Shown in pieces: positions 1 to 64,000 of a stretch of 64,000 bases of DNA (position 1 is the stretch's first letter; every line of letters starts with the position of its first letter). Origin of the DNA: Phycisphaerae bacterium. Its GTDB lineage: Bacteria; Planctomycetota; Phycisphaerae; UBA1845. The stretch lies in assembly GCA_963666835.2 (NCBI GenBank), contig CAXXGO010000001.1, positions 1,664,001 through 1,728,000 on the forward strand, in the 5' to 3' direction. The translations under genes were made by a program, and so were the position numbers. A model generated the notes under the pieces. That model did not search any database, was not told the origin of the DNA, and saw nothing but the letters and a program-made list of their open reading frames with translations.

Positions 1-1
1 C

Positions 2-1438
2 TTCACGCCGGCCGGCGATCTGGTGGTGAACGCCCCGCACATTCCGGTGCATCTTGGCGGGATGAGTGACTGCATAAAGTCACTAATCGAAGACGTGCGG
101 CGTTTCGATCCGGGTGATGTCTACGTGACCAACGATCCGTATCGCGGCGGATCCCATTTGAATGATGTTACGGTGATTACCCCGGTTTACGATGATGATG
201 GGGCCGAGATTCTGTTCTTCGTCGCCAGCCGAGCCCATCACGCCGAAATCGGTGGCCGTCGGCCGGGGTCTATGCCGCCCGATTCGAAGTGTCTGGCGGA
301 CGAGGGTGTAGTGATCCGGGTATTCCGCTGGATACGCGCGGGACGACCGCAGACCGAGGCGCTGCGCGCACTACTAAGCGCTTCGCCGTACCCCTCGCGC
401 ATGGTTGAGGAGAACCTCGCGGACATCGCCGCTCAGGTTGCGGCCAATCATCGCGGGGCGCAGGATCTGCGCGCGCTCGTAGCTCGGTACGGGGTAGCGG
501 TGGTTCACGCGTACATGCGCCATATACAAAACTCGGCCGAACGGAAGATGCGGGCTGCGCTGAATAGGTTGCCGGGCGGTGTCTCTCGGTTTGAAGATCA
601 CCTGGATGATGGAACGCCGATTGTCCTGTCGCTTACGGTAGAAGGGGATCAAGCGGTTCTCGATTTCACCGGTACCGGTCCCGTGTCGCCGGGAAATCTC
701 AATGCCAACCCGGCTATCGTGACCAGTGCGATACTGTATTGTCTGCGATGCCTATTGGCCGAGGATATTCCGCTTAACCAGGGAGTGCTTGCCCCGATCG
801 AGATTGTCCTGCCGGAGGGGCTGCTGAATCCGCCGTCGGCGGCGGATCCTCGCAAGTGCCCGGCCATGGCGGCTGGCAACGTCGAGACCTCGCAGCGCGT
901 CGTCGATGTCGTATTCGGAGCGTTGGGTGTGGTGGCCGCCTCCCAGGGCACGATGAACAACATCCTGATCGGGAATGATCGGTTCGGGTATTACGAGACA
1001 ATCTGTGGTGGGGCGGGGGCGGGGCCGACCTACCCTGGGGCCGATGCCGTGCATACCCACATGACGAATACGCGGCTCACCGATCCGGAAGTGCTGGAAT
1101 CTCGATATCCGCTTCGGCTCCGCCGATTCGCCGTTCGACCCGACTCCGGTGGAACCGGCAGATTCCGCGGGGGAAACGGGGTTATTCGCGAACTCGAGTT
1201 TCTAGAACCCTTGGAACTGTCGATAATCAGTCAACGACGCACCCGGGCGCCGTATGGCCTGTGCGGCGGAGAATCGGGAAGGGCGGGGCGGAACCACTTG
1301 ATACGTTCAGGAGCATCAGTTGGCGCGGATCTGCCCTCGGTAGTCCATGTGAACGTGGATCGCGGCGATAGGCTGATTGTGGAAACGCCCGGAGGAGGCG
1401 GTTACGGAAAGGAGCTTGAGTCGGCCGGAACGGATTGA
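2..1438 (+). CDS. 5-oxoprolinase / hydantoinase B domain (5' truncated by window edge)
   Basis: Open frame from the window start. Motifs [75 protein letters not shown]. Confidence 0.92.
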
Positions 1439-1484
1439 ACATCTGCCAACGCGGTCTGTAGTTCAACGGTGGTCGTCAGACGAT

Positions 1485-3260
1485 ATGAACCCACGCATCG
1501 CCTCAATCGAGAATCTAATCGCTCGTGATCCGGGTCGTCGAAACGTGTTCGGGCTTGTCGTCGCCGACCAGCTCCGCCTAGCCGCCCAGTCGCTCAGATT
1601 GGCCAAGCGGGTCGGGATCGTCAGCGGCTTCTACGTTCCCGGGGCGAAAGCCGGCGAAACCGATGGGCCGCCCGGGGCTAAGGTGATCGGTGCCGCCCTG
1701 GAGAAACTCGGCGCTAAGGTAGATTACATCACGGACCATTGGAACGCGCCGGTGTTTCGCGGGTTGGGGTTGGATCCGATTGTTGACCCGGGAGATTATC
1801 TCGATACCGCTGCTCCGACTCACCTTCTGGCGGTCGAACGGGTTGGACGTGGGCCCGATGGACGGTACCGCAACATGCGCGGTATTGACATAACGTCCAC
1901 AACCGCGCCGTTGGACGGGCTCTTCCTTGAAGCTTCTCGGCGGGGACTGACCACTATCGGAGTGGGCGACGGCGGAAACGAGATCGGGATGGGGAAGGTG
2001 TTCGTAGCTATCCTCGATACGGCGGACCCCACCATGCCCATCGAACGCGGCGCTGAGATCGCTACGGCCGTGACCACCGATTTTTGCGTCGTGGCCGGTG
2101 TCTCCAATTGGGGGGCGTATGGGCTGACCGGGGCGTTGTCGGTTCTGGAGGGGCGGGATCTGCTGCCGTCGGCGGAAGAGGTGGCTCGTGACGTCGAGCT
2201 GGCAGTGAGTGAAGGAGGGGCGGTAGACGGTGTGACGTGCCGGCGAGAACCAACTGTTGATGGGTTGGGTTTGTCTCACAGTCTGCGGATGTTGGAAAAC
2301 ATCCGTCGTCAGATTGCTCCTTCTCCGCTCGCGCGGGGTGCGAAACTTCGCGCCGGCATCCTGGGGTACGGGGTAACCGGGCGGGCGGCGGCTGCTCTGC
2401 TTGCGCTCCGCGGACATGATGTGTGCGTGTCGGATGAGCAGCCGGTGACGTTGGAATCCGGGACCGTCGTGGCGGGGGTGGAGACCGGCGGGCACACGGC
2501 TGACTTTTTGGGGCAATGCGATCTGGTGGTGGCGAGCCCCGGGGTGCGAGCGGATGCGCCGATCCGCAATGCTCTCCACCGCCGGGGCGTTCCGGTCTTG
2601 AGCGAGTTGGAGCTGGCCTACCAGTTGTGCGATCGCCCGTTGATCGGGGTCACCGGCACGGTCGGTAAGCGGACGACCGTTGAGTTGCTGCAAAAGCTCT
2701 ACCGTTCGGCGGGGCGCTCCTTGACCATCGGGGGGAATCGGGGCCGACCACTGTCTGCTCTCCTGGCCGAGTCCGAAAGAGACTCCGCGGACAAGGCAGG
2801 GGACGATCCGATTGCGGTGGCCGTATCGAGTTTCCAGCTTGAAACCGTGGTGCATTTCAACCCGCACGTGGCCGTGTTCCTCAACATCGATGAGGCCCAC
2901 CAGGACCGGCACGAGTCCATGGCGGAATACGTGCGGATCAAAAGCCGCGTGTTCATGAATCACCAGCCCAATGACGTGCTGATCTTGAACTTCGATGATG
3001 AACGGATTCGCCCGCTGGCCCGCAAGCATCAGGGGAGGACGTTCTTCGTGTCGAGCAGGCAATCCGTCGACCGCGGGGCGTGGCTGGATGATGGCACTGT
3101 GTTGTTGAACATCGGTGGGGCAACGGAGGAAATCGGGTTTGCCCGCCCGCGCTTTGCGGAGGATCTGCTGTCTGCGGTTCTGGCCGCCCGGCTCAGCGGT
3201 ATGTCTCGCGACACTCTGGCCGAAGCGCTCCGGCGTCTTGCAGCGACGGAGGTGGAGTAG
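1485..3260 (+). CDS. DUF4392 (D-glutamate cyclase-like) domain fused to MurD-like N-terminal and central domains
   Basis: N-half has ETDGPPGA, ERVGR..DGRYRNMRG, GVGDGGNEIGMG, VSNWGAY, GAVDG. C-half has GILGYGVTG, VVASPGV, SELELA, GVTGTVGKRTT, SSFQL, LNID.AH.DRH. ATG 1485 preferred over the 1377 start, which overlaps the upstream gene. Confidence 0.85.
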   Translation: MNPRIASIENLIARDPGRRNVFGLVVADQLRLAAQSLRLAKRVGIVSGFYVPGAKAGETDGPPGAKVIGAALEKLGAKVDYITDHWNAPVFRGLGLDPIVDPGDYLDTAAPTHLLAVERVGRGPDGRYRNMRGIDITSTTAPLDGLFLEASRRGLTTIGVGDGGNEIGMGKVFVAILDTADPTMPIERGAEIATAVTTDFCVVAGVSNWGAYGLTGALSVLEGRDLLPSAEEVARDVELAVSEGGAVDGVTCRREPTVDGLGLSHSLRMLENIRRQIAPSPLARGAKLRAGILGYGVTGRAAAALLALRGHDVCVSDEQPVTLESGTVVAGVETGGHTADFLGQCDLVVASPGVRADAPIRNALHRRGVPVLSELELAYQLCDRPLIGVTGTVGKRTTVELLQKLYRSAGRSLTIGGNRGRPLSALLAESERDSADKAGDDPIAVAVSSFQLETVVHFNPHVAVFLNIDEAHQDRHESMAEYVRIKSRVFMNHQPNDVLILNFDDERIRPLARKHQGRTFFVSSRQSVDRGAWLDDGTVLLNIGGATEEIGFARPRFAEDLLSAVLAARLSGMSRDTLAEALRRLAATEVE

Positions 3261-4045
3261 TGGATCCTGTTGATTACCGAAGCCTGACCGGTGCGGAGAT
3301 TCGCGCATTGTGCCGAGACGGCAAGTTCGATGGTCCCACCGCCGGCGTTGCCGCGGGTTTCGCCCAGGCCAACCTGATAATCCTCCCCGCCACGGATGCG
3401 CAGAGCTTCGCGGAGTTCTGTCGACTCAATCCCGCGCCGTGCCCGGTACTGGAGGTGACCGAGCCGGGCGACTTCGAGCCGCGGGTATTGGCGCCGGGGG
3501 CGGATCTGCGAACTGATTTGCCGCGCTATCGGGTGTACCGCGATGGCGTGTGCGTTGATGCCCCGACCTCGATTACGCCGCATTGGACTGACAATCTGGT
3601 GTCATTTTTGCTAGGCTGCTCGTTTGGTTTCGAGTCCGCGTTGATGGCATCCGGGGTGCCGGTTCGCCATGTGGAAGAGGGGCGAAACGTCCCAATGTAC
3701 CGGACGAGTATCGCCTGCCGACCGGCCGGGCTGTTCGAGGGTCCGCTTGTAGTGTCGATGCGTCCGATGACCGAGGAGCAGGCCGACCAGGCCGTTCGGG
3801 TGACCGCACCGTTGCCGCAGATGCACGGTGCTCCGGTGCGGATCGGGGCCGCGGAGGAACTGGGAATCGCCGATCTGGATCATCCGGACTACGGAGACGC
3901 GGTGACGATTCGCCCGGGCGAAGTCCCGGTCTTCTGGGCGTGCGGGGTTACTCCGATCGAAGCTCTGATCAGGGCCAAGCTGCACTTCGCGATCACGCAT
4001 GAGCCGGGTCACATGTTCGTCACTGACATACGCGCCGGCGCGTAA
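3260..4045 (+). CDS. DUF1445 putative hydro-lyase / D-glutamate cyclase family protein
   Basis: Motifs PTAG.A.GFAQAN, NPAPCP, DLRTDLPRY, GCSFGFE, NVPMY, VSMRP, HGAPV, FWACGVTP, THEPGHMF. Start overlaps the upstream stop (TAGTG). Confidence 0.93.
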   Translation: MDPVDYRSLTGAEIRALCRDGKFDGPTAGVAAGFAQANLIILPATDAQSFAEFCRLNPAPCPVLEVTEPGDFEPRVLAPGADLRTDLPRYRVYRDGVCVDAPTSITPHWTDNLVSFLLGCSFGFESALMASGVPVRHVEEGRNVPMYRTSIACRPAGLFEGPLVVSMRPMTEEQADQAVRVTAPLPQMHGAPVRIGAAEELGIADLDHPDYGDAVTIRPGEVPVFWACGVTPIEALIRAKLHFAITHEPGHMFVTDIRAGA

Positions 4046-4295
4046 CGCAGGTCGGGTGCCCCATCCTTCGCCCTTCGCCATCTCGCGGTGGACAGAAGGC
4101 CCTGTATACAGATGCCGTCACGGCATACGCACTACGTCCCAGGCGAAGGGTGGGGAATCGATTGCACGAGTGCATCTCGAACTCCCATTCGTCCCCCACC
4201 CATTCCGGCGGTGAATCGGTACGACTATCCGAGCCCGACAAGCGCCGGAATGAATGGCGCACCCACGCAGACTGCAGGCTGGAAGCCTGCGTTAC
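4042..4295. repeat. Nested REP-like palindromic element between convergent genes
   Basis: Ends are inverted GTAACGCAGG copies. The right end has the hairpin GCAGGCTGGAAGCCTGC. The internal element GGGTGCCCC...GGCGCACCC (4054-4264) contains two further inverted pairs. Confidence 0.7.
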
Positions 4296-4780
4296 GCGCT
4301 GTCACTGCTCCCCTGCTTGGAAGGCGGAACCGGATAGCTTTGCCAGATGACCTGGACGATCATCCACTTGCCGTCGTACTTGGCGAGGTGCAGATAATCT
4401 ATGCCCCATCCCGCGGTGAGCTTGGCCGCGGCCGTCTTGTCCAACACGTCGAACACTTCGACGGTCTTCGGAGCGTCCTTCCCGAATCTCCCGTCCTTGT
4501 TCCACCCTTCCGCCAGTTTCAGAAGCTGCGGGAATCCGCTGGGGATCTTGCGATACTCTTGGTCGGCTGACGTACGATGGAATCCGAACTTGGCCAACTC
4601 GGGATGCAGACTGCGCTTGAGTAGCTCCGGCTTCATCTCGTAGAAAGCCTCACAGTAGTCGAGTACCGCCCGCTCCACGGCTTCGCGGTCGTTTGTGGAC
4701 GACTTGTCGGTGCCGAGAGCGACGGTCACAGCCGTCGCGAGCACCACGCAGCCTGCCAGCACGCCCAGGAATCTTGCCAT
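4292..4780 (-). CDS. Secreted NTF2-like (putative lumazine-binding) protein
   Basis: Signal peptide; AVLDYCEAFY...LHPELAK, DVLDKTAAAKL, GIDYLHLAK.DGKWMIVQVIW. Confidence 0.8.
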   Translation of the reverse strand: MARFLGVLAGCVVLATAVTVALGTDKSSTNDREAVERAVLDYCEAFYEMKPELLKRSLHPELAKFGFHRTSADQEYRKIPSGFPQLLKLAEGWNKDGRFGKDAPKTVEVFDVLDKTAAAKLTAGWGIDYLHLAKYDGKWMIVQVIWQSYPVPPSKQGSSDSA

Positions 4781-4820
4781 ATCAGGTTCCCCTCACTTTG
4801 AAGTCCTTCCCGAATCCGGC

Positions 4821-5447
4821 TCAACGGTCCGCCTGGCGCTCTGAATCCGACTGCGTCCGCCGGTCATTCACTTGCTGGATAAACCGCTCGAGATCCTCAT
4901 CTCGTGGAAACAGCTTGAACACGCTCCCGAGTTCAAGCGTCTTTGCCTTGCCCCGCAGCTTCAGCGCGACGATTCGGCACTTCCGATCCGGTTTGACGCA
5001 GGCGTCGGCAATATCGTGCCACGCGATAAGTTCATCGTTGCGCCCCGCCATTCTTATGAACAGCCCATCGCCGGTCACCGCGGCAAACTGCCCGCGCCGA
5101 TACAGCCGAACCACGAAGAAGACGCCTGCGACGACCATTACCACCCAGAAAATACCGGCAACGACGGCCAATACATCCCATCCCCCCAGTGGTCCCGTGC
5201 CACCGAGATTGCCGAGCCCCTTCAGGCTGACCCAGCCGCTGCCGTATAGGATTCCGAATACTCCGAAGATCACCTTCGGGTTGTGGACCCGATAAAGCTC
5301 GCACTCCTCGTCGAAGCGAAGACCGCACTCCGGACATGCGTGGTTCTCCGGTAGTCCCCGAAGCCGGTAGCTGCAACGCACGCACCGCTGGAAGGCCGGG
5401 TGTGTCTTGCTTCTTAGTGGTTCTCCGGTTGAAGGGGCGTCAGTCAT
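4821..5447 (-). CDS. Zinc-ribbon membrane protein (CxxC...CPECG, 2 TM, C-terminal PH-like domain)
   Basis: CVRCSYRLRGLPENHACPECG followed by two hydrophobic helices. ATG 5447 chosen as start. Confidence 0.7.
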   Translation of the reverse strand: MTDAPSTGEPLRSKTHPAFQRCVRCSYRLRGLPENHACPECGLRFDEECELYRVHNPKVIFGVFGILYGSGWVSLKGLGNLGGTGPLGGWDVLAVVAGIFWVVMVVAGVFFVVRLYRRGQFAAVTGDGLFIRMAGRNDELIAWHDIADACVKPDRKCRIVALKLRGKAKTLELGSVFKLFPRDEDLERFIQQVNDRRTQSDSERQADR

Positions 5448-5556
5448 ATCGATCCAATTGCCGGTAAAGGCCCTACGAGGCCGGTGGTTGCCTCGGCCGC
5501 AGCATAATCGAATCGAGGCCCGGGGTGGAAGTCTGCGAGTTTGAACTTGTGCGATT

Positions 5557-6576
5557 TTGTCGTTTTTGCCGATCCGGCTACCGGGTAGAGTATCATGCCA
5601 GTTTGACCTGTTGTTTCGGCTATGGGGTGATTGCTTGGGGGTCAGCACGGACAGCGTAAAGAGGGGGGGATCCGCCGCCGGCGCGCAAACCGCCGCGGAA
5701 GCGGTGGAGGGGGGCGTTGCCAGCTCGGGGTCCGGTTTTGCCGTTCCCGACGAGGTCTCCGGATTCCCGCCCGAGCACCTGCTTTGCCCGTCTTGCCGTT
5801 ACGGGGTCTACGGGCTCCCGCAGAATCGCTGCCCCGAATGTGGGGAGCGCTTCGCGTGGTCGCAGGTCCGGTCGATTGCCCTGACCATGCGAGGTCGCAC
5901 GTTCGAGAGCCGGTGGCGCCACGATCCGATTAAGGCCCTCTGGCAGACCTGGTGCTTGGCGGCCTTTCAACCGCGCAAGCTCTGGAGTGTCTATGACCGC
6001 GACGAGGCGACGTGCGTCTGGCCTTTGCTGCTATTCCTTCTGTTGCAGTGGCTCCTGTTCGCCCAAGCATGGCCTACCCTGGCCTTCGTGGTCGATCCGC
6101 TGATGAATCGCTTGGCGGAAGAGGTCGCCGGTCCGGGAGTTCGGGCCCAGCGATTCGTCTACGGATTTCGGCCCGGCTCCGGCTTTTTGACGCACCTGGG
6201 CGTCTGGTATGTAGCGACGTTCGCGGCTCTGCAGGTCTTCTTTCAGTCAAAAAAACGTTATGGAATACGTTGGACGCACATTCTGCGAGTTTTCGTTCAT
6301 GCCACGGCGTTAGCGTCGTTTGCCACCGCGGTTTGGTTCATGCTGGAATGGCTGGTTGACCTGAGCTTGTTGGTTCGGCCCACCCGGGTTTCGATCATGC
6401 TCTATAACCGGATCGGCCAGGCGGTTTTCTGGCTGGGGCTTATGATGACTTGGGCGTATCTCTGGCTGGGTTGGCGTCGGCATCTGAAGATCCCGCACGG
6501 CTGGGCGGTGGCAACCGTGGCCCTTCTCATTGGCTTTCTGGTTGTCTTGGTCGCTCGGGACTTGCGCCTACTCTAA
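5557..6576 (+). CDS. Zinc-ribbon polytopic membrane protein (Yip1-like topology)
   Basis: CPSCRYGVYGLPQNRCPECG followed by about 5 TM helices. The true start is probably downstream of 5557. Confidence 0.7.
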   Translation: MSFLPIRLPGRVSCQFDLLFRLWGDCLGVSTDSVKRGGSAAGAQTAAEAVEGGVASSGSGFAVPDEVSGFPPEHLLCPSCRYGVYGLPQNRCPECGERFAWSQVRSIALTMRGRTFESRWRHDPIKALWQTWCLAAFQPRKLWSVYDRDEATCVWPLLLFLLLQWLLFAQAWPTLAFVVDPLMNRLAEEVAGPGVRAQRFVYGFRPGSGFLTHLGVWYVATFAALQVFFQSKKRYGIRWTHILRVFVHATALASFATAVWFMLEWLVDLSLLVRPTRVSIMLYNRIGQAVFWLGLMMTWAYLWLGWRRHLKIPHGWAVATVALLIGFLVVLVARDLRLL

Positions 6577-6709
6577 CCGGAGCCGCGGTGACCCGGATTC
6601 AAGTTGTCAATCATTATCTTTGCCCTTACCGTTAGCCCGGTGAGTCGGTCGCGGGCCGACGCTAGACGAATACCTCACACGCCCGCTTGGTGGACTGGAG
6701 AGAACGCCC

Positions 6710-8839
6710 ATGCCGCGAATCCCGCGGAACATGACGCCCACGCGATACTATGTACGGTGGGTGATGCTGGTTGCAGCTCTCGTCGGTTTGGGGCTCACGG
6801 CGCGGGCGGCGATTCAGCGCTCCTTCGGCGGCGTGAATGTCGCATCGCTTCTGACTTGCGCGGGGCTGGTCGTCGGCACCTTCCTGATCGACATCAACCT
6901 GACCGGGATAGGTCGGTTCCGCCGCATCGCCACAACCGCGCTGATTACCATTCTGGTCTCCCAAGCGTGTTATCTGCTATTGGTTTGGACGGGGTTCAAG
7001 ACCGAATCGCTGCTCTGGCGCATTTGGTGGGTATCCGCGATAGGTTCGGTCACCGCTACGTATATTCTGGTAATCCGCCGGGCTACTGCGGGGCAGCGCG
7101 GTCTTGTGGCTCGGGGAACCGTGCTCTGTGTGGCGTTGTCCGGTGTGTTGGCTGCCTCGCTGGGTTTACGCCGACATCTGGTGAGCGATATCGATTCGTT
7201 CTATCTGGGTGCGGCCAGCCTCCCACTGGTAGGCGTCGCGGTGGGGACGTTTCTCGCATGGCTCCGCTGGATGGGTAGCCAGGACAAGCCGCCGCGATCG
7301 CCTATGACTCGTGGGGCCAAGATAGCCTGGCTGTGCGGGTCATACGTGGGGGTCCTGATGGTTGGCTTGTACATTGGCCGAGCCGGTACGCCTTCGGGGG
7401 CGACGATTCACGCGGTTCCTTCGGCGTTGCGCACGATGCCCGCCGAGAAGCTCGAGCAGCAGGCGGCCGCCGACCTGGATCGCCTCAAGACGATATTCGC
7501 CGACCTGGACGCGTTGCACGCCGAGGCCGTTTCGTACCAGACGGAGCTTCGGGATCGAATGGCGGGAGACGACCGTGCGTACTACCTTCCCGAAGAGGAG
7601 TACCGGATCCGCTGGTATTTCGTCCAGTTTCTGACTCTGCGGGAAGCTTTGCTGCGTTTGGCTTCGGTCTATGGCGGGTACGAGGCGGTCAGTGACCCGG
7701 GGGCGCGGGCGCGGTGCTTCATCCTCGGCTACACGGCCACGCTGGGCGTATTCCACGCGGGGGCGAATTTCGTACACGCCTACGGCGACCGACCCGAGGA
7801 GCGGCGTAAACTCAACGAGCCGGAGGTGCAGTGGGGCCTGCGCGCCGGGCTCTTCGATGAGATCGAGGAGAGCGTGGTCAGCGAGCGGAACGCGCGGCTT
7901 TGTGCCGAGATGGGTGCATACTATCGGCTCAAGCGCGACGGTTGGCGCCAAGCCGGGGTGTTGCCGGTCGAGGAGTTCGATTGGCTGAGAGCCCGCATCG
8001 AGCACGCCCACGAGTTTGTAGAGACTCACCGGGTAAGCCGATCGAAGGCTTGGTTCGAGCGTATCGTGGAAACCGTCAGACGGGACACCTACGAGCCCGT
8101 TTACGCCGCGCAGTCTCTTTTGGCCGAGCTGATCGGGGATATTCGTATTGTCGAGCGTGCACCGTATGTGGCAATCGACTTCATTGAGGATAAGGTGGCT
8201 CCGCTGCTCGAGCCCGGTGATATTATCCTGGAACGACGCAACTGGTTCCTGTCCAACGCCTTCCTGCCCGGGTTCTGGCCACACGGGGCGTTGTACGTCG
8301 GCACGATGGACGATCTGCGGGAGTTGGGGATCGCCGACGCACCCGAGATCCGCCGGCACGCCGAAGACTACTTGCGACCGGCGGAGGACGGTCGTCCGCG
8401 GGTGGTAATCGAGGCCGTGAGCGAGGGCGTGGTCTTCAACTCCCTGACCCACTCGCTTCATGCCGACTACGTTGCCGTTCTGCGTCCTTGTGTGTCCAAA
8501 GAGCAGAAGGGCGAGGCCATCAAGCGCGCGTTCACGCACTACGGGAAGGACTACGATTTCGAGTTCGATTTCTTCACCTCGGACAAGTTGGTTTGTACGG
8601 AGCTGATCTATCGGGCTTATGAGGGAATCCTCCACTTCGATCTTGCCAGGATAATGGGGCGTGACACGTTCTCGGCGCTCCAGCTTGTCCAGAAATACGC
8701 GGATGAGCGCCGGCGGAACAACCCGGAGCTGGAATTCGTTCTATTCCTCGACGCCGATCCGGCAACCGGACAGGCCAAGTTCGCGGACGAGGACGAGTTC
8801 TGCGCTTCCGCCGATCGCCCCCGCGCGTTCACCGAGTGA
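6710..8839 (+). CDS. Membrane-anchored permuted papain-like NlpC/P60 (YiiX/YebB-like) protein
   Basis: About 7 N-terminal TMs. The C-terminal domain has LEPGDIIL, PGFWPHGALYVG (His), IEAVSEGV, GKDYDFEFDF, KLVCTELI (Cys after His, i.e. permuted order). Confidence 0.85.
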   Translation: MPRIPRNMTPTRYYVRWVMLVAALVGLGLTARAAIQRSFGGVNVASLLTCAGLVVGTFLIDINLTGIGRFRRIATTALITILVSQACYLLLVWTGFKTESLLWRIWWVSAIGSVTATYILVIRRATAGQRGLVARGTVLCVALSGVLAASLGLRRHLVSDIDSFYLGAASLPLVGVAVGTFLAWLRWMGSQDKPPRSPMTRGAKIAWLCGSYVGVLMVGLYIGRAGTPSGATIHAVPSALRTMPAEKLEQQAAADLDRLKTIFADLDALHAEAVSYQTELRDRMAGDDRAYYLPEEEYRIRWYFVQFLTLREALLRLASVYGGYEAVSDPGARARCFILGYTATLGVFHAGANFVHAYGDRPEERRKLNEPEVQWGLRAGLFDEIEESVVSERNARLCAEMGAYYRLKRDGWRQAGVLPVEEFDWLRARIEHAHEFVETHRVSRSKAWFERIVETVRRDTYEPVYAAQSLLAELIGDIRIVERAPYVAIDFIEDKVAPLLEPGDIILERRNWFLSNAFLPGFWPHGALYVGTMDDLRELGIADAPEIRRHAEDYLRPAEDGRPRVVIEAVSEGVVFNSLTHSLHADYVAVLRPCVSKEQKGEAIKRAFTHYGKDYDFEFDFFTSDKLVCTELIYRAYEGILHFDLARIMGRDTFSALQLVQKYADERRRNNPELEFVLFLDADPATGQAKFADEDEFCASADRPRAFTE

Positions 8840-9022
8840 TTACTGTCGACCCGGCCGCCGTGTCCGGCAGCCGCATTAAGACGGGGTCTGGTTTCGGGCG
8901 GGCTCGCCTATGCAGTATCGAGAGGTGCCTTCGGCGCGGTGCCGGGACCAGGTCTGACTCGGCCGGAGTATGTCGTTGCCCCCGTTTGACGGCATCTCCG
9001 CCGATTTCTAGAATCTCAAACC

Positions 9023-10063
9023 ATGTCGGATGAGCCGGAACAACCTGCGGAGAAGGCCGATCCCACGCCGGATGACGGCGAGGTGGATTCGGCACGCATG
9101 TCGTTCGGCGATCACCTCGATGATCTGCGCGGTTGCCTGATTCGCTCGCTGCTGGGGGTGTTGGTGGGGGCCGTTCTCTGCCTGATCTACGGCAAGGAGA
9201 TCCTGGCGATCATCTATCAGCCGTTGTTGGTCGTTCAGCACGCCAACGGCTTGGTGCCGCGGGTGCAGGTGCTGGCTCCTACGGCCGGGTTCATTGCGTA
9301 TCTGAAGATCGGGTTTCTCTCCGGCCTGATTCTGACGATGCCTTGGGTCATATACCAGATCTGGCGGTTCGTTGCGTCCGGGATGTACCCCCGCGAACGA
9401 CGCTTCGTAATGCTGCTAATTCCCGCATCCACGGGCTTGTTCGTCGCCGGCGTGGCGTTTCTGTACATGATCGTTCTGCCGACGGTGCTCAATTTCTTCA
9501 TCAGTTTCAACAACCAGTTCGATACTCCTGATCTGACTCCCGGTGTGTTCCAGGGGTTCCTTCTTCCGGATCCGCCGTCGGTTTCTGACGCCGGAAACGA
9601 GGGACGGGGAATCGTACTACCTATCTTGGGGGGCGATCCAAAGGATGCGGTCGCGGGAGAGGCGTGGATCAACGGGTCTACCAGACGGCTTGTGGTGCAA
9701 ACCGACTCGGGGGTCCTGTCGGTCCCGCTTGACGAAGGCCCCGCCGCCCCGGCGATGCAGAGTCAGTTCGCCCTCGACTTCTACATATCCTTTGTGCTCA
9801 TGCTGGCACTGGCGTTTGGTATTGCCTTCGAGACGCCCATCGTTGTGTTCTTCCTGGCGTGGGCGGGACTCGTGTCGCCCGCAAAGATGGCGGCCGGGCG
9901 ACGCTATGTTCTTCTCGGTATGGTGATCATAGCCGCGGTTTTGACCCCTCCCGATGTCATCAGCCAAATCCTGCTGGCAGGTCCGATGTACATACTGTTC
10001 GAGGCGGGACTGCTCGTAGCCAGGGTCGTTAAGCGCAGGGCGACGACCACGGTCACGGAGTAG
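9023..10063 (+). CDS. tatC: Twin-arginine translocase subunit TatC
   Basis: MSFGDHLDDLR, YQIWRFVASGMYPRERR, FGIAFETP, LTPPDVISQ..LAGPMYILFE. Confidence 0.95.
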   Translation: MSDEPEQPAEKADPTPDDGEVDSARMSFGDHLDDLRGCLIRSLLGVLVGAVLCLIYGKEILAIIYQPLLVVQHANGLVPRVQVLAPTAGFIAYLKIGFLSGLILTMPWVIYQIWRFVASGMYPRERRFVMLLIPASTGLFVAGVAFLYMIVLPTVLNFFISFNNQFDTPDLTPGVFQGFLLPDPPSVSDAGNEGRGIVLPILGGDPKDAVAGEAWINGSTRRLVVQTDSGVLSVPLDEGPAAPAMQSQFALDFYISFVLMLALAFGIAFETPIVVFFLAWAGLVSPAKMAAGRRYVLLGMVIIAAVLTPPDVISQILLAGPMYILFEAGLLVARVVKRRATTTVTE

Positions 10064-10072
10064 ACCGCCCGG

Positions 10073-11020
10073 TCAGGCGAGCTGACCGATCAGCTCTCTG
10101 ACGGAAGCCAGGCCGCGTCGGTCCAAGTAGGCGGTGAGACCGTCGCAGATTCGGCGCGGGGTGTTCGGGTCTACGAAAAGAGCGGTGCCCACAGCTACGG
10201 CCGTAGCTCCTGCCAGCATGAACTCCACCGCGTCGCGCCAGTTGCAGATGCCCCCCATGCCGATCAACGGGACGTTCGCCTTGGCGGCGACCTTGGTATA
10301 AACCTGATGCACCATTTGGATGGCCACGGGTTTCACGGCCGGTCCGGAAAGTCCGCCCGTGCGATTGGCGAGCATCGGTTTCCAGGTCTCGACGTTGACG
10401 GCCATGCCGCGCAAGGTGTTGATTAGCGAAAGGGCGTCCGCGCCACCTTCGATAGCCGCCGCGGCCGTCTCGGTTATGTCTGTCACATTCGGCGAGAGCT
10501 TCACGATCAACCGTGCCCGACTCACTTCGGAGCGAACGGCGGCGACGAGCCGGCGGAGACGCTCGGCGTCGGTTCCGAATTCCAAGCCGTCCGCCACGTT
10601 GGGGCAGGATACATTCAACTCCAGCCCGGAGATGCACGGGATAGGATCCAGCCGCCTGCACACTGCCTGATAGTCTTCGACGCTGTGTCCGACCACATTG
10701 ACGATGACCGGCACCCCTCGCGATTCGTAATACGGGATTCTCTCCTCCACGAATCGATCGAGACCATGGTTGGCCAACCCGATGGCGTTCAGCATGCCGC
10801 CGGGAGTCTCTACGGTCCGCGGGGGTGGGTTTCCGGGACGCGGTTCCACCGATACGGCTTTGGTGACGAACGCGCCGAGCTGGGCAAAGTCGGCATTCTC
10901 GGCGAACTCGGGCCCGTATCCGCTGGTTCCGGAGGCGGTCATGACGGGGTTGGCCAAGGTAAGACCGGCAACGTCGACGGAGAGGCGCCCGACATCGTGT
11001 TTTGCGTTACTTGGGATCAT
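10073..11020 (-). CDS. pyrD: Dihydroorotate dehydrogenase, class 1 catalytic subunit
   Basis: NPVMTASGT, GNPPPR, MLNAIGL.N, ELNVSCPN, VKLSPNVTDI, INTL, GGLSGPAVKP, GMGGI. Start at ATG 11020 is approximate. Confidence 0.95.
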   Translation of the reverse strand: MIPSNAKHDVGRLSVDVAGLTLANPVMTASGTSGYGPEFAENADFAQLGAFVTKAVSVEPRPGNPPPRTVETPGGMLNAIGLANHGLDRFVEERIPYYESRGVPVIVNVVGHSVEDYQAVCRRLDPIPCISGLELNVSCPNVADGLEFGTDAERLRRLVAAVRSEVSRARLIVKLSPNVTDITETAAAAIEGGADALSLINTLRGMAVNVETWKPMLANRTGGLSGPAVKPVAIQMVHQVYTKVAAKANVPLIGMGGICNWRDAVEFMLAGATAVAVGTALFVDPNTPRRICDGLTAYLDRRGLASVRELIGQLA

Positions 11021-11133
11021 GGGTGAAACATCGTATTGTGTGAGCTTCCTGTCAACCTCGGGCGCTGTCGTCGTGGCGATGGACTTTAGGAGGGCGTATC
11101 TTACAATGGACCGGTCTCGATCTGGAGCTAACA

Positions 11134-11655
11134 ATGTCAGACGAAAGAGCCCGCATCGCCGTGTTTCCCGGGACCTTCGATCCGCTGACGCACGGCCACC
11201 TTGATATTGTGGCCCGAGCCGCCCGTCTCTACGACAAGTTGATCATCGGGGTCGGCGACAACCCGGTCAAGGAACAGGTTTTCACGCCCGAGGAACGCGT
11301 GGAGATGCTCGTCCAGTACACGTCCGATTACGCCGGCGTGGACGTGCAGATGTACTCGGGGTTGACCGTTGAGTTTGCCCGCAATGCCAACGCCGGCGTC
11401 ATCCTGCGCGGGATTCGCGATACGGTTGACCTGCATGCAGAGCTGGAGTTGGCGATAGGGAACATGATCATGGGCGGGATAGAGACCGTGTTCCTGATGA
11501 CCAGCGGCCAGCACGTGCTCACCTCCAGCACGCTAATCAAGCAGATCGTGGAGATCGGGCACTACGACGTAGATCATCTGACCCGAATCGTCCCTCTGGA
11601 CGTTGCTCGACGCCTTGAAGAACGGCTTCGTTTGCGCAAGAACAAGTCAGTTTGA
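11134..11655 (+). CDS. coaD: Phosphopantetheine adenylyltransferase
   Basis: AVFPGTFDPLTHGHLDI, ILRGIR, IETVFL, SSTLIK. Confidence 0.95.
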   Translation: MSDERARIAVFPGTFDPLTHGHLDIVARAARLYDKLIIGVGDNPVKEQVFTPEERVEMLVQYTSDYAGVDVQMYSGLTVEFARNANAGVILRGIRDTVDLHAELELAIGNMIMGGIETVFLMTSGQHVLTSSTLIKQIVEIGHYDVDHLTRIVPLDVARRLEERLRLRKNKSV

Positions 11656-14600
11656 TCCCGTGAAAGCGATCTGGAACGCGGCGAAATCCGGCAGATCCAC
11701 GTCACCGTCCTTGTTGAAGTCGAACGTCGCGGATTTGCTGGAACCGCCGATTCCGGGCCCGTTCCAATGCTCGGTTAACTGGTGGAAGTCTGTCTGATCG
11801 ACGTCCCCGTCAAGATCGCCGTCGCCGGTGGCCGGCTCCAAGGTGCGCAGTATCCGGAAGCCGATCTGGACGTCGGTCAAAGTGGCGGCCGTGTGCGTGC
11901 GAGAGTCGGTTCGCAGGCCGATATGGTCGATGGCGACGTTCCAGCCACCGCCGCGCAGGACTCGGTTGGCCAGATGCCCGCTGTTGCTGACGCGGTCCTG
12001 GATCCACTCGTAAACATTGCCGGTGATGTCGTACAAACCGAAGGCGTTGGCGTCGGCGGTGGTTGTCGTGCCGTCGGACAGCGTATTGGTCCCATCGTAG
12101 AAACCTACCGGCGTTGTGCCTCCGATCGTACAGTCGATCGCGTCCTCGAAGGGGTCGTCGCTGCAGCGGAAGTTCGCGTCCGCGCCGCCGACGATTGCGT
12201 CACGGCCGAAACCGTAGACATGATTTGCGCCCCAGCCGTCGTTGGCACCGACGTCCCACGCCGCGGCTTTGTACCACTCGTTGTACGGACTTGCCGTCAG
12301 GGCGTGGTCATCCATCGGCAGGCGGTATCCGCGGCAGGTCTCCACGAGGTCGGCTCGCTCGGTGCTGTCGAGATCCCGAACCGCCCAGTCGGCGGAGGTG
12401 ATGGCGGTGGAATGCCATCCACCCAGGTCCGTTGCATCGGACTCCGTATAACAGCGGTCGTCCGGCGACATGCCCTGATCCAGCGTCAGCCAATTGCAGT
12501 ACTTGGTCGCCCCGTACCAGCTTACTCCGACCACCGGGTGGTCTGCAAAGCCGCCCTCCGGAGCGAAGGAGCCCCCGGCGTATTGGATGCGGCTCTTCGA
12601 GGCGTCGAACATCAGAGCGTTGGTTGAGGGAGACGTGCCCTCGGCACCGGTGATTTCATCGTGGACGTACACGTCCCCCGCGTTCAGGTCGAAGTACATG
12701 TACTGCCCGCGCTCCGACGTGAGGTTGCTTTTGGCATCGTTGAGGAACTCGGCGAACTCGGCGTTGGTGGTGGGGAATGTGCCCATCACGTACGAGTGAG
12801 TCGGTCCGTTCGGTTGTTCGACGCTACCTAAGATCGACACTTCGCGGGTGACGACGAGCGGTTCCACGATTGTCAGGGTGATCTTGCGTTCCACAGCGAT
12901 GTCCCCGCCGTAATCGAACTTGAGCAGGGCGACGTACGAACCGTCATCCATCACCGCGGCTACGTCGGTCCGAATGGAAACGAGAACCTGAACAGACTCG
13001 CTCTCGGTCAAAGTGCCCCCGGCTTGATCCTGCCCTTCGATAGCCAGCCAGTCGACGGGCGGGTCAGTGGATGCGGTCCAATCCAGAGTCTCTCCCTGGC
13101 CGATGTTCGTAAGGGTGTACTCGGTTGCTGCCGGGGTAAACGGTCCGCCTTCGCGGCCTGTCACCCGCACATTGTCCGTCGGCAGCACGGAGAGGTCACC
13201 ACCGACGGTGAGCCGGACCGTGCGGTATTCAGTGTGTCCGCTGGTAAGATCCGCGAAGGCAACCTCCGTCGAGTGAACGCCGGTGTCCAGGAGGTTCGCA
13301 TCCTCATTGACCGACAGCGTGATCTGCCCGGTGAATCCCGGCAGCAGCGTGTCAGCGTAGGATGACGCGCCGTTGACATCCAACCAGTCCGCATCGGTAA
13401 CGCTGATTTCATAGTAGATGGACGGCGTGCCGATGTTCTCGATTTCGTAGACCGGATCGTCTCCCGAAGCAGCAAACGGCCCCCCGCTGTTTCCGGTCCA
13501 TTCGAAGTCCGGGCTGTCCTCCTGCTCGGCGGGCGAGATGCTCAGCGGGTCTTTGACCGTCAGATTGACCTCCCGCGAGATGCTACTTCCGGCCGTAGTG
13601 TTACGAAAGACGATGGTCTCGGAGTATTCGCCGACCGGGAGTGTCTCAATACTGTCATTAGTTTCGGGAATAACCGTTACCGTATCGTCGGGGTCCCCGT
13701 AGGGCTCCAGGACGCCGGCGATGGACGATCCCCCGTTAAGGTCGAGCCATGCCGCCGTACTCGTCACCGTGTACGCCAGATCGGTACTCGAGAGGTTCAC
13801 GGCCTCGATCGACGTTTGCAGCGGCGGATCGACCGGAACGCTCCAGATTGTCGTGATCTCCCACCCGTCGGGCGAGTCGACGTCGAGCGGCTCGGCCACC
13901 GAAAGGGTGAACGACCTGGTTTCCACGAAGCCGGTGGTCACGTTCTCGAACCGGACCGTGGCAGTGTAGTCGCCCGGGGGGCGAGTGGTGGCGACGGCGT
14001 TAGTCTCGACGTCGACAATGGCTTCGGCTTCGGCCGTCAGTTGTCCGGTGTCCGACGCCGCATCGTTGATGTTCAACCAGCGAGCCCCGGTCTGGGTGAC
14101 CGTCGCGCTCCAGTCCATAGCCGTAGCGGATGTGCTGGTCAGGATGTAACGTGCGAACGCGTTGGTGAACGGTCCCCCGTACATCCCATCGGCGTCGAAC
14201 CCTTCGGCCGGAGCGACCGAAAGAGGCTCGGACAACAGCAGGCGAATCTCACATTCAGTGGTTTCTTCGGTGGTTACGTCGGCAAACTCAATTGTGGCGA
14301 TGTGGTCCAACTTGGCCTGGACAACGCGGAATCCGAGATCTGGTGAGGTCGTGTCCGCGGGGAGGGTCTCCGCGTGATCGGCGCGAAGGGCGGCGTCGGC
14401 GGGGGGGTGACTCCAGTGTCCGCCGCGTACCCCGCGTTCAGTGGGGTGGTCATCAAGGTCCGGGCGAACGTCCTGGACCCATTCCGCGACGTTGCCGGTC
14501 ATGTCATACAGGCCGTAAGCATTATCGTCGGCGTTGGTTTCAAAGTCCGTCCCGTCTCCAATGACGTCTCCGCTGCCGTCGTTGTAGTGTGTGCCGTCAT

Positions 14601-17600
14601 AGAACCCGACCGGAGTCGAGCCGGGTTCGAAGGGGTCGCCGCTGGAATCGAAGTTGGCGTCCTGGTCGGTGATCGGCCCGTTGCGTCCGAAACCGTAAGT
14701 GTGGTTCACCGGATCTGCGGGGGGCCGGTCGTCCCACGTCGCCGCTTTGTACCACTCATTGAAGGCGGCGGAGGTTTCCGTTCCTTGGTCCATGGGTAGC
14801 CGGTACCCGGCGTAATTGCAGACCAGATCCCAGCGTTCGTCGTCATTCAAGTCTCGAGCCGCGGCACGGGGGGTGAGGTAGGTCGTCGTATCGTCCGTTC
14901 CCCACCAATCGCACGTGCTGATGGTAACGGGATGCCAATCGCCCACGTTCGGTCCTTCCGTGTACGCCCGCTGGGTGACGTCCAATCCGGCCTCGAGTGA
15001 CAGCCAATTGCAGTACTTCACCGCGCCGAACCAGCTTACTCCGGTAACGGGGTGTCGGTTGAAGTCTTCCTCCGCCGCGAACGCGGCCGTTTCTTCGTCA
15101 TAGACGAGGTGTTGGCTGTCGGCGGTGGCGAATAGCACAGCGGTAAGTGATCCCGGCCCCGACCCGCGCTCGCCCGTCTCGGTATCGTTGAGATAGACGT
15201 CACCGGTATCGGTGTCGACGTATACGTAATGCCCCCGAGCGTTGGCCGGGTTTGCCATAGCATCATTCAGGAAATCCACAAACTCCGCATTGGTGGTTTC
15301 GAACCGGGCTACTCGGAACGAATAGCCGGGACCGCCCGGTTGTTCGTCGCCGCCGGGAACGGTCGACATATCCACGATCGGGGCGGCGGGCGCCCGCAAT
15401 GCATCGGCTGCATCGTTGATAGACGCGACAACCTCGACGGAGGCATCGGGCGGAACCAGTCCTTCCACGGTCTGCCCGTCGGCGTTCAAGGTCAGCCAGT
15501 CCACATCGACTTCTGCCGTGAACTCGTTGGCCAGCTCTGTGCCCGTGGTGCTCAGAGTGTACACCGGCTCCGCCGAATCGAAGGTGTAGGGGCCTCCGAC
15601 CGGACCGCGGACCGTCAGCGTCTTTTCCGGTGCCACATCGATCGACGTCGAGGACTGGGCTTGCACGATCCGGAATCCCGTGAACGCTCTGGTGGAGCCG
15701 GGATAGTCGGAGTGCCGGGCGGAGTTTGTGAGCAGAAGATCCTGCGCAAGGCTCTGCCAGTTACCGCCGCGCGTTGCTCGGACGGCAGAGCTGGTGCCGT
15801 GATCCTGCATCCACTCGCTTACATTGCCGCACATGTCGTACAAGCCGTACTGGTTGGCCGTGTTCCTTGTCCGCGTTGTGCCGTCGGCAAGCAGGTTCGC
15901 GCCGTCAAACCACCCTACGGGAGAGACGTCATTGTCGAACTCGTCGCCGCTATCCCAGTAATTGGCGTCTGCACCCTCCATCACGTCACGGCCGAAGCCG
16001 TAGACGACGTTTCTACCGATCTCGCCGGGGCAGACCGGCTGGGCGTCGCCGCAGGCGTCTTGCGCGGCGGCCACCCCGTCAGCGCAACCCGGTCCGTCAA
16101 TCGACAACGTGAACGGTCCCGACGTCGTCGTTCGAGTCGCCACGCGAATCCAGTAGGTGACACCTGCCGTCACTTCCACTTCCGCGGAGCCGGTTACGCT
16201 GCAGACTATGTCATTACACGCGGAGCCGGGACAGCCGTCATGCACTGATATCAAATGCCGACTCAGCGGGTCGAACGTCAAGGTCAGCGATAGGGTGCCG
16301 GCCATGTCCGGAGTGTACGTCCACCATAGATCCGCAGCGCTTTCTTGCGGGTCGCAGGAGGCCTCGCCGTCCGAAGTGGCGTCCTCGCTGTCGCCGACTA
16401 AGTCCACGGGCGGAGTCTGATGGACCCAGGCCGCCGCCTTGTACCATTCACTGTATACGGACTCGGACTCTACTCCTCCGTCCATCGGTAGGCGAAAGCC
16501 GGCGAGGGCTCTCAGGTCTTCCCGCTCGGTGTCGTTCAAGTCGCGCACGGCCCAGTCGGCTGCCGAAATGGTAGTCGGATGCCAGTCTTCCGGCACGGCG
16601 CCCTCCGTGTAGACTCGTTGGGACGGGAGCATTCCCTGGCGGACCGTAAGCCAATTGCAGAACTTGGCCGCGCCGTACCAGCTCACGCCGGTAACCGCGT
16701 CATCCTCCGTGTCCGCGAGTACCCAGTACTGTCCTGCGTCGAAGTAGATCTGTCCGCCGTCTGCCGCATCGAACAGCAGCGTCCCGTTTCCCTCCGTGCC
16801 CTCCGCCCCGGTTTCCGCAGAGTGCAGATACACATTGCCGGAATCGGTGTCGTGGTACATCCAGTGGCCGCGCCAATCGCCGGGGTTGAGGTAGGCGTCG
16901 TTAAGAAACGCCAGGAACTCCGTGTTGCGGATCTCGTGGACCCCGATGCGAAAGGAATGCTCCGGCCCGCCGGGTTGCGGGTCGTCCGCGCGGACAATCG
17001 CCATGTCAATCGTCAAAGGAGCAAGTCCGACGGTGACCAGCACCGGTCGGTTGGTGGATGCCCCGGTAGCCAGGTCGCGAAACTCCACGTATGCAGAGTG
17101 AATCTCGCCGATCGGCAGGGCGTTGATCCCCGGCGTGCTGAGGGTAACGGCAATATCGGTGCTCAAGGTCGGGGCGATTGTTCCTTCGGCCATGACCCCG
17201 CCGTTAATCAGAACCCAGTCTTCCGTGGCAGTGGCGCGCCAATCCAACAGGCTGTCGGAGTTGTTTGTTATCGTGTAGACCTTGGCATCGGGGAAGAAGG
17301 GGCCCCCGGCCGGTCCCGACGACGCCAGACCATCCGTAGGCTCCACCCACAATACCCCCGTGACTTCGGCGGCAACCTGGCGAGTTGTGATCGTCGCCGA
17401 GTTCCGTTTCACATAGAGCGTTGCGGTATGGTCGCCAAGGGCCAGAGTGGTGGCATTGTCGTTGAGGGTCACGGTTACGACCACGCTTTCGAACGGCGCC
17501 AGGGTGCCGCCGGCGGTCAAGTCGCCGTCGCAGTCCACCCAGCCTACGTTGGAGGACACCTCCCACTCGAAGGCGTCGGGAGACCGGCTGGTGATTGTGA

Positions 17601-18822
17601 GCTCGCTCGGGCCGCCCGGGGCGAACGGGCCACCGAACGAACCTGAGAACGTAAACGTCACGTCCTCATCCGGTTCCACCAAAGGCGCCAAGCCGGGATC
17701 GGATTGGACTATTCTCAGTCCCGCCCATTTCGGAGTCGATTGCGGAAGATCCGGCGTAACTGACGTGTTCTGAAGAAACACGTTGTTCCAGCCGCCGCCG
17801 CGATACCAGCGATCCGCCTGGCTGCCGAGGTGTCCCTGCATCCACTCCCAGGCGTTGCCGGCCAGATCATAAACGCCGTAGTAGTTCTCGTTGGCATTAG
17901 TGGCGAACGCGATGGAACCGGGGAAGAAGTAGTCGGCCGGATAGCTCGTCCCATCGAACAGCCCGACCGGTGTGGTCTGCCCGTTGGCGGCGCAGTTGTC
18001 CGGATCGTCGAACGGATCGTTGCTGCAACGGTAGTTCGCGTCGAAGTTGGTCAGGACCTCGCGACCGAACCCATACTCGTGATGTCCGCCGGCGCCTCCG
18101 TTCGCGTCCGGGTCCCACGCGGCGACTTTGTACCACTCGTTGTACGGTCCTTCGTAGATATCCGCCGTGTGCATCGGCAGACGGTATCCGAGATAGTCCC
18201 CGTTGAGCTCGTCGCGTTCGCCGGCGGAAAGATCGCGCAAACTCCACGCCGAATCGGTAATGGTAGCCGGATGCCAGCCGCCCAGGTTTGTGCTGACGTC
18301 CTCCTTGTAGCAGCGATGTTCCGCGGGGATCCCGTGCTGGATCGTCAACCAGTTACAGAATTTCAAAGCCCCGTACCAGCTCATGCCGGTCACCGGATGA
18401 CTGCCGTAGTCGATCCCGTCCCGTATCGCCACCTGATAGGTACCGTCGACGAACTCGATCTGGTCGGCGGAGGTCGGGGAGAACATCTTGGTGGTCAAAG
18501 CTCCCGGCCCGGCCCCAGATCCGCCGGTCTTGTTGGTGTTGATGTAGACATTCCCCGTCTGCGTATCGAAGTACATGTACTGCCCGCGCTCGTTGCCCGG
18601 GTTATCGAGGGCGTCGTTCAGGAAGATCACGAATTGGTCGTTGCGGACCTCGAACCGGCTGATCCGGAAGTCATACGTCGGGCCGCCCGACAACGTGTCG
18701 CCGTCAATTGCGACGAAGTCGAGCAACAGCGGGTCAGCGCCGAAGGCGGGGCCGGCCAACGACGCCAAGGTCAATATCGCCAAGCACGCTGTTGCGGTTA
18801 GCTTGCCGAGAAACCTGTCCAT
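11647..18822 (-). CDS. Giant secreted protein: 4 FGE-sulfatase/CLec-like domains, ~7 BACON-like repeats, C-terminal dockerin-like EF-hand pair
   Basis: GGAGG RBS before ATG 18822 and a signal peptide. Four copies of (F/H)ExxNxxF..FLNDA / PV.GVSWYGA.K.CNWL / RLPM / EWYKAA.W / N.YG.YD..GN..EW / RGG.W / GFR. C-terminus DGDLDGDVDQTDF..DFNKDGDVDLPDF. Confidence 0.9.
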   Translation of the reverse strand: MDRFLGKLTATACLAILTLASLAGPAFGADPLLLDFVAIDGDTLSGGPTYDFRISRFEVRNDQFVIFLNDALDNPGNERGQYMYFDTQTGNVYINTNKTGGSGAGPGALTTKMFSPTSADQIEFVDGTYQVAIRDGIDYGSHPVTGMSWYGALKFCNWLTIQHGIPAEHRCYKEDVSTNLGGWHPATITDSAWSLRDLSAGERDELNGDYLGYRLPMHTADIYEGPYNEWYKVAAWDPDANGGAGGHHEYGFGREVLTNFDANYRCSNDPFDDPDNCAANGQTTPVGLFDGTSYPADYFFPGSIAFATNANENYYGVYDLAGNAWEWMQGHLGSQADRWYRGGGWNNVFLQNTSVTPDLPQSTPKWAGLRIVQSDPGLAPLVEPDEDVTFTFSGSFGGPFAPGGPSELTITSRSPDAFEWEVSSNVGWVDCDGDLTAGGTLAPFESVVVTVTLNDNATTLALGDHTATLYVKRNSATITTRQVAAEVTGVLWVEPTDGLASSGPAGGPFFPDAKVYTITNNSDSLLDWRATATEDWVLINGGVMAEGTIAPTLSTDIAVTLSTPGINALPIGEIHSAYVEFRDLATGASTNRPVLVTVGLAPLTIDMAIVRADDPQPGGPEHSFRIGVHEIRNTEFLAFLNDAYLNPGDWRGHWMYHDTDSGNVYLHSAETGAEGTEGNGTLLFDAADGGQIYFDAGQYWVLADTEDDAVTGVSWYGAAKFCNWLTVRQGMLPSQRVYTEGAVPEDWHPTTISAADWAVRDLNDTEREDLRALAGFRLPMDGGVESESVYSEWYKAAAWVHQTPPVDLVGDSEDATSDGEASCDPQESAADLWWTYTPDMAGTLSLTLTFDPLSRHLISVHDGCPGSACNDIVCSVTGSAEVEVTAGVTYWIRVATRTTTSGPFTLSIDGPGCADGVAAAQDACGDAQPVCPGEIGRNVVYGFGRDVMEGADANYWDSGDEFDNDVSPVGWFDGANLLADGTTRTRNTANQYGLYDMCGNVSEWMQDHGTSSAVRATRGGNWQSLAQDLLLTNSARHSDYPGSTRAFTGFRIVQAQSSTSIDVAPEKTLTVRGPVGGPYTFDSAEPVYTLSTTGTELANEFTAEVDVDWLTLNADGQTVEGLVPPDASVEVVASINDAADALRAPAAPIVDMSTVPGGDEQPGGPGYSFRVARFETTNAEFVDFLNDAMANPANARGHYVYVDTDTGDVYLNDTETGERGSGPGSLTAVLFATADSQHLVYDEETAAFAAEEDFNRHPVTGVSWFGAVKYCNWLSLEAGLDVTQRAYTEGPNVGDWHPVTISTCDWWGTDDTTTYLTPRAAARDLNDDERWDLVCNYAGYRLPMDQGTETSAAFNEWYKAATWDDRPPADPVNHTYGFGRNGPITDQDANFDSSGDPFEPGSTPVGFYDGTHYNDGSGDVIGDGTDFETNADDNAYGLYDMTGNVAEWVQDVRPDLDDHPTERGVRGGHWSHPPADAALRADHAETLPADTTSPDLGFRVVQAKLDHIATIEFADVTTEETTECEIRLLLSEPLSVAPAEGFDADGMYGGPFTNAFARYILTSTSATAMDWSATVTQTGARWLNINDAASDTGQLTAEAEAIVDVETNAVATTRPPGDYTATVRFENVTTGFVETRSFTLSVAEPLDVDSPDGWEITTIWSVPVDPPLQTSIEAVNLSSTDLAYTVTSTAAWLDLNGGSSIAGVLEPYGDPDDTVTVIPETNDSIETLPVGEYSETIVFRNTTAGSSISREVNLTVKDPLSISPAEQEDSPDFEWTGNSGGPFAASGDDPVYEIENIGTPSIYYEISVTDADWLDVNGASSYADTLLPGFTGQITLSVNEDANLLDTGVHSTEVAFADLTSGHTEYRTVRLTVGGDLSVLPTDNVRVTGREGGPFTPAATEYTLTNIGQGETLDWTASTDPPVDWLAIEGQDQAGGTLTESESVQVLVSIRTDVAAVMDDGSYVALLKFDYGGDIAVERKITLTIVEPLVVTREVSILGSVEQPNGPTHSYVMGTFPTTNAEFAEFLNDAKSNLTSERGQYMYFDLNAGDVYVHDEITGAEGTSPSTNALMFDASKSRIQYAGGSFAPEGGFADHPVVGVSWYGATKYCNWLTLDQGMSPDDRCYTESDATDLGGWHSTAITSADWAVRDLDSTERADLVETCRGYRLPMDDHALTASPYNEWYKAAAWDVGANDGWGANHVYGFGRDAIVGGADANFRCSDDPFEDAIDCTIGGTTPVGFYDGTNTLSDGTTTTADANAFGLYDITGNVYEWIQDRVSNSGHLANRVLRGGGWNVAIDHIGLRTDSRTHTAATLTDVQIGFRILRTLEPATGDGDLDGDVDQTDFHQLTEHWNGPGIGGSSKSATFDFNKDGDVDLPDFAAFQIAFTGSN

Positions 18823-18958
18823 GAATCGAGCCTCCATGCCCGTTGCGGGGTGGCAAGTTCCGGTTGCCTCGGCCGCCGTTGCGCGGTTCCGTTCCCTGTA
18901 GACTTCTGCTTTGTCACGCGTAGAGGTTCTGGTCCAATCCGCATTGTGTCCCGTCCCT

Positions 18959-18981
18959 GCACTGCTCAAGAACAGTGGCAC
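18959..18981. repeat. REP-like hairpin GCACTGCTCAAGAACAGTGGCAC
   Basis: Inverted copy with one mismatch at 24413-24435. Confidence 0.6.
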
Positions 18982-19148
18982 ACCCGAACACCCAGGCGTG
19001 ACGCCCCGCTGGCCGGCAGCGCATACCACCCCCGTACCACCATGTAGGCCATTATCGGCTGTTTCCCCCAAAACCGCCCACGGGATTTACCAACGTAGCG
19101 GTAGAGGAAGCGGTACCGGAAAGCACCGAGGGTTTCCAGCCAGCCCCC

Positions 19149-19290
19149 GTAGCGCAGGCTTCCAGCCTGCTGGGCGGACGATGGACTAACGACGTGAGAA
19201 TGAAGACAAGATGTCTGCGCTACGACCGACGATGCAGCCGACCATGTAGACAAGATGTCTGCGTTACGTAACGCAGGCTTCCAGCTTGCC
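19149..19290. repeat. GTAG/GTAA-type REP cluster (REPIN-like doublet 19149-19223 plus two further units)
   Basis: GTAGCGCAGGCTTCCAGCCTGC-spacer-GAAGACAAGATGTCTGCGCTAC. A near-identical 75-bp doublet lies at 24324-24398. Confidence 0.8.
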
Positions 19291-19350
19291 TCCTTTGGAA
19301 CAACCTCTTCGTCAGGGCGAACATCCTGAGCGACCCTCCCGCAATCGACC

Positions 19351-20220
19351 CTAGAAGCCGTATCCTATGTTGCCTCGAAGGAACACCACTCCGTTAAACA
19401 CCGCATGGATGCCGGCCGCGGTGACAATGGCTGCGGACGCTCGGGACAACCGCGGCGGACGGTTCTCTTCGATTGCCGCTGCCCACACCGCCACCAGCCC
19501 CCGCGTCGCAATACACGTGCAGATGCCGCTAAGGGCGATCGCCCCGGTCCACCGCCACGCAAACACCTCCAGTGGTGATGTTCTGAAGTAGATGAAGAGA
19601 TGGACGAGGTTCTGGCACACCGCGAAAAGCACCGCGGTGGCCAGGGTCATGATGTAGATCTGCGCGGAATTCCTAATAAGGTGGACCCGCCGCTCGATTA
19701 ATATCAACGCTCCGACGACCTTGCCCAACTCCGCCAGAAGCGGTCCAAGCAAAACGAAATTGTGGATCCCCAGCAACTCCACCATGAAGAACGCGGATGC
19801 GACGGCCAGGGGGAGGCTTATCAGGGGGATCGCGGCCGTGAGCAGCCAACCGCGGTTGGTCGGCCGCCTCGAATCACGTTGGGCGAGCCATTCGGCATAG
19901 GTCACCTCGCCTTCCCGAGGCGGCTCATAGCGCTCGACCTTCCCGCATTCCGGACAGGGGTGTTCGGTCATCAAACCGCGCAGATTGTAACCGCAGTTTC
20001 GGCAGCTCCAGTCGCGTTCGATCAGCGCCGGAGGCCGGTTGGGTAGGCTGATCGGCTCGTCAAAAACCGAATGCCGTGCCCGCTCCTCGTCGGCATCGGT
20101 GGACATTCTCTCGTTCCGAAGTCCAGGTTCGACTTTCTGCTCGGCCTCGTCCGGTATGAACGGCTCTCCCCGGTGATGCGGCTCTCCGCGGATTGACGGA
20201 TCGTGGTCGGGATCGGTCAC
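19351..20220 (-). CDS. Zinc-ribbon + degenerate PrsW-family intramembrane protease-like protein
   Basis: CRNCGYNLRGLMTEHPCPECG. PrsW-like spacing GPLLAELGK / FAVCQN / GIHAVFN with substitutions at catalytic positions. Confidence 0.7.
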   Translation of the reverse strand: MTDPDHDPSIRGEPHHRGEPFIPDEAEQKVEPGLRNERMSTDADEERARHSVFDEPISLPNRPPALIERDWSCRNCGYNLRGLMTEHPCPECGKVERYEPPREGEVTYAEWLAQRDSRRPTNRGWLLTAAIPLISLPLAVASAFFMVELLGIHNFVLLGPLLAELGKVVGALILIERRVHLIRNSAQIYIMTLATAVLFAVCQNLVHLFIYFRTSPLEVFAWRWTGAIALSGICTCIATRGLVAVWAAAIEENRPPRLSRASAAIVTAAGIHAVFNGVVFLRGNIGYGF

Positions 20221-20717
20221 GAGGATGCTCGGTTCGTACTCGGCACGAACACGGCTGTACCGTACGCGTACACTTCCACCATAGCCGCGCGGTGACTACG
20301 CCGTCCCCCGGCTCCGCCGCTGCCGATGTTGCTACTGGCCAGCCGTACGTTGGCGACGTGGTTCGCCCCCATCGCCTTCGCCGATTCCATCATTCGGACC
20401 AATGCTTCCCGGCGAGCGCGTTCCATAAGCGTCTCATAGGTGCGCAGATCTCCGCCGATCATCTTCCGCAGACCAGCCGCGAACGTCTTGAAGTAGTCAG
20501 ACGCGATGACGACCTCTCCGGTAACGAGGCCGATGGAGGCGGTCTCGCATCCGACAGGAAAAGTCCGCAGGTCGGTGACCATGACGTCGCGCACGGCCTC
20601 TTCGCGGACCTTGAGCTGTCGAGAGTGAGCCCGCTCCACGAAGCCGCCGATTGAGAATCCGAGGATGATCAGCACCACGAACGGGAGGATCTGGATCCAG
20701 AATTGGAGTCCCATCAC
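20217..20717 (-). CDS. YbjQ/UPF0145 family protein with N-terminal membrane anchor
   Basis: GLVTGEVVIASDYFK..AAGLR.MIGG.L.TYE.LMERARREA..RM, NVRL, EVYAYGTAV. Confidence 0.88.
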   Translation of the reverse strand: MMGLQFWIQILPFVVLIILGFSIGGFVERAHSRQLKVREEAVRDVMVTDLRTFPVGCETASIGLVTGEVVIASDYFKTFAAGLRKMIGGDLRTYETLMERARREALVRMMESAKAMGANHVANVRLASSNIGSGGAGGRRSHRAAMVEVYAYGTAVFVPSTNRASS

Positions 20718-20719
20718 CG

Positions 20720-21043
20720 TTATCCTTCCGGCTCGGCGACCACGGCGGTGCCGTAGGCATACAGCTCGGCCGCGCCCTGGGTGATTGTGCTGGTAGTGAA
20801 CCGCACGTTGACCACGGCATTGCCCCCAAGCTGCTCGGCCTGGGCCAGCATGCGTTCCAGCGCCTGCCGCCGGGCTTCGATGAGCAGCTCCGTGTAGCCC
20901 TTGAGTTCCCCGCCGACGAGGTTCTTGAGATTCGCCACGAAATCGCGACCGAGGTGCTTCGCCCGAATGGTGTTCCCCTGTACCAGCCCCTTCACTTCCC
21001 GTATGGCGTATCCGGGGATGGTCTCCGTATTGACCACAATCAT
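20720..21043 (-). CDS. YbjQ/UPF0145 family protein
   Basis: AGGAGA RBS; MIVVNTETIPG, GLVQG, DFVANLKNLVGGELKGYT, NAVVNVRF, AYGTAV. Confidence 0.92.
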   Translation of the reverse strand: MIVVNTETIPGYAIREVKGLVQGNTIRAKHLGRDFVANLKNLVGGELKGYTELLIEARRQALERMLAQAEQLGGNAVVNVRFTTSTITQGAAELYAYGTAVVAEPEG

Positions 21044-21206
21044 CTGATTCTCCTGGCTATGCGCATTTGTGCGAACGTCGCGAATAATACAGACTTGCCC
21101 GAATGGCTGAAAGACCGTAGTCGTGGGCAAACGCAACGCCTTCCACGGTTTCGGGCTCTATTAAACGGACCTTCCGGGAAATTCTCCGTTTTTCTGCCCC
21201 ATCAAC

Positions 21207-21253
21207 TTGACTCGGGGGGCTATTCATGGTAATATTGCCATATAGCCATGAAT
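21207..21253 (+). promoter_or_regulatory. Sigma-70-like promoter with overlapping palindromic ArsR operator
   Basis: TTGACT(21207)-17 bp-TAATAT(21230). The inverted repeat ATTCATGG-N16-CCATGAAT (21222-21253) spans the -10 box and the arsR start codon. Confidence 0.7.
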
Positions 21254-21571
21254 GCGAGACCTCGAAAACTCTACGAAGCCCGGGCCAAGGTGGCTAAGGC
21301 GCTCGCTCACCCCAGCCGCTTGCTCATGCTCGATGCGCTCGCCGAAAGGGACATGTGCGTCTGCGAGCTGACCGAACTGGTCGGGGCGGATCAGTCGACG
21401 GTGTCCAAGCACCTGGCGGTTCTGAAAAACGTCGGAATTGTCGACGACCGCAAAGAGGGCGTGATGACCTTCTACCGGCTGAAGATGTGCTGCGTGCAGG
21501 GGATCTGGTCGTGCATCGAGGCGGCCCTCAAGGAGCACGTCAAGGAACAGGGGGCGGCGATCGGCAGTTGA
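21248..21571 (+). CDS. arsR: ArsR/SmtB family transcriptional repressor
   Basis: KALAHPSRL, DMCVCEL (metalloid-binding CxC), QSTVSKHL.VLK..GIV. Confidence 0.92.
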   Translation: MNARPRKLYEARAKVAKALAHPSRLLMLDALAERDMCVCELTELVGADQSTVSKHLAVLKNVGIVDDRKEGVMTFYRLKMCCVQGIWSCIEAALKEHVKEQGAAIGS

Positions 21572-21594
21572 TTGCCGGTGCTTGGGGTACCACG

Positions 21595-22800
21595 ATGGGC
21601 GAAACGACCTCTACGACAAACCACCGCCTCCGGCAAGCCGGCATCCTGGCGATTATGGTCGTCGTGTTCGCCGCGGCCTATTTCCTCCCGTTCGCAAAGG
21701 TGGAGGCGAGTTCGCGATTCGGCCTTGCCGGACGCGAGGCACTGCTCATGTTGCAGGACTATGCCCGTGAGCATGTCCTGCTCTGCCTGGTGCCGGCGCT
21801 GTTCATCGCCGGAGCGATATCCGTCTTCATCTCGCAAGCCGCGGTGATGAAGTACTTCGGGGCCCAAGCCCGCCGGGTGGTTGCTTACGGGGTGGCGTCC
21901 GTCTCGGGAACCGTCCTGGCCGCGTGCTCGTGTACGGTTCTTCCGCTATTCGCCGGTATCTACACGCGCGGAGCGGGAATCGGGCCGGCCACGGCGTTTC
22001 TGTATGCCGGTCCGGCAATCAACGTCCTGGCGATCATCCTGACAGCGAGGGTGCTGGGTTGGCAGCTTGGCCTCGCCCGGGCTGTCGGGGCGATAGTGTT
22101 CAGCGTCGTAATCGGGCTGACCATGCAACTGATCTACCGGCGAGAGGAACGCGCCCGAGAGACCGGCGGGATGGTCCTGCCCCAGGACCACAATAGTCGG
22201 GCATTGTGGCAGAACGCCCTGTACTTCGCGGCCATGATCGGCGTTCTCGTGTTTGCCAACTGGGGCAAACTGGGGGAGAGCGGCTTCGCTTATGCGATCT
22301 GGTCGGCCAAGTGGATCATCACAGGCGTCTTCGTCTTGGCACTGGCGATCATGCTCATGCTCTGGTTTCGCGGGCCTGAGCTTGGCGAGTGGGTTGGCAG
22401 CACCTGGCTGTTTGCCAAGCAGATTCTCCCGCTTCTGTTCGTTGGTGTTCTCGTGGCGGGGGTGTTGCTGGGGCGTCCCGGACATCCCGCTTTGATTCCC
22501 GAAGAGTGGATTGCGCGCTCAGTGGGGGGCAACGGTTTTGGGGCGAATCTGTTCGCGTCGGCCGCGGGGGCGTTGATGTACTTTGCCACGCTGACCGAGG
22601 TGCCGATTCTGGAGGGTCTGATCGGAGCGGGGATGGGGGACGGTCCGGCGCTGTCGCTATTGCTGGCCGGTCCGGCGCTGTCGCTGCCGAATATGCTGGT
22701 GATTCGCTCGGTGATGGGCACGCGGAAGACCCTTGTCTACGTGATGCTGGTGGTCGTTCTGTCCACGTTTGCAGGTATGATCTACGGGACGTTGGTTTGA
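21595..22800 (+). CDS. ArsP/DUF318 family permease
   Basis: HVLLCLVPALFIAGAI, ACSCTVLPLF.GIY.RGAG.GPA.AFLY.GP.IN, MYFATLTEVP, GPALSLPNM. Confidence 0.9.
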   Translation: MGETTSTTNHRLRQAGILAIMVVVFAAAYFLPFAKVEASSRFGLAGREALLMLQDYAREHVLLCLVPALFIAGAISVFISQAAVMKYFGAQARRVVAYGVASVSGTVLAACSCTVLPLFAGIYTRGAGIGPATAFLYAGPAINVLAIILTARVLGWQLGLARAVGAIVFSVVIGLTMQLIYRREERARETGGMVLPQDHNSRALWQNALYFAAMIGVLVFANWGKLGESGFAYAIWSAKWIITGVFVLALAIMLMLWFRGPELGEWVGSTWLFAKQILPLLFVGVLVAGVLLGRPGHPALIPEEWIARSVGGNGFGANLFASAAGALMYFATLTEVPILEGLIGAGMGDGPALSLLLAGPALSLPNMLVIRSVMGTRKTLVYVMLVVVLSTFAGMIYGTLV

Positions 22801-22812
22801 AGGAGGAGTGCG

Positions 22813-23043
22813 GTGGAGATTAAGGTGCTGGGAACCGGCTGTGCCAAATGCGAGTCGCTTGCGGCGAACGCCGCGGCCGCAGTGGGCCGGTTGGGTTTGG
22901 ACTGTCAAGTACAGAAGGTAAACGACATTACGGAGATCATGGCGATGGGTGTCATGATGACCCCGGCTCTGGTCGTTGACAACGAGGTGAAAGCGAGCGG
23001 AAAGGTGCCGTCGGTAGACGAGATCGTGACGATGATTTCGTGA
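22813..23043 (+). CDS. Small redox-active disulfide protein (thioredoxin-like, MTH895/ArsE-like)
   Basis: AGGAG RBS; IKVLGTGCAKC, GVMMTPALVVD, SGKVPS. Confidence 0.92.
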   Translation: MEIKVLGTGCAKCESLAANAAAAVGRLGLDCQVQKVNDITEIMAMGVMMTPALVVDNEVKASGKVPSVDEIVTMIS

Positions 23044-23074
23044 CGGATTAGTGGCACCAAGGAGCGTTGATGTT

Positions 23075-23599
23075 ATGAAAGCCAAGCAGATTGTCTCGGT
23101 CGTTCTGTTGCTGTTTGTAGTGGCGAGTGTGGTGTTGCTCGTCGTCGGCGAGACCCGCGCCCCGTCAAAGCCGCCGGAGGGAGCTTCCGCCTTGCCGACA
23201 AACGCTTCGGAGGAGGTTGACCAAGCCACGACTTCCAAGACGGAATCGGCCGAGCCCGCTCGCAAGACGATTGCCTACTACTTCCACAGCACCGCCAGGT
23301 GCAAGACGTGTTTGACCATCGAGGCCTATGCGCAAGAGGCTCTGGCCGTGGCGTTCCCCGAGGAGCTGGAGTCGGGGCGGCTCGAGTGGCGCGCGGTTGA
23401 CACCGATGAGCCGGAGAACGAGCACTTTATCAGTGACTACGAGCTAACCGCGAGTTCGCTCGTGCTGGTCGATTTTATCGACGGGAAGCAGGTCGCTTTC
23501 AGAATCCTGGACGACGTGTGGACTTTGGTTGATGACGAACTGAAGTTCAAAGCCTACGTCGAAGGCGAGGCTCTTGCCTATCTGGGGAGCGGCGACTGA
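23075..23599 (+). CDS. ArsF-like periplasmic thioredoxin-fold protein
   Basis: N-terminal TM/signal; YYFHSTARCKTCLTIE; lies between the thioredoxin and the ArsG-like gene. Confidence 0.8.
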   Translation: MKAKQIVSVVLLLFVVASVVLLVVGETRAPSKPPEGASALPTNASEEVDQATTSKTESAEPARKTIAYYFHSTARCKTCLTIEAYAQEALAVAFPEELESGRLEWRAVDTDEPENEHFISDYELTASSLVLVDFIDGKQVAFRILDDVWTLVDDELKFKAYVEGEALAYLGSGD

Positions 23600-24288
23600 T
23601 GGGTCAGATGCTCGCTGGAATGCTCGGAGCCGTCTGGCTCGGAGTGCTTACTTCCATCGCGCCGTGCCCGCTGGCGACGAATATCGCCGCGATCTCGTTC
23701 ATCGGTCGGCGGGTGGGTAGCCCCCGCGCCGCCGTGATGACGGGGTTGCTCTACACGATCGGCCGAACGGTCGTGTATGTGGCACTTGGGGCGATTCTGG
23801 TGTACAGCATCCTGGCCGCGTCGGATGTGTCCTTCTTCCTCCGGAAGTACATGAACAAGGTTCTGGGCCCGGTGCTTATCCTGGTGGGGATGCTGCTGCT
23901 GGACCTGATCCGGATCCGCACCTCCGGAACCGGAGTCAGCGAGAAGATGAGCAAGCGCGTCGAGGCGTGGGGCGTGTGGGGCGGGTTCCCCTTGGGCGTT
24001 GTGTTCGCTCTTGCCTTCTGTCCGGGGTCCGCCGCGCTGTTCTTCGGCAGCTTTCTGCCGCTTGCCCTGAAGTACGAATCCGGCTTCGTTCTGCCGGCAC
24101 TATACGGACTGGGCACGGCCCTGCCCGTGGTGATGTTCGCGGTGTTGATCGTGTTCTCCACGCAGGCGGTTGGCCGGGCGTACAACCGCATCACTCAGTT
24201 CGAACGGTGGGCCCGCCGCATCACCGGCGTAGTCTTCATCGGCCTCGGCGTCTACTTCTGTCTGGTCTACATCTTCCGCGTACTCTGA
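23599..24288 (+). CDS. ArsG-like / CcdA-DsbD family membrane protein
   Basis: LTSIAPCPLATNIAAISFI and FALAFCPGSAALFF (two intramembrane Cys); 6 TM. Confidence 0.85.
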   Translation: MGQMLAGMLGAVWLGVLTSIAPCPLATNIAAISFIGRRVGSPRAAVMTGLLYTIGRTVVYVALGAILVYSILAASDVSFFLRKYMNKVLGPVLILVGMLLLDLIRIRTSGTGVSEKMSKRVEAWGVWGGFPLGVVFALAFCPGSAALFFGSFLPLALKYESGFVLPALYGLGTALPVVMFAVLIVFSTQAVGRAYNRITQFERWARRITGVVFIGLGVYFCLVYIFRVL

Positions 24289-24297
24289 TCTCGCCCC

Positions 24298-24435
24298 GTA
24301 ACGCAGACTTCCAGCCTGCCGCCGTAGCGCAGGCTTCGAGCCTGCTGGGCGGACGATGAACTAACGATGTGAGAATGCAGACAAGATGTCTGCGTTACGT
24401 CGCGCAGCCCGCGTGCCACTGCTCTTGAGCAGTGC
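24298..24435. repeat. REP cluster between convergent genes
   Basis: GTAACGCAGACTTCCAGCCTGC, the doublet 24324-24398 and GTGCCACTGCTCTTGAGCAGTGC. Confidence 0.8.
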
Positions 24436-24544
24436 TGAATTCGCCGGCCCCCGGGGCACCGATCCACGTGGAACTCCCGCCTTCATCGAACCGACGACAG
24501 CAAGTGTCGACCAAGATGCGGGCGCATTCTCCCGAGCTGCGAAT

Positions 24545-24913
24545 CTACCGCTTAGTCTTCTTCGTCTTCTTCGCGGTCTTCTTGCAGCCGGCTCGTTTCG
24601 CGGGGACGGCCTCCTGAACCCAGCAACGCCCGCGGACCATGGTCGGAAACCCGATGGTCGGCGCCGCGAGCAAAGCCACCTGAAGCACTTCCTCCTTCGA
24701 GCACCCGGCTTCGATTGCGCGAGCGGTCTGAGAGTGTGTGGCGCCCTCCAACCCGGCGGCAATCCCGTAAGCGAGCTTAACCAACGCAACCGTGCGGGCG
24801 TCGAGCGGCCCCGCGTTGCGGGCGGCCTCACCCATCGCTTCGAGCGCGGCCATGAACTCCGGGTGAGCCTTCTGCAGATCCTGATAAGCCTTCGGTCGTG
24901 GTGCTTTCTTCAT
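24545..24913 (-). CDS. Carboxymuconolactone decarboxylase (CMD/AhpD-like) family protein
   Basis: AGPLDARTVALVKLA..IAAG.EGA.HS, EEV.QVALL..PTIGFP; AAAGGA RBS. Confidence 0.85.
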   Translation of the reverse strand: MKKAPRPKAYQDLQKAHPEFMAALEAMGEAARNAGPLDARTVALVKLAYGIAAGLEGATHSQTARAIEAGCSKEEVLQVALLAAPTIGFPTMVRGRCWVQEAVPAKRAGCKKTAKKTKKTKR

Positions 24914-25193
24914 ACTGCGAGTCCTTTCTCAAACATGTGTCCCGTTCCTTGTATCGCCGAATTATAGCGACCCGCGTCCACGTCGATAGGTGGCCCGTTC
25001 TCCAGACGGACGAACGCCGGGCGATCCTACGCCCGACCTGAAGACTGCGGGGACGTGTTCCTTACCTCAACCTGAAAGGCCGCCAGCCAGCTCATTCTTC
25101 AGGCTGAAAGCCTGCCAGATAGTAGCCGGGGGCCAGGCCCCAAAAACCCCGAGGCGGCCAAAGCTCGGTAGCAAGACTCCATGGCGATCCCAC

Positions 25194-25446
25194 GCCCGGC
25201 CGGAAGACCGCGGGGGGGGCCTTCCTCAGCCTGAAAGGCTGCCAGATAGTAGACGGGGGCAAGGCCGCGGAGCGGCCGCCGCCCCCGGGAGCGGATTCCA
25301 ATAGTCCACACTGCCCTGAAAGGGCTGAAGAGCGGGCATCGTGAGACTGTGTTTCGGCCTCGGCTGCCCCGCCCTTCGCAGCACTTGCTGCAAGGTATGG
25401 CGGCGTTGTGACGCCCGATTGCCGGGGCTATTCGACCCATTCAGGG
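25194..25446 (+). repeat. ~253-bp direct repeat, copy 1 (left of tnpA), built of hairpins with CCTGAAAGG cores
   Basis: Aligns by eye with 26251-26504; the first ~160 bp are nearly identical. Confidence 0.9.
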
Positions 25447-25698
25447 TCGTGACGGATGTCTGACCGTGTCCCGGGGGCGGCGTCCGCTTCGCGGACTAGC
25501 CCCCGGCTACTGTCTGTCAGCCCTGCGGGCTGGGAAGACCAGCTCGGGAACCGAACGATCGCAGTTCGTGGATGGACAGACGGATGTGCATGGCGACGTG
25601 GGTACCGCCCACGGGGTGACGGGGCAACGCGCTATTCGACCTTGAAGGGGGCCCATGAGCACCTGTCCACCCCATGGATTCGATTGTAGAATCAACCT

Positions 25699-26151
25699 AT
25701 GGCGCAGACGCTGACACGGTTGCTGGTACACGTTGTGTTCTCCACGAAGGAGCGTCGAAATCTGATCACCTCCATCGTCGAGCCGGGCTTGCATGCCTAC
25801 CTTGGCGGGATCTGCCGAAATTCGCAGTCGCCGGCGTTGGCCATCGGCGGAACGGAGAATCATGTTCATTTGCTGGTAAGCCTGTCGAAGACCGAAGCTC
25901 TTAGTGCCTTCATGATGACGCTGAAGAAGGACTCATCGAGGTGGATCAAGACCAACGGGGTCGCGTTCCGGGACTTCCATTGGCAGGACGGCTATGGAGC
26001 GTTTTCGCTGGGGCAATCGCAAGTAGGTGCGGTCACCGACTACATTCGGGTGCAGACGAAGACGCACACGACTATGGCCTTCGAGGACGAGCTTGTCGCG
26101 CTGGCACAACGGTACGGAGTATCTTACGATCCCAAGTATCTTTGGACTTGA
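25699..26151 (+). CDS. tnpA: IS200/IS605-like Y1 (HUH) transposase, RAYT-like, no tnpB
   Basis: HVVFSTKER, NHVHLL (HUH), WQDGYGAFS, DYIRVQ (catalytic Tyr). Confidence 0.9.
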   Translation: MAQTLTRLLVHVVFSTKERRNLITSIVEPGLHAYLGGICRNSQSPALAIGGTENHVHLLVSLSKTEALSAFMMTLKKDSSRWIKTNGVAFRDFHWQDGYGAFSLGQSQVGAVTDYIRVQTKTHTTMAFEDELVALAQRYGVSYDPKYLWT

Positions 26152-26250
26152 TCGCTGGCATCCTGGGCGGGTCGAGAGAACGTATGGCTGCCAGTCACTT
26201 GGCGTCCTGGCACACTGCTACTGGCTGCCAGCCCTGCGGGGCGGTCCGTG

Positions 26251-26504
26251 GCCCGGCCGGAAGACCGCGGGGGGGGGCCTTCCTCAGCCTGAAAGGCTGC
26301 CAGATAGTAGACGGGGGCAAGGCCGCGAAGCGGCCGCCGCCCCCGGGAGCGGATTCCAATAGTCCACACTGCCCTGAAAGGGCTGAAGAGCGGGCATCGT
26401 GAGACTGTGTTCCGGTCACCGCTACCCCGCCCTTCACCGCACCTGCTGCAAGATACGGCGGCGTTGTGACGCCCGATTGCCGGGGCTATTCGACCCATTC
26501 AGGG
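26251..26504 (+). repeat. ~254-bp direct repeat, copy 2 (right of tnpA)
   Basis: Matches 25194-25446. Confidence 0.9.
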
Positions 26505-26715
26505 GAGTGACGACAGCGTATTACTGGGATCGTCGCGTATGTTGGGGACCCTGATGCCGCTGTTCCCCAATTGCGATAGGTGTCAGCCCGCGGACGCGTA
26601 GCGAGGATTGCGCGCCCACGTGGCGTGCCGCGCTTCGACGCCGGCATGCAACATCGGGGCGTCCGATGTATGATAAACTGCCGAGGGCAGTCCGGCCCAC
26701 GACGCGAGGCATTGA

Positions 26716-28236
26716 GTGAACGACGGGAAGGGCGATACCGGTAACGCGGCCAAGGCTAACGCCTGTGGGGATAACGTGCCGGTGGAGCCCGTTACCAAGG
26801 GGTACTGGTGGGTCAAGCGGATTGCCCTGTCGGTTGCGGTCTTGCTTGTGACGCTCGTTGCCTCGCGTTTGTGGTGGGGCGACTACGCCGAGAGCCAACT
26901 CGTTGCAGAGATCGACAAGTACCGCCAGACCGGGCAGATGGTGTTTCCCGAGGAGTTCGACCGAGAGCTGGACGCCGTCCCCGACGAGCAGAACGCCGCG
27001 ATCTTGCTGGTGGAGGCGATGCGGTTTGCATCGCACTTCAGGTTGGCGGGAGTCGACTTTGACGCGTTCTGCAGGAATCCGGCGTTGTTTGAGCAGGATT
27101 CGGCTGCCGCGACGGAGATTATGGACCTGAACGTAGCAGCGTTGGATTCTGCTCGCCGTGCCCGGTTAAGGCCCGACGTGGTCTGGAATTCGCGGGTGCG
27201 GGGGCTGTTCGCACTGTATAACGATCCGTTTTGGCGGCCGCTTCGGTTAGCCGAGTTGCTGAGGTTCACCACGTCATACCACCATCGCTTAGGGAACGAT
27301 GCCGAGGCGGTCGAGACTCTCCGCGATCTCATTATGTTTGGCAATGCCCTGGACTCGCACTCGAGAGCATTCCTCGGATGTGCAGCCGTTCCGATCCGCC
27401 GTATTGCCTGGTTGTTGATTGAGGATATCTCGCCGACCCTGCATGTTCGGGTGTTTCCCACATCGCAGGGGGAACGGTCGTCCGCAGTAGAACGCGAGGT
27501 TGTCAAGGGTCTGGTGGCCGAGCTTCTGGATGAGGAGGGACAGAGACAATCCGCAGTCAGAGATGCTCTGGATGCATGCGCCTACATACTGGTTGCTCTC
27601 GTGCGGTCCGTCGAGAGCGGAGCGCCTCCCCGGGGCGCATCTTGGTACGAGGTGGACTCGCTTATCTGGGAGCCTTATTCGGAGCTTTGCGATGTGTGGA
27701 TGTTCCGGCTCTGCACGGTGATGGCGAAGGCGGCTACCGCGCCCACCTGGCCGGCGGCACAGCATGTCATCGCGGGAATGCCGGTCAGATCCAGGGCCAG
27801 TGAGTTGTTGGGCTCATTCTGGGCGGGGTCCGCGAAGGCGCAGGCCGACTCCCTTGAACGGTTCTTCGAAGGGCTCGCCCTGCGACGGATGGCGGCCACG
27901 GCCTTGGCGATCCGCCTTTTCGTTGTCGACCACGGTCACCGTCCCGCGAAGCTGTCCGAGCTTGTCCCGGAGTATCTTCCCGCCGTACCGATGGACCCTC
28001 TCTCCAGGTCCGGCACTCCAATCCGCTATGAGCCTGACGCGGTCCCTCCGGTCCTCTACAGCACTGGCCTCGACGGTGAAGACAACGGCGGAGTGATTGC
28101 CCAGCGGCCCGACGGGAGTCTCAATGCCGAGGCGAGTGATCTTGTATTCCATCTGGACGGCCGTGCTGCCGACGACGAGGGGAAGTGTAGCCTTCTGGAA
28201 TTGCTGGGACTCGAAAGTGCAGAACCGCCGCCATAG
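26716..28236 (+). CDS. Hypothetical membrane-anchored helical protein with pseudopilin/GspG-like C-terminal motif
   Basis: N-terminal TM; C-terminal ALAIRLF..DHG..P.KL.ELVPEYLP.VP.DP...YS.G.DG.DNGG. Confidence 0.7.
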   Translation: MNDGKGDTGNAAKANACGDNVPVEPVTKGYWWVKRIALSVAVLLVTLVASRLWWGDYAESQLVAEIDKYRQTGQMVFPEEFDRELDAVPDEQNAAILLVEAMRFASHFRLAGVDFDAFCRNPALFEQDSAAATEIMDLNVAALDSARRARLRPDVVWNSRVRGLFALYNDPFWRPLRLAELLRFTTSYHHRLGNDAEAVETLRDLIMFGNALDSHSRAFLGCAAVPIRRIAWLLIEDISPTLHVRVFPTSQGERSSAVEREVVKGLVAELLDEEGQRQSAVRDALDACAYILVALVRSVESGAPPRGASWYEVDSLIWEPYSELCDVWMFRLCTVMAKAATAPTWPAAQHVIAGMPVRSRASELLGSFWAGSAKAQADSLERFFEGLALRRMAATALAIRLFVVDHGHRPAKLSELVPEYLPAVPMDPLSRSGTPIRYEPDAVPPVLYSTGLDGEDNGGVIAQRPDGSLNAEASDLVFHLDGRAADDEGKCSLLELLGLESAEPPP

Positions 28237-28445
28237 GGCCGCGGGTGCCAGCGGTGCTACTGCCGCGGGAGGGAGAGGGCGTCAACATGATCCTCCAGCC
28301 ATCCGCAAGATCATCCTGACACCGCTTCCCTCGACGCTTTCGTAATGTCCACCGAGGTCTCTCGTTTTGTATTACGGGATTCCCATCTTTCTCAGGAACT
28401 CAGCGTCCAACCCTAACTTCTCGCAGTGCCGTCTAAGGCAGTTAG

Positions 28446-28495
28446 GTAGGGCACGGTCGAGGTACGAGACCTGCCACGAAGACGTATGTCGCGCA
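28446..28495 (+). repeat. Half copy of a GTAGGGCA...TGCCCTAC miniature inverted-repeat element
   Basis: 50 bp with 2 mismatches to 29411-29460. Confidence 0.8.
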
Positions 28496-28526
28496 GAGGT
28501 CTGGAAAACCGTTGTTCTCCCTCCAG

Positions 28527-28868
28527 TTATCGAGGATCCATGTCGCAATCGTTCTTTCCCAGGTCTTCCGTGGCGCCCCCGCATTCGGGACACCGCGGTT
28601 CGAGTAAGCCCGTAAGACAGTAGCCGCATTCCTCGCAGAACCCGGTAGGTCGTTGAAACCACCTACGCCACAGCCGTACGCCCAGGACGATTTCGGCAAG
28701 AAGCACGGCAATGAATGCAACGGAGAAGAGGACGAACCACCGATATGCTTCCGCGTCATCGTACAGCGGATGACTCGTCAGCCATGCAAGGAGCATTACC
28801 TGCGAGAGCATCGCGAACAAGAGTACACTGCCGAAGATGAGCAGCCCCGCAAATGCTAATACTCGCAT
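28527..28868 (-). CDS. Small 2-TM protein with C-terminal zinc ribbon
   Basis: Two hydrophobic helices then CEECGYCLTGLLEPRCPECG. Confidence 0.72.
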   Translation of the reverse strand: MRVLAFAGLLIFGSVLLFAMLSQVMLLAWLTSHPLYDDAEAYRWFVLFSVAFIAVLLAEIVLGVRLWRRWFQRPTGFCEECGYCLTGLLEPRCPECGGATEDLGKNDCDMDPR

Positions 28869-28893
28869 CTTTTCTTCCCCGAACCTACATGGT

Positions 28894-29130
28894 TCAGCCG
28901 ACCAGCACGATTGCCATAAGTGCCAAGGCCGCGGCTGCACAAGCCAAACCCGCGACCCGAGAAGCCTGCGTGTTGCCTGAGCCGGCCCTGATACCCGTAA
29001 TTGCCGCTAACACACCGAATAGACACGCAAAGACCCACGCATCAGAACACAGTATAATGGAAGCGCCTAACTCCATGATTAGGAAGATGACAGCCACTGG
29101 CAATTCCCATCTGTTTTGCGTTTCCGGCAT
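28894..29130 (-). CDS. Small hydrophobic membrane protein
   Basis: 78 aa, three hydrophobic segments, co-oriented 25 bp upstream of the zinc-ribbon gene. Confidence 0.5.
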   Translation of the reverse strand: MPETQNRWELPVAVIFLIMELGASIILCSDAWVFACLFGVLAAITGIRAGSGNTQASRVAGLACAAAALALMAIVLVG

Positions 29131-29410
29131 CTTTCACCGTTTCACGATCTAAGCCCGACGTCATTCCCTTGCCACACAGCGCCTGCGGTATACGCGTTGC
29201 TCAAAGTGACTCGATCCCACCCGAGCATCGTGGCAAAAGCACCCACCATCGCCAGTCGTTCGAGTAGGTCGGGTGGCCCGGGTCTTCTTAAGTATGGCGC
29301 GTGTTTCGATCCACTGACGGTTCTCGGAGTAGAAACCGTCGGCCCCGGGGGAGCCGATGATCCGCGTGAATTTTCGAGAGTGCCGCGTGGGGGGGCATCG
29401 CCCGAGCTAG

Positions 29411-29498
29411 GTAGGGCACGGTCGAGGCACGAGACCTGCCACGAAGGCGTATGTCGCGCACACGTCACGGCAGGTCTCGTGCCTCGAAGCTGCCCTAC
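29411..29498. repeat. Complete 88-bp GTAG-ended inverted-repeat element (REPIN/MITE-like)
   Basis: GTAGGGCACGGTCGAGGCACGAGACCTGCC...GGCAGGTCTCGTGCCTCGAAGCTGCCCTAC. Confidence 0.8.
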
Positions 29499-29599
29499 GA
29501 TCATTGTGACTCCCTTGTCGCGGATTGTACGGGCCAAGCTGTGCCGTAAGAAAGGTCTGATACCTTCTCCGACCATAAGGCCGCTTGTGCCACCGGTGC

Positions 29600-30637
29600 T
29601 TACAGCCCCGGCGAGCTTCGCTCTTCCAGTACCTGCTTCGCCTTCTCGACGATCGCCTGGCGCACTTCCGCAAGAGTACCCGCCAGCCGCGCACCGGACG
29701 CTCGGCGATGACCGCCGCCGCCGAAGTTCTGCGCCAAAGCCGCGACGTTTATGTCCGGAGTGCTCTCGTTGTGCGGGTCCTTGCTGCGGAAGCCGATGCG
29801 GATATACCCGTCGCCTTTATCCACAATTAGAATGGAGACGACCACCGAACCGATCCGCATCGGTTCGTTGACGATGTCCTCGGTATCAGACAGCGTGGCC
29901 CCCGCCTTGGCGAAGGACTCGGTCGGCAGGCTAATAACCGCGATCCGGTCGTCGGCCAACAACTCCAAGTTGTTGAGCGCTGCCCCCAGCAGGCGGATTC
30001 TTCCGGCGGTCTCGGTCAGGAAGAGATCTTGAAACACGTCATGGGCCGGGACGCCGCGCCCGGCCATATCGGCGCTGGCCGCAAACACCCGCGTGTCCGT
30101 GTTCGAGTGGCGGAACCAGCCGGTGTCCATCGCGATCCCCGTGAACAACGCCTCGCTGGTCTCGCGATCCAGCGGCCAGCCCGATGCGGCCGCCCAGTCG
30201 TACAGGATCAGGCAATTCGCCGCCGCGGACTCGTCGATCAAGTAAATGTCCGCAAGGTCATCGCGCGTTACATGATGGTCGATAGCCATCTTCGGCAACG
30301 ACGAATCGCGCAGCCAGTCGGCCATTGGACGAAGCTGCTTATACGTGCATACATCCAGTAGGACGATGGCATCGACGTCGCGCAAGTCGGCATCCGCCCG
30401 CTCTGCGTTCCATTGCAGCAGCGGGCCGAACCGGGTGAAGCTCTCGTAGCGCGCCGGAAGAGGGTCGAGCAGCATGGCCGTCGACTCGATCCCCTGCGCG
30501 CGCAAGAGAAGCCGCATCGCCGCCAGCGAACCGAGGGCGTCGCCGTCGGGAGTAACGTGCGAAACGAGAAGAGGGTGTCGCCGCTGGGAAATCCACCGCG
30601 CAGCTTCGGAGAACGTTTCCGGGGTCGGTCTAATCAC
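29600..30637 (-). CDS. nrnA: DHH/DHHA1 phosphoesterase (NrnA-like oligoribonuclease / pAp phosphatase)
   Basis: SHVTPDGDALGS, LLD, IDHH, MDTGWF, FGGGGH..ASG. Confidence 0.9.
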   Translation of the reverse strand: MIRPTPETFSEAARWISQRRHPLLVSHVTPDGDALGSLAAMRLLLRAQGIESTAMLLDPLPARYESFTRFGPLLQWNAERADADLRDVDAIVLLDVCTYKQLRPMADWLRDSSLPKMAIDHHVTRDDLADIYLIDESAAANCLILYDWAAASGWPLDRETSEALFTGIAMDTGWFRHSNTDTRVFAASADMAGRGVPAHDVFQDLFLTETAGRIRLLGAALNNLELLADDRIAVISLPTESFAKAGATLSDTEDIVNEPMRIGSVVVSILIVDKGDGYIRIGFRSKDPHNESTPDINVAALAQNFGGGGHRRASGARLAGTLAEVRQAIVEKAKQVLEERSSPGL

Positions 30638-31611
30638 GTGGTCGGTTCCTTCCCGTTCGGGGAATCCAAGTTAACACGGTTCGCGCCGCGCCGAACGAGT
30701 TCGACGTCGGCCCGAATCCGGGCGGTCAGAGCCTCGGCGGAATCGAAGGTCTGCTGAGGACGCAACGGCCGATCGAACTCCAGCCGCATCGACTGCCCGT
30801 AGAGGTCTCCGTCGAAGTCCAGCAAGTGCGCCTCGACGCACCGCCGGGCTCCGGCGAAAGTCGGGGCGGAACCGATGCTGATGGCGCTCATGAGACGGCT
30901 CTCGCCGACTTTGGCGCATCCGGCGTACACTCCGTCGGCCGGAAGGAGCTGCTCCGGGGAATAGAGGTTTGCAGTCGGGTAGCCAATAGTCCGCCCGCGA
31001 CCCTCCCCCTCGACTACCTCGCCGATCAGGGCGTACGGCCGTCCCAGGCACAGCGCGGCGCGGTGTACTTTGCCTTCGATGATCAGTTGTCGGATCAGCG
31101 AGCTCGACACCAGGAGCGTCTCGCCGGAGTCGATTTGGAGCGTCACCGGGTCCACGATTCGCACCTCGCAGTCGAACCGGGAGGCAATCTGCCTGAGCAT
31201 CTCGGGAGTTCCCCGCCGACCGTGACCGAACCCGAAAGAGGGCCCCTCGACCACGTGGGTCGGGTTGAACCGCTTGCAGATGACGTCCTCGACGAAGGCC
31301 TCCGGTTCCAGATCCAGCAGCGCCGGCTCGCTCTTGGCGACCACCGCCACGTCGGCCCCCGCCTCGGCCAGGCACCGGAGCTTCTCCTCAACAGGCTGAA
31401 GGCGGGCGGGGGCCTTGTCGGGAGCGACAACGCTCATCGGGTGGGGCTCGAACGTCAGGGCGACCACCGGGCCTGAGGTGTTGGCGGCGAACAGGCCCGC
31501 CTGGGCCAGAAGTTGCTGGTGCGCACGATGTACGCCGTCGAAGTTCCCGATCGTCAGAACCGATCGGGTCAGCGGTGGTTCGACTGTCTCCAGTCCGGTA
31601 AAAACCTTCAC
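30634..31611 (-). CDS. ribF: Bifunctional riboflavin kinase / FAD synthetase
   Basis: TIGNFDGVH..HQ, TFEPHP, SSSLIR, GRTIGYPTAN, GVYA, VEAHLLDF.GDLYG. Confidence 0.95.
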   Translation of the reverse strand: MKVFTGLETVEPPLTRSVLTIGNFDGVHRAHQQLLAQAGLFAANTSGPVVALTFEPHPMSVVAPDKAPARLQPVEEKLRCLAEAGADVAVVAKSEPALLDLEPEAFVEDVICKRFNPTHVVEGPSFGFGHGRRGTPEMLRQIASRFDCEVRIVDPVTLQIDSGETLLVSSSLIRQLIIEGKVHRAALCLGRPYALIGEVVEGEGRGRTIGYPTANLYSPEQLLPADGVYAGCAKVGESRLMSAISIGSAPTFAGARRCVEAHLLDFDGDLYGQSMRLEFDRPLRPQQTFDSAEALTARIRADVELVRRGANRVNLDSPNGKEPTT

Positions 31612-31900
31612 GATTACCTATCGCCTGCCCGTAATCCCCCTGGAGAGTACGTTTGTACGATGCAGGATAATGTTCCCATTGGAGATGGGCAATCAACGGC
31701 GTCACCGCGTGTGACGACACCGCGAGGCCGATTTGGTCGGTCACGCGGTTGGCGATAGGCAAGACGATAGGCCTATCGGCCCGGCCCCCGGTTCTCCCCA
31801 AGGTGCGCTTGCGAGTGTGGGTCATTCCCGGTACATAAGGACCAGTGTCGAAGGATGTTAGCTGCGGTCTATCAGTCGAGCGAAATCGAGGCGATTCTCG

Positions 31901-32464
31901 GTGAGTGATACGCCCGAACCAGGTCAATCCGAAGAGCTGAACGACGCGCCGGATACGCAGGTGGATGTGCCCGCCGGCGACTTCGCTCCGGATTTGCCGA
32001 ACGAATTCACCCCGGATGCGCCGGCAGATGAGCTGCCACTGGGGGACTTCGCGGAATCGGAGACTCAGGCTGAGCCGGGCGGAGGGACGCAGCCCGTTCG
32101 CACCATCAACGGCGATGAGATGGGCGATGCGGCGTCCATCCCCGATTTCCCGGGCGTCGGCGGTGATGCGGCCGCGTCGGGTCAGGATGCTGATTGGGAC
32201 AGCCAACTCTCCGCCCATCGAGTGGTGGTTGAACTGAAACGAGTGGAAGCGGAGGTTCGGGAGCTGCTTTTCGAACGGGATCCGAAACGGAAGCGAAAGC
32301 TCAGTGGATCGCGCCGCTGGCGAGAGCTCGAGGAGGATCTGCTCGCGTGGAAGTTCTCCGGGCGGATCGAGGAGGACACTCTGCGCCGGCTGCATCGGCT
32401 GATCTACCGGCGCGACCATCTCTTCAGACGCCTGCGGTTTTTGGCCGGATCGCGACTGAGTTGA
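31901..32464 (+). CDS. Hypothetical protein (acidic disordered N-terminus, basic helical C-terminus)
   Basis: Fills the gap between ribF and the acyl-CoA operon; protein-like composition; no family recognised. Confidence 0.55.
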   Translation: MSDTPEPGQSEELNDAPDTQVDVPAGDFAPDLPNEFTPDAPADELPLGDFAESETQAEPGGGTQPVRTINGDEMGDAASIPDFPGVGGDAAASGQDADWDSQLSAHRVVVELKRVEAEVRELLFERDPKRKRKLSGSRRWRELEEDLLAWKFSGRIEEDTLRRLHRLIYRRDHLFRRLRFLAGSRLS

Positions 32465-32543
32465 GTCCCAGAGTCGCCATCGGTTCGAGTGAGAGCGCAG
32501 CGAAGCAGATGCGCGGCTCCAGCACACCGAGCGACGCTCCACG

Positions 32544-32573
32544 TTGACGAGCCCTCGCCCGGGCCACTATACT
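32544..32573 (+). promoter_or_regulatory. Sigma-70-like promoter upstream of the acyl-CoA gene cluster
   Basis: TTGACG-18 bp-TATACT, ~150 bp before ATG 32722. Confidence 0.5.
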
Positions 32574-32721
32574 CGCACCCGCAGGTGCGGTCGTTCTCAA
32601 TCCCGCGAGCAGGACACGAACAAGGAGCACCTTCGTATCCTTCGCCGGGATCGACGCTTGCCGCGCGCCCCCGAGCGGGGCATTAGTGGTGTGGATGTTT
32701 GAAATTGGAGTATGAGCGGAT

Positions 32722-33876
32722 ATGCCGTTAGAGTCACCTACAGCTAACCTCTCAGACGACGAGTCGATGCTCATCGAGGCCGCTCGGGATTTCGCCGAGA
32801 ACGAGCTGCTGCCCCTTGACCGAAAATGGGACAAGGACGAGTCCAACGTGTCGGAAGTCATGCCGCAGCTTGCCGAAATGGGCTTCCTCAACTTGTGTGT
32901 TCCGGAAGGCCTGGGTGGTGTGGGCTGCTCGTACCGCACATACGCTGCGATTGTGCATGGTATCGCCATGTCGTCGCCTTCGGCCGCGGTCACGATCTCG
33001 GTCCACACGCTGACCGGGAATATCATAGAGAAGAACGCCGCCGAACCGCTCCGCACGGAGCTGCTGTCGAACTGGGGAGATCCGGCCCACGTCGGCGCGT
33101 TCGCACTGTCTGAAGCGGATGCGGGCAGCGACGCCGCCGCTGCCAAGACGACGGCCGTCAAGGTGGACGGGGGATACCGAATCAACGGCGAGAAGATGTG
33201 GATCACCAACGGGCTGCAGGCTCGGTGGCTCCTTACACTGGTTCGTACCCCGGGAACGAAGAGACGTGATGGCCTCTTCGCTGTTCTGATTGATGGAAAC
33301 GATCCCGGCGTGGAACGCGACAAGATCCACGGGAAGATGGGGATTCGTGGCAGCGACACCGCGGTTCTGCACTTCTCTGACGTTTTCGTGCCGGATGCCC
33401 ACGTGGTTGGCGAGGTCAACCGGGGCTTGCAGGTGATGCTATCCGGCCTCAACGGCGGGAGGATTGGGATTGCAGCTCAGTCCAGCGGGATCGCGGAAGC
33501 TTGCCTCAACGAGATGATTGCGTACGCCAAGGAGCGCGAACAGTTCGGCAAGCCCTTAGGTCGCCTTCAGGCCGTGGGGAATATGATCGCGGACAGCGCC
33601 GTCGAGCTGGAGGCGGCCAAGGCTCTGGTGTGGCAGGCGGCGGAAAAGGTCGACGCCGGTCGTCCGGATCCGGCGGCAAGCTCGATGGCGAAGCTATATG
33701 CGTCGGAGTGTGCGAATCGGATCGCGTACCGGGCGGTGCAGGTTCATGGCGGCACGGGCTACGTCAACGAATGCCGGGCGGAGCAGTTGTACCGCGACGT
33801 ACGGGTGACCACGATTTACGAAGGAGCGAGTGAGGTCCAGAGAATCGTGATTGCCCGTGATCTTCTGAACCGGTAG
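32722..33876 (+). CDS. Acyl-CoA dehydrogenase
   Basis: FALSEADAGSDA, NGEKMWITNG, KMGIRGS.T, GRIGIAAQ, REQFGK, TIYEGASEVQR. Confidence 0.95.
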   Translation: MPLESPTANLSDDESMLIEAARDFAENELLPLDRKWDKDESNVSEVMPQLAEMGFLNLCVPEGLGGVGCSYRTYAAIVHGIAMSSPSAAVTISVHTLTGNIIEKNAAEPLRTELLSNWGDPAHVGAFALSEADAGSDAAAAKTTAVKVDGGYRINGEKMWITNGLQARWLLTLVRTPGTKRRDGLFAVLIDGNDPGVERDKIHGKMGIRGSDTAVLHFSDVFVPDAHVVGEVNRGLQVMLSGLNGGRIGIAAQSSGIAEACLNEMIAYAKEREQFGKPLGRLQAVGNMIADSAVELEAAKALVWQAAEKVDAGRPDPAASSMAKLYASECANRIAYRAVQVHGGTGYVNECRAEQLYRDVRVTTIYEGASEVQRIVIARDLLNR

Positions 33877-34078
33877 GGCCATGCGTGGTGAACAGGTCGT
33901 TCCGTGATGTGGTTTGACAGCCTCCGGTGGCCATCGAGGCCGGCCGGCTGATTCTGGCGTTTCTTTCGTAATGGTAGGGGCCTGGGTATTATGCCCGGGT
34001 TCGAGTGGTTCTTCGGGCGTCTTGTCCCGGCGCACGTTACTGGACAGACGACAATTGCGACACCGGATTGGGTAGCTT

Positions 34079-35221
34079 ATGGATTTGGAACTTTCTGACG
34101 ATCTGGTCGCCCTGCAGGACGTGGCCCGGCGGTTTGCCGCCGACCACATCGCCCCCAATGCCAGGCAATGGGATCGCGAGGCAGATATCCCGCGGGATAT
34201 CATCGCCAAGCTGGGCGAATTGGGCTTCATGGGCATTTTCATTCCCCCGGAGTACGGCGGCTGCGGGTTCGGTGACCTCGAAGTCACGGTCATCATGGAG
34301 GAGATCGCTCGGCATTGCGGGGCTACCGCGTTAACGCTCGATGCGCACAACGCGCTGTGTTGCGCCCATCTCCTGCACGCCGCGAGTGATGAGCAGAAGA
34401 AGAAGTACCTTCCCAAGCTGGCTACGGGGGAGCACATCGGCGCTTGGGCTCTGTCGGAGCCCGGCAGCGGAAGCGACGCCGCGGCGTTGACCACGGAGGC
34501 TCGTCTCGACGGGGACTCGTGGGTGCTGAACGGGGCCAAGCAGTGGATTACCAATGGGTACCACGCCAACGTGTTCGTGGTGATGGCGAAGACCACGCCG
34601 GAGGGCGGGGCGAAGGGGATAAGTGGTTTCATTGTGGAGCGCGGCACCCCCGGTCTGACCATTGGCGCCAAAGAGGACAAGATGGGCATGCGCGGCTCGG
34701 ACACCGTCGAGCTGACTTTCGAGAACATGCGCATACCGAAGGAGAACCTCTGCGGTGAGCTGAACATGGGCTTCAAGCACGCAATGAGGGTGCTCGAACG
34801 CGGTCGGATCACGATTGGTGCCATGGCGGTTGGGCTTGCCCGTGGAGCGCTGGAGGAGTCTCTGGCCTATGCCCAGCAGCGCATGGCGTTTGGCAAGCCG
34901 ATCTTCGAACATCAGTCGATCCAATTCAAACTGGCCGACATGGCGACCAACATCGAAGCTGCTCGCCTGATGATCCGCAAAGCGGCGGTCCTTTCCGATG
35001 CCGGTCAACCGTGCAACTTCGAAGCGGCCGCGGCGAAGCTGTTTGCAACGGAGATGGCGACCCGCGCGGGGTTGGAGGCGATTCAGATTCATGGTGGTAA
35101 CGGCTACACGAAGGAGGTTCCGGTGGAACGGTACCTTCGGGATGCCAAGCTCTGTGAGATCGGTGAGGGATCCAGCGAGATCCAGCGCATTGTTATTTCC
35201 CGCCACTTACTCGAGCGATAA
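34079..35221 (+). CDS. Acyl-CoA dehydrogenase (possibly branched-chain)
   Basis: [41 protein letters not shown] (Gly before the catalytic Glu). Confidence 0.95.
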
Positions 35222-35232
35222 GGGAGGCTGCT

Positions 35233-36369
35233 ATGGATTTCGAGTTTGACGACGATCACAAGATGCTACAGCAGCAGCTCCGCGACTTCGCCGAGAAAGA
35301 GGTCGCTCCCGGAGCTGCCCAACGCGATGAAGAAGCGGAGATGCCGGAGGAGTTGGTGCGGCAGCTTGCCGAGATGGGGTTGTTCGGCATCGCCATTCCG
35401 ACCGAATACGACGGGGCCGGAATGGGCACGGTGGCGTCCTCCATCGTGGTCGAGGAAATATCGCGCGCCTGCGCCGGCACCGGGGTGCTGCTCAGTGCGC
35501 ACAATTCGCTCTGCGTTGATCCGATCCTGACGTTCGGTTCGCCGGAACAGAAGCAGAAATACCTGCCGAAGATGGCGGCCGGCGAGATGATCGGCTGCTT
35601 ATCCCTGACGGAAGCGGGCAGCGGCAGCGATGCCGGGGCGGCTACGTGTGCGGCCGAATTGAAAGACGATGGATGGCACGTCAACGGCAGCAAGATCTTC
35701 GTGACCAACGGTAAGCAGGCCGGAGTCATGGTCTTGATCGCCGTGACCGATCCCGACAATCCGAAACGGAGATTGAGCGCCTTCATCGTCGAGACGGACG
35801 CGCCCGGGCTGCAGCGAGGCAAACTGGAACATAAACTGGGCATCCGCTGTTCTTCCACGGCGGAGTTCATCTTCGAAGACTGCGTGCTGCCCAAGGACGC
35901 CCTGTTGGGCGAGCAGGGCCGAGGCTTGAAGGTGGCTCTGACCACTCTGAACGGAGGACGGATCGGGATTGCGTCGCAGGCGCTGGGGATCGGGGAGGCT
36001 TGCCTCCACGAGGCGACCGAATACGCCAAGACCAGGGTGCAGTTCAACCGCCCCATTGCCAAGTTCCAGGCGATTCAAAACAAGCTGGCGGATACGGCGG
36101 TGGGAGTCGAAGCGGCGCGGGTGCTGGTCTACAAGGCCGCGTTGTACAAGGATACCGGGCGGGACTACGTCCAGGCGGGGGCCATGGCGAAATTGTTCGC
36201 CAGTGAAATGTGCTCTCGGGCGGCTAATCACGCGGTGCAGGTGTTCGGCGGATATGGGTACTGCAAGGATTATCCGGTTGAGCGGCTCTTACGTGACGCG
36301 AAGATCACGGAGCTGTACGAAGGCACCAGCGAGATTCATCGTCTGGTGATTGCTCGCACTCTGCTGTAG
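35233..36369 (+). CDS. Acyl-CoA (butyryl-CoA-like) dehydrogenase
   Basis: LSLTEAGSGSDA, NGSKIFVTNG, KLGIRCSST, ELYEGTSEI. Confidence 0.95.
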   Translation: MDFEFDDDHKMLQQQLRDFAEKEVAPGAAQRDEEAEMPEELVRQLAEMGLFGIAIPTEYDGAGMGTVASSIVVEEISRACAGTGVLLSAHNSLCVDPILTFGSPEQKQKYLPKMAAGEMIGCLSLTEAGSGSDAGAATCAAELKDDGWHVNGSKIFVTNGKQAGVMVLIAVTDPDNPKRRLSAFIVETDAPGLQRGKLEHKLGIRCSSTAEFIFEDCVLPKDALLGEQGRGLKVALTTLNGGRIGIASQALGIGEACLHEATEYAKTRVQFNRPIAKFQAIQNKLADTAVGVEAARVLVYKAALYKDTGRDYVQAGAMAKLFASEMCSRAANHAVQVFGGYGYCKDYPVERLLRDAKITELYEGTSEIHRLVIARTLL

Positions 36370-36451
36370 CCGCGGCTGACGTACTAAGTATGGGATAACG
36401 AAGGATTCGCCCGGTGTTTGACGGGCGTGGAACAGGTTTGGAGTCAGGACT

Positions 36452-37315
36452 ATGACGTGCTGTAGCCAGGATAAGTGCATCGGGGTTATCGGTGCGGGGA
36501 CCATGGGACGCGGTATTACTCAGGTCTTTGCGCAGGCCGGATACAACGCCTACATGTTCGACACGGTTGGCGCGGCGCTGGAATCTGCGACGGCTACCAT
36601 CGACAAGCTGCTCGACAAGGCGGTGGCCAAGGGCAAGATGGCCGAGGATGATGCCAAGGCCGCCAAGGGACGCGTGCATCCGGTCACCGACATTACCGAG
36701 TTGGGGACGCATCCGCTGGTGGTCGAAGCGGCCACCGAGCGGCTCGAGATCAAGATCAAGATCCTCCAGGAAGCCCAGAAGCACGTGGAGCCGGGCGGGA
36801 TCCTGGCCAGCAACACCAGCAGCATCAGTATCACGCAACTGGCCGCGGCGACGGACCACCCGGAGAACTTCGTCGGCATGCACTTCTTCAACCCGGTTCC
36901 GGTTATGAAACTGGTGGAGGTCGTGCGCGGGTTGCAGACCAGTGACGAAGTTGTGCAGCGGACCGTCGAACTGGCGAAGGTCGTGGGTAAGGTCCCGGTG
37001 GAGTGCAACGATCATCCTGGGTTTGTCTCGAATCGGGTGCTCATGCCGATGATCAACGAGGCCGTCTTCACGTTGCAGGACGGCGTGGCTAAGCCCGAAG
37101 CGATCGACGACATCATGAAGCTCGGGATGAACCACCCGATGGGCCCGCTAGCCTTGGCGGACCTGATTGGGCTGGACGTCTGTCTGGATATTCTGGAAGT
37201 GCTTTTCCGCGATTTGGGTGAGGACCGGTATCGGCCTTGTCCGCTGTTGCGCAAGATGGTCTTGGCCGGGCGGCTCGGCCGGAAATCGAAACGAGGGTTC
37301 TACTCCTATGAGTAA
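36452..37315 (+). CDS. hbd: 3-hydroxybutyryl-CoA dehydrogenase
   Basis: GVIGAGTMG.GI, VEAATE, ASNTSSISIT, GMHFFNPVPVM.LVE, PGFVSNR, HPMGPL.LAD.IGLD. Confidence 0.93.
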   Translation: MTCCSQDKCIGVIGAGTMGRGITQVFAQAGYNAYMFDTVGAALESATATIDKLLDKAVAKGKMAEDDAKAAKGRVHPVTDITELGTHPLVVEAATERLEIKIKILQEAQKHVEPGGILASNTSSISITQLAAATDHPENFVGMHFFNPVPVMKLVEVVRGLQTSDEVVQRTVELAKVVGKVPVECNDHPGFVSNRVLMPMINEAVFTLQDGVAKPEAIDDIMKLGMNHPMGPLALADLIGLDVCLDILEVLFRDLGEDRYRPCPLLRKMVLAGRLGRKSKRGFYSYE

Positions 37316-38060
37316 GACACAGGTACGGCTCGGTATTGAAGGGGCGTTAGCCACGATCACGTTTGTCACCGAGGGGGGGCTCAATGTCGGCTCTTCCGAC
37401 ATGATGCGCAGCCTGCGGGATGCAGTGTCGAAGGTGGCGCGGGAGCCCAAGGTGCGTTGCACCGTGGTGACGGGCGACGGTAAGGTCTTTCTGGCCGGGG
37501 CGGACATCAAGGAGATGTCGGATTTTACTCCGGACAAAGCCCGAGAATACGGCTCCCTGGGGCAGAGTGTTTTGAATGCTCTGGAAGCTCTCCCGTCAAT
37601 AACCGTGGCCGCGATGAACGGGGCGGCGCTCGGCGGTGGGCTGGAACTGGCTTTGGCCTGCGATTTCCGCATCGCCGTTAAGTCCGCCAAGATTGGGCTG
37701 CCCGAAACTTCGTTAGGCTTGGTTCCCGGCTGGGGTGGGATCATCCGGGCCACAAAGCTGGTCGGTCCGTCCCGGGCGAAGCGGCTGTACCTCAGTGCCC
37801 TGCCGGTGACGGCGGAGGAGGGGTTGGGCTTTGGCCTGGTTGACGAAGTAGTGAACTCGGCGGACGACCTGGGCGCGCGGGTGACGGCGTTCTGCAAGTC
37901 GTTCCGCCGGGCGGCACCGGCGGCGGTCGGCCTGGCTAAGCGGGCTTCTCGGGATAATGATGACCTGTCGGCGTTTGCCGATTGCTTCAACACGGACGAT
38001 GCCCGCGAGGGAATCGCGGCGTTTGTCGGCAAGCGACCGGCTAGCTGGATGGAGGAGTAG
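37308..38060 (+). CDS. crt: Enoyl-CoA hydratase (crotonase)
   Basis: [43 protein letters not shown] (both catalytic Glu present). Confidence 0.88.
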
Positions 38061-38067
38061 GCGGCTG

Positions 38068-39672
38068 ATGAGTGTTAAACCTTCCGCCGGCTGCTGCTGC
38101 AGTTCGAACGCGGGAAAGAAGGACCGGCCGTTTGTCGGACCGGATGAACTCGGTGATTTCAATCCGGCGGTAGCCCTGGGCGAACCCGGGAGCTTCCCGT
38201 TCACCCGCGGCCCGCATCGGACAATGTACCGCGAGCGGCTCTGGACGATGCGGCAGTTTGCCGGGTTCGGTTCCGCGGACGACACCAACCAGCGGTTCAA
38301 GTATCTGCTGGGGCACGGGCAAACCGGCCTGAGCACAGCGTTCGATCTGCCTACCCTGATGGGGCGCGATAGTGACGACCCTCTGGCACTTGGAGAGGTG
38401 GGCCGGTGTGGGGTGGCGATCTCCTCACTGGCCGACATGCGGCGCCTGTTCGACGGAATCGACCAGAGCCGGGTCAGCACGAGTATGACTATCAACGCCC
38501 CCGCGGCGATTCTGCTGGCGTTCTACGTCGCGGTCGCCCAGGAGCATGGCGTGCCTCTGGAACAGCTTCGTGGCACCCTGCAGAATGACATTCTCAAGGA
38601 ATTCCACGCTCAGAACGAGTACGTCTTTCCGCCGGTCCCCAGCGTGAAGCTGGTGGTTGACACGATCGAGTTCTGTACCGAGCACATGCCGCAGTGGAAC
38701 ACCGTCAGCGTCAGCGGGTACCACATTCGCGAGGCCGGGGCGACCGCCGCCGAAGAGCTGGCCTTCACCCTGGCGGACGGAATGGCCTATGTGGAAGGCT
38801 CCATCGCGCGGGGGATGGACGTTGACGCCTTCTTACCGCGATTGAGCTTCTTCTTCGATGTGCACAACGACTTCTTCGAGGAGATTGCCAAGTTGCGGGC
38901 GGCGCGGCGCATTTGGGCGTACGTGGCCCGGGATCGGTTCAAGGCCAAGAAGGAACGAAGCTGGTTGTTACGCATGCACTGCCAGACGGCCGGTGTGAGC
39001 CTTACCGAACAGCAGCCGATGAACAACCTGATGCGCGTCGCGTATCAAGCCCTCGCGGCCGTGCTCGGTGGTACCCAGTCTCTGCATACCAACAGTATGG
39101 ACGAGACTCTCGCGTTGCCCTCCGAGCATGCGGTCAAGCTTGCTCTGCGGACCCAGCAGTTGCTGGCCCATGAAACGAACGTCACCCAGTCGGTCGACCC
39201 GCTGGGTGGCAGCTACTTCGTGGAGAAGATGACGAACGAGATCGAGGCCAAGGCCCAGGCGATCTTCAAGCAGATCGATGAGCTGGGCGGCGTGGTCAAG
39301 GCCATCGACCAGGGCTACTTCCGGCGGCGCATTGCCGAGTCCGCCCAGGCCGAGCAGCGGCAGATCGAGTCGGGCGAGAAGAAGGTGGTCGGCGTTACGG
39401 ACTTCGCCGAGGACGGTCCCCCCGGGGTCGATCTTCTGCAGATTACGCAGGACACCGAGGACGCCCAGGTCGCCCGCCTGAAGGAGCTTAAGGCCCAGCG
39501 CGATCAGGGTAAGCACGCCGCCGCCCTCGAGCGTTTGCGGAAAGATGCGGCAGACGGTGTCAATGTTATGCCGGCTTTGATCGAGGCGGCCAAGGCCGAC
39601 GCGACGGTCGGCGAGATGATGGAAACGATGAAATCGGTTTTTGGTGCGTATGACGGCGGGCCCGAGTGGTAA
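38068..39672 (+). CDS. B12-dependent acyl-CoA mutase large (substrate-binding) subunit, isobutyryl-CoA mutase type
   Basis: [59 protein letters not shown]. No C-terminal B12 domain. Confidence 0.9.
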
Positions 39673-39703
39673 CGCCGGTTAGTGTCTTTCAGGATTATCC
39701 GCG

Positions 39704-40813
39704 GTGACTGACGGCAAGTATCCCCCCAGGGTCCTTCTGGCGAAGATCGGTCTGGACGGCCACGATCGTGGTGTCAAGGTTTTGGCACGCTCGTTTCGTG
39801 ACGCCGGACTCGAAGTGATTTATACCGGTTTGTGGCAAACGTGCGAGGCGACCATGTGCGCCGCTTTGCAGGAGGACGTCGACGTCGTCGGGGTCAGCCT
39901 GCTTTCGGCCGCGCACATGACGGTGATGCCCGAGATTCTGCGCATTCGCAAAGAGCTCGACATCGAGCACATCCCGATCGTCCTCGGCGGCATTGTGCCC
40001 GAAGCCGACAAGCCGGCGGTGTTGGATCTCGGGGTCGCCGCCGTGTTCAACCCCGGTTCACCCATGGACAAGATCATCGAAACGCTTCGGGACCTGGCCG
40101 CCGGGCATCCCTCGTTCGGTTTCGATGAGATAATCGCCGGATACGCCAAACGCGACCCGCACGCCCTGGCGAAGATGATAACAATCCTGCAGCGCGGTGA
40201 CGGGTTGAACGGTTGGACTCCACCGGCGGGCGATGCCAAGGTCATCGGCGTCACCGGAGCCCCCGGGGTCGGTAAGAGTTCCGTCATCGGCAAGCTGGGG
40301 CTGATGCTCCGCGAGCGCGGCAAGCGGGTCGCGGTGGTTGCCATCGACCCGAGTAGTCCGGTCACCGGTGGAGCCCTCCTCGGCGACCGTTTGCGGATGA
40401 TGGCCGGGGCTCCGGATGTCGATTTCTTCGTGCGCAGCCTCTCGTCCGGAAAGGGCGGCGGGAGCCTGTCTCCGCAGTGTCCCGATGTTGTCAAGATCCT
40501 CAACGGGTTCGGGTTTGACTACATCCTCGTCGAGACGGTAGGGGCGGGCCAGGCCGACGTGGGCATCCGGGAGTTGAGCGATCACACCGTGCTGTTGCTC
40601 ATGCCCGACAGCGGTGACTCCGTCCAGTTCTCCAAGGCCGGCATCATGGAAATCGCCAGTTGCTTCGTCGTGAACAAGTGCGATCTCGCCGGGGCGGACG
40701 CGACGGAAGCGCAACTGATGAGTGCGGTGGGGGAGACCCGCCCGGTGTTCAGGGTCAGCACCATCCGCAACGAAGGGCTCGGATCCGTTGCCGACTGGAT
40801 AACCGGTCTGTAG
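39704..40813 (+). CDS. Cobalamin-binding mutase small subunit fused to MeaB/ArgK GTPase
   Basis: KIGLDGHDRG (DxHxxG), SLLSAAH, GGIVP; then GVTGAPGVGKSS, IDPSSP.TGGALLGDR.RM, ETVGAGQ, KAGIME, NKCD. Confidence 0.92.
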   Translation: MTDGKYPPRVLLAKIGLDGHDRGVKVLARSFRDAGLEVIYTGLWQTCEATMCAALQEDVDVVGVSLLSAAHMTVMPEILRIRKELDIEHIPIVLGGIVPEADKPAVLDLGVAAVFNPGSPMDKIIETLRDLAAGHPSFGFDEIIAGYAKRDPHALAKMITILQRGDGLNGWTPPAGDAKVIGVTGAPGVGKSSVIGKLGLMLRERGKRVAVVAIDPSSPVTGGALLGDRLRMMAGAPDVDFFVRSLSSGKGGGSLSPQCPDVVKILNGFGFDYILVETVGAGQADVGIRELSDHTVLLLMPDSGDSVQFSKAGIMEIASCFVVNKCDLAGADATEAQLMSAVGETRPVFRVSTIRNEGLGSVADWITGL

Positions 40814-40865
40814 CTGACATTATTCTCCGGGCTGCTTACCGGAAGGTCCTTCGCTTGGTGTATCT

Positions 40866-43061
40866 ATGGCAGCCACTCGCCGAAATCGCGCCGGCGGCGA
40901 TCGCAGACGGCCTGCCGCGCCCCCGCGCTTACCGGCGACGGAGATCGCCCCGACAGTAGACGAATCGCCCAGCCGCAACTCGGCCCTTCTCGTCACGTCG
41001 GGCGCCGTAATCCTCCTAATGACGGTCGTGGCATACGTCCCGGCCATGCACGGCGAGTTCGTCTGGGACGACAACCTCTACGTCTCCGAAAACGACACTC
41101 TAAGCTCGTCGGACGGGCTGAGCCGGATCTGGTTCGATATCGGGGCGACGCCGCAGTACTACCCGCTCGTCTTCACGATGTTCTGGGCCGAGCGGCAACT
41201 CTGGGGGCTCGACACGTTCGGCTATCACGTGGTCAACGTGCTGCTTCACGGGCTAACGGCCGTTCTTCTGTGGTTCGTGTTGCGCAAGCTGGCCGTGCCG
41301 GGGGCGTGGCTCGCGGCCGCTGTCTTTGCATTGCATCCGGTACACGTCGAATCGGTCGCGTGGATCACCGAACGTAAGAACGTCCTCTCCGGCGTTTTCT
41401 ACATGGCGACTTTGCTGGCGTATCTGCGCTTCTCCGGCCTGCCCAACGTCGGCGGCACGCCGCGGCGCTGGGGGTACTATGGCTTGGCGCTGTTGCTCTT
41501 CGTTTGCGCGCTGTTTAGCAAGACCGTGACCTGCACGCTCCCGGCCGTGTTGCTTCTGTTGGTCTGGTGGAAGGCGGGCCGGCTCCGCGCGGAAGATGTG
41601 CTTCCGGTGGTACCGATGTTCGTAATCGGTGCCGCCTTGGGCCTTACGATCGCCGCTACCGAAGCCAACGTCGTCGGAGCGCACGGGGCCGAGTGGGATT
41701 TCTCGCCTGTTGACCGCGTTCTGATTGCCGGTCGGGTGGCGTGGTTCTACCTGGGGAAGCTCCTCTGGCCTGCGAACCTGAGCTTCGTGTACTACCGCTG
41801 GCAGGTCGACGCGGCGCAGTGGTGGCAATACCTCTTCCCGGCGGCGGTGGCCGCGGTACTTGCCGTTCTCGTTCTGATGCGGCGGCGGATCGGACGCGGC
41901 CCCCTCGTGGCCATGCTGTTCTTTGGGGGCACGCTGTTCCCCGCGCTGGGCTTCTTCAATGTCTATTTCATGCGTTATTCGTTCGTGGCGGATCACTTCC
42001 AATACCTGGCCAGCATCGGTCCGATTGTCTTGGCGGCGAGCGTTCTCACATGGTTAGGCCGCATGAAAAAGGGGACAGGCGCGTCGCCGAAGGCGTCTGT
42101 TGGTACCGTGAGCGGGAATCCGCTCGGAGCGGGTCCCCTTCTTCAACGGCCGCCGTTTGGCGTGGTGATCTGCGGTACGGTCGTCTTGCTGGTTCTGGGC
42201 ACGCTAACGTGGCGTCAGAGTCGGGTCTTTGCCAACCTGGAGACGCTATGGCGAGACACGCTGGCCAAGAACCCGTCGGCCTGGTCCGCCCACAACAACC
42301 TCGGGAACCTGCTGTTCAAACGCGGGGATTACGCCGAGGCGGCCAAGTGCTATGCCGAAGCGGTTCGCCTCAAGCCGGATTTCCCGCAAGCCCTGGGCGG
42401 GGTCGGGATCAGCTTAGCCCGATCCGGCCGCCACGCCGAGGCGGTTTCTTATTTTGAACGGGCTGTCGCTCTTCGCCCGCACAGTGCCATGCAACACCGC
42501 AACCTGGCGCTTTCGCTGACGCAAGTCGGGCGAAGCCAGGAGGCCGCTGAGCATTTTCGCCAGGCGATCAAGTTCAAACCGGATTGGGCCGAAGCCCATA
42601 GTGACTTCGCATCGTCACTTCTGCGCCAGGGCGATATGGCGACAGCGGAACGACATTGTCGAGAAGCGTTGCGGTTAGACCCGACCTCCGCAAGGGCTTA
42701 TGGCGTGCTGGCGGCAGTTCTCAGTCGACAGGACAAGTTGGACGAGGCGATCGAAACATATCAGAAGGCACTGGATCTTGATCCCGAATCTCCGGCGATG
42801 CACAACAACCTGGCCAACGCTCTTTACCGCAAGGGGGACACCGCCGGGGCGATTAGCCAGTACCGGCAAGCGCTGAAGCGAGCCCCGCGCGATGCCGATA
42901 CGCACTGCAATCTCGGCATTGCATTGATGAAGAGCGGCAACCACCGCGAAGCGGTCGCCGAGCTGGAACGCGCCGTGGCCATAGACCCCAGCCTCACCAG
43001 AGCCCACCGCGCCTTACGCGACGCCCGCGCCAACTTGCCCAGCCGGTCCGACGGCGATTGA
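40866..43061 (+). CDS. TMTC-like GT-C membrane glycosyltransferase with C-terminal TPR repeats
   Basis: FVWDD..Y, YYPL, YHVVNVLLH, FALHPVHVESVAWI.ERK, LFSK, VADHFQYL, LWRDTL.KNP, then about 7 TPRs. Confidence 0.85.
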   Translation: MAATRRNRAGGDRRRPAAPPRLPATEIAPTVDESPSRNSALLVTSGAVILLMTVVAYVPAMHGEFVWDDNLYVSENDTLSSSDGLSRIWFDIGATPQYYPLVFTMFWAERQLWGLDTFGYHVVNVLLHGLTAVLLWFVLRKLAVPGAWLAAAVFALHPVHVESVAWITERKNVLSGVFYMATLLAYLRFSGLPNVGGTPRRWGYYGLALLLFVCALFSKTVTCTLPAVLLLLVWWKAGRLRAEDVLPVVPMFVIGAALGLTIAATEANVVGAHGAEWDFSPVDRVLIAGRVAWFYLGKLLWPANLSFVYYRWQVDAAQWWQYLFPAAVAAVLAVLVLMRRRIGRGPLVAMLFFGGTLFPALGFFNVYFMRYSFVADHFQYLASIGPIVLAASVLTWLGRMKKGTGASPKASVGTVSGNPLGAGPLLQRPPFGVVICGTVVLLVLGTLTWRQSRVFANLETLWRDTLAKNPSAWSAHNNLGNLLFKRGDYAEAAKCYAEAVRLKPDFPQALGGVGISLARSGRHAEAVSYFERAVALRPHSAMQHRNLALSLTQVGRSQEAAEHFRQAIKFKPDWAEAHSDFASSLLRQGDMATAERHCREALRLDPTSARAYGVLAAVLSRQDKLDEAIETYQKALDLDPESPAMHNNLANALYRKGDTAGAISQYRQALKRAPRDADTHCNLGIALMKSGNHREAVAELERAVAIDPSLTRAHRALRDARANLPSRSDGD

Positions 43062-43194
43062 CCTATAGGATCTATTCAGCACGATCGGGCTGTGGGACCG
43101 GATTAACTTCCGGCACACTCGCGTGCCCAACCGCCCGGCGGGTCTGCTCTCAATGCACTACGCTCCTGATATCGGCGGTTGCGTCGCTTTTTTC

Positions 43195-43224
43195 TTGACA
43201 ACCGCGGGCAGAAGAAACTACTAT
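43195..43224 (+). promoter_or_regulatory. Sigma-70-like promoter for the Cys-rich protein tandem
   Basis: TTGACA-18 bp-TACTAT. Confidence 0.5.
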
Positions 43225-43342
43225 GACACTTTATTGTGGCGTTGTTGTTTGCTAACTCGATGTAAGACGCGTTCTGCTCCTTCTCCGGGAGGAGGCACGT
43301 TATTGAGCTTGGGCGTTCGTCTCGGTCTGTAGGAGGTCACGT

Positions 43343-45439
43343 GTGATGAAAAACAGGCAAGCATGCGCGAAGTTGGCGATTGCGGCGTTGGTGGTGTTTG
43401 GCTGGATCACGGGCGGCCTCTCGGCTGATCCCGGCGAGATTAGTCCACATCCTGACGACGGCAATGTGGTCTCTAAGGTCGGGCCCACGTTCGGCGGTGT
43501 CCATCGCGATTCCGTGCTATTCAATGCCGATCCGCGCGATACGTGCCCGTTTGAGAGTGCCACCAACTGCAAAGAGGATGACGTCGACGGCGTGATTGTG
43601 ATGACCGATCGGGCCAACGAAGTCCGGGTCGCCGACGACTTCCGCCCGGCCGGCACGCAGATCGGCGAAATCTGCTGGACGGCGGGCTACTACGGTGGCA
43701 ACGACGAGGTCGGCCAGTTCGAGTGTGCGGACAATCCGCCGCCGGACCACTGGGTCGTCCGTTTCTATGAGGATCTCGGTGGTCTTCCCAGCGTCGAGAT
43801 CGGCCCGGCCGGCGGTCAGGAGGTGACGATTCTGGCCTCGAGCCAGCACGGTGGCGGGAGCCGCCTGTGGGACTATGCCGCCAGTATTCCGACGGCGATC
43901 TTTGTGACTCCGGGCGAGTGCTACTGGATGGAACTCACCGGTATGGGTGAAGGCCCGACAGGTTGCCACACGTACTGGTCGACTGCTATCGAGGGTAACG
44001 ACTACTCTGTGCGCGACGACTTCAACTATCCGGAATACGGTCCTGAAGACGTTGACAATCTGGACATGATCTTCTGCATAGATACAGGTCTCTCGGGCAC
44101 GACCGACTGCGGTGACATCCTCGCGGCTTGCTGCACGTGCCCGGGTTGCACGCCTGGTTTGACTGAGGCGGAGTGCATTGACGGCCTGCAAGGTGTCTGG
44201 CGTCTGGGTAACACCTGTGCGACAGCCGCGTGTCCGGACGATGCGCCATACAACGAAGAGTGCGAGGATGCCGAGACGGACACGGCCGCGGATACCTGGC
44301 GGTGCCGCGGCGGTCTAAACGACGGTCAGGTATGTGACCCCGCCAACGTCCACGGCGACTGCCCGGATGACGGCGACGACATCGGGTACTGCGTTGCCTA
44401 CCGTGTTCTGCCGTTTGAGAACGTCTGTGCGGCCCGCGAGAACCCTGCCAATCCGCCGACCGATTGCGGTGGCACGGGTAACCTGCGGTACGACATCTGG
44501 TACCGGTACACTGCCCCGGCCCGCGGGGAATTGAAGGTGTCGACGTGTCCGTCGGACGACAATCCCGACTCCGCCGGAGTAATCCGCTGGCCCTCCATGC
44601 TGGCGATTTACGATACCGCTACGTGCCCGGTGACGGCTGATGACGAGATGACCTGCGGCGACGATGAGTGCGACTGGGCGGGTGGGGCCGAGGTAACAGT
44701 TGCCGTCATGGCCGGTCAGGAATACACCGTCCGTATCGGTGCTTGGAGCGCGCCGAAAACCTACACCAATCAGCGTGGTTATGGTGAGGTCGAGTTCAGC
44801 TTCATCGATGCCGATCTCGTCTACGAGCCGCCGGTTGCGGCGCCTGCCCCGGAGGATGGCCCGAAGAACCGGTACATCTCGATCAGGTCGGGGAATGTCG
44901 GTAGCCCGGTTACGCTGCAGGTAACGGTAGCGTCCAGCCAGTACTTCCCGGATTCGGTCGACGAGACCAAGTATGTCGATCCGACTCCCAATTACAAGGG
45001 CTACTACCGGTTGACTACGACGGTGCCGACCCCAGTTGTCTGGCCCGAAGAGGATCTGCACGTTTTCGATTGCATGATCCACCCGGCCGCGACCTTCGAG
45101 GTCCGGGCCGGTGACGGTGTTGGCACTTGGTCGAATCCTCTACGGGTTCCGACGTCACCAAAGCCGGGCGAGAAATACTGGGGCGACTGCGTTGGGGCCT
45201 TTACCGGTACCTGGCAGCCGCCGGAAGGTAACATGAGTCTGAACGACCTGATGGCCGCACTGCAGGCGTTCAGTGGTGCTGCGACGGCTCCGCCGCTTCA
45301 CTGGGTGGACGTGCATAATGAGGGTCCCAACCAGTTGATTGGTATGTCGGACGTTCTGTTGTTAATGCACGCGTTTGGCGGTTCTCCGTATCCGTATACG
45401 TACGATCCGGGTACCCCGGGCGCGCCGTGTACTTACTGA
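43343..45439 (+). CDS. Secreted Cys/Asp-rich surface protein, paralog 1 (beta-sandwich domains + degenerate dockerin-like C-terminus)
   Basis: AGGAGG RBS and signal peptide; homologous throughout to 45715-47818 and to the C-terminal ~630 aa of 58084-62943. Confidence 0.88.
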   Translation: MMKNRQACAKLAIAALVVFGWITGGLSADPGEISPHPDDGNVVSKVGPTFGGVHRDSVLFNADPRDTCPFESATNCKEDDVDGVIVMTDRANEVRVADDFRPAGTQIGEICWTAGYYGGNDEVGQFECADNPPPDHWVVRFYEDLGGLPSVEIGPAGGQEVTILASSQHGGGSRLWDYAASIPTAIFVTPGECYWMELTGMGEGPTGCHTYWSTAIEGNDYSVRDDFNYPEYGPEDVDNLDMIFCIDTGLSGTTDCGDILAACCTCPGCTPGLTEAECIDGLQGVWRLGNTCATAACPDDAPYNEECEDAETDTAADTWRCRGGLNDGQVCDPANVHGDCPDDGDDIGYCVAYRVLPFENVCAARENPANPPTDCGGTGNLRYDIWYRYTAPARGELKVSTCPSDDNPDSAGVIRWPSMLAIYDTATCPVTADDEMTCGDDECDWAGGAEVTVAVMAGQEYTVRIGAWSAPKTYTNQRGYGEVEFSFIDADLVYEPPVAAPAPEDGPKNRYISIRSGNVGSPVTLQVTVASSQYFPDSVDETKYVDPTPNYKGYYRLTTTVPTPVVWPEEDLHVFDCMIHPAATFEVRAGDGVGTWSNPLRVPTSPKPGEKYWGDCVGAFTGTWQPPEGNMSLNDLMAALQAFSGAATAPPLHWVDVHNEGPNQLIGMSDVLLLMHAFGGSPYPYTYDPGTPGAPCTY

Positions 45440-45714
45440 CGTGATTGCCCACGCGGGTACCGTTTCCCGGGAGGTCGTCCGGTGCTTCTCCCCCCTTACG
45501 AAGGGGGGATAGAGCGGGCTCGATGTCGACGGAGACGAACCTCGTCCGCCCCTTTTTTGGTGAGGAGGGCAGAAAGAAACGCGGCAGTTATGACGCTCGC
45601 ACAGTTGCGGTGTTATCGTTGGCCGGCTCGACGTAAGGCGTGGTCCGCTCGCTTCTCAGAGGGAATACGTGTTATTGACCTGAGATGTTCGTCTCGGTCT
45701 GTAGGAGGTTACGT

Positions 45715-47818
45715 GTGATGAAGAACAGGCAAGCATGCGCGAAGTTGGCGATTACGGCGTTGGTGGTGTTTGGCTGGATCACTGGCGGCCTCTCGGCTGA
45801 TCCCGGCGAGATTGGTCCACAACCTGACGACGGCAATGTGGTCTCTAAGGTCGGGCCCACGTTCGGCGGTGTCCATCGCGATTCCGTGCTATTCAATGCC
45901 GATCCGCGCGATACGTGCCCGTTTGAGAGTGCCACCAACTGCAAAGAGGATGACGTCGACGGCGTGATTGTGATGACCGATCGGGCCAACGAAGTCCGGG
46001 TCGCCGACGACTTCCGCCCGGCCGGCACGCAGATCGGCGAAATCTGCTGGACGGCGGGCTACTACGGTGGCAACGACGAGGTCGGCCAGTTCGAGTGTGT
46101 GGACAATCCGCCGCCGGACCACTGGGTCGTCCGTTTCTATGAGGATCTCGGTGGTCTTCCCAGCGTCGAGATCGGCCCGGCCGGCGGTCAGGAGGTGACG
46201 ATTCTGGCCTCGAGCCAGCACGGTGGCGGGAGCCGCCTGTGGGACTATGCCGCTTCAGTATTCCGACGGCGATCTTTGTGACTCGCGGAGCGAGTGCTAC
46301 TGGATGGAACTCACCGGTATGGGTGAAGGCCCGACACGGTTGCCACACGTACTGGTCGACTGCTATCGAGGGTAACGACTACTCTGTGCGCGACGACTTC
46401 AACTATCCGGAATACGGTCCTGAAGACGTTGAACAATCTGGACATGAGTCTTCTGCATAGATACAGGTCTCTCGGGCACGACCGACTGCGGTGACATCCT
46501 CGCGGCTTGCTGCACGTGCCCGGGTTGCACGCCTGGTTGTGACTGCAGGCGGATTGTGCATTGACGGCCTGGAAGGTGCATCTGGCGTCTGGGTAACACC
46601 TGATTGCGACAGTCGGCGGCGTGTCCGGACGATGCGCCATACAACGAAGAGTGCGAGGATGCCGAGACGGACACGGCCGCGGATACCTGGCGGTGCCGCG
46701 GCGGTCTAAACGACGGTCAGGTATGTGACCCCGCCAACGTCCACGACGACTGCCCGGACGACGGCGACGCCATCGGGTACTGCGTTGCCTACCGCGTTCT
46801 GCCGTTCGAGAACGTCTGTACGGAGCGAGCCACTGTCCCATGGACCAGTTGCGGCGGCGCTGGTAGATTGGGGTACGATGTTTGGTACCGGTACACTGCC
46901 CCGGCCAACGGGGAGTTGAAGGTGTCGACGTGCCCGTCAAGCGATAACCCCGACTTCGCTGGGGTCCTTTGGGACTCCATGCTGGCGATCTACGACTCCA
47001 GCACCTGCCCGGTAACCGAGGACGACGAGATCAACTGCGGCGACGAAGAGTGCGACATTGTGGGGCCGTCTGAAATCACTGTCGCCGTCCGTGCCGGTCA
47101 GGAATACACGGTTCGCGTTGGTGGTTGGGATGCGCCGATCAGCTACCCCAACTCGCGTGGTTGGGGTGAGGTTGAGTTCAGCTTCATTGAGGTTGAGGTC
47201 GCCTACTTGCCGCCGGTTGCGGCGCCTGCCCCGGAGGACGGCCCGAAGAACCGGTACATCTCGATCAGGTCGGGGAATGTCGGTAGCCCGGTTACGCTGC
47301 AGGTAACGGTAGCGTCCAGCCAGTACTTCCCGGCTTCGGTCGACGAGACCAAGTATGTCGATCCGACTCCCAATTACAAGGGCTACTACCGGTTGACTAC
47401 GACGGTGCCGACCCCAGTTGTCTGGCCCGAAGAGGATCTGCACGTTTTCGATTGCATGATCCACCCGGCCGCGACCTTCGAGGTCCGGGCCGGTGACGGT
47501 GTTGGCTCTTGGTCGAATCCTCTACGGGTTCCGACGTCACCAAAGCCGGGCGAGAAATACCATGGGGCGACTGCGTTGGGGCCTTTACCGGTACCTGGCA
47601 GCCGCCGGAAGGTAACATGAGTCTGAACGACCTGATGGCCGCACTGCAGGCGTTCGGTGTTGCTGCGACGGCTCCGCCGCTTCACTGGGTGGACGTGCAT
47701 AGATGAGGGTCCCAACCAGTTGATTGGTATGTCGGACGTTCTGTTGTTAGTGAACGCGTTTGGCGGTTCTCCGTATTCGTACGATCCGGGTACCCCGGGC
47801 GCGCCGTGTACTCACTGA
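45715..47818 (+). pseudogene. Tandem paralog 2 of the Cys-rich surface protein, frameshifted as assembled (possibly intact in vivo)
   Basis: DNA near-identical to 43343-45439 at offset ~2372, except for one divergent block. More than ten 1-2 nt insertions at 46250-46620, ~47560 and ~47700. Confidence 0.75.
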
Positions 47819-47868
47819 CGTGATTGCCCACGCGGGTACCGTTTCCCGGGAGGTCGTCCGATGTTCGT

Positions 47869-47950
47869 CCCCCCTTACCAAGGGGGGATAGAGCGGGGTC
47901 TGTTCCGACGGAAAAGAACCTCCCCCGGCCCCTCCTTGGTAAGGAGGGGA
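47869..47950. repeat. REP-like CCCCCTT..AAGGGGG / CCCCTCCTT..AAGGAGGGG hairpin pair
   Basis: Two hairpins; a degraded copy lies at 45490-45570 after paralog 1. Confidence 0.65.
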
Positions 47951-48004
47951 GAAGGAAACGGCGCGGGTACCCCGTCCTTGCGCAGCAAGGGTGGGGGACA
48001 GATC

Positions 48005-49102
48005 CTACTCCGCAGTCGGAGGGGGCTCTGCGACCTTGGTCTTGGTCGGCCAGGCTTTGAGGACGGCCTGGACCAGCGTAGCCAGCGGGATGGCGAAGAA
48101 CGCTCCCCAGAAGCCCCAGGTTCCTCCAAACACTAACACGGCCGTGATGATCGCGATGGGGTGGAGGTGGACCGCCTCCGAGAAGATCAACGGTACGAGC
48201 ACGTTGCCATCCAGGGCTTGGATTACCAAGTATGCCCCGACAGCCCACAGGAAGTCCGGGCCGATCCCCCATTGGCTGAACGCTACCATGACGACGGGAA
48301 ATGTCACGACGGTGGCCCCGACGTATGGAATGACCACCGACAATCCGACGGCCAATCCCAGGAGCATCGCGTAGTTGAGCCCCAACACCGCGAAGGTCGA
48401 ATACGTAACGCTGCCGACGATCAGGATCTCCCAGAACTTGCCCCGCACGTAGTTGCCGATCTGCCGATCGACATCGCGCCAGACCTGAGTAGCCAGGCCG
48501 CGCTCTTCGGGAACGAAGCGGCTGAACCAGTGCAGGATTCTCCGCTTGTCCTTCAGCATAAAAAAGACCAGGATCGGCATGAGGATCATGTAGACGAAGG
48601 CCACAATCAGCCCACGGAACGATGACAGAGAGATCGCCACGATACGCTTTCCGATCGCGCCGGATTCCTTGGTCAGCTCCTGCTGGATGGCGGCCTTGAT
48701 GTCCCCGAACACGCGGTCGAACTGCTCCGCGTCGATAAACGAGTAACGTTCCGGCAATTGCTTCAGGCCGTCATGGACTTGTCCGACCATGTTCGGCAGC
48801 TCTTCGATTGCCTGGGTCAACTGTGTGGAAAGAAGCGGTACCAGACCGAACAGCACCAATCCGAACAGTGCCAGGAAGATGAGATACACCGACAGCACCG
48901 CCGCGAAGCGGGGCACGGCCCTTCGTTGGAGGATCTGGACGACGCCCTCTAACAGGTACGCAATGACCAGGCTCGCCAGGACCGGCAGGAGGATTCCGCC
49001 CAGCAGTAGAACGAAAACGGTGCCCGCCAACAGCAACAGCAGGAGAACGGCGACCTGCGGGTCGTTGAAATGTCGCCTGAACCAATCTTTGACAATCCGC
49101 AC
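48005..49102 (-). CDS. AI-2E (PerM) family transporter
   Basis: PVLASLVIAYLL, PILVFFMLKD, IGNYVRGK, IPYVG, QALDGNVLVP, LHP. Confidence 0.92.
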   Translation of the reverse strand: MRIVKDWFRRHFNDPQVAVLLLLLLAGTVFVLLLGGILLPVLASLVIAYLLEGVVQILQRRAVPRFAAVLSVYLIFLALFGLVLFGLVPLLSTQLTQAIEELPNMVGQVHDGLKQLPERYSFIDAEQFDRVFGDIKAAIQQELTKESGAIGKRIVAISLSSFRGLIVAFVYMILMPILVFFMLKDKRRILHWFSRFVPEERGLATQVWRDVDRQIGNYVRGKFWEILIVGSVTYSTFAVLGLNYAMLLGLAVGLSVVIPYVGATVVTFPVVMVAFSQWGIGPDFLWAVGAYLVIQALDGNVLVPLIFSEAVHLHPIAIITAVLVFGGTWGFWGAFFAIPLATLVQAVLKAWPTKTKVAEPPPTAE

Positions 49103-49481
49103 GTTGGTCGAGTCCTGTTCTGTTGCGCGATCGTGCCCGAACCGCGTGGGGCGATCCCACCGCGGGTATCAGTGGATAATCCGCGGTCGGCGCCCGCCGG
49201 TCAAGCCTCCGGGATTTCCATTGGAAACGGGAACCGTCGGCGAGCTGAATCAAGAGAGGTCTGCTGCAAAGTGCCTGCCCTTCTCCTCGGCATACGCCAG
49301 GCCGTTTCACCGGATGGGCAGGTGCCGTCGTTGCCCTGCGGTCGAACCTACAGGTTCGTGCGCGTATTCTTGTCGAAAGCCGTTAACTCACGTGGCCAAC
49401 CGGCGTCACTAAGGTATAACGGGACGCCTGAACCGGCGCAGAAGGCGTCAGTCCTCCGAGATGCGTGATGAGGGACGAGAC

Positions 49482-51323
49482 ATGACGAGAAGGCTCCTCC
49501 ATGTCCTACTGATACTGTCGGCATTGGCAGTGCTGTCGGGGTGTCAGACCACGGCGGTAGAGCAGACCGATCGTGGGGTGTACGGGCTAATCGCCGAGCG
49601 CCAACGCGAAGCTCTGGGAACGACCACCGACGTTCGTCTGGGCGAAGAAGACGGCGAATCCTCAACCACAGAGGCAATGTACGACTCCACTCCCAGCCCG
49701 CTTGAGGCGGACTTGCCGGAGTCGTTTCAGGCGGCGCGTGAATCGGACCCGGACTCCGACGAGAGCGGCGACAGCCCCGATGTAGAGCCGGCCGGTGAGA
49801 ACGAGGAGACCGACTCGGCCAGCATCTTCTCGCCCGAAGAGAAGAGCCGCGTGCGAGTGCTCGGTCTGCGCGACGCCTTAGCGTATGCGATTCGTCACGG
49901 TCGGCAATTGCAGGACTCCAAGGAAGATCTCTACCTGGCCGCTCTCGATCTTACCCTCGAGCGGCATCTCTGGACGCCTCAGCTTGTTGCTTCGATCGAC
50001 GCCGATGCCGAATTCAGCGATGCGGGGGATCTGCACGACTACTCGCGGGCGATCACGGCCGTAGCCCAGGTCAGCGCCACCCAGCGGCTGCCCTATGGTG
50101 GGGAGGTGACGGCGCGCGTCATCAGCACGTTGGTCCGCGACTTGGAGGAACATGTTACATCGGCGGAGACCGGCCAGGTGATTCTGGAGGCCCAGATCCC
50201 GCTGCTGCGTGGGGCGGGACGATCCGCATACGAGTCCCGCTATTCCGCCGAGCGCGAGATGATCTACGCGATCCGTACATACGAACGGTCTCGCCGTTCC
50301 TTTATGGTGGACGTCGCTGCGGAGTACTTCAACCTGCAGCAAACCAGGGCGGGCATCACCAATGCGTTCAAGAGCTTCGAAAGCCGTAGGCGCGATTGGC
50401 AGAAGGCGGATTTCATTAACAAGATGGGCCGCAGTGACAATGTTTTCGAGGCTCTACGTGCCCGAGCGAGCTTTCGTGACGCGGAATCGGCTCTGATCAG
50501 TGCCAAGGAGCAATACGAATCCGCCTTGGACCAGTTCAAGATCTTCATCGGCATGCCGGTGGATGAGCTGGTGGATGTCGTGGACCAGGAAGAGGATGAG
50601 GATGCCCAGGGGTTGGATCGCCTTCTTCCCGCTGTCGACTCTGCGGAGGCTACGGAGGTCGCTCTGCGTTATCGTCTCGACCTGCTTAATGTCCTGGATC
50701 GGGTTGATGACTCGCGGCGGGCGGTGGCGCTTGCCAAGAACCAGCTTATGCCGGATCTCGGCGTTACCGCCGGGGCTACGTTCGGCACGGACCCGGATCG
50801 ACTCGATACGCTGAGCTACAACCCGGAGCGGGCGACGTACAACGCGGCGATATCTCTGCGAATGGATGATCGCAAAGCGGAGCGAAACGCGTACCGCGCG
50901 GCCTTTATCGGTCTTCGCCGAGCCGAGCGGGATAGTGAGGAGGTCGCGGATCGAGTCCGCGCTGACGTGCGCAGCGCCCTGCGGCGGATATCCCAGCAGG
51001 CTATTCTCCGGGAAATCAACCGGCTTGGCGTGCAGGAGAACGAACTCCGTTATGCTGCCGCCAGCACCCAATACGATCTTGGCAAGTCGACGAACCAGGA
51101 TGTCGTCGATGCCGACGAGAGCCTGTTGCGCGCCCGCAATCGATTATCCGGGGCGGTGGCCGGCTACCGAGCCGCCATTCTGGAGTTCCGACTCGATACC
51201 GGGACGCTGCAGGTGGAAGACGACGGCAGTTGGACGGAAGGAAAAAGGGGTCGGGAGTCTTTTCGCAGCACGCATCCGCCTCGTACAGACATCACAGACC
51301 AACACGAGAACAGAGGAGAATAG
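49482..51323 (+). CDS. TolC-family outer membrane lipoprotein
   Basis: Lipobox LSGC; IPLLRGAG, V..EYFNL, ALRYRLDL, AKNQLMPDL, YDLGK....DV.DA. The C-terminal tail reads through a REP arm. Confidence 0.85.
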   Translation: MTRRLLHVLLILSALAVLSGCQTTAVEQTDRGVYGLIAERQREALGTTTDVRLGEEDGESSTTEAMYDSTPSPLEADLPESFQAARESDPDSDESGDSPDVEPAGENEETDSASIFSPEEKSRVRVLGLRDALAYAIRHGRQLQDSKEDLYLAALDLTLERHLWTPQLVASIDADAEFSDAGDLHDYSRAITAVAQVSATQRLPYGGEVTARVISTLVRDLEEHVTSAETGQVILEAQIPLLRGAGRSAYESRYSAEREMIYAIRTYERSRRSFMVDVAAEYFNLQQTRAGITNAFKSFESRRRDWQKADFINKMGRSDNVFEALRARASFRDAESALISAKEQYESALDQFKIFIGMPVDELVDVVDQEEDEDAQGLDRLLPAVDSAEATEVALRYRLDLLNVLDRVDDSRRAVALAKNQLMPDLGVTAGATFGTDPDRLDTLSYNPERATYNAAISLRMDDRKAERNAYRAAFIGLRRAERDSEEVADRVRADVRSALRRISQQAILREINRLGVQENELRYAAASTQYDLGKSTNQDVVDADESLLRARNRLSGAVAGYRAAILEFRLDTGTLQVEDDGSWTEGKRGRESFRSTHPPRTDITDQHENRGE

Positions 51324-51343
51324 GAGAGAAAAGACTCCCGACC
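51241..51343. repeat. AAAAGGGGTCGGGAGTCTTTT inverted-repeat element, right arm split by IS4
   Basis: Left arm 51241-51263. The right arm is reconstituted from 51329-51343 plus 52832-52840. Confidence 0.8.
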
Positions 51344-52822
51344 CAATAGTGTTCGGCACTCAGATTGCGTATGGCGATGGATGCCGCAGAGGAGGGGCGC
51401 GGCCTTGTTTCGGTAGTGGGCGTCTTTTGGAGGAGCGTACCGAGAGAAATCCGCGCATGCGCAGCGGCCGGTTCCGTGCGGGCGCCACGACGCGGCTATG
51501 CTTGTGGTTTCAGTTTTTCGATGTGGGCGAGCAACTCCTCATCGTCCGCCAGGCCGCTCATGTGGAAGCAGAGCATTTCGTACGTGCGAAGAGTCGGCTT
51601 TCGCCCCGTCCATAGCGCGATCAACAAGCATGCGATGATCGCGACATAAGTCTGTATCTCGATTCCATTCTCGCAGTGGCTCAACAGATGTCGACAGCCC
51701 AGTATGTGCTTGAAAAAACGAAAAAACGTCTCGACTGCCCAGCGGTTCTTGTAGATCAGAGCGATGACTTCCGGCTCGACGTCCATGATGTCGGTAGCCA
51801 CCAGAAGCACTTCGCCCTGTTCGGGGCCGCCTCGCCCGTTCTTGTGGGTGTGCCGGTGGGGGTTGCACACGATCTTGACCAGACGCAGGGGCTGATTCAG
51901 CCCAGCTCTGGCGGCCTGGCCGCCAGTGAATCGAACAGTTAGATCGCTTTGAACTTCGCCGGCCTTGGCCACGTGGTCCGCTGAGGACGGGGTCCTGTCC
52001 TCAAGAACCTCGTACACGCTGTTGTCACGGACGCGGCACACGAAAGAGGACTTCACCTTAAGAATGTCGGCGAACAGCTCGAACTTGGCGTACCCTCGAT
52101 CCATCACGTACACCCGATCGGGCAGTAGGCTTCTTTGGAGCGCAGCCCGTTCGTTGCCATCGCCGTCCGTGAGGTCCATGCGGGTTGGCACCCCCTTGAG
52201 CAACTCGAAGTGCGTGTGCAGTTTGAGGCCATGCGCACCCTTCACATCGCTCCACATCGCTTGCACGAGCTTGGGAAGGGCGGATAACACAGTTCCGTCG
52301 ATCAGCGTGATAATGCCACGGATGTCCTTGAATTCCCGGTTACCCGCAAGGGCCGGCAGTTCGTCGACCACCTCTTGGATGATGCCGCGAAGCAGGTCGG
52401 CGTCAAACACGCGAGCCGCTTCGGAGAGTGAACCGAGTGAGGCTCTCGAGCACCCGAGATTCTTTTGAACTTTCTTGAGTTCGCTGGTCTGCTGGATCCC
52501 GCGCAGGCTCGTCACGATCGGGTTGAAGAAATACAGCAGGATGAGTGCGGCGTACTGGTCGTAGTGCAAATCGCGGTTGCCGGCCCGATCCCGTTCACAC
52601 GCCGTATCGTGCAGCCGCTCCAGAATCCTGTTGAGGAACTTGAAGTGCTTGAAGCCCCTCAAGTCAGGCTCCTCGATCTTCTTCTTGCGCCTTCCCGCCA
52701 TGGACCCGATTATGCGCGACCGGCGGCGCGAGCGCAAGCAAAGCCTGGCGCGAATTTGTCGTGCCGAAGCGGGGCTTGACGGTATCGTCAATCAAACGCA
52801 ATCTGAGTGCCGAACACTATTG
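51344..52822 (-). mobile_element. Complete IS4-family insertion sequence (1479 bp)
   Basis: Perfect 27-bp TIRs CAATAGTGTTCGGCACTCAGATTGCGT (51344-51370, 52796-52822). 9-bp TSD CTCCCGACC (51335-51343, 52823-52831). Confidence 0.95.
51496..52701 (-). CDS. IS4-family DDE transposase
   Basis: LIDGT, KLH, VMDRGY, Y-x2-R-x3-E-x6-K (YKNRWAVETFFRFFK). Confidence 0.95.
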   Translation of the reverse strand: MAGRRKKKIEEPDLRGFKHFKFLNRILERLHDTACERDRAGNRDLHYDQYAALILLYFFNPIVTSLRGIQQTSELKKVQKNLGCSRASLGSLSEAARVFDADLLRGIIQEVVDELPALAGNREFKDIRGIITLIDGTVLSALPKLVQAMWSDVKGAHGLKLHTHFELLKGVPTRMDLTDGDGNERAALQRSLLPDRVYVMDRGYAKFELFADILKVKSSFVCRVRDNSVYEVLEDRTPSSADHVAKAGEVQSDLTVRFTGGQAARAGLNQPLRLVKIVCNPHRHTHKNGRGGPEQGEVLLVATDIMDVEPEVIALIYKNRWAVETFFRFFKHILGCRHLLSHCENGIEIQTYVAIIACLLIALWTGRKPTLRTYEMLCFHMSGLADDEELLAHIEKLKPQA

Positions 52823-52842
52823 CTCCCGACCCCTTTTTTCCC

Positions 52843-55800
52843 TCAGGACGACGGTTTCAGAATGGCACCGGTGCGCGTGCGCCCGTCCACGCGGATGTCC
52901 AACGGCTCGCTCAGCCGAATGTGGCGCACGAATCTCGACTCGGAGGCGGATTCCTGTCGCGCCAGCCAGTCCCAGTCGATCGCCCCCTTATCCACACTCG
53001 GGTCCACCGTGAAATACCCGATTCCCAGGGACGTGAGGTTCTGGAAGAAGTGCGTCCCCTGAGAGGGGGTAATGACGAAACCGTCCAGCGTGGTCTCGAC
53101 CAGCACCTGCACGGACGATATCTGGTCCCAGGCGACCGGGATGCCGAGCCAGCGGTCGGAAGTGCCCCAGCGGCCGGAGCCGATCATGACGCACTTACGC
53201 TTTTCCCGGAGGAGCTTGTCGTTAATGAGCCCGAACTCTGCGGCGATCTCCCGCGTGAAGGCCGCGTCGAACTGGTCCGGTTTGACATAGACGATATCGC
53301 GGACCCCGCACATCCGCCCGTTGCCCAGGACCTGTGGACTGTAGCACACCGTATCGGCGGGGTCGAAGTTATCGAGGGCGACATCCTCGTATTCCTCGTG
53401 GGAGACGATGGGCCGAATCTGCAGAACGCCGAATTCCGCCGGATTGACCGTCATGTTCACCGCGAACTCGATCTCGACCGGGCAAGCCATCCCCTCGTGT
53501 CCGATCTCCAGCAGTCGGCGCAAAACGTCAGCTAAGGGGAACAGCCCGGACTTAAGCACGTGCGCGAAGGTAACCAGACGCGTGCCGGGCCGATTTAAAC
53601 CGTCGTAGACCGCGTCATTCTCCGCGGAGTAGACAGAGCCGATTGGAGCCAGTGTACCGTCTTCTTCGGCGACGCTGAGCGGATGTCGAAGCAGATTGGC
53701 TTCCGTGTCCATGCTGGGATATACCCCGGGGTGGCTTATGTCCAGAGCATAGAACTCCCGTTGCGAGTTGGCGAGCATGTCACCGATCGTCGGACATTGC
53801 GGCAACACGTTGGGTTGCGCCGGACAGAAGAGCAGACTCTGTCCGCCTTCAACAACTGTCTTACCCAGGCCGAGCGCGACCGAGGCGACCCCGTCGTCCG
53901 GGGTAGCGCTGCCGGCGGGATAGAAGTTGTACGAGCGGGCCACCCCCGAGAATGTCGGGTAGAAGCAGCCTCCGTGCTCGCTTCCCACGATCTGCTGCAG
54001 AATCACACCCATCTTCTCTTCCTCTGCATGCCGGCCGGTGGCTTGAAGGTACCGACGGGCGGAACGGAAGAACGTCGACGCATAGACCAGTTTGATGGCA
54101 TCGCAAAGCTGGTCCATTCGCACCCTTAGGTCCGGGTGGTTGTTGGGGACCATGTGCGTGGCGTAGATGCCGGCAAAGGGCCGGTCGTGCGAATCCTCCA
54201 GCAGGCTGCTGGATCGAATCGCCAGGGGATAGCGCACCAGGCGGAGGAAGGCCAGCAGGTCGTTGTAGATCATGCTGGGGACCTTGGCGTCGAGGAACCG
54301 CTTGGCTATTTCCTCATCCTCAAGGTCCTGTGAAATCGGTTCCCGCAGGCCATTCTCATCGAGGAATGCGTCGAAGACGTCGGTACCGACGGCCGCGCTG
54401 CTGGGTACCGTGATGACGGCGTCGTTGAACTCCCGGCGCAGACTGTGCCGCCTGATCAGCGCATTGATGAACGCCAGCCCGCGGGCCTTGCCGCCCATGG
54501 ACCCACCGCCAATCCTCGTGAACGCTATCGGCGTGTGCAGGCGCGCCGGGGAAAACTCGGTGATGACGCCCGCTTGGCTTCGCTCCCGGAATTCGGCTAG
54601 GGTCTGCAGAAGATACGTGCGCAGTTCATCGACGGTGGCGAAGTCCGTCACCCTGCGCGGACGAATTCTCGCCGCGAGGGCGAATTCGGTGCGGGCCATT
54701 AGCCAGTTACTGAAGTGGTTGTTCCGAGCGTGAAATAGGAGGCAATCATCGGGTATGGTCTTGATGGCCTCTTCGAAGGTCTGCAAATCGCGGGCTCGCC
54801 CCATTTCTTGCCGATCGGGAGTCAGGAAGATGAAGTCCCCGAACCCGAGACTGTTGAGCAGAAAACCGCGAAGTTCCTGGTGTAAGCGATGAGAGCCCTT
54901 GTTGAGAAACGACGCCTGCAGGTCTGCGGCGGCCCTGACGAAGCTCGTGTTGGACGATTGGAGAAGGACCGGCAAATGAGGCGAGTCCTGCCGGACGCTC
55001 TGCACAAACCGCAGCCCGGCCTCATCGTCCAGTTCGTTCTCTCGCGGGAACCGGACATCGGAGATGATCCCCAGTAGGTAATCGCCGTACTTCGAATACA
55101 GCTTCCAGGCTTCCTCGTAGTTCTCCGCCAAGAGGATCTTCGGGCGAGCCCGCATGCGTAATAACCGATGCATCGGGTTGATGCCCTCGGCAAGGAGCGA
55201 TTGCGTTAGTTTGACCACCTCCGCGTAGATCAGCGGCAGATAGGTCGAGTAGAACCGGACCGAATTCTCGACCAGCAGAATGACTCGAACATCGCCGACT
55301 TGGGTGTCATGCTCGACGTTGAGGGAGTCTTCTACGAACTTGATGATCGCCAGGAGGATCCGGGCGTCTCCGCTCCAGACGAAGGTCCGGTCGATGTTCT
55401 CGCAAGCTGACAGCTCCGGATGCCGCGCCAGCTCGCGCGGCTCGCCTGCCAGGACCACCACCGGCAAGTTGGGGCGAATCTGCTTTACGGCCGAGGCAAA
55501 GTCGGGCACGCTCCAATGCGAAAGGCGGGTCATCGTCAGCACGAGATCGACGGACTGGCTCTCAATGATCTCGAGAGCCTCTCTCCCTGTGGATACCCGG
55601 GATACCCGCGGGGCATACCCCAGGTTCATGACCAGATACTCGCTGGTGATCAGCTCGGTGAGCAGCCCCTCCTCTTCGAGAACGAAGGACTCGTAGAGGC
55701 TCGAGACCAGCAGCACTTTCTGCACCCGATTGGGCATCAGGTGATGGAACCCGCAGAAACGCAAGTCCGGGTCACGATGTTCGTAGTCGGGGTTGGTCAT
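52843..55800 (-). CDS. Receiver-like domains + PPDK/PEP-synthase N-terminal ATP-grasp domain protein
   Basis: Two REC-like folds (VDLVLTM; LLGIISDVRFP); GGKARGLAF, IRSSSLLEDS..FAG.Y.T, EEKMGV..Q, LGLGKTVV, EIEFA, LQIRP; C-terminal PSQGTHFFQN. Confidence 0.88.
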   Translation of the reverse strand: MTNPDYEHRDPDLRFCGFHHLMPNRVQKVLLVSSLYESFVLEEEGLLTELITSEYLVMNLGYAPRVSRVSTGREALEIIESQSVDLVLTMTRLSHWSVPDFASAVKQIRPNLPVVVLAGEPRELARHPELSACENIDRTFVWSGDARILLAIIKFVEDSLNVEHDTQVGDVRVILLVENSVRFYSTYLPLIYAEVVKLTQSLLAEGINPMHRLLRMRARPKILLAENYEEAWKLYSKYGDYLLGIISDVRFPRENELDDEAGLRFVQSVRQDSPHLPVLLQSSNTSFVRAAADLQASFLNKGSHRLHQELRGFLLNSLGFGDFIFLTPDRQEMGRARDLQTFEEAIKTIPDDCLLFHARNNHFSNWLMARTEFALAARIRPRRVTDFATVDELRTYLLQTLAEFRERSQAGVITEFSPARLHTPIAFTRIGGGSMGGKARGLAFINALIRRHSLRREFNDAVITVPSSAAVGTDVFDAFLDENGLREPISQDLEDEEIAKRFLDAKVPSMIYNDLLAFLRLVRYPLAIRSSSLLEDSHDRPFAGIYATHMVPNNHPDLRVRMDQLCDAIKLVYASTFFRSARRYLQATGRHAEEEKMGVILQQIVGSEHGGCFYPTFSGVARSYNFYPAGSATPDDGVASVALGLGKTVVEGGQSLLFCPAQPNVLPQCPTIGDMLANSQREFYALDISHPGVYPSMDTEANLLRHPLSVAEEDGTLAPIGSVYSAENDAVYDGLNRPGTRLVTFAHVLKSGLFPLADVLRRLLEIGHEGMACPVEIEFAVNMTVNPAEFGVLQIRPIVSHEEYEDVALDNFDPADTVCYSPQVLGNGRMCGVRDIVYVKPDQFDAAFTREIAAEFGLINDKLLREKRKCVMIGSGRWGTSDRWLGIPVAWDQISSVQVLVETTLDGFVITPSQGTHFFQNLTSLGIGYFTVDPSVDKGAIDWDWLARQESASESRFVRHIRLSEPLDIRVDGRTRTGAILKPSS

Positions 55801-55941
55801 CAAAGAGAGCCCTGCTCAGCTTATGAGTCCATAGAAGCCCTGTCCGCTCACGTAGGGCGGATACCTCGTTGATTCAATCGTCGGCCCGGGCGAGTGTCAA
55901 TCGCGGTCCGGGGTGTTCAGTGTAGATCACGCATAATAGAA

Positions 55942-55969
55942 GGGGCGAGGCGGTTGGCCGCCTCGCCCC
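55942..55969 (-). terminator. Intrinsic terminator-like hairpin after gdhA
   Basis: 12-bp perfect stem GGGGCGAGGCGG/CCGCCTCGCCCC, 4-nt loop, followed on the minus strand by TTCTATT. Confidence 0.7.
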
Positions 55970-55998
55970 CGTGAATCTTCAAGTTCCTGCGTCGCCGA

Positions 55999-57387
<1,389 letters not shown>

Positions 57388-57683
57388 TCACACCCGATAC
57401 GCCGCGACCGCTGGCCGGTGTGATACGATACCCTGAATCTGTCCGCGACCTCTATCCGGATGCCGGACGCCCCGACGAGCCCGGGCCAGGTCAACATAAC
57501 TCGAAGCAAGTGGGGCATTTTACGGGGCATCCGCGGCAGTTTCCCGCACTCGAACAGGCCCGCAAGGCCTCACTGTCTTCCTTCCTTGACGTTAAATCCG
57601 GCGGATGGCCGCACGTGCCCACGGCGACACCCGCCCCGGCCTCGGCGGCGAAGGAAAACTCCGGCGCTTAAACCAATCTGAGG

Positions 57684-57698
57684 GCAAGAAGCGTGCCA
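57684..57698 (-). promoter_or_regulatory. Sigma-54 (-24/-12) promoter facing gdhA
   Basis: Minus strand reads TGGCACGCTTCTTGC, an exact TGGCAC-N5-TTGC match, in intergenic DNA. Confidence 0.7.
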
Positions 57699-58030
57699 GT
57701 GCTGCCAACCCTACCGAAGGGGCGTAGTCTCGCGGAATCAGGGCTCGACCGCAATATGCAATCCAGCCTAAACCGGTGAAAACTGCTCGTGGGCCATCGT
57801 CGCATCTGCCCGCCAACCGAAGGGACCAGGCAGAGCGGCTCTGCCATCGTCGGACCGCACCCACTGGTTCCGGCCTTGTTCTCGACGTCTTTCGGCGCCC
57901 GATGCCACCGTCGGCCTGGCTCGTCGAGGGCGGCCGCGGACAGCTCTCGGCTGATGTACTCCGCGGCCCAACGGGGGGCTGGGGCGGCGGCCCGCAAGGA
58001 GAAACCGCCACATGAACTCCGGCAAGAAGA

Positions 58031-58062
58031 GACAGGGGCGGACGTGGTTGCCCGCCCCTGTC
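58031..58062 (-). terminator. Terminator-like hairpin after paralog 3
   Basis: Stem GACAGGGGCGG/CCGCCCCTGTC followed by TCTTCTT on the minus strand; a homologous hairpin lies at 63321-63346. Confidence 0.65.
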
Positions 58063-58083
58063 GAAATGCCTCAGGAAACCACG

Positions 58084-61000
58084 TCAGTAACTGCACGGCG
58101 AAGCCGCAGTACCCGGGTTGTACGGGTAGGGATCGCCCCCGAACGCATTCACCAACAACAGAACGTCCGACATATTCACCAACTGGTTCGGGCCGTCATC
58201 ATGTACGTCCGCCCAGTGCTTCGGCGGAGCCGTCGCGGCATTACCGAACGCCTGCAGCGCGGCCATCAGGTCGTTCATGCTCATGTTGCCTTCCGGCGGC
58301 TGCCACGTACCAGTGAAGGCCCCGACGATGTCGCCGTGATTCTTCCCACCAGGCTTGGTAATCGTGCCGATAGTCAGCGGATCCGACCAAGTGTCGACAC
58401 CGTCACCGGCCCGCACCTCGAAGGTCGCGGCCGGGTGGATCATGCAGTTGAAGATATGCAGATCCTCTTCGGGCCAAACTTGTACCAGCGGTTCCGAAAT
58501 CAGCGGGTGGTAGCCCTTGGCCGTCACGGGACCGACATACTTGGTCTCGCCGGCCGAAGCCGGAAAGTACAGGCTGGACGATACGGTTACCTGCAGCGCA
58601 ACCGCGGTACCGACGTTCGCCGACCTGATCGAAATGTACCGGTTCTTCGGACCGTCCTCGGGGGAAGGCGCCGCAATCGGTGGCTCGTAGGTGACATCGC
58701 CATCGATGAAGCTGAACTCGACCTCACCCCAACCACGCGGGTTGCTCCGCCATTTGGAGCTCCACCAGCCGCCGATTCGGATGGTGTATTCCTGACCTTC
58801 TGTGACCTCCACCGTGGCTTCCGACGCTCCACCCCAATCGCATTCGTCGTCCCCACAGTTCATCTCGTCAGCCGTTGTCACCGGGCAGGTATCGGTGTCG
58901 TAGATAGCCAGCATACCATCCCAGAGGACTCCTTCAGAGACGGGGTTAACATCAGACGGGCACATCGAGACTTTCAGTACGCCATTGCCGGGTGCGGTGT
59001 ATCTGTACCAAACATCATGTCTGAGGTCGCCCCCCTTCCATCCACAGCCCGTCTTGTCCGGAACGCCGTGCCGACCAGCGCAGACGTTCTCGAAGTCCAG
59101 AACGCGATAGCCAACGCAGTACCCGATGTCATCGCCGTCATCCCGGCAATCAGCATGCGGGTCATTTGGATCAGCGTTGAGATCACACAGGTCACCGCTA
59201 TCGAGGCCTCCACGACATCGCCAGTACAATGGGGCCGTGTTGGTTGCGGCATTCTCGCAGTTGTCGTTGGCCGGCGCAACGTCCGGGCACTCGGCGGTCG
59301 CACAGGCGTTGCCCAAACGCCAGACGCCATCGAGGTCGTTAACGCACTCTGTCTGAGTCAAATCGGGTGTGCAACCCGGACAGGTACAGCAAGCTGCCAA
59401 AACGTCACCACAATCTCCCGTTCCCATAAGACCGGCGTCGATGCAGAATACGTAGTCGTTGGTGGAAACGTCCTCGGAGCCGTAATCCCCGGGGTCGAGG
59501 ATGTCCAGCATACTGTGGTCGTTCCCTTCTGAGCCGGTTGCCCAGTATGTGTGACATCCGCCGGATCCCTCACCGAGACCGGTGAGCTCCATCCAATAGC
59601 AGTCGCCCGCGGTGACAGGCACTGCAGTCGGCACATCGCCGAAGTAGTCCCACAGGCGGCTGGCGCCGCCATGCCTGGTAGTGACCACAATCGCCAGCGT
59701 CTGACCACCAGGCACGCCAATCTCGGCACCCGGAACACCAGCAGCGTCCTGGTAGAATCGCACGGTCCAGTCGTCCAGTGGCGGGTCGGTGGCGCATTCG
59801 AAGTACCCATCTGATCCGCTCCCACCATAGAAGCCAGCGGTCCAGTAGATAGTGCTGATTTGTGTGCCGTCCGGCCGGAAGTCGTCGGCGACACGGACAT
59901 CTACACTTCGGTCGGACAGGATGAGGTTGCCGTCCGGATCATCTTCCTTGCAGATGTTGCTCCTCCAATACGAGCGAACGCTGCACGGCTCGTGCTCGTC
60001 GCACTGCACATAACCGTGGTACACACCGCCGGCAGCCTCGCACTCGACCTCGGTATCGAAGGCCGCACCATCTTCGCAGGTACCCGCACCGGTGCAGCAC
60101 GCACCCGTAGCACACGGGCTCGCCTCACACGTTACAACCGTGCCGGTATCGAAGCTCAGGAAGTCACCGCCATCCTCTTCGCAGGTCAGCTTCGTGCGGA
60201 TCTCGCAAACATTGTTGCAGGCGCCGCCCGGGCAACCCGCATCGTCCTCACAGTACTCACCATCGTTCGTACCACCGACGCACAGGTTCAGGCAGCAAGC
60301 CGCCCGCGGGCATTCCTCGATCGTGACGTGACCGGTGTACGCACCGGCCGTGCTTACGCACGGAACGCCCGGCTGGCAATCATCGTCGTCCTGGCAATCT
60401 TCCGTCGTATCGTCGCAAACCATACCCGACGGGATCTGCCAACTGTAACGACCGGAGGGAACCATGAACTGACCGGTGAAGTTGTCATCCTGGCAGCAGT
60501 GGTCAACGCCGTCGACCTCTACGTCGCAGTCAGGACCCCAACCGGACTTCGTCGTGCCGTCCGGATTCTGATCCAGAGTGACCCAGCAGATACCACCCGG
60601 ACACGGGCAGCAGTCCTTCATGACGATGTAGACCGGGGTCTGAATCGGATCGGTGCAGCAGAAGTCGATCGTAACGATCGCACAGTCAAACTCTTCACCA
60701 TCATTGTTGACGATCACGAAGGCCTCGTACCAGCCGTCGTCGACCTCACCACCGAGGTTGCAGTCGTCGCCATCAACTTCCGTGACGTACGGATCGTGCC
60801 CACTGGCGTCACCCATGAAGGTGAACGAGTTGGGGGCAGCGCCGAACGCCGGAATATCAATCGTGTATTCCGTCGGACCGGGCACGCGGAGCTCGCAGGT
60901 CTCGCCCGCTTCGCAATCGTCACCGGCCGGATCGCACTGGACGTACGGATCGACCCAATCGGCTCCGTCGTGGCACTGCCAGATGTCGCAGGCCGCGTCC

Positions 61001-62943
61001 GCACCCGTCTCGGTATCCGGCGGCGGGCAGCAGTTCGGCACACAACTCGTGGCGAAGCCGAGGAACGTACCACCGGCAGTATCGCAATCGCCCGGCGTGG
61101 TATCCGGCGTGCAACTGCCGTCCGCGGCACAGCAAGCACCAACGGTGCAACCGGTGAAGGTTGCGCAGTCTTCGGTCACGCCACCGACGAGATCGTCGTG
61201 CGAGGTCGGACCGAACCAGTTCTTGAACGTGCAATAGTCGCCCGGCGGGCAGTCGCGGTACCAGCTACACGCCGTGTCGGGGTGCTCTGCGCAGATACCA
61301 CATTCCCACATGTAGGTGTTGTTGCATTCACCCACAGCGCCGTCGACCGTGCAGCAAGCACCTTCCGGCTGAATCCCGGAATCAATCACCTGGCCGACCA
61401 GCTCGAACGCCAGAATGTCGGTTGCCAGGTCGGGGAAGTCACCGGTGACCTTGCCGGCCCCGATGTCCCACCACATCTCGGCAGCGTCGTTCAGACCGAT
61501 GTCGACGGCATCCGTCGACGCCCAGGTGGCGGAAGTCGTGGTCTCGTGGTCGGTGGAATCGACGTATCCACGCATCCCCACGAAGCCGTGTGGTGGAATG
61601 ACGAGCGGCGGGTTCTCAGGCTCGTCCGCGTTGTTCGGGTCAACGTCGCAATCGGGGTAGCAGTCTACCTTGTATGTCCAGTAGCGTATGCCGGGTTGAT
61701 TGAACTTCACGGCGAAAGCGCCGACAAACAGCTCGCTGTCGTCGTAGAATGAAAACAGAATAGGCTCACCTATATCCTGGACTCCGCCACGGAAGCGGAA
61801 CTCGTTCAGACGCATGGCCTTGCCACTCTCCAACGAGTAATCGTCACCGATGGTGAGATAACCGTCCTGGCACTGGTCAACATCCGCGACGCAGGGGTTC
61901 GGGATGCAGGAAATACCCGCATCGCAATCGTTGTTGTCGTCGCAAATCGCGTAGTTGCCGTCGTCGCACACTTTGCGGCAATCGTTATCGACGTAGCAAG
62001 CGTCCTCGGTGTACGTGCAAATCTTGTACGTGCCGATGACCTCAGCAACTTCATCGGTCTCGTCACCGCGGGGAGCAATACCACTGCCGTACTCCGGGCA
62101 CCAGCAATGGCCCAGATCGTCCGGGTTGCCGATCCGCAACCACTTGCCGCCACCACCGGTACAAGAAGCCTCGGTCGCGAGCGAACACGTCAGGCCGTTG
62201 CAGCAACGACCCATACCGGTCGAAAGCTCGCACCAATCCTCGGTCTCGTTGCAAACCGCCGTTGCCCCACCGGACGAACGCGGCATACACGAACCCGCCG
62301 GGCAATCTTCGGCTTCGTAGCACCAGTTGCCGGCATTGTCGCCACCAACACACGTCTTCGCACAGGGGCTCAACGCGCCACCCGCACCGTCGCTCTTGGC
62401 AACGCAGACGACGTCTTCGCCGCTGAGCATGCACTCATCGCGGGTGCAATAGAGGCCGTCCAGATCGCAGGGGTTACCAACGAGCTGAGGCCTATGCGCA
62501 CAAACGCCGTTGATGCAGGCGGCCACAAGGCACTCGTCCGCACCAGGCTCGACGCACTCGGCATCGCAATCGCAGGCACCGCCTACCGGAGTAGTGCCCC
62601 GTGCCAACGCACTCGCGCCACCCGCGGGCCCGGCCGACATCAGACGCGCCTCGATTGGCTGACAGTCCGCCGGGAGGGTGGGCGCCAGAATGTTGACACC
62701 GGTTTGCGGGCCTGGGTCGGCCTCGGGTATCGCTTTGCCCGCATAACGGTGCACCGATATGGGCGGTCCGTCGCCTCCGCTGGATGTTAAGGCGACGTAG
62801 GAGACCAAGTTGCCGGTCTCAGAACACGGGGTGATTTCGCTCGGATCGGCCGGAACGCGGCGCATGCTCCAACCGAACACTGCAAATCCCACGATCGTCA
62901 TCGCGGCGATTGCGTGCCTCTTATACACTCGTTTGTCTTTCAT
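58084..62943 (-). CDS. Large secreted Cys-rich surface protein, paralog 3 (1619 aa)
   Basis: GGAGG RBS and signal peptide; repeated GACC..G.C and C.GG.N.G..C modules; C-terminal region homologous to paralogs 1 and 2. Confidence 0.9.
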   Translation of the reverse strand: MKDKRVYKRHAIAAMTIVGFAVFGWSMRRVPADPSEITPCSETGNLVSYVALTSSGGDGPPISVHRYAGKAIPEADPGPQTGVNILAPTLPADCQPIEARLMSAGPAGGASALARGTTPVGGACDCDAECVEPGADECLVAACINGVCAHRPQLVGNPCDLDGLYCTRDECMLSGEDVVCVAKSDGAGGALSPCAKTCVGGDNAGNWCYEAEDCPAGSCMPRSSGGATAVCNETEDWCELSTGMGRCCNGLTCSLATEASCTGGGGKWLRIGNPDDLGHCWCPEYGSGIAPRGDETDEVAEVIGTYKICTYTEDACYVDNDCRKVCDDGNYAICDDNNDCDAGISCIPNPCVADVDQCQDGYLTIGDDYSLESGKAMRLNEFRFRGGVQDIGEPILFSFYDDSELFVGAFAVKFNQPGIRYWTYKVDCYPDCDVDPNNADEPENPPLVIPPHGFVGMRGYVDSTDHETTTSATWASTDAVDIGLNDAAEMWWDIGAGKVTGDFPDLATDILAFELVGQVIDSGIQPEGACCTVDGAVGECNNTYMWECGICAEHPDTACSWYRDCPPGDYCTFKNWFGPTSHDDLVGGVTEDCATFTGCTVGACCAADGSCTPDTTPGDCDTAGGTFLGFATSCVPNCCPPPDTETGADAACDIWQCHDGADWVDPYVQCDPAGDDCEAGETCELRVPGPTEYTIDIPAFGAAPNSFTFMGDASGHDPYVTEVDGDDCNLGGEVDDGWYEAFVIVNNDGEEFDCAIVTIDFCCTDPIQTPVYIVMKDCCPCPGGICWVTLDQNPDGTTKSGWGPDCDVEVDGVDHCCQDDNFTGQFMVPSGRYSWQIPSGMVCDDTTEDCQDDDDCQPGVPCVSTAGAYTGHVTIEECPRAACCLNLCVGGTNDGEYCEDDAGCPGGACNNVCEIRTKLTCEEDGGDFLSFDTGTVVTCEASPCATGACCTGAGTCEDGAAFDTEVECEAAGGVYHGYVQCDEHEPCSVRSYWRSNICKEDDPDGNLILSDRSVDVRVADDFRPDGTQISTIYWTAGFYGGSGSDGYFECATDPPLDDWTVRFYQDAAGVPGAEIGVPGGQTLAIVVTTRHGGASRLWDYFGDVPTAVPVTAGDCYWMELTGLGEGSGGCHTYWATGSEGNDHSMLDILDPGDYGSEDVSTNDYVFCIDAGLMGTGDCGDVLAACCTCPGCTPDLTQTECVNDLDGVWRLGNACATAECPDVAPANDNCENAATNTAPLYWRCRGGLDSGDLCDLNADPNDPHADCRDDGDDIGYCVGYRVLDFENVCAGRHGVPDKTGCGWKGGDLRHDVWYRYTAPGNGVLKVSMCPSDVNPVSEGVLWDGMLAIYDTDTCPVTTADEMNCGDDECDWGGASEATVEVTEGQEYTIRIGGWWSSKWRSNPRGWGEVEFSFIDGDVTYEPPIAAPSPEDGPKNRYISIRSANVGTAVALQVTVSSSLYFPASAGETKYVGPVTAKGYHPLISEPLVQVWPEEDLHIFNCMIHPAATFEVRAGDGVDTWSDPLTIGTITKPGGKNHGDIVGAFTGTWQPPEGNMSMNDLMAALQAFGNAATAPPKHWADVHDDGPNQLVNMSDVLLLVNAFGGDPYPYNPGTAASPCSY

Positions 62944-63370
62944 GACCCTTTACCTCCAATAGAGATGAACACCTGGACCCCATTTGACAGACGCGCCCTC
63001 CGGGATGGGCGCGGCGAATGTGTCATGCGAAGACCGAACCGACCAAAACGCCACGCCGGGGATGCGATAGGCCGGCGCGATCCTCAGATACCGAACACGT
63101 CATGTGAATGGCATCATGATAGTGAGCCGGTAGTCCGAAAGCCAGGGAAATGCGTGTCGTGACCGGTTAGCGAGCGCCGTGCGGTAACCGATCCCGCCGG
63201 CCAGCGGGGTGCGTTGGCTCTCTATGCGGCGCTTCGCTGCACAACCGGGCGCAGAATACGGGCCGCGTCTGTCTGTTGTCGTGCGCGCGGTGTGTTTGAT
63301 GGCTGCGCGGACAACAGGAGAGGGGCGGACGTGGTCGCCCGCCCCTGTCGAAATGCCCTAGGAAATCAAA

Positions 63371-63543
63371 TCAGTCGGTGCAGGGAGACCATGCGGTACC
63401 CGGATCATACGGGTACTCGCTGCCGGTGAAAGCGTTTATCTCTATCAAAACGTCTGACATAGTGACGATCTCGTTAGGACCTTCGTCATGCAGGTCCACC
63501 CAGTGGCGGGGGGGGGCTTGAACCGTGACCTGGAATCCCAGCA
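63371..63543 (-). pseudogene. 3' end of a fourth paralog, cut off by IS1595
   Basis: LGFQVTVQAPPRHWVDLHDEGPNEIVTMSDVLIEINAFTGSEYPYDPGTAWSPCTD aligns with the paralog C-termini and is followed by the same downstream hairpin. Confidence 0.85.
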
Positions 63544-64000
63544 CCTGATTCTCTACCTCGCTCCGGTGGTTAACTCCTTTAATGTCAGTGGTTTGGCAGC
63601 TACGGCCGCGATAACAAGGCGATCGAAGAGTTTTGCTTCCATCCAGCGACGGTTGGCCCGATAGGTGAACGCGGCCAGGTAACGGTCGAGGTGTTTGGGC
63701 GAAACGCTGTGATATGTGCCCACAATCATCCGCTTCAGGTTGCCGATGAAGGTGTGAACCCAGGGGAAAATTTGAACCGCATTCTTCCCACCGCCCGTCA
63801 CGATTGCCTCGTGCTCGTACCCGGCCTTGGCCACTGAAACGTAACTTCCCCATCCGTCCGTCCGGAGACATGAGCCCTTCGCTACGTGTCTCGTCGTGAA
63901 ACCCCTCAGGCTTCGAGCGTCGACGCTTTTCAGTCCCTGAATGGCGATTCGCTTAGGCCGGTCGTTCTCGTCAAGCTCGACGGCCACTCCCACTGGGACC
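63544..64000 (-). mobile_element. IS1595-family element, right part (transposase 3' end 63553->64000)
   Basis: TDGWGSY, WVHTFIGNLK..I.GTYH.VS.KHL.RYL..F.YR.NRR. Homology to the paralog stops at 63543, where CCTGATT (putative TIR) begins. Confidence 0.88.

What the first reader, a model, noticed from the sequence alone, without database searches (positions are those of the whole stretch)
2..4045. D-glutamate cyclase half fused to a dead MurD module, in an operon with 5-oxoprolinase: candidate peptidoglycan-precursor-coupled D-Glu salvage system
Seen: three tightly packed co-directional genes encoding oxoprolinase, DUF4392-MurD and DUF1445. The MurD part keeps domain 1 (GxGxTG, SPGV; the UDP-MurNAc-binding domain) and a recognisable domain 2. 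Its P-loop reads GTVGKRTT (MurD: G(S/T)NGK(S/T)T), the Mg-binding Glu of LELSSFQ is Ala (VAVSSFQ), and DH is AH. The protein stops before the HR motif and lacks the whole C-terminal D-Glu-binding domain. Established: mammalian D-glutamate cyclase comprises DUF1445 plus DUF4392 and makes 5-oxo-D-proline, while MurD consumes D-Glu. Inference: the pseudo-MurD binds UDP-MurNAc-L-Ala(-D-Glu) and either gates the cyclase so D-Glu is destroyed only when wall synthesis does not need it, or presents a muramyl-peptide substrate. The oxoprolinase would then reopen the ring. I know of no description of this fusion.
Basis: partly seen in the sequence, partly recalled or inferred. Interest (0 to 1): 0.8.

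Follow-up and report, generated by a model that had tools for sequence, protein, structure and literature searches.

The report
Dead MurD fused to cyclase domain
A group of uncultured planctomycete bacteria carries a metal enzyme related to the animal D-glutamate-destroying enzyme, welded to a disabled but strongly conserved copy of the cell-wall enzyme MurD, which probably lets cell-wall precursor levels control what the enzyme does; the chemistry is untested.

Summary
Observation confirmed. Window 1485-3260 encodes DUF4392 (all six metal ligands kept) fused to MurD domains 1-2 without domain 3, between a 1293-aa oxoprolinase-type gene and DUF1445. It is no artefact or decay: 119 full-length relatives share it, and the MurD part is under the same purifying selection as DUF4392. 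Fixed swaps (S116R, E157A, D182A, I139R/K) remove the Mg-ATP site and make the cleft basic. A canonical murD lies 21 kb away. In the family, 42 of 96 genomes have this DUF4392; none of the 42 has glutamate racemase, but that split follows ancestry and a Dat-like transaminase is near-universal. The operon is not obligatory: four genomes keep the fusion without DUF1445 or this oxoprolinase, a second clade has neither beside it, and two genomes lack the MurD part. New here: stand-alone DUF4392 sits directly before murL-murD2-like genes in three other genomes, an independent tie to the wall's D-Glu step. Best reading (0.45): a UDP-MurNAc-peptide sensor gating D-Glu cyclisation. No binding or activity is shown. 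The scan noted this fusion before on other DNA; I found no paper on it.

The parts
2..1438 (+). C-terminal (Hydantoinase_B) part of a 1293-aa single-chain ATP-dependent 5-oxoprolinase/hydantoinase-type enzyme; the gene starts upstream of the window, directly after secA
   Evidence: PF02538 E 7e-177; whole gene PF05378+PF01968+PF02538; directly upstream of the fusion in 10 of 10 GTDB loci
1485..2315 (+). DUF4392 / GLUCM-like_C domain (residues 1-277) with the TON_0340 bimetal site E58, D60, E118, D162, E166, D259
   Evidence: the six ligands kept in 118-120 of 120 sequences; ligands named in PMC5132392
2343..2627 (+). MurD domain 1 (residues 287-381): GxGxxG loop, D317 (E. coli D35), SPG (G73)
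   Evidence: PF21799/PF21377
2628..3260 (+). MurD domain 2, remodelled (residues 382-591): P-loop GTVGKRTT (2655-2678; R396 at S116), GGNRG (R419 at I139), A446 at E157, A471 at D182; N138, Q162, H183, R186, K198 positions kept; adenine motif HNxxN degenerate; ends before domain 3
3260..4045 (+). DUF1445 / YcsI (UPF0317; N-terminal half of animal D-glutamate cyclase), start overlapping the fusion's stop
   Evidence: PF07286 E 2e-66, NF003969 387.7 bits over cut-off 324; solved relatives 3db9, 2pif; fused to the protein in 5 of 119 relatives

Best explanation
The MurD part is a pseudo-enzyme kept as a ligand-binding module. It binds a UDP-MurNAc-peptide (UDP-MurNAc-L-Ala, or the L-Ala-D-Glu product) in a cleft that lost its Mg-ATP site and gained basic residues, and, packed rigidly against DUF4392, it switches the Mn/Mg-dependent DUF4392 site that cyclises free D-glutamate to 5-oxo-D-proline. 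These cells make D-Glu by a D-amino-acid transaminase and have no recognisable racemase to return the excess, so a sink is useful but must not starve the canonical MurD. Where DUF1445 and the oxoprolinase are present, they recover glutamate from 5-oxoproline; that salvage arm is optional. Shown: architecture, conservation, selection, residue swaps, gene distribution. Inferred: the ligand, the allostery and its sign, cyclase activity of this DUF4392, the roles of DUF1445 and the oxoprolinase.
For: Selection: mean pN 0.208 (DUF4392), 0.245 (MurD domain 1), 0.201 (domain 2 core) at equal pS 0.66-0.67 over 325 pairs of 26 genes; dN/dS 0.09-0.37 for the MurD parts in the 8 closest pairs. One origin with a long stem, then stasis (15 of 15 fusion rows on one branch, SH-aLRT 100, stem 1.08; quick tree). 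Loss of catalysis is fixed: E157 is E in 60 of 60 canonical MurD and 0 of 123 fusions (A 121); S116 is R in 121 of 123; D182 is A in 108; I139 is R/K in 123 of 123. Positions tied to UDP-MurNAc-L-Ala (PMC9780078; Q162, R186, K198 recalled) stay: G73 123, N138 123, Q162 122, H183 122, D35 D/E 123, K198 122 of 123. All six DUF4392 metal ligands kept. pTM 0.94 for the whole chain and fusion-specific conserved patches fit a fixed interface. G352 and G353 carry DUF4392 fused straight to DUF1445 with no MurD part, while G351 of the same genus has it: the module is an accessory. No MurI in 0 of 42 DUF4392 genomes, Dat-like gene in 42 of 42. Independent link: DUF4392-murL-like-murD2-like operons in 3 of 70 stand-alone DUF4392 loci, from other DUF4392 branches. 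Precedent for this ligand as regulator: E. coli MurI needs UDP-MurNAc-L-Ala (PMC12844806).
Against: No binding or activity was measured. D-Glu cyclase activity is shown only for the mouse DUF1445+DUF4392 protein (PMC5339696); stand-alone TON_0340 gave only weak phosphatase activity (kcat/KM 190 /M/s on AMP; PMC5132392), so the domain's own reaction is open. The uridine/pyrophosphate end is altered: L15 position is E in 84 of 123 where canonical MurD has R/K in 43 of 60, and R37 position is G in 58. Distant members lose more: P0126 lacks K115, H183 and K198; P0408 has L at S116. The MurI split follows ancestry (the 54 genomes closest to G000 by Dat identity hold 40 of the 42 DUF4392 cases and no MurI), and 35 of 96 genomes, 26 of them at least 90% complete, have neither gene, so it counts as about one event. 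The murL link is sporadic (1 of 121 and 2 of 34 genomes had that murL; one of them, G793, has no DUF4392 within 1.5 kb), and the three cases were found through DUF4392.
Confidence: 0.45

Rival explanations
1. Substrate presentation: the MurD part holds a UDP-MurNAc-peptide and the DUF4392 bimetal site works on it (trimming or editing a Glu-ended precursor, or cleaving its phosphate part); the released glutamate or oxoproline goes to DUF1445 and the oxoprolinase.
For: The fusion persists alone in four family genomes and in a second clade. [quoted passage not shown] TON_0340 has a RecJ-like fold and weak phosphatase activity (PMC5132392).
Against: The alpha-amino group that cyclises in D-Glu is blocked in the precursor (chemistry, inference). 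TON_0340's cavity is described as small, and the motifs that carry its metal ligands are unchanged in the fusion. Two genomes lack the MurD part but keep DUF4392. I could not measure the distance between the two sites in the model.
Confidence: 0.2
2. The MurD part senses something else (ATP/ADP without Mg, another anionic metabolite) or is a structural or partner-binding module.
For: P-loop G114/K115 kept in 123 and 122 of 123; an Arg where the Mg ligand was; uridine-end changes. Modulation of the mouse cyclase by ATP/ADP is recalled (Katane 2018; not held).
Against: Adenine motif degenerate (H267 position lost; N271 is D in this protein, N in 104 of 123) and the domain-3 ADP contacts R302 and D317 are absent; the C-terminal 58 residues are the least conserved part; the GGN and SSFQ motifs survive in all 16 rows that span the clades.
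Confidence: 0.15
3. Supply route: the system makes D-Glu (from 5-oxoproline) in place of MurI, switched on by UDP-MurNAc-L-Ala as E. coli MurI is.
For: 0 of 42 DUF4392 genomes have MurI, against 19 of the other 54; no MurL in 96 family genomes (the model gives 200 bits on a MurL-like protein).
Against: A Dat-like gene is in 93 of 96 genomes (the 224-aa piece scanned is best matched by D-amino-acid transaminase models but stays under their whole-protein cut-offs); 26 genomes at least 90% complete lack both MurI and the fusion; DapF can supply D-Glu in PVC bacteria (PMC5885031; not tested here); DUF4392 also sits in MurL operons that need no free D-Glu.
Confidence: 0.12
4. A non-canonical ligase or kinase: DUF4392 replaces domain 3 and supplies metal or an acceptor to an active MurD core.
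For: K115, H183, R186, K198 positions kept in the main clade.
Against: Both ligands of the ATP-bound Mg (S116, E157; roles recalled) are replaced; E157 is invariant in 60 of 60 canonical MurD; K115, H183 and K198 are lost in P0126.
Confidence: 0.05
5. Chance fusion with a decaying murD, or an assembly chimera.
For: One database protein nearly identical to this one is frameshifted after residue 420 (P0003); the MurD part was lost in two genomes.
Against: 119 full-length relatives at 59-72% identity, purifying selection, three lineages, junction spanned in other samples.
Confidence: 0.01

Closest known systems
Mammalian D-glutamate cyclase DGLUCY/GLUCM (C14orf159; DUF1445 + DUF4392; PMC5339696)
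   Same: Both domains present, adjacent or in one chain; metal ligands of DUF4392 kept.
   Different: Order reversed and usually split; a pseudo-MurD is inserted after DUF4392; DUF1445 is missing in some genomes; activity untested.
TON_0340 of Thermococcus onnurineus (DUF4392; PDB 4fc5, 5gl2-5gl4; PMC5132392)
   Same: 36% identity, same fold, six of six acidic ligands.
   Different: Stand-alone dimer; physiological substrate unknown; no Mur domain.
MurD ligase (EC 6.3.2.9; TIGR01087; PDB 3lk7, 2uag)
   Same: Domains 1 and 2 with the same fold (rmsd 2.7 to 3lk7); G73, K115, N138, Q162, H183, R186, K198 positions kept.
   Different: No domain 3; N113, S116, E157, D182, H267 replaced; under the family cut-off; closer to outside MurDs (36-38% over about 305 aa) than to the genome's own (31% over 201 aa).
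E. coli glutamate racemase MurI, activated by UDP-MurNAc-L-Ala (PMC12844806)
   Same: Proposed logic: the MurD substrate controls the D-Glu pool.
   Different: Unrelated protein; MurI makes D-Glu and uses no Mur-derived domain.
MurD2/MurL alternative pathway (PMC8788868)
   Same: Not in this genome, but stand-alone DUF4392 genes lie directly before murL-like and murD2-like genes elsewhere (L047, L067, L070).
   Different: No MurL found in G000 or its family; G000's MurD has the canonical K at the K348 position (GGQDKG).
Single-chain ATP-dependent 5-oxoprolinase (OPLAH type) and the B. subtilis pxpA-ycsG-ycsI-pxpBC operon
   Same: Oxoprolinase-type gene next to a YcsI/DUF1445 gene; fused to it in G455 (1505 aa).
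   Different: Here joined to the DUF4392-pseudo-MurD gene; stereospecificity unknown.

Membership tests
MurD ligase | TIGR01087 score over cut-off across three domains | tested here: not met
   193.8 < 211.95 bits; profile 3-300 of 441
MurD ligase | C-terminal D-Glu-binding domain (T321, K348, S415, F422) | tested here: not met
   absent; no domain-3 motif in 118 of 118 anchored tails
MurD ligase | P-loop GxNGK(S/T)T and Glu157 | tested here: not met
   GT(I/V)GKR(T/S)T; E157 position A 121, S 1, T 1 of 123
MurD ligase | UDP-MurNAc-L-Ala contact residues (L15, T16, D35, T36, R37, G73, N138, H183) | tested here: inconclusive
   D35, G73, N138, H183 kept; T16 T/S in 98 of 123; L15 mostly E; T36 and R37 variable, as T36 and partly R37 are in canonical MurD
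MurD ligase | Ligase activity | not testable with these tools
   needs an assay
DUF4392 / GLUCM-like_C | PF14336 over cut-off and TON_0340 fold | tested here: met
   245.2 > 27.9 bits; target TM-score 0.88
DUF4392 / GLUCM-like_C | Six acidic metal ligands | tested here: met
   E58, D60, E118, D162, E166, D259
D-glutamate cyclase (EC 4.2.1.48) | DUF1445 and DUF4392 together | tested here: met
   adjacent here; 35 of 42 family genomes have both; one chain in P0053, G352, G353
D-glutamate cyclase (EC 4.2.1.48) | D-Glu to 5-oxo-D-proline activity | not testable with these tools
   needs an assay
ATP-dependent 5-oxoprolinase, single-chain type | Hydant_A_N + Hydantoinase_A + Hydantoinase_B in one chain of about 1300 aa | tested here: met
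ATP-dependent 5-oxoprolinase, single-chain type | Substrate and L/D specificity | not testable with these tools
   needs an assay
MurD2/MurL pathway | murL gene in the genome | tested here: not met
   G000 (92% complete): one 20.5-bit partial hit to NF041275, no tblastn hit with a MurL-like query; family 0 of 96

The most novel reading that the evidence does not exclude
A Mur ligase has been recycled into a dedicated sensor of cell-wall precursor that gates an enzyme, and bacterial DUF4392 proteins are a so far unrecognised part of peptidoglycan D-glutamate control, recruited to that step at least twice: by fusion to a pseudo-MurD in racemase-free planctomycetes, and by operon linkage to MurL/MurD2 in other phyla.
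Probability: 0.4. Interest if true: 0.8.

Novelty: new variant of a known kind. Interest (0 to 1): 0.62.

Why it matters
If the MurD part is a sensor, it is a Mur-ligase pseudo-enzyme used for regulation; my searches of the open library found no such case. It would show a second, unrelated way to tie the D-glutamate pool to wall-precursor demand, next to MurI activation in E. coli. It also hands a testable ligand and context to DUF4392, a domain found from archaea to humans whose bacterial role is unknown, and the natural variants (with and without the MurD part, with and without DUF1445) let the work of each half of the animal D-glutamate cyclase be separated.

Tried and rejected
Complex prediction of the fusion with DUF1445: no verdict, score 0.00 twice, controls not folded; used neither way. 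The fusion as an essential MurI replacement: rejected because Dat-like genes are near-universal and 35 of 96 genomes have neither. A split HyuAB pair as stand-in for the oxoprolinase in G204, G320, G337: it is there but in an unrelated cluster and in 22 of 96 genomes regardless. Local duplication of the genome's own murD: not favoured, though the tree is a quick one with a long own-MurD branch. DUF1445 as a two-cysteine racemase (GCSF and ACGVT motifs resemble such enzymes, from memory): the wide fold search listed no racemase, which is inconclusive. No RNA holder listed. No sigma-70-type site and no terminator above chance in 1-4400; G+C of the genes is like the genome's. MurI status of the second clade could not be tested. 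Stand-alone or longer forms of the pseudo-MurD were not searched with the 'shorter' or 'longer' options; short hits among the 150 representatives looked like fragments but were not all checked. Paper searches: DUF4392/DUF1445/glutamate cyclase/oxoprolinase, D-glutamate cyclase (34), ycsI/pxpA (35), pseudoenzyme + Mur ligase (90), Planctomycetes + racemase (91), NrpR (111, 0 papers), DUF4392 + MurD (115, 0 papers): none describes the fusion; subscription journals are not covered and no supplements were read.
Full report
Observation. The first is the tail of a 1293-aa single-chain oxoprolinase/hydantoinase-type gene that begins before the window, behind secA. The second (1485-3260, 591 aa) has PF14336 in residues 1-277 and MurD domains 1-2 in 289-584; TIGR01087 covers profile positions 3-300 of 441 and stays under its cut-off. 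The third is DUF1445/YcsI. Every quoted motif is present. Against E. coli MurD the changes are N113V, S116R, E157A and D182A, with H183, R186 and K198 positions kept. The AlphaFold model is confident throughout (pLDDT 95.3, pTM 0.94) and matches MurD 3lk7 and the DUF4392 protein TON_0340.

Not an artefact, not decay. The homologue search listed 120 proteins: one is a frameshifted near-copy of this protein (P0003) and 119 cover most of the query at 59-72% identity, those with names being Phycisphaerae or Planctomycetota. Contigs from two other samples cross the junction. In 26 coding sequences, mean pN is 0.208 for DUF4392, 0.245 for MurD domain 1 and 0.201 for the domain-2 core at equal pS; in the eight closest pairs dN/dS of the MurD parts is 0.09-0.37, like DUF4392 (0.10-0.31). 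Only the last 58 residues are loose. In a quick tree all 15 fusion rows sit on one branch (SH-aLRT 100) with a long stem. The part resembles outside MurDs (36-38%) more than the genome's own (31% over a shorter stretch). The canonical murD lies 21 kb upstream with its domain-3 motifs and is found in 23 of 24 fusion genomes that are at least 90% complete (not in G204).

What was changed in the MurD part. Comparing 123 fusions with 60 canonical MurD sequences: E157 is E in 60 of 60 and in none of 123; S116 is R in 121; D182 is A in 108; I139 is R or K in 123; the adenine motif HNxxN has lost its H; domain 3 is gone. Two acids leave the cleft and two bases enter. G73, N138, S159-S160, Q162, H183, R186, K198 and an acid at D35 stay. 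PMC9780078 (passages) lists L15, T16, D35, T36, R37, G73, N138 as UDP-MurNAc-L-Ala contacts, H183 as a Mg ligand, and G114-T117, N271, R302, D317 as ADP contacts; the roles of E157, Q162 and K198 are recalled. So the ATP side is broken and the sugar-peptide side mostly kept, with a caveat: the L15 position is E in 84 of 123 where canonical enzymes often have R or K. In distant members even K115, H183 and K198 can go, while GGN(R/K), SS(F/Y)Q and RxFMN(Q/H) persist. That fits a binding module, not a ligase.

The enzyme part. All six acidic metal ligands of TON_0340 are kept in 118-120 of 120 sequences. TON_0340 binds two Mn ions in a small cavity and has only weak phosphatase activity; its true substrate is unknown (PMC5132392, parts 1-3 of 4 read). 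The mouse DUF1445+DUF4392 protein turns D-Glu into 5-oxo-D-proline (PMC5339696, passages). That DUF4392 carries the cyclase chemistry is my inference.

Distribution. In a 301-genome sample of the class the fusion appeared in one family only (5 of 301). In that family (96 genomes at least 70% complete) 42 have this DUF4392 (40 fused or cut by a contig end, 2 without the MurD part), 36 have DUF1445 (35 shared) and 49 have the oxoprolinase (37 shared). The oxoprolinase is directly upstream in 10 of 10 GTDB loci and DUF1445 directly downstream in 6 of 10, two loci ending too early. Natural variants are informative. Five relatives fuse all three domains. G352 and G353 join DUF4392 to DUF1445 with no MurD part, while G351 of the same genus has it. 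G204, G320 (one contig), G337 and G339 keep the fusion but show no DUF1445 and not this oxoprolinase; in G320 and G337 secA abuts the fusion. A planctomycete of another class (G455; 1 of 300 phylum genomes besides G000) has the fusion in one place and an oxoprolinase-DUF1445 fusion in another. A second clade, one member labelled Syntrophobacteraceae, has the fusion with neither gene nearby in 7 of 7 loci, often between an AhpD-like gene and glycerate kinase. So DUF1445 travels with the oxoprolinase, and the fusion can stand alone.

D-glutamate supply. G000 has the dcw cluster, no MurI, no MurL and a Dat-like transaminase. MurI is in 19 of 96 family genomes and in none of the 42 with DUF4392. 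But the Dat-like gene is in 93 of 96, the 54 genomes closest to G000 by Dat identity hold 40 of the 42 and no MurI, and 35 genomes have neither gene. The split is thus about one evolutionary event. It fits a D-Glu sink in cells without a racemase and argues against an essential supply role. Lack of MurI is common in PVC bacteria, where DapF may serve (PMC5885031, passages); I did not test DapF.

An independent link to the wall. Among 70 stand-alone DUF4392 loci from GTDB genomes, 29 have DUF1445 nearby and 3 have a murD. In those three (L047, titled Omnitrophota; L067 Methylomirabilia; L070 Rokubacteria) the order is DUF4392, murL-like (NF041275 200 bits, under its 700 cut-off), murD, with overlapping stops and starts in L047. 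All three MurDs have R at the K348 position and L047 also has E at D182, the two marks of the L-Glu ligase MurD2 (PMC8788868, parts 1-2 of 3 read). None of the three genomes has a MurI over cut-off. Their DUF4392 proteins lie on two branches apart from the fusion clade (fast tree). The cassette is rare: that murL was in 1 of 121 and 2 of 34 genomes sampled around two of them, and one of these (G793) has no DUF4392 within 1.5 kb. It is a lead, found through DUF4392, but it is separate from the fusion.

Mechanism. Most likely (0.45) the pseudo-MurD binds a UDP-MurNAc-peptide and gates a D-Glu cyclase site, with DUF1445 and the oxoprolinase as an optional salvage arm. The oxoprolinase also occurs in 12 genomes without the fusion, so it may be an ordinary L-specific enzyme, which would require a D-to-L step that no result here identifies. 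Rivals: action on the precursor itself (0.2), another ligand or a scaffold role (0.15), D-Glu supply (0.12), a new ligase (0.05). E. coli MurI needs UDP-MurNAc-L-Ala (PMC12844806, passages), which shows that this ligand is used for such control.

Novelty. The protein is a DUF4392 member and is not a MurD. No paper in the open library holds both DUF4392 and MurD, and the other searches (listings only unless named above) showed no description. PMC11580864 lists split gut homologues of GLUCM in a table, PMC10448178 shows ycsI in the B. subtilis ycsG operon, and PMC5147048 had nothing of use; all three were seen as passages. Earlier notes of this scan describe the same fusion and operon on other DNA; they are not independent support. 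I rate it a new variant of known parts, interest 0.62.

Noticed in passing
L047:7986-11724; L067:888-4542; L070:8001-11666: Stand-alone DUF4392 directly upstream of murL-like and murD2-like genes in three genomes of other phyla.
   Followed up: partly
window 3260-4045: Beyond its own family (2pif, Z 34.2), the DUF1445 model matches the NrpR-like protein MJ0159 (3nek; Z 9.7, rmsd 3.7, 164 aligned; next row Z 4.3). NrpR domains bind 2-oxoglutarate (recalled), which hints at a C5-acid pocket.
   Followed up: no
L222:8802-13319 (G455): Oxoprolinase fused to DUF1445 in one 1505-aa chain.
   Followed up: partly
G000:C1:1643833-1668045: Canonical murD, large repeat-rich proteins, secA and the operon lie within about 25 kb; murD is also 11-49 kb from the fusion on the same contig in several relatives, away from the dcw cluster on C6.
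   Followed up: no
L218:7531-11423; L219; L220: A highly conserved split HyuA/HyuB pair (75-85% identity in 22 of 96 family genomes) beside indolepyruvate oxidoreductase-like, acyl-CoA dehydrogenase-like and mutase-like genes; not found in G000.
   Followed up: partly
window 4038-4299: Three nested inverted-repeat pairs of 14-20 nt after the DUF1445 stop; may be a repeat element or a terminator-like structure.
   Followed up: no
window 11647-19071 (-): 2474-aa ORF with three repeated units that look like formylglycine-generating-enzyme-type domains and Ig-like spacers (from the translation; not scanned).
   Followed up: no
P0003: Database protein nearly identical to the fusion but frameshifted after residue 420; sequencing error or a broken allele.
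   Followed up: no
L120, L124, L139, L123, L146: In the second clade the fusion has an AhpD/peroxidase-related gene divergently upstream and/or a glycerate 2-kinase-like gene downstream.
   Followed up: no
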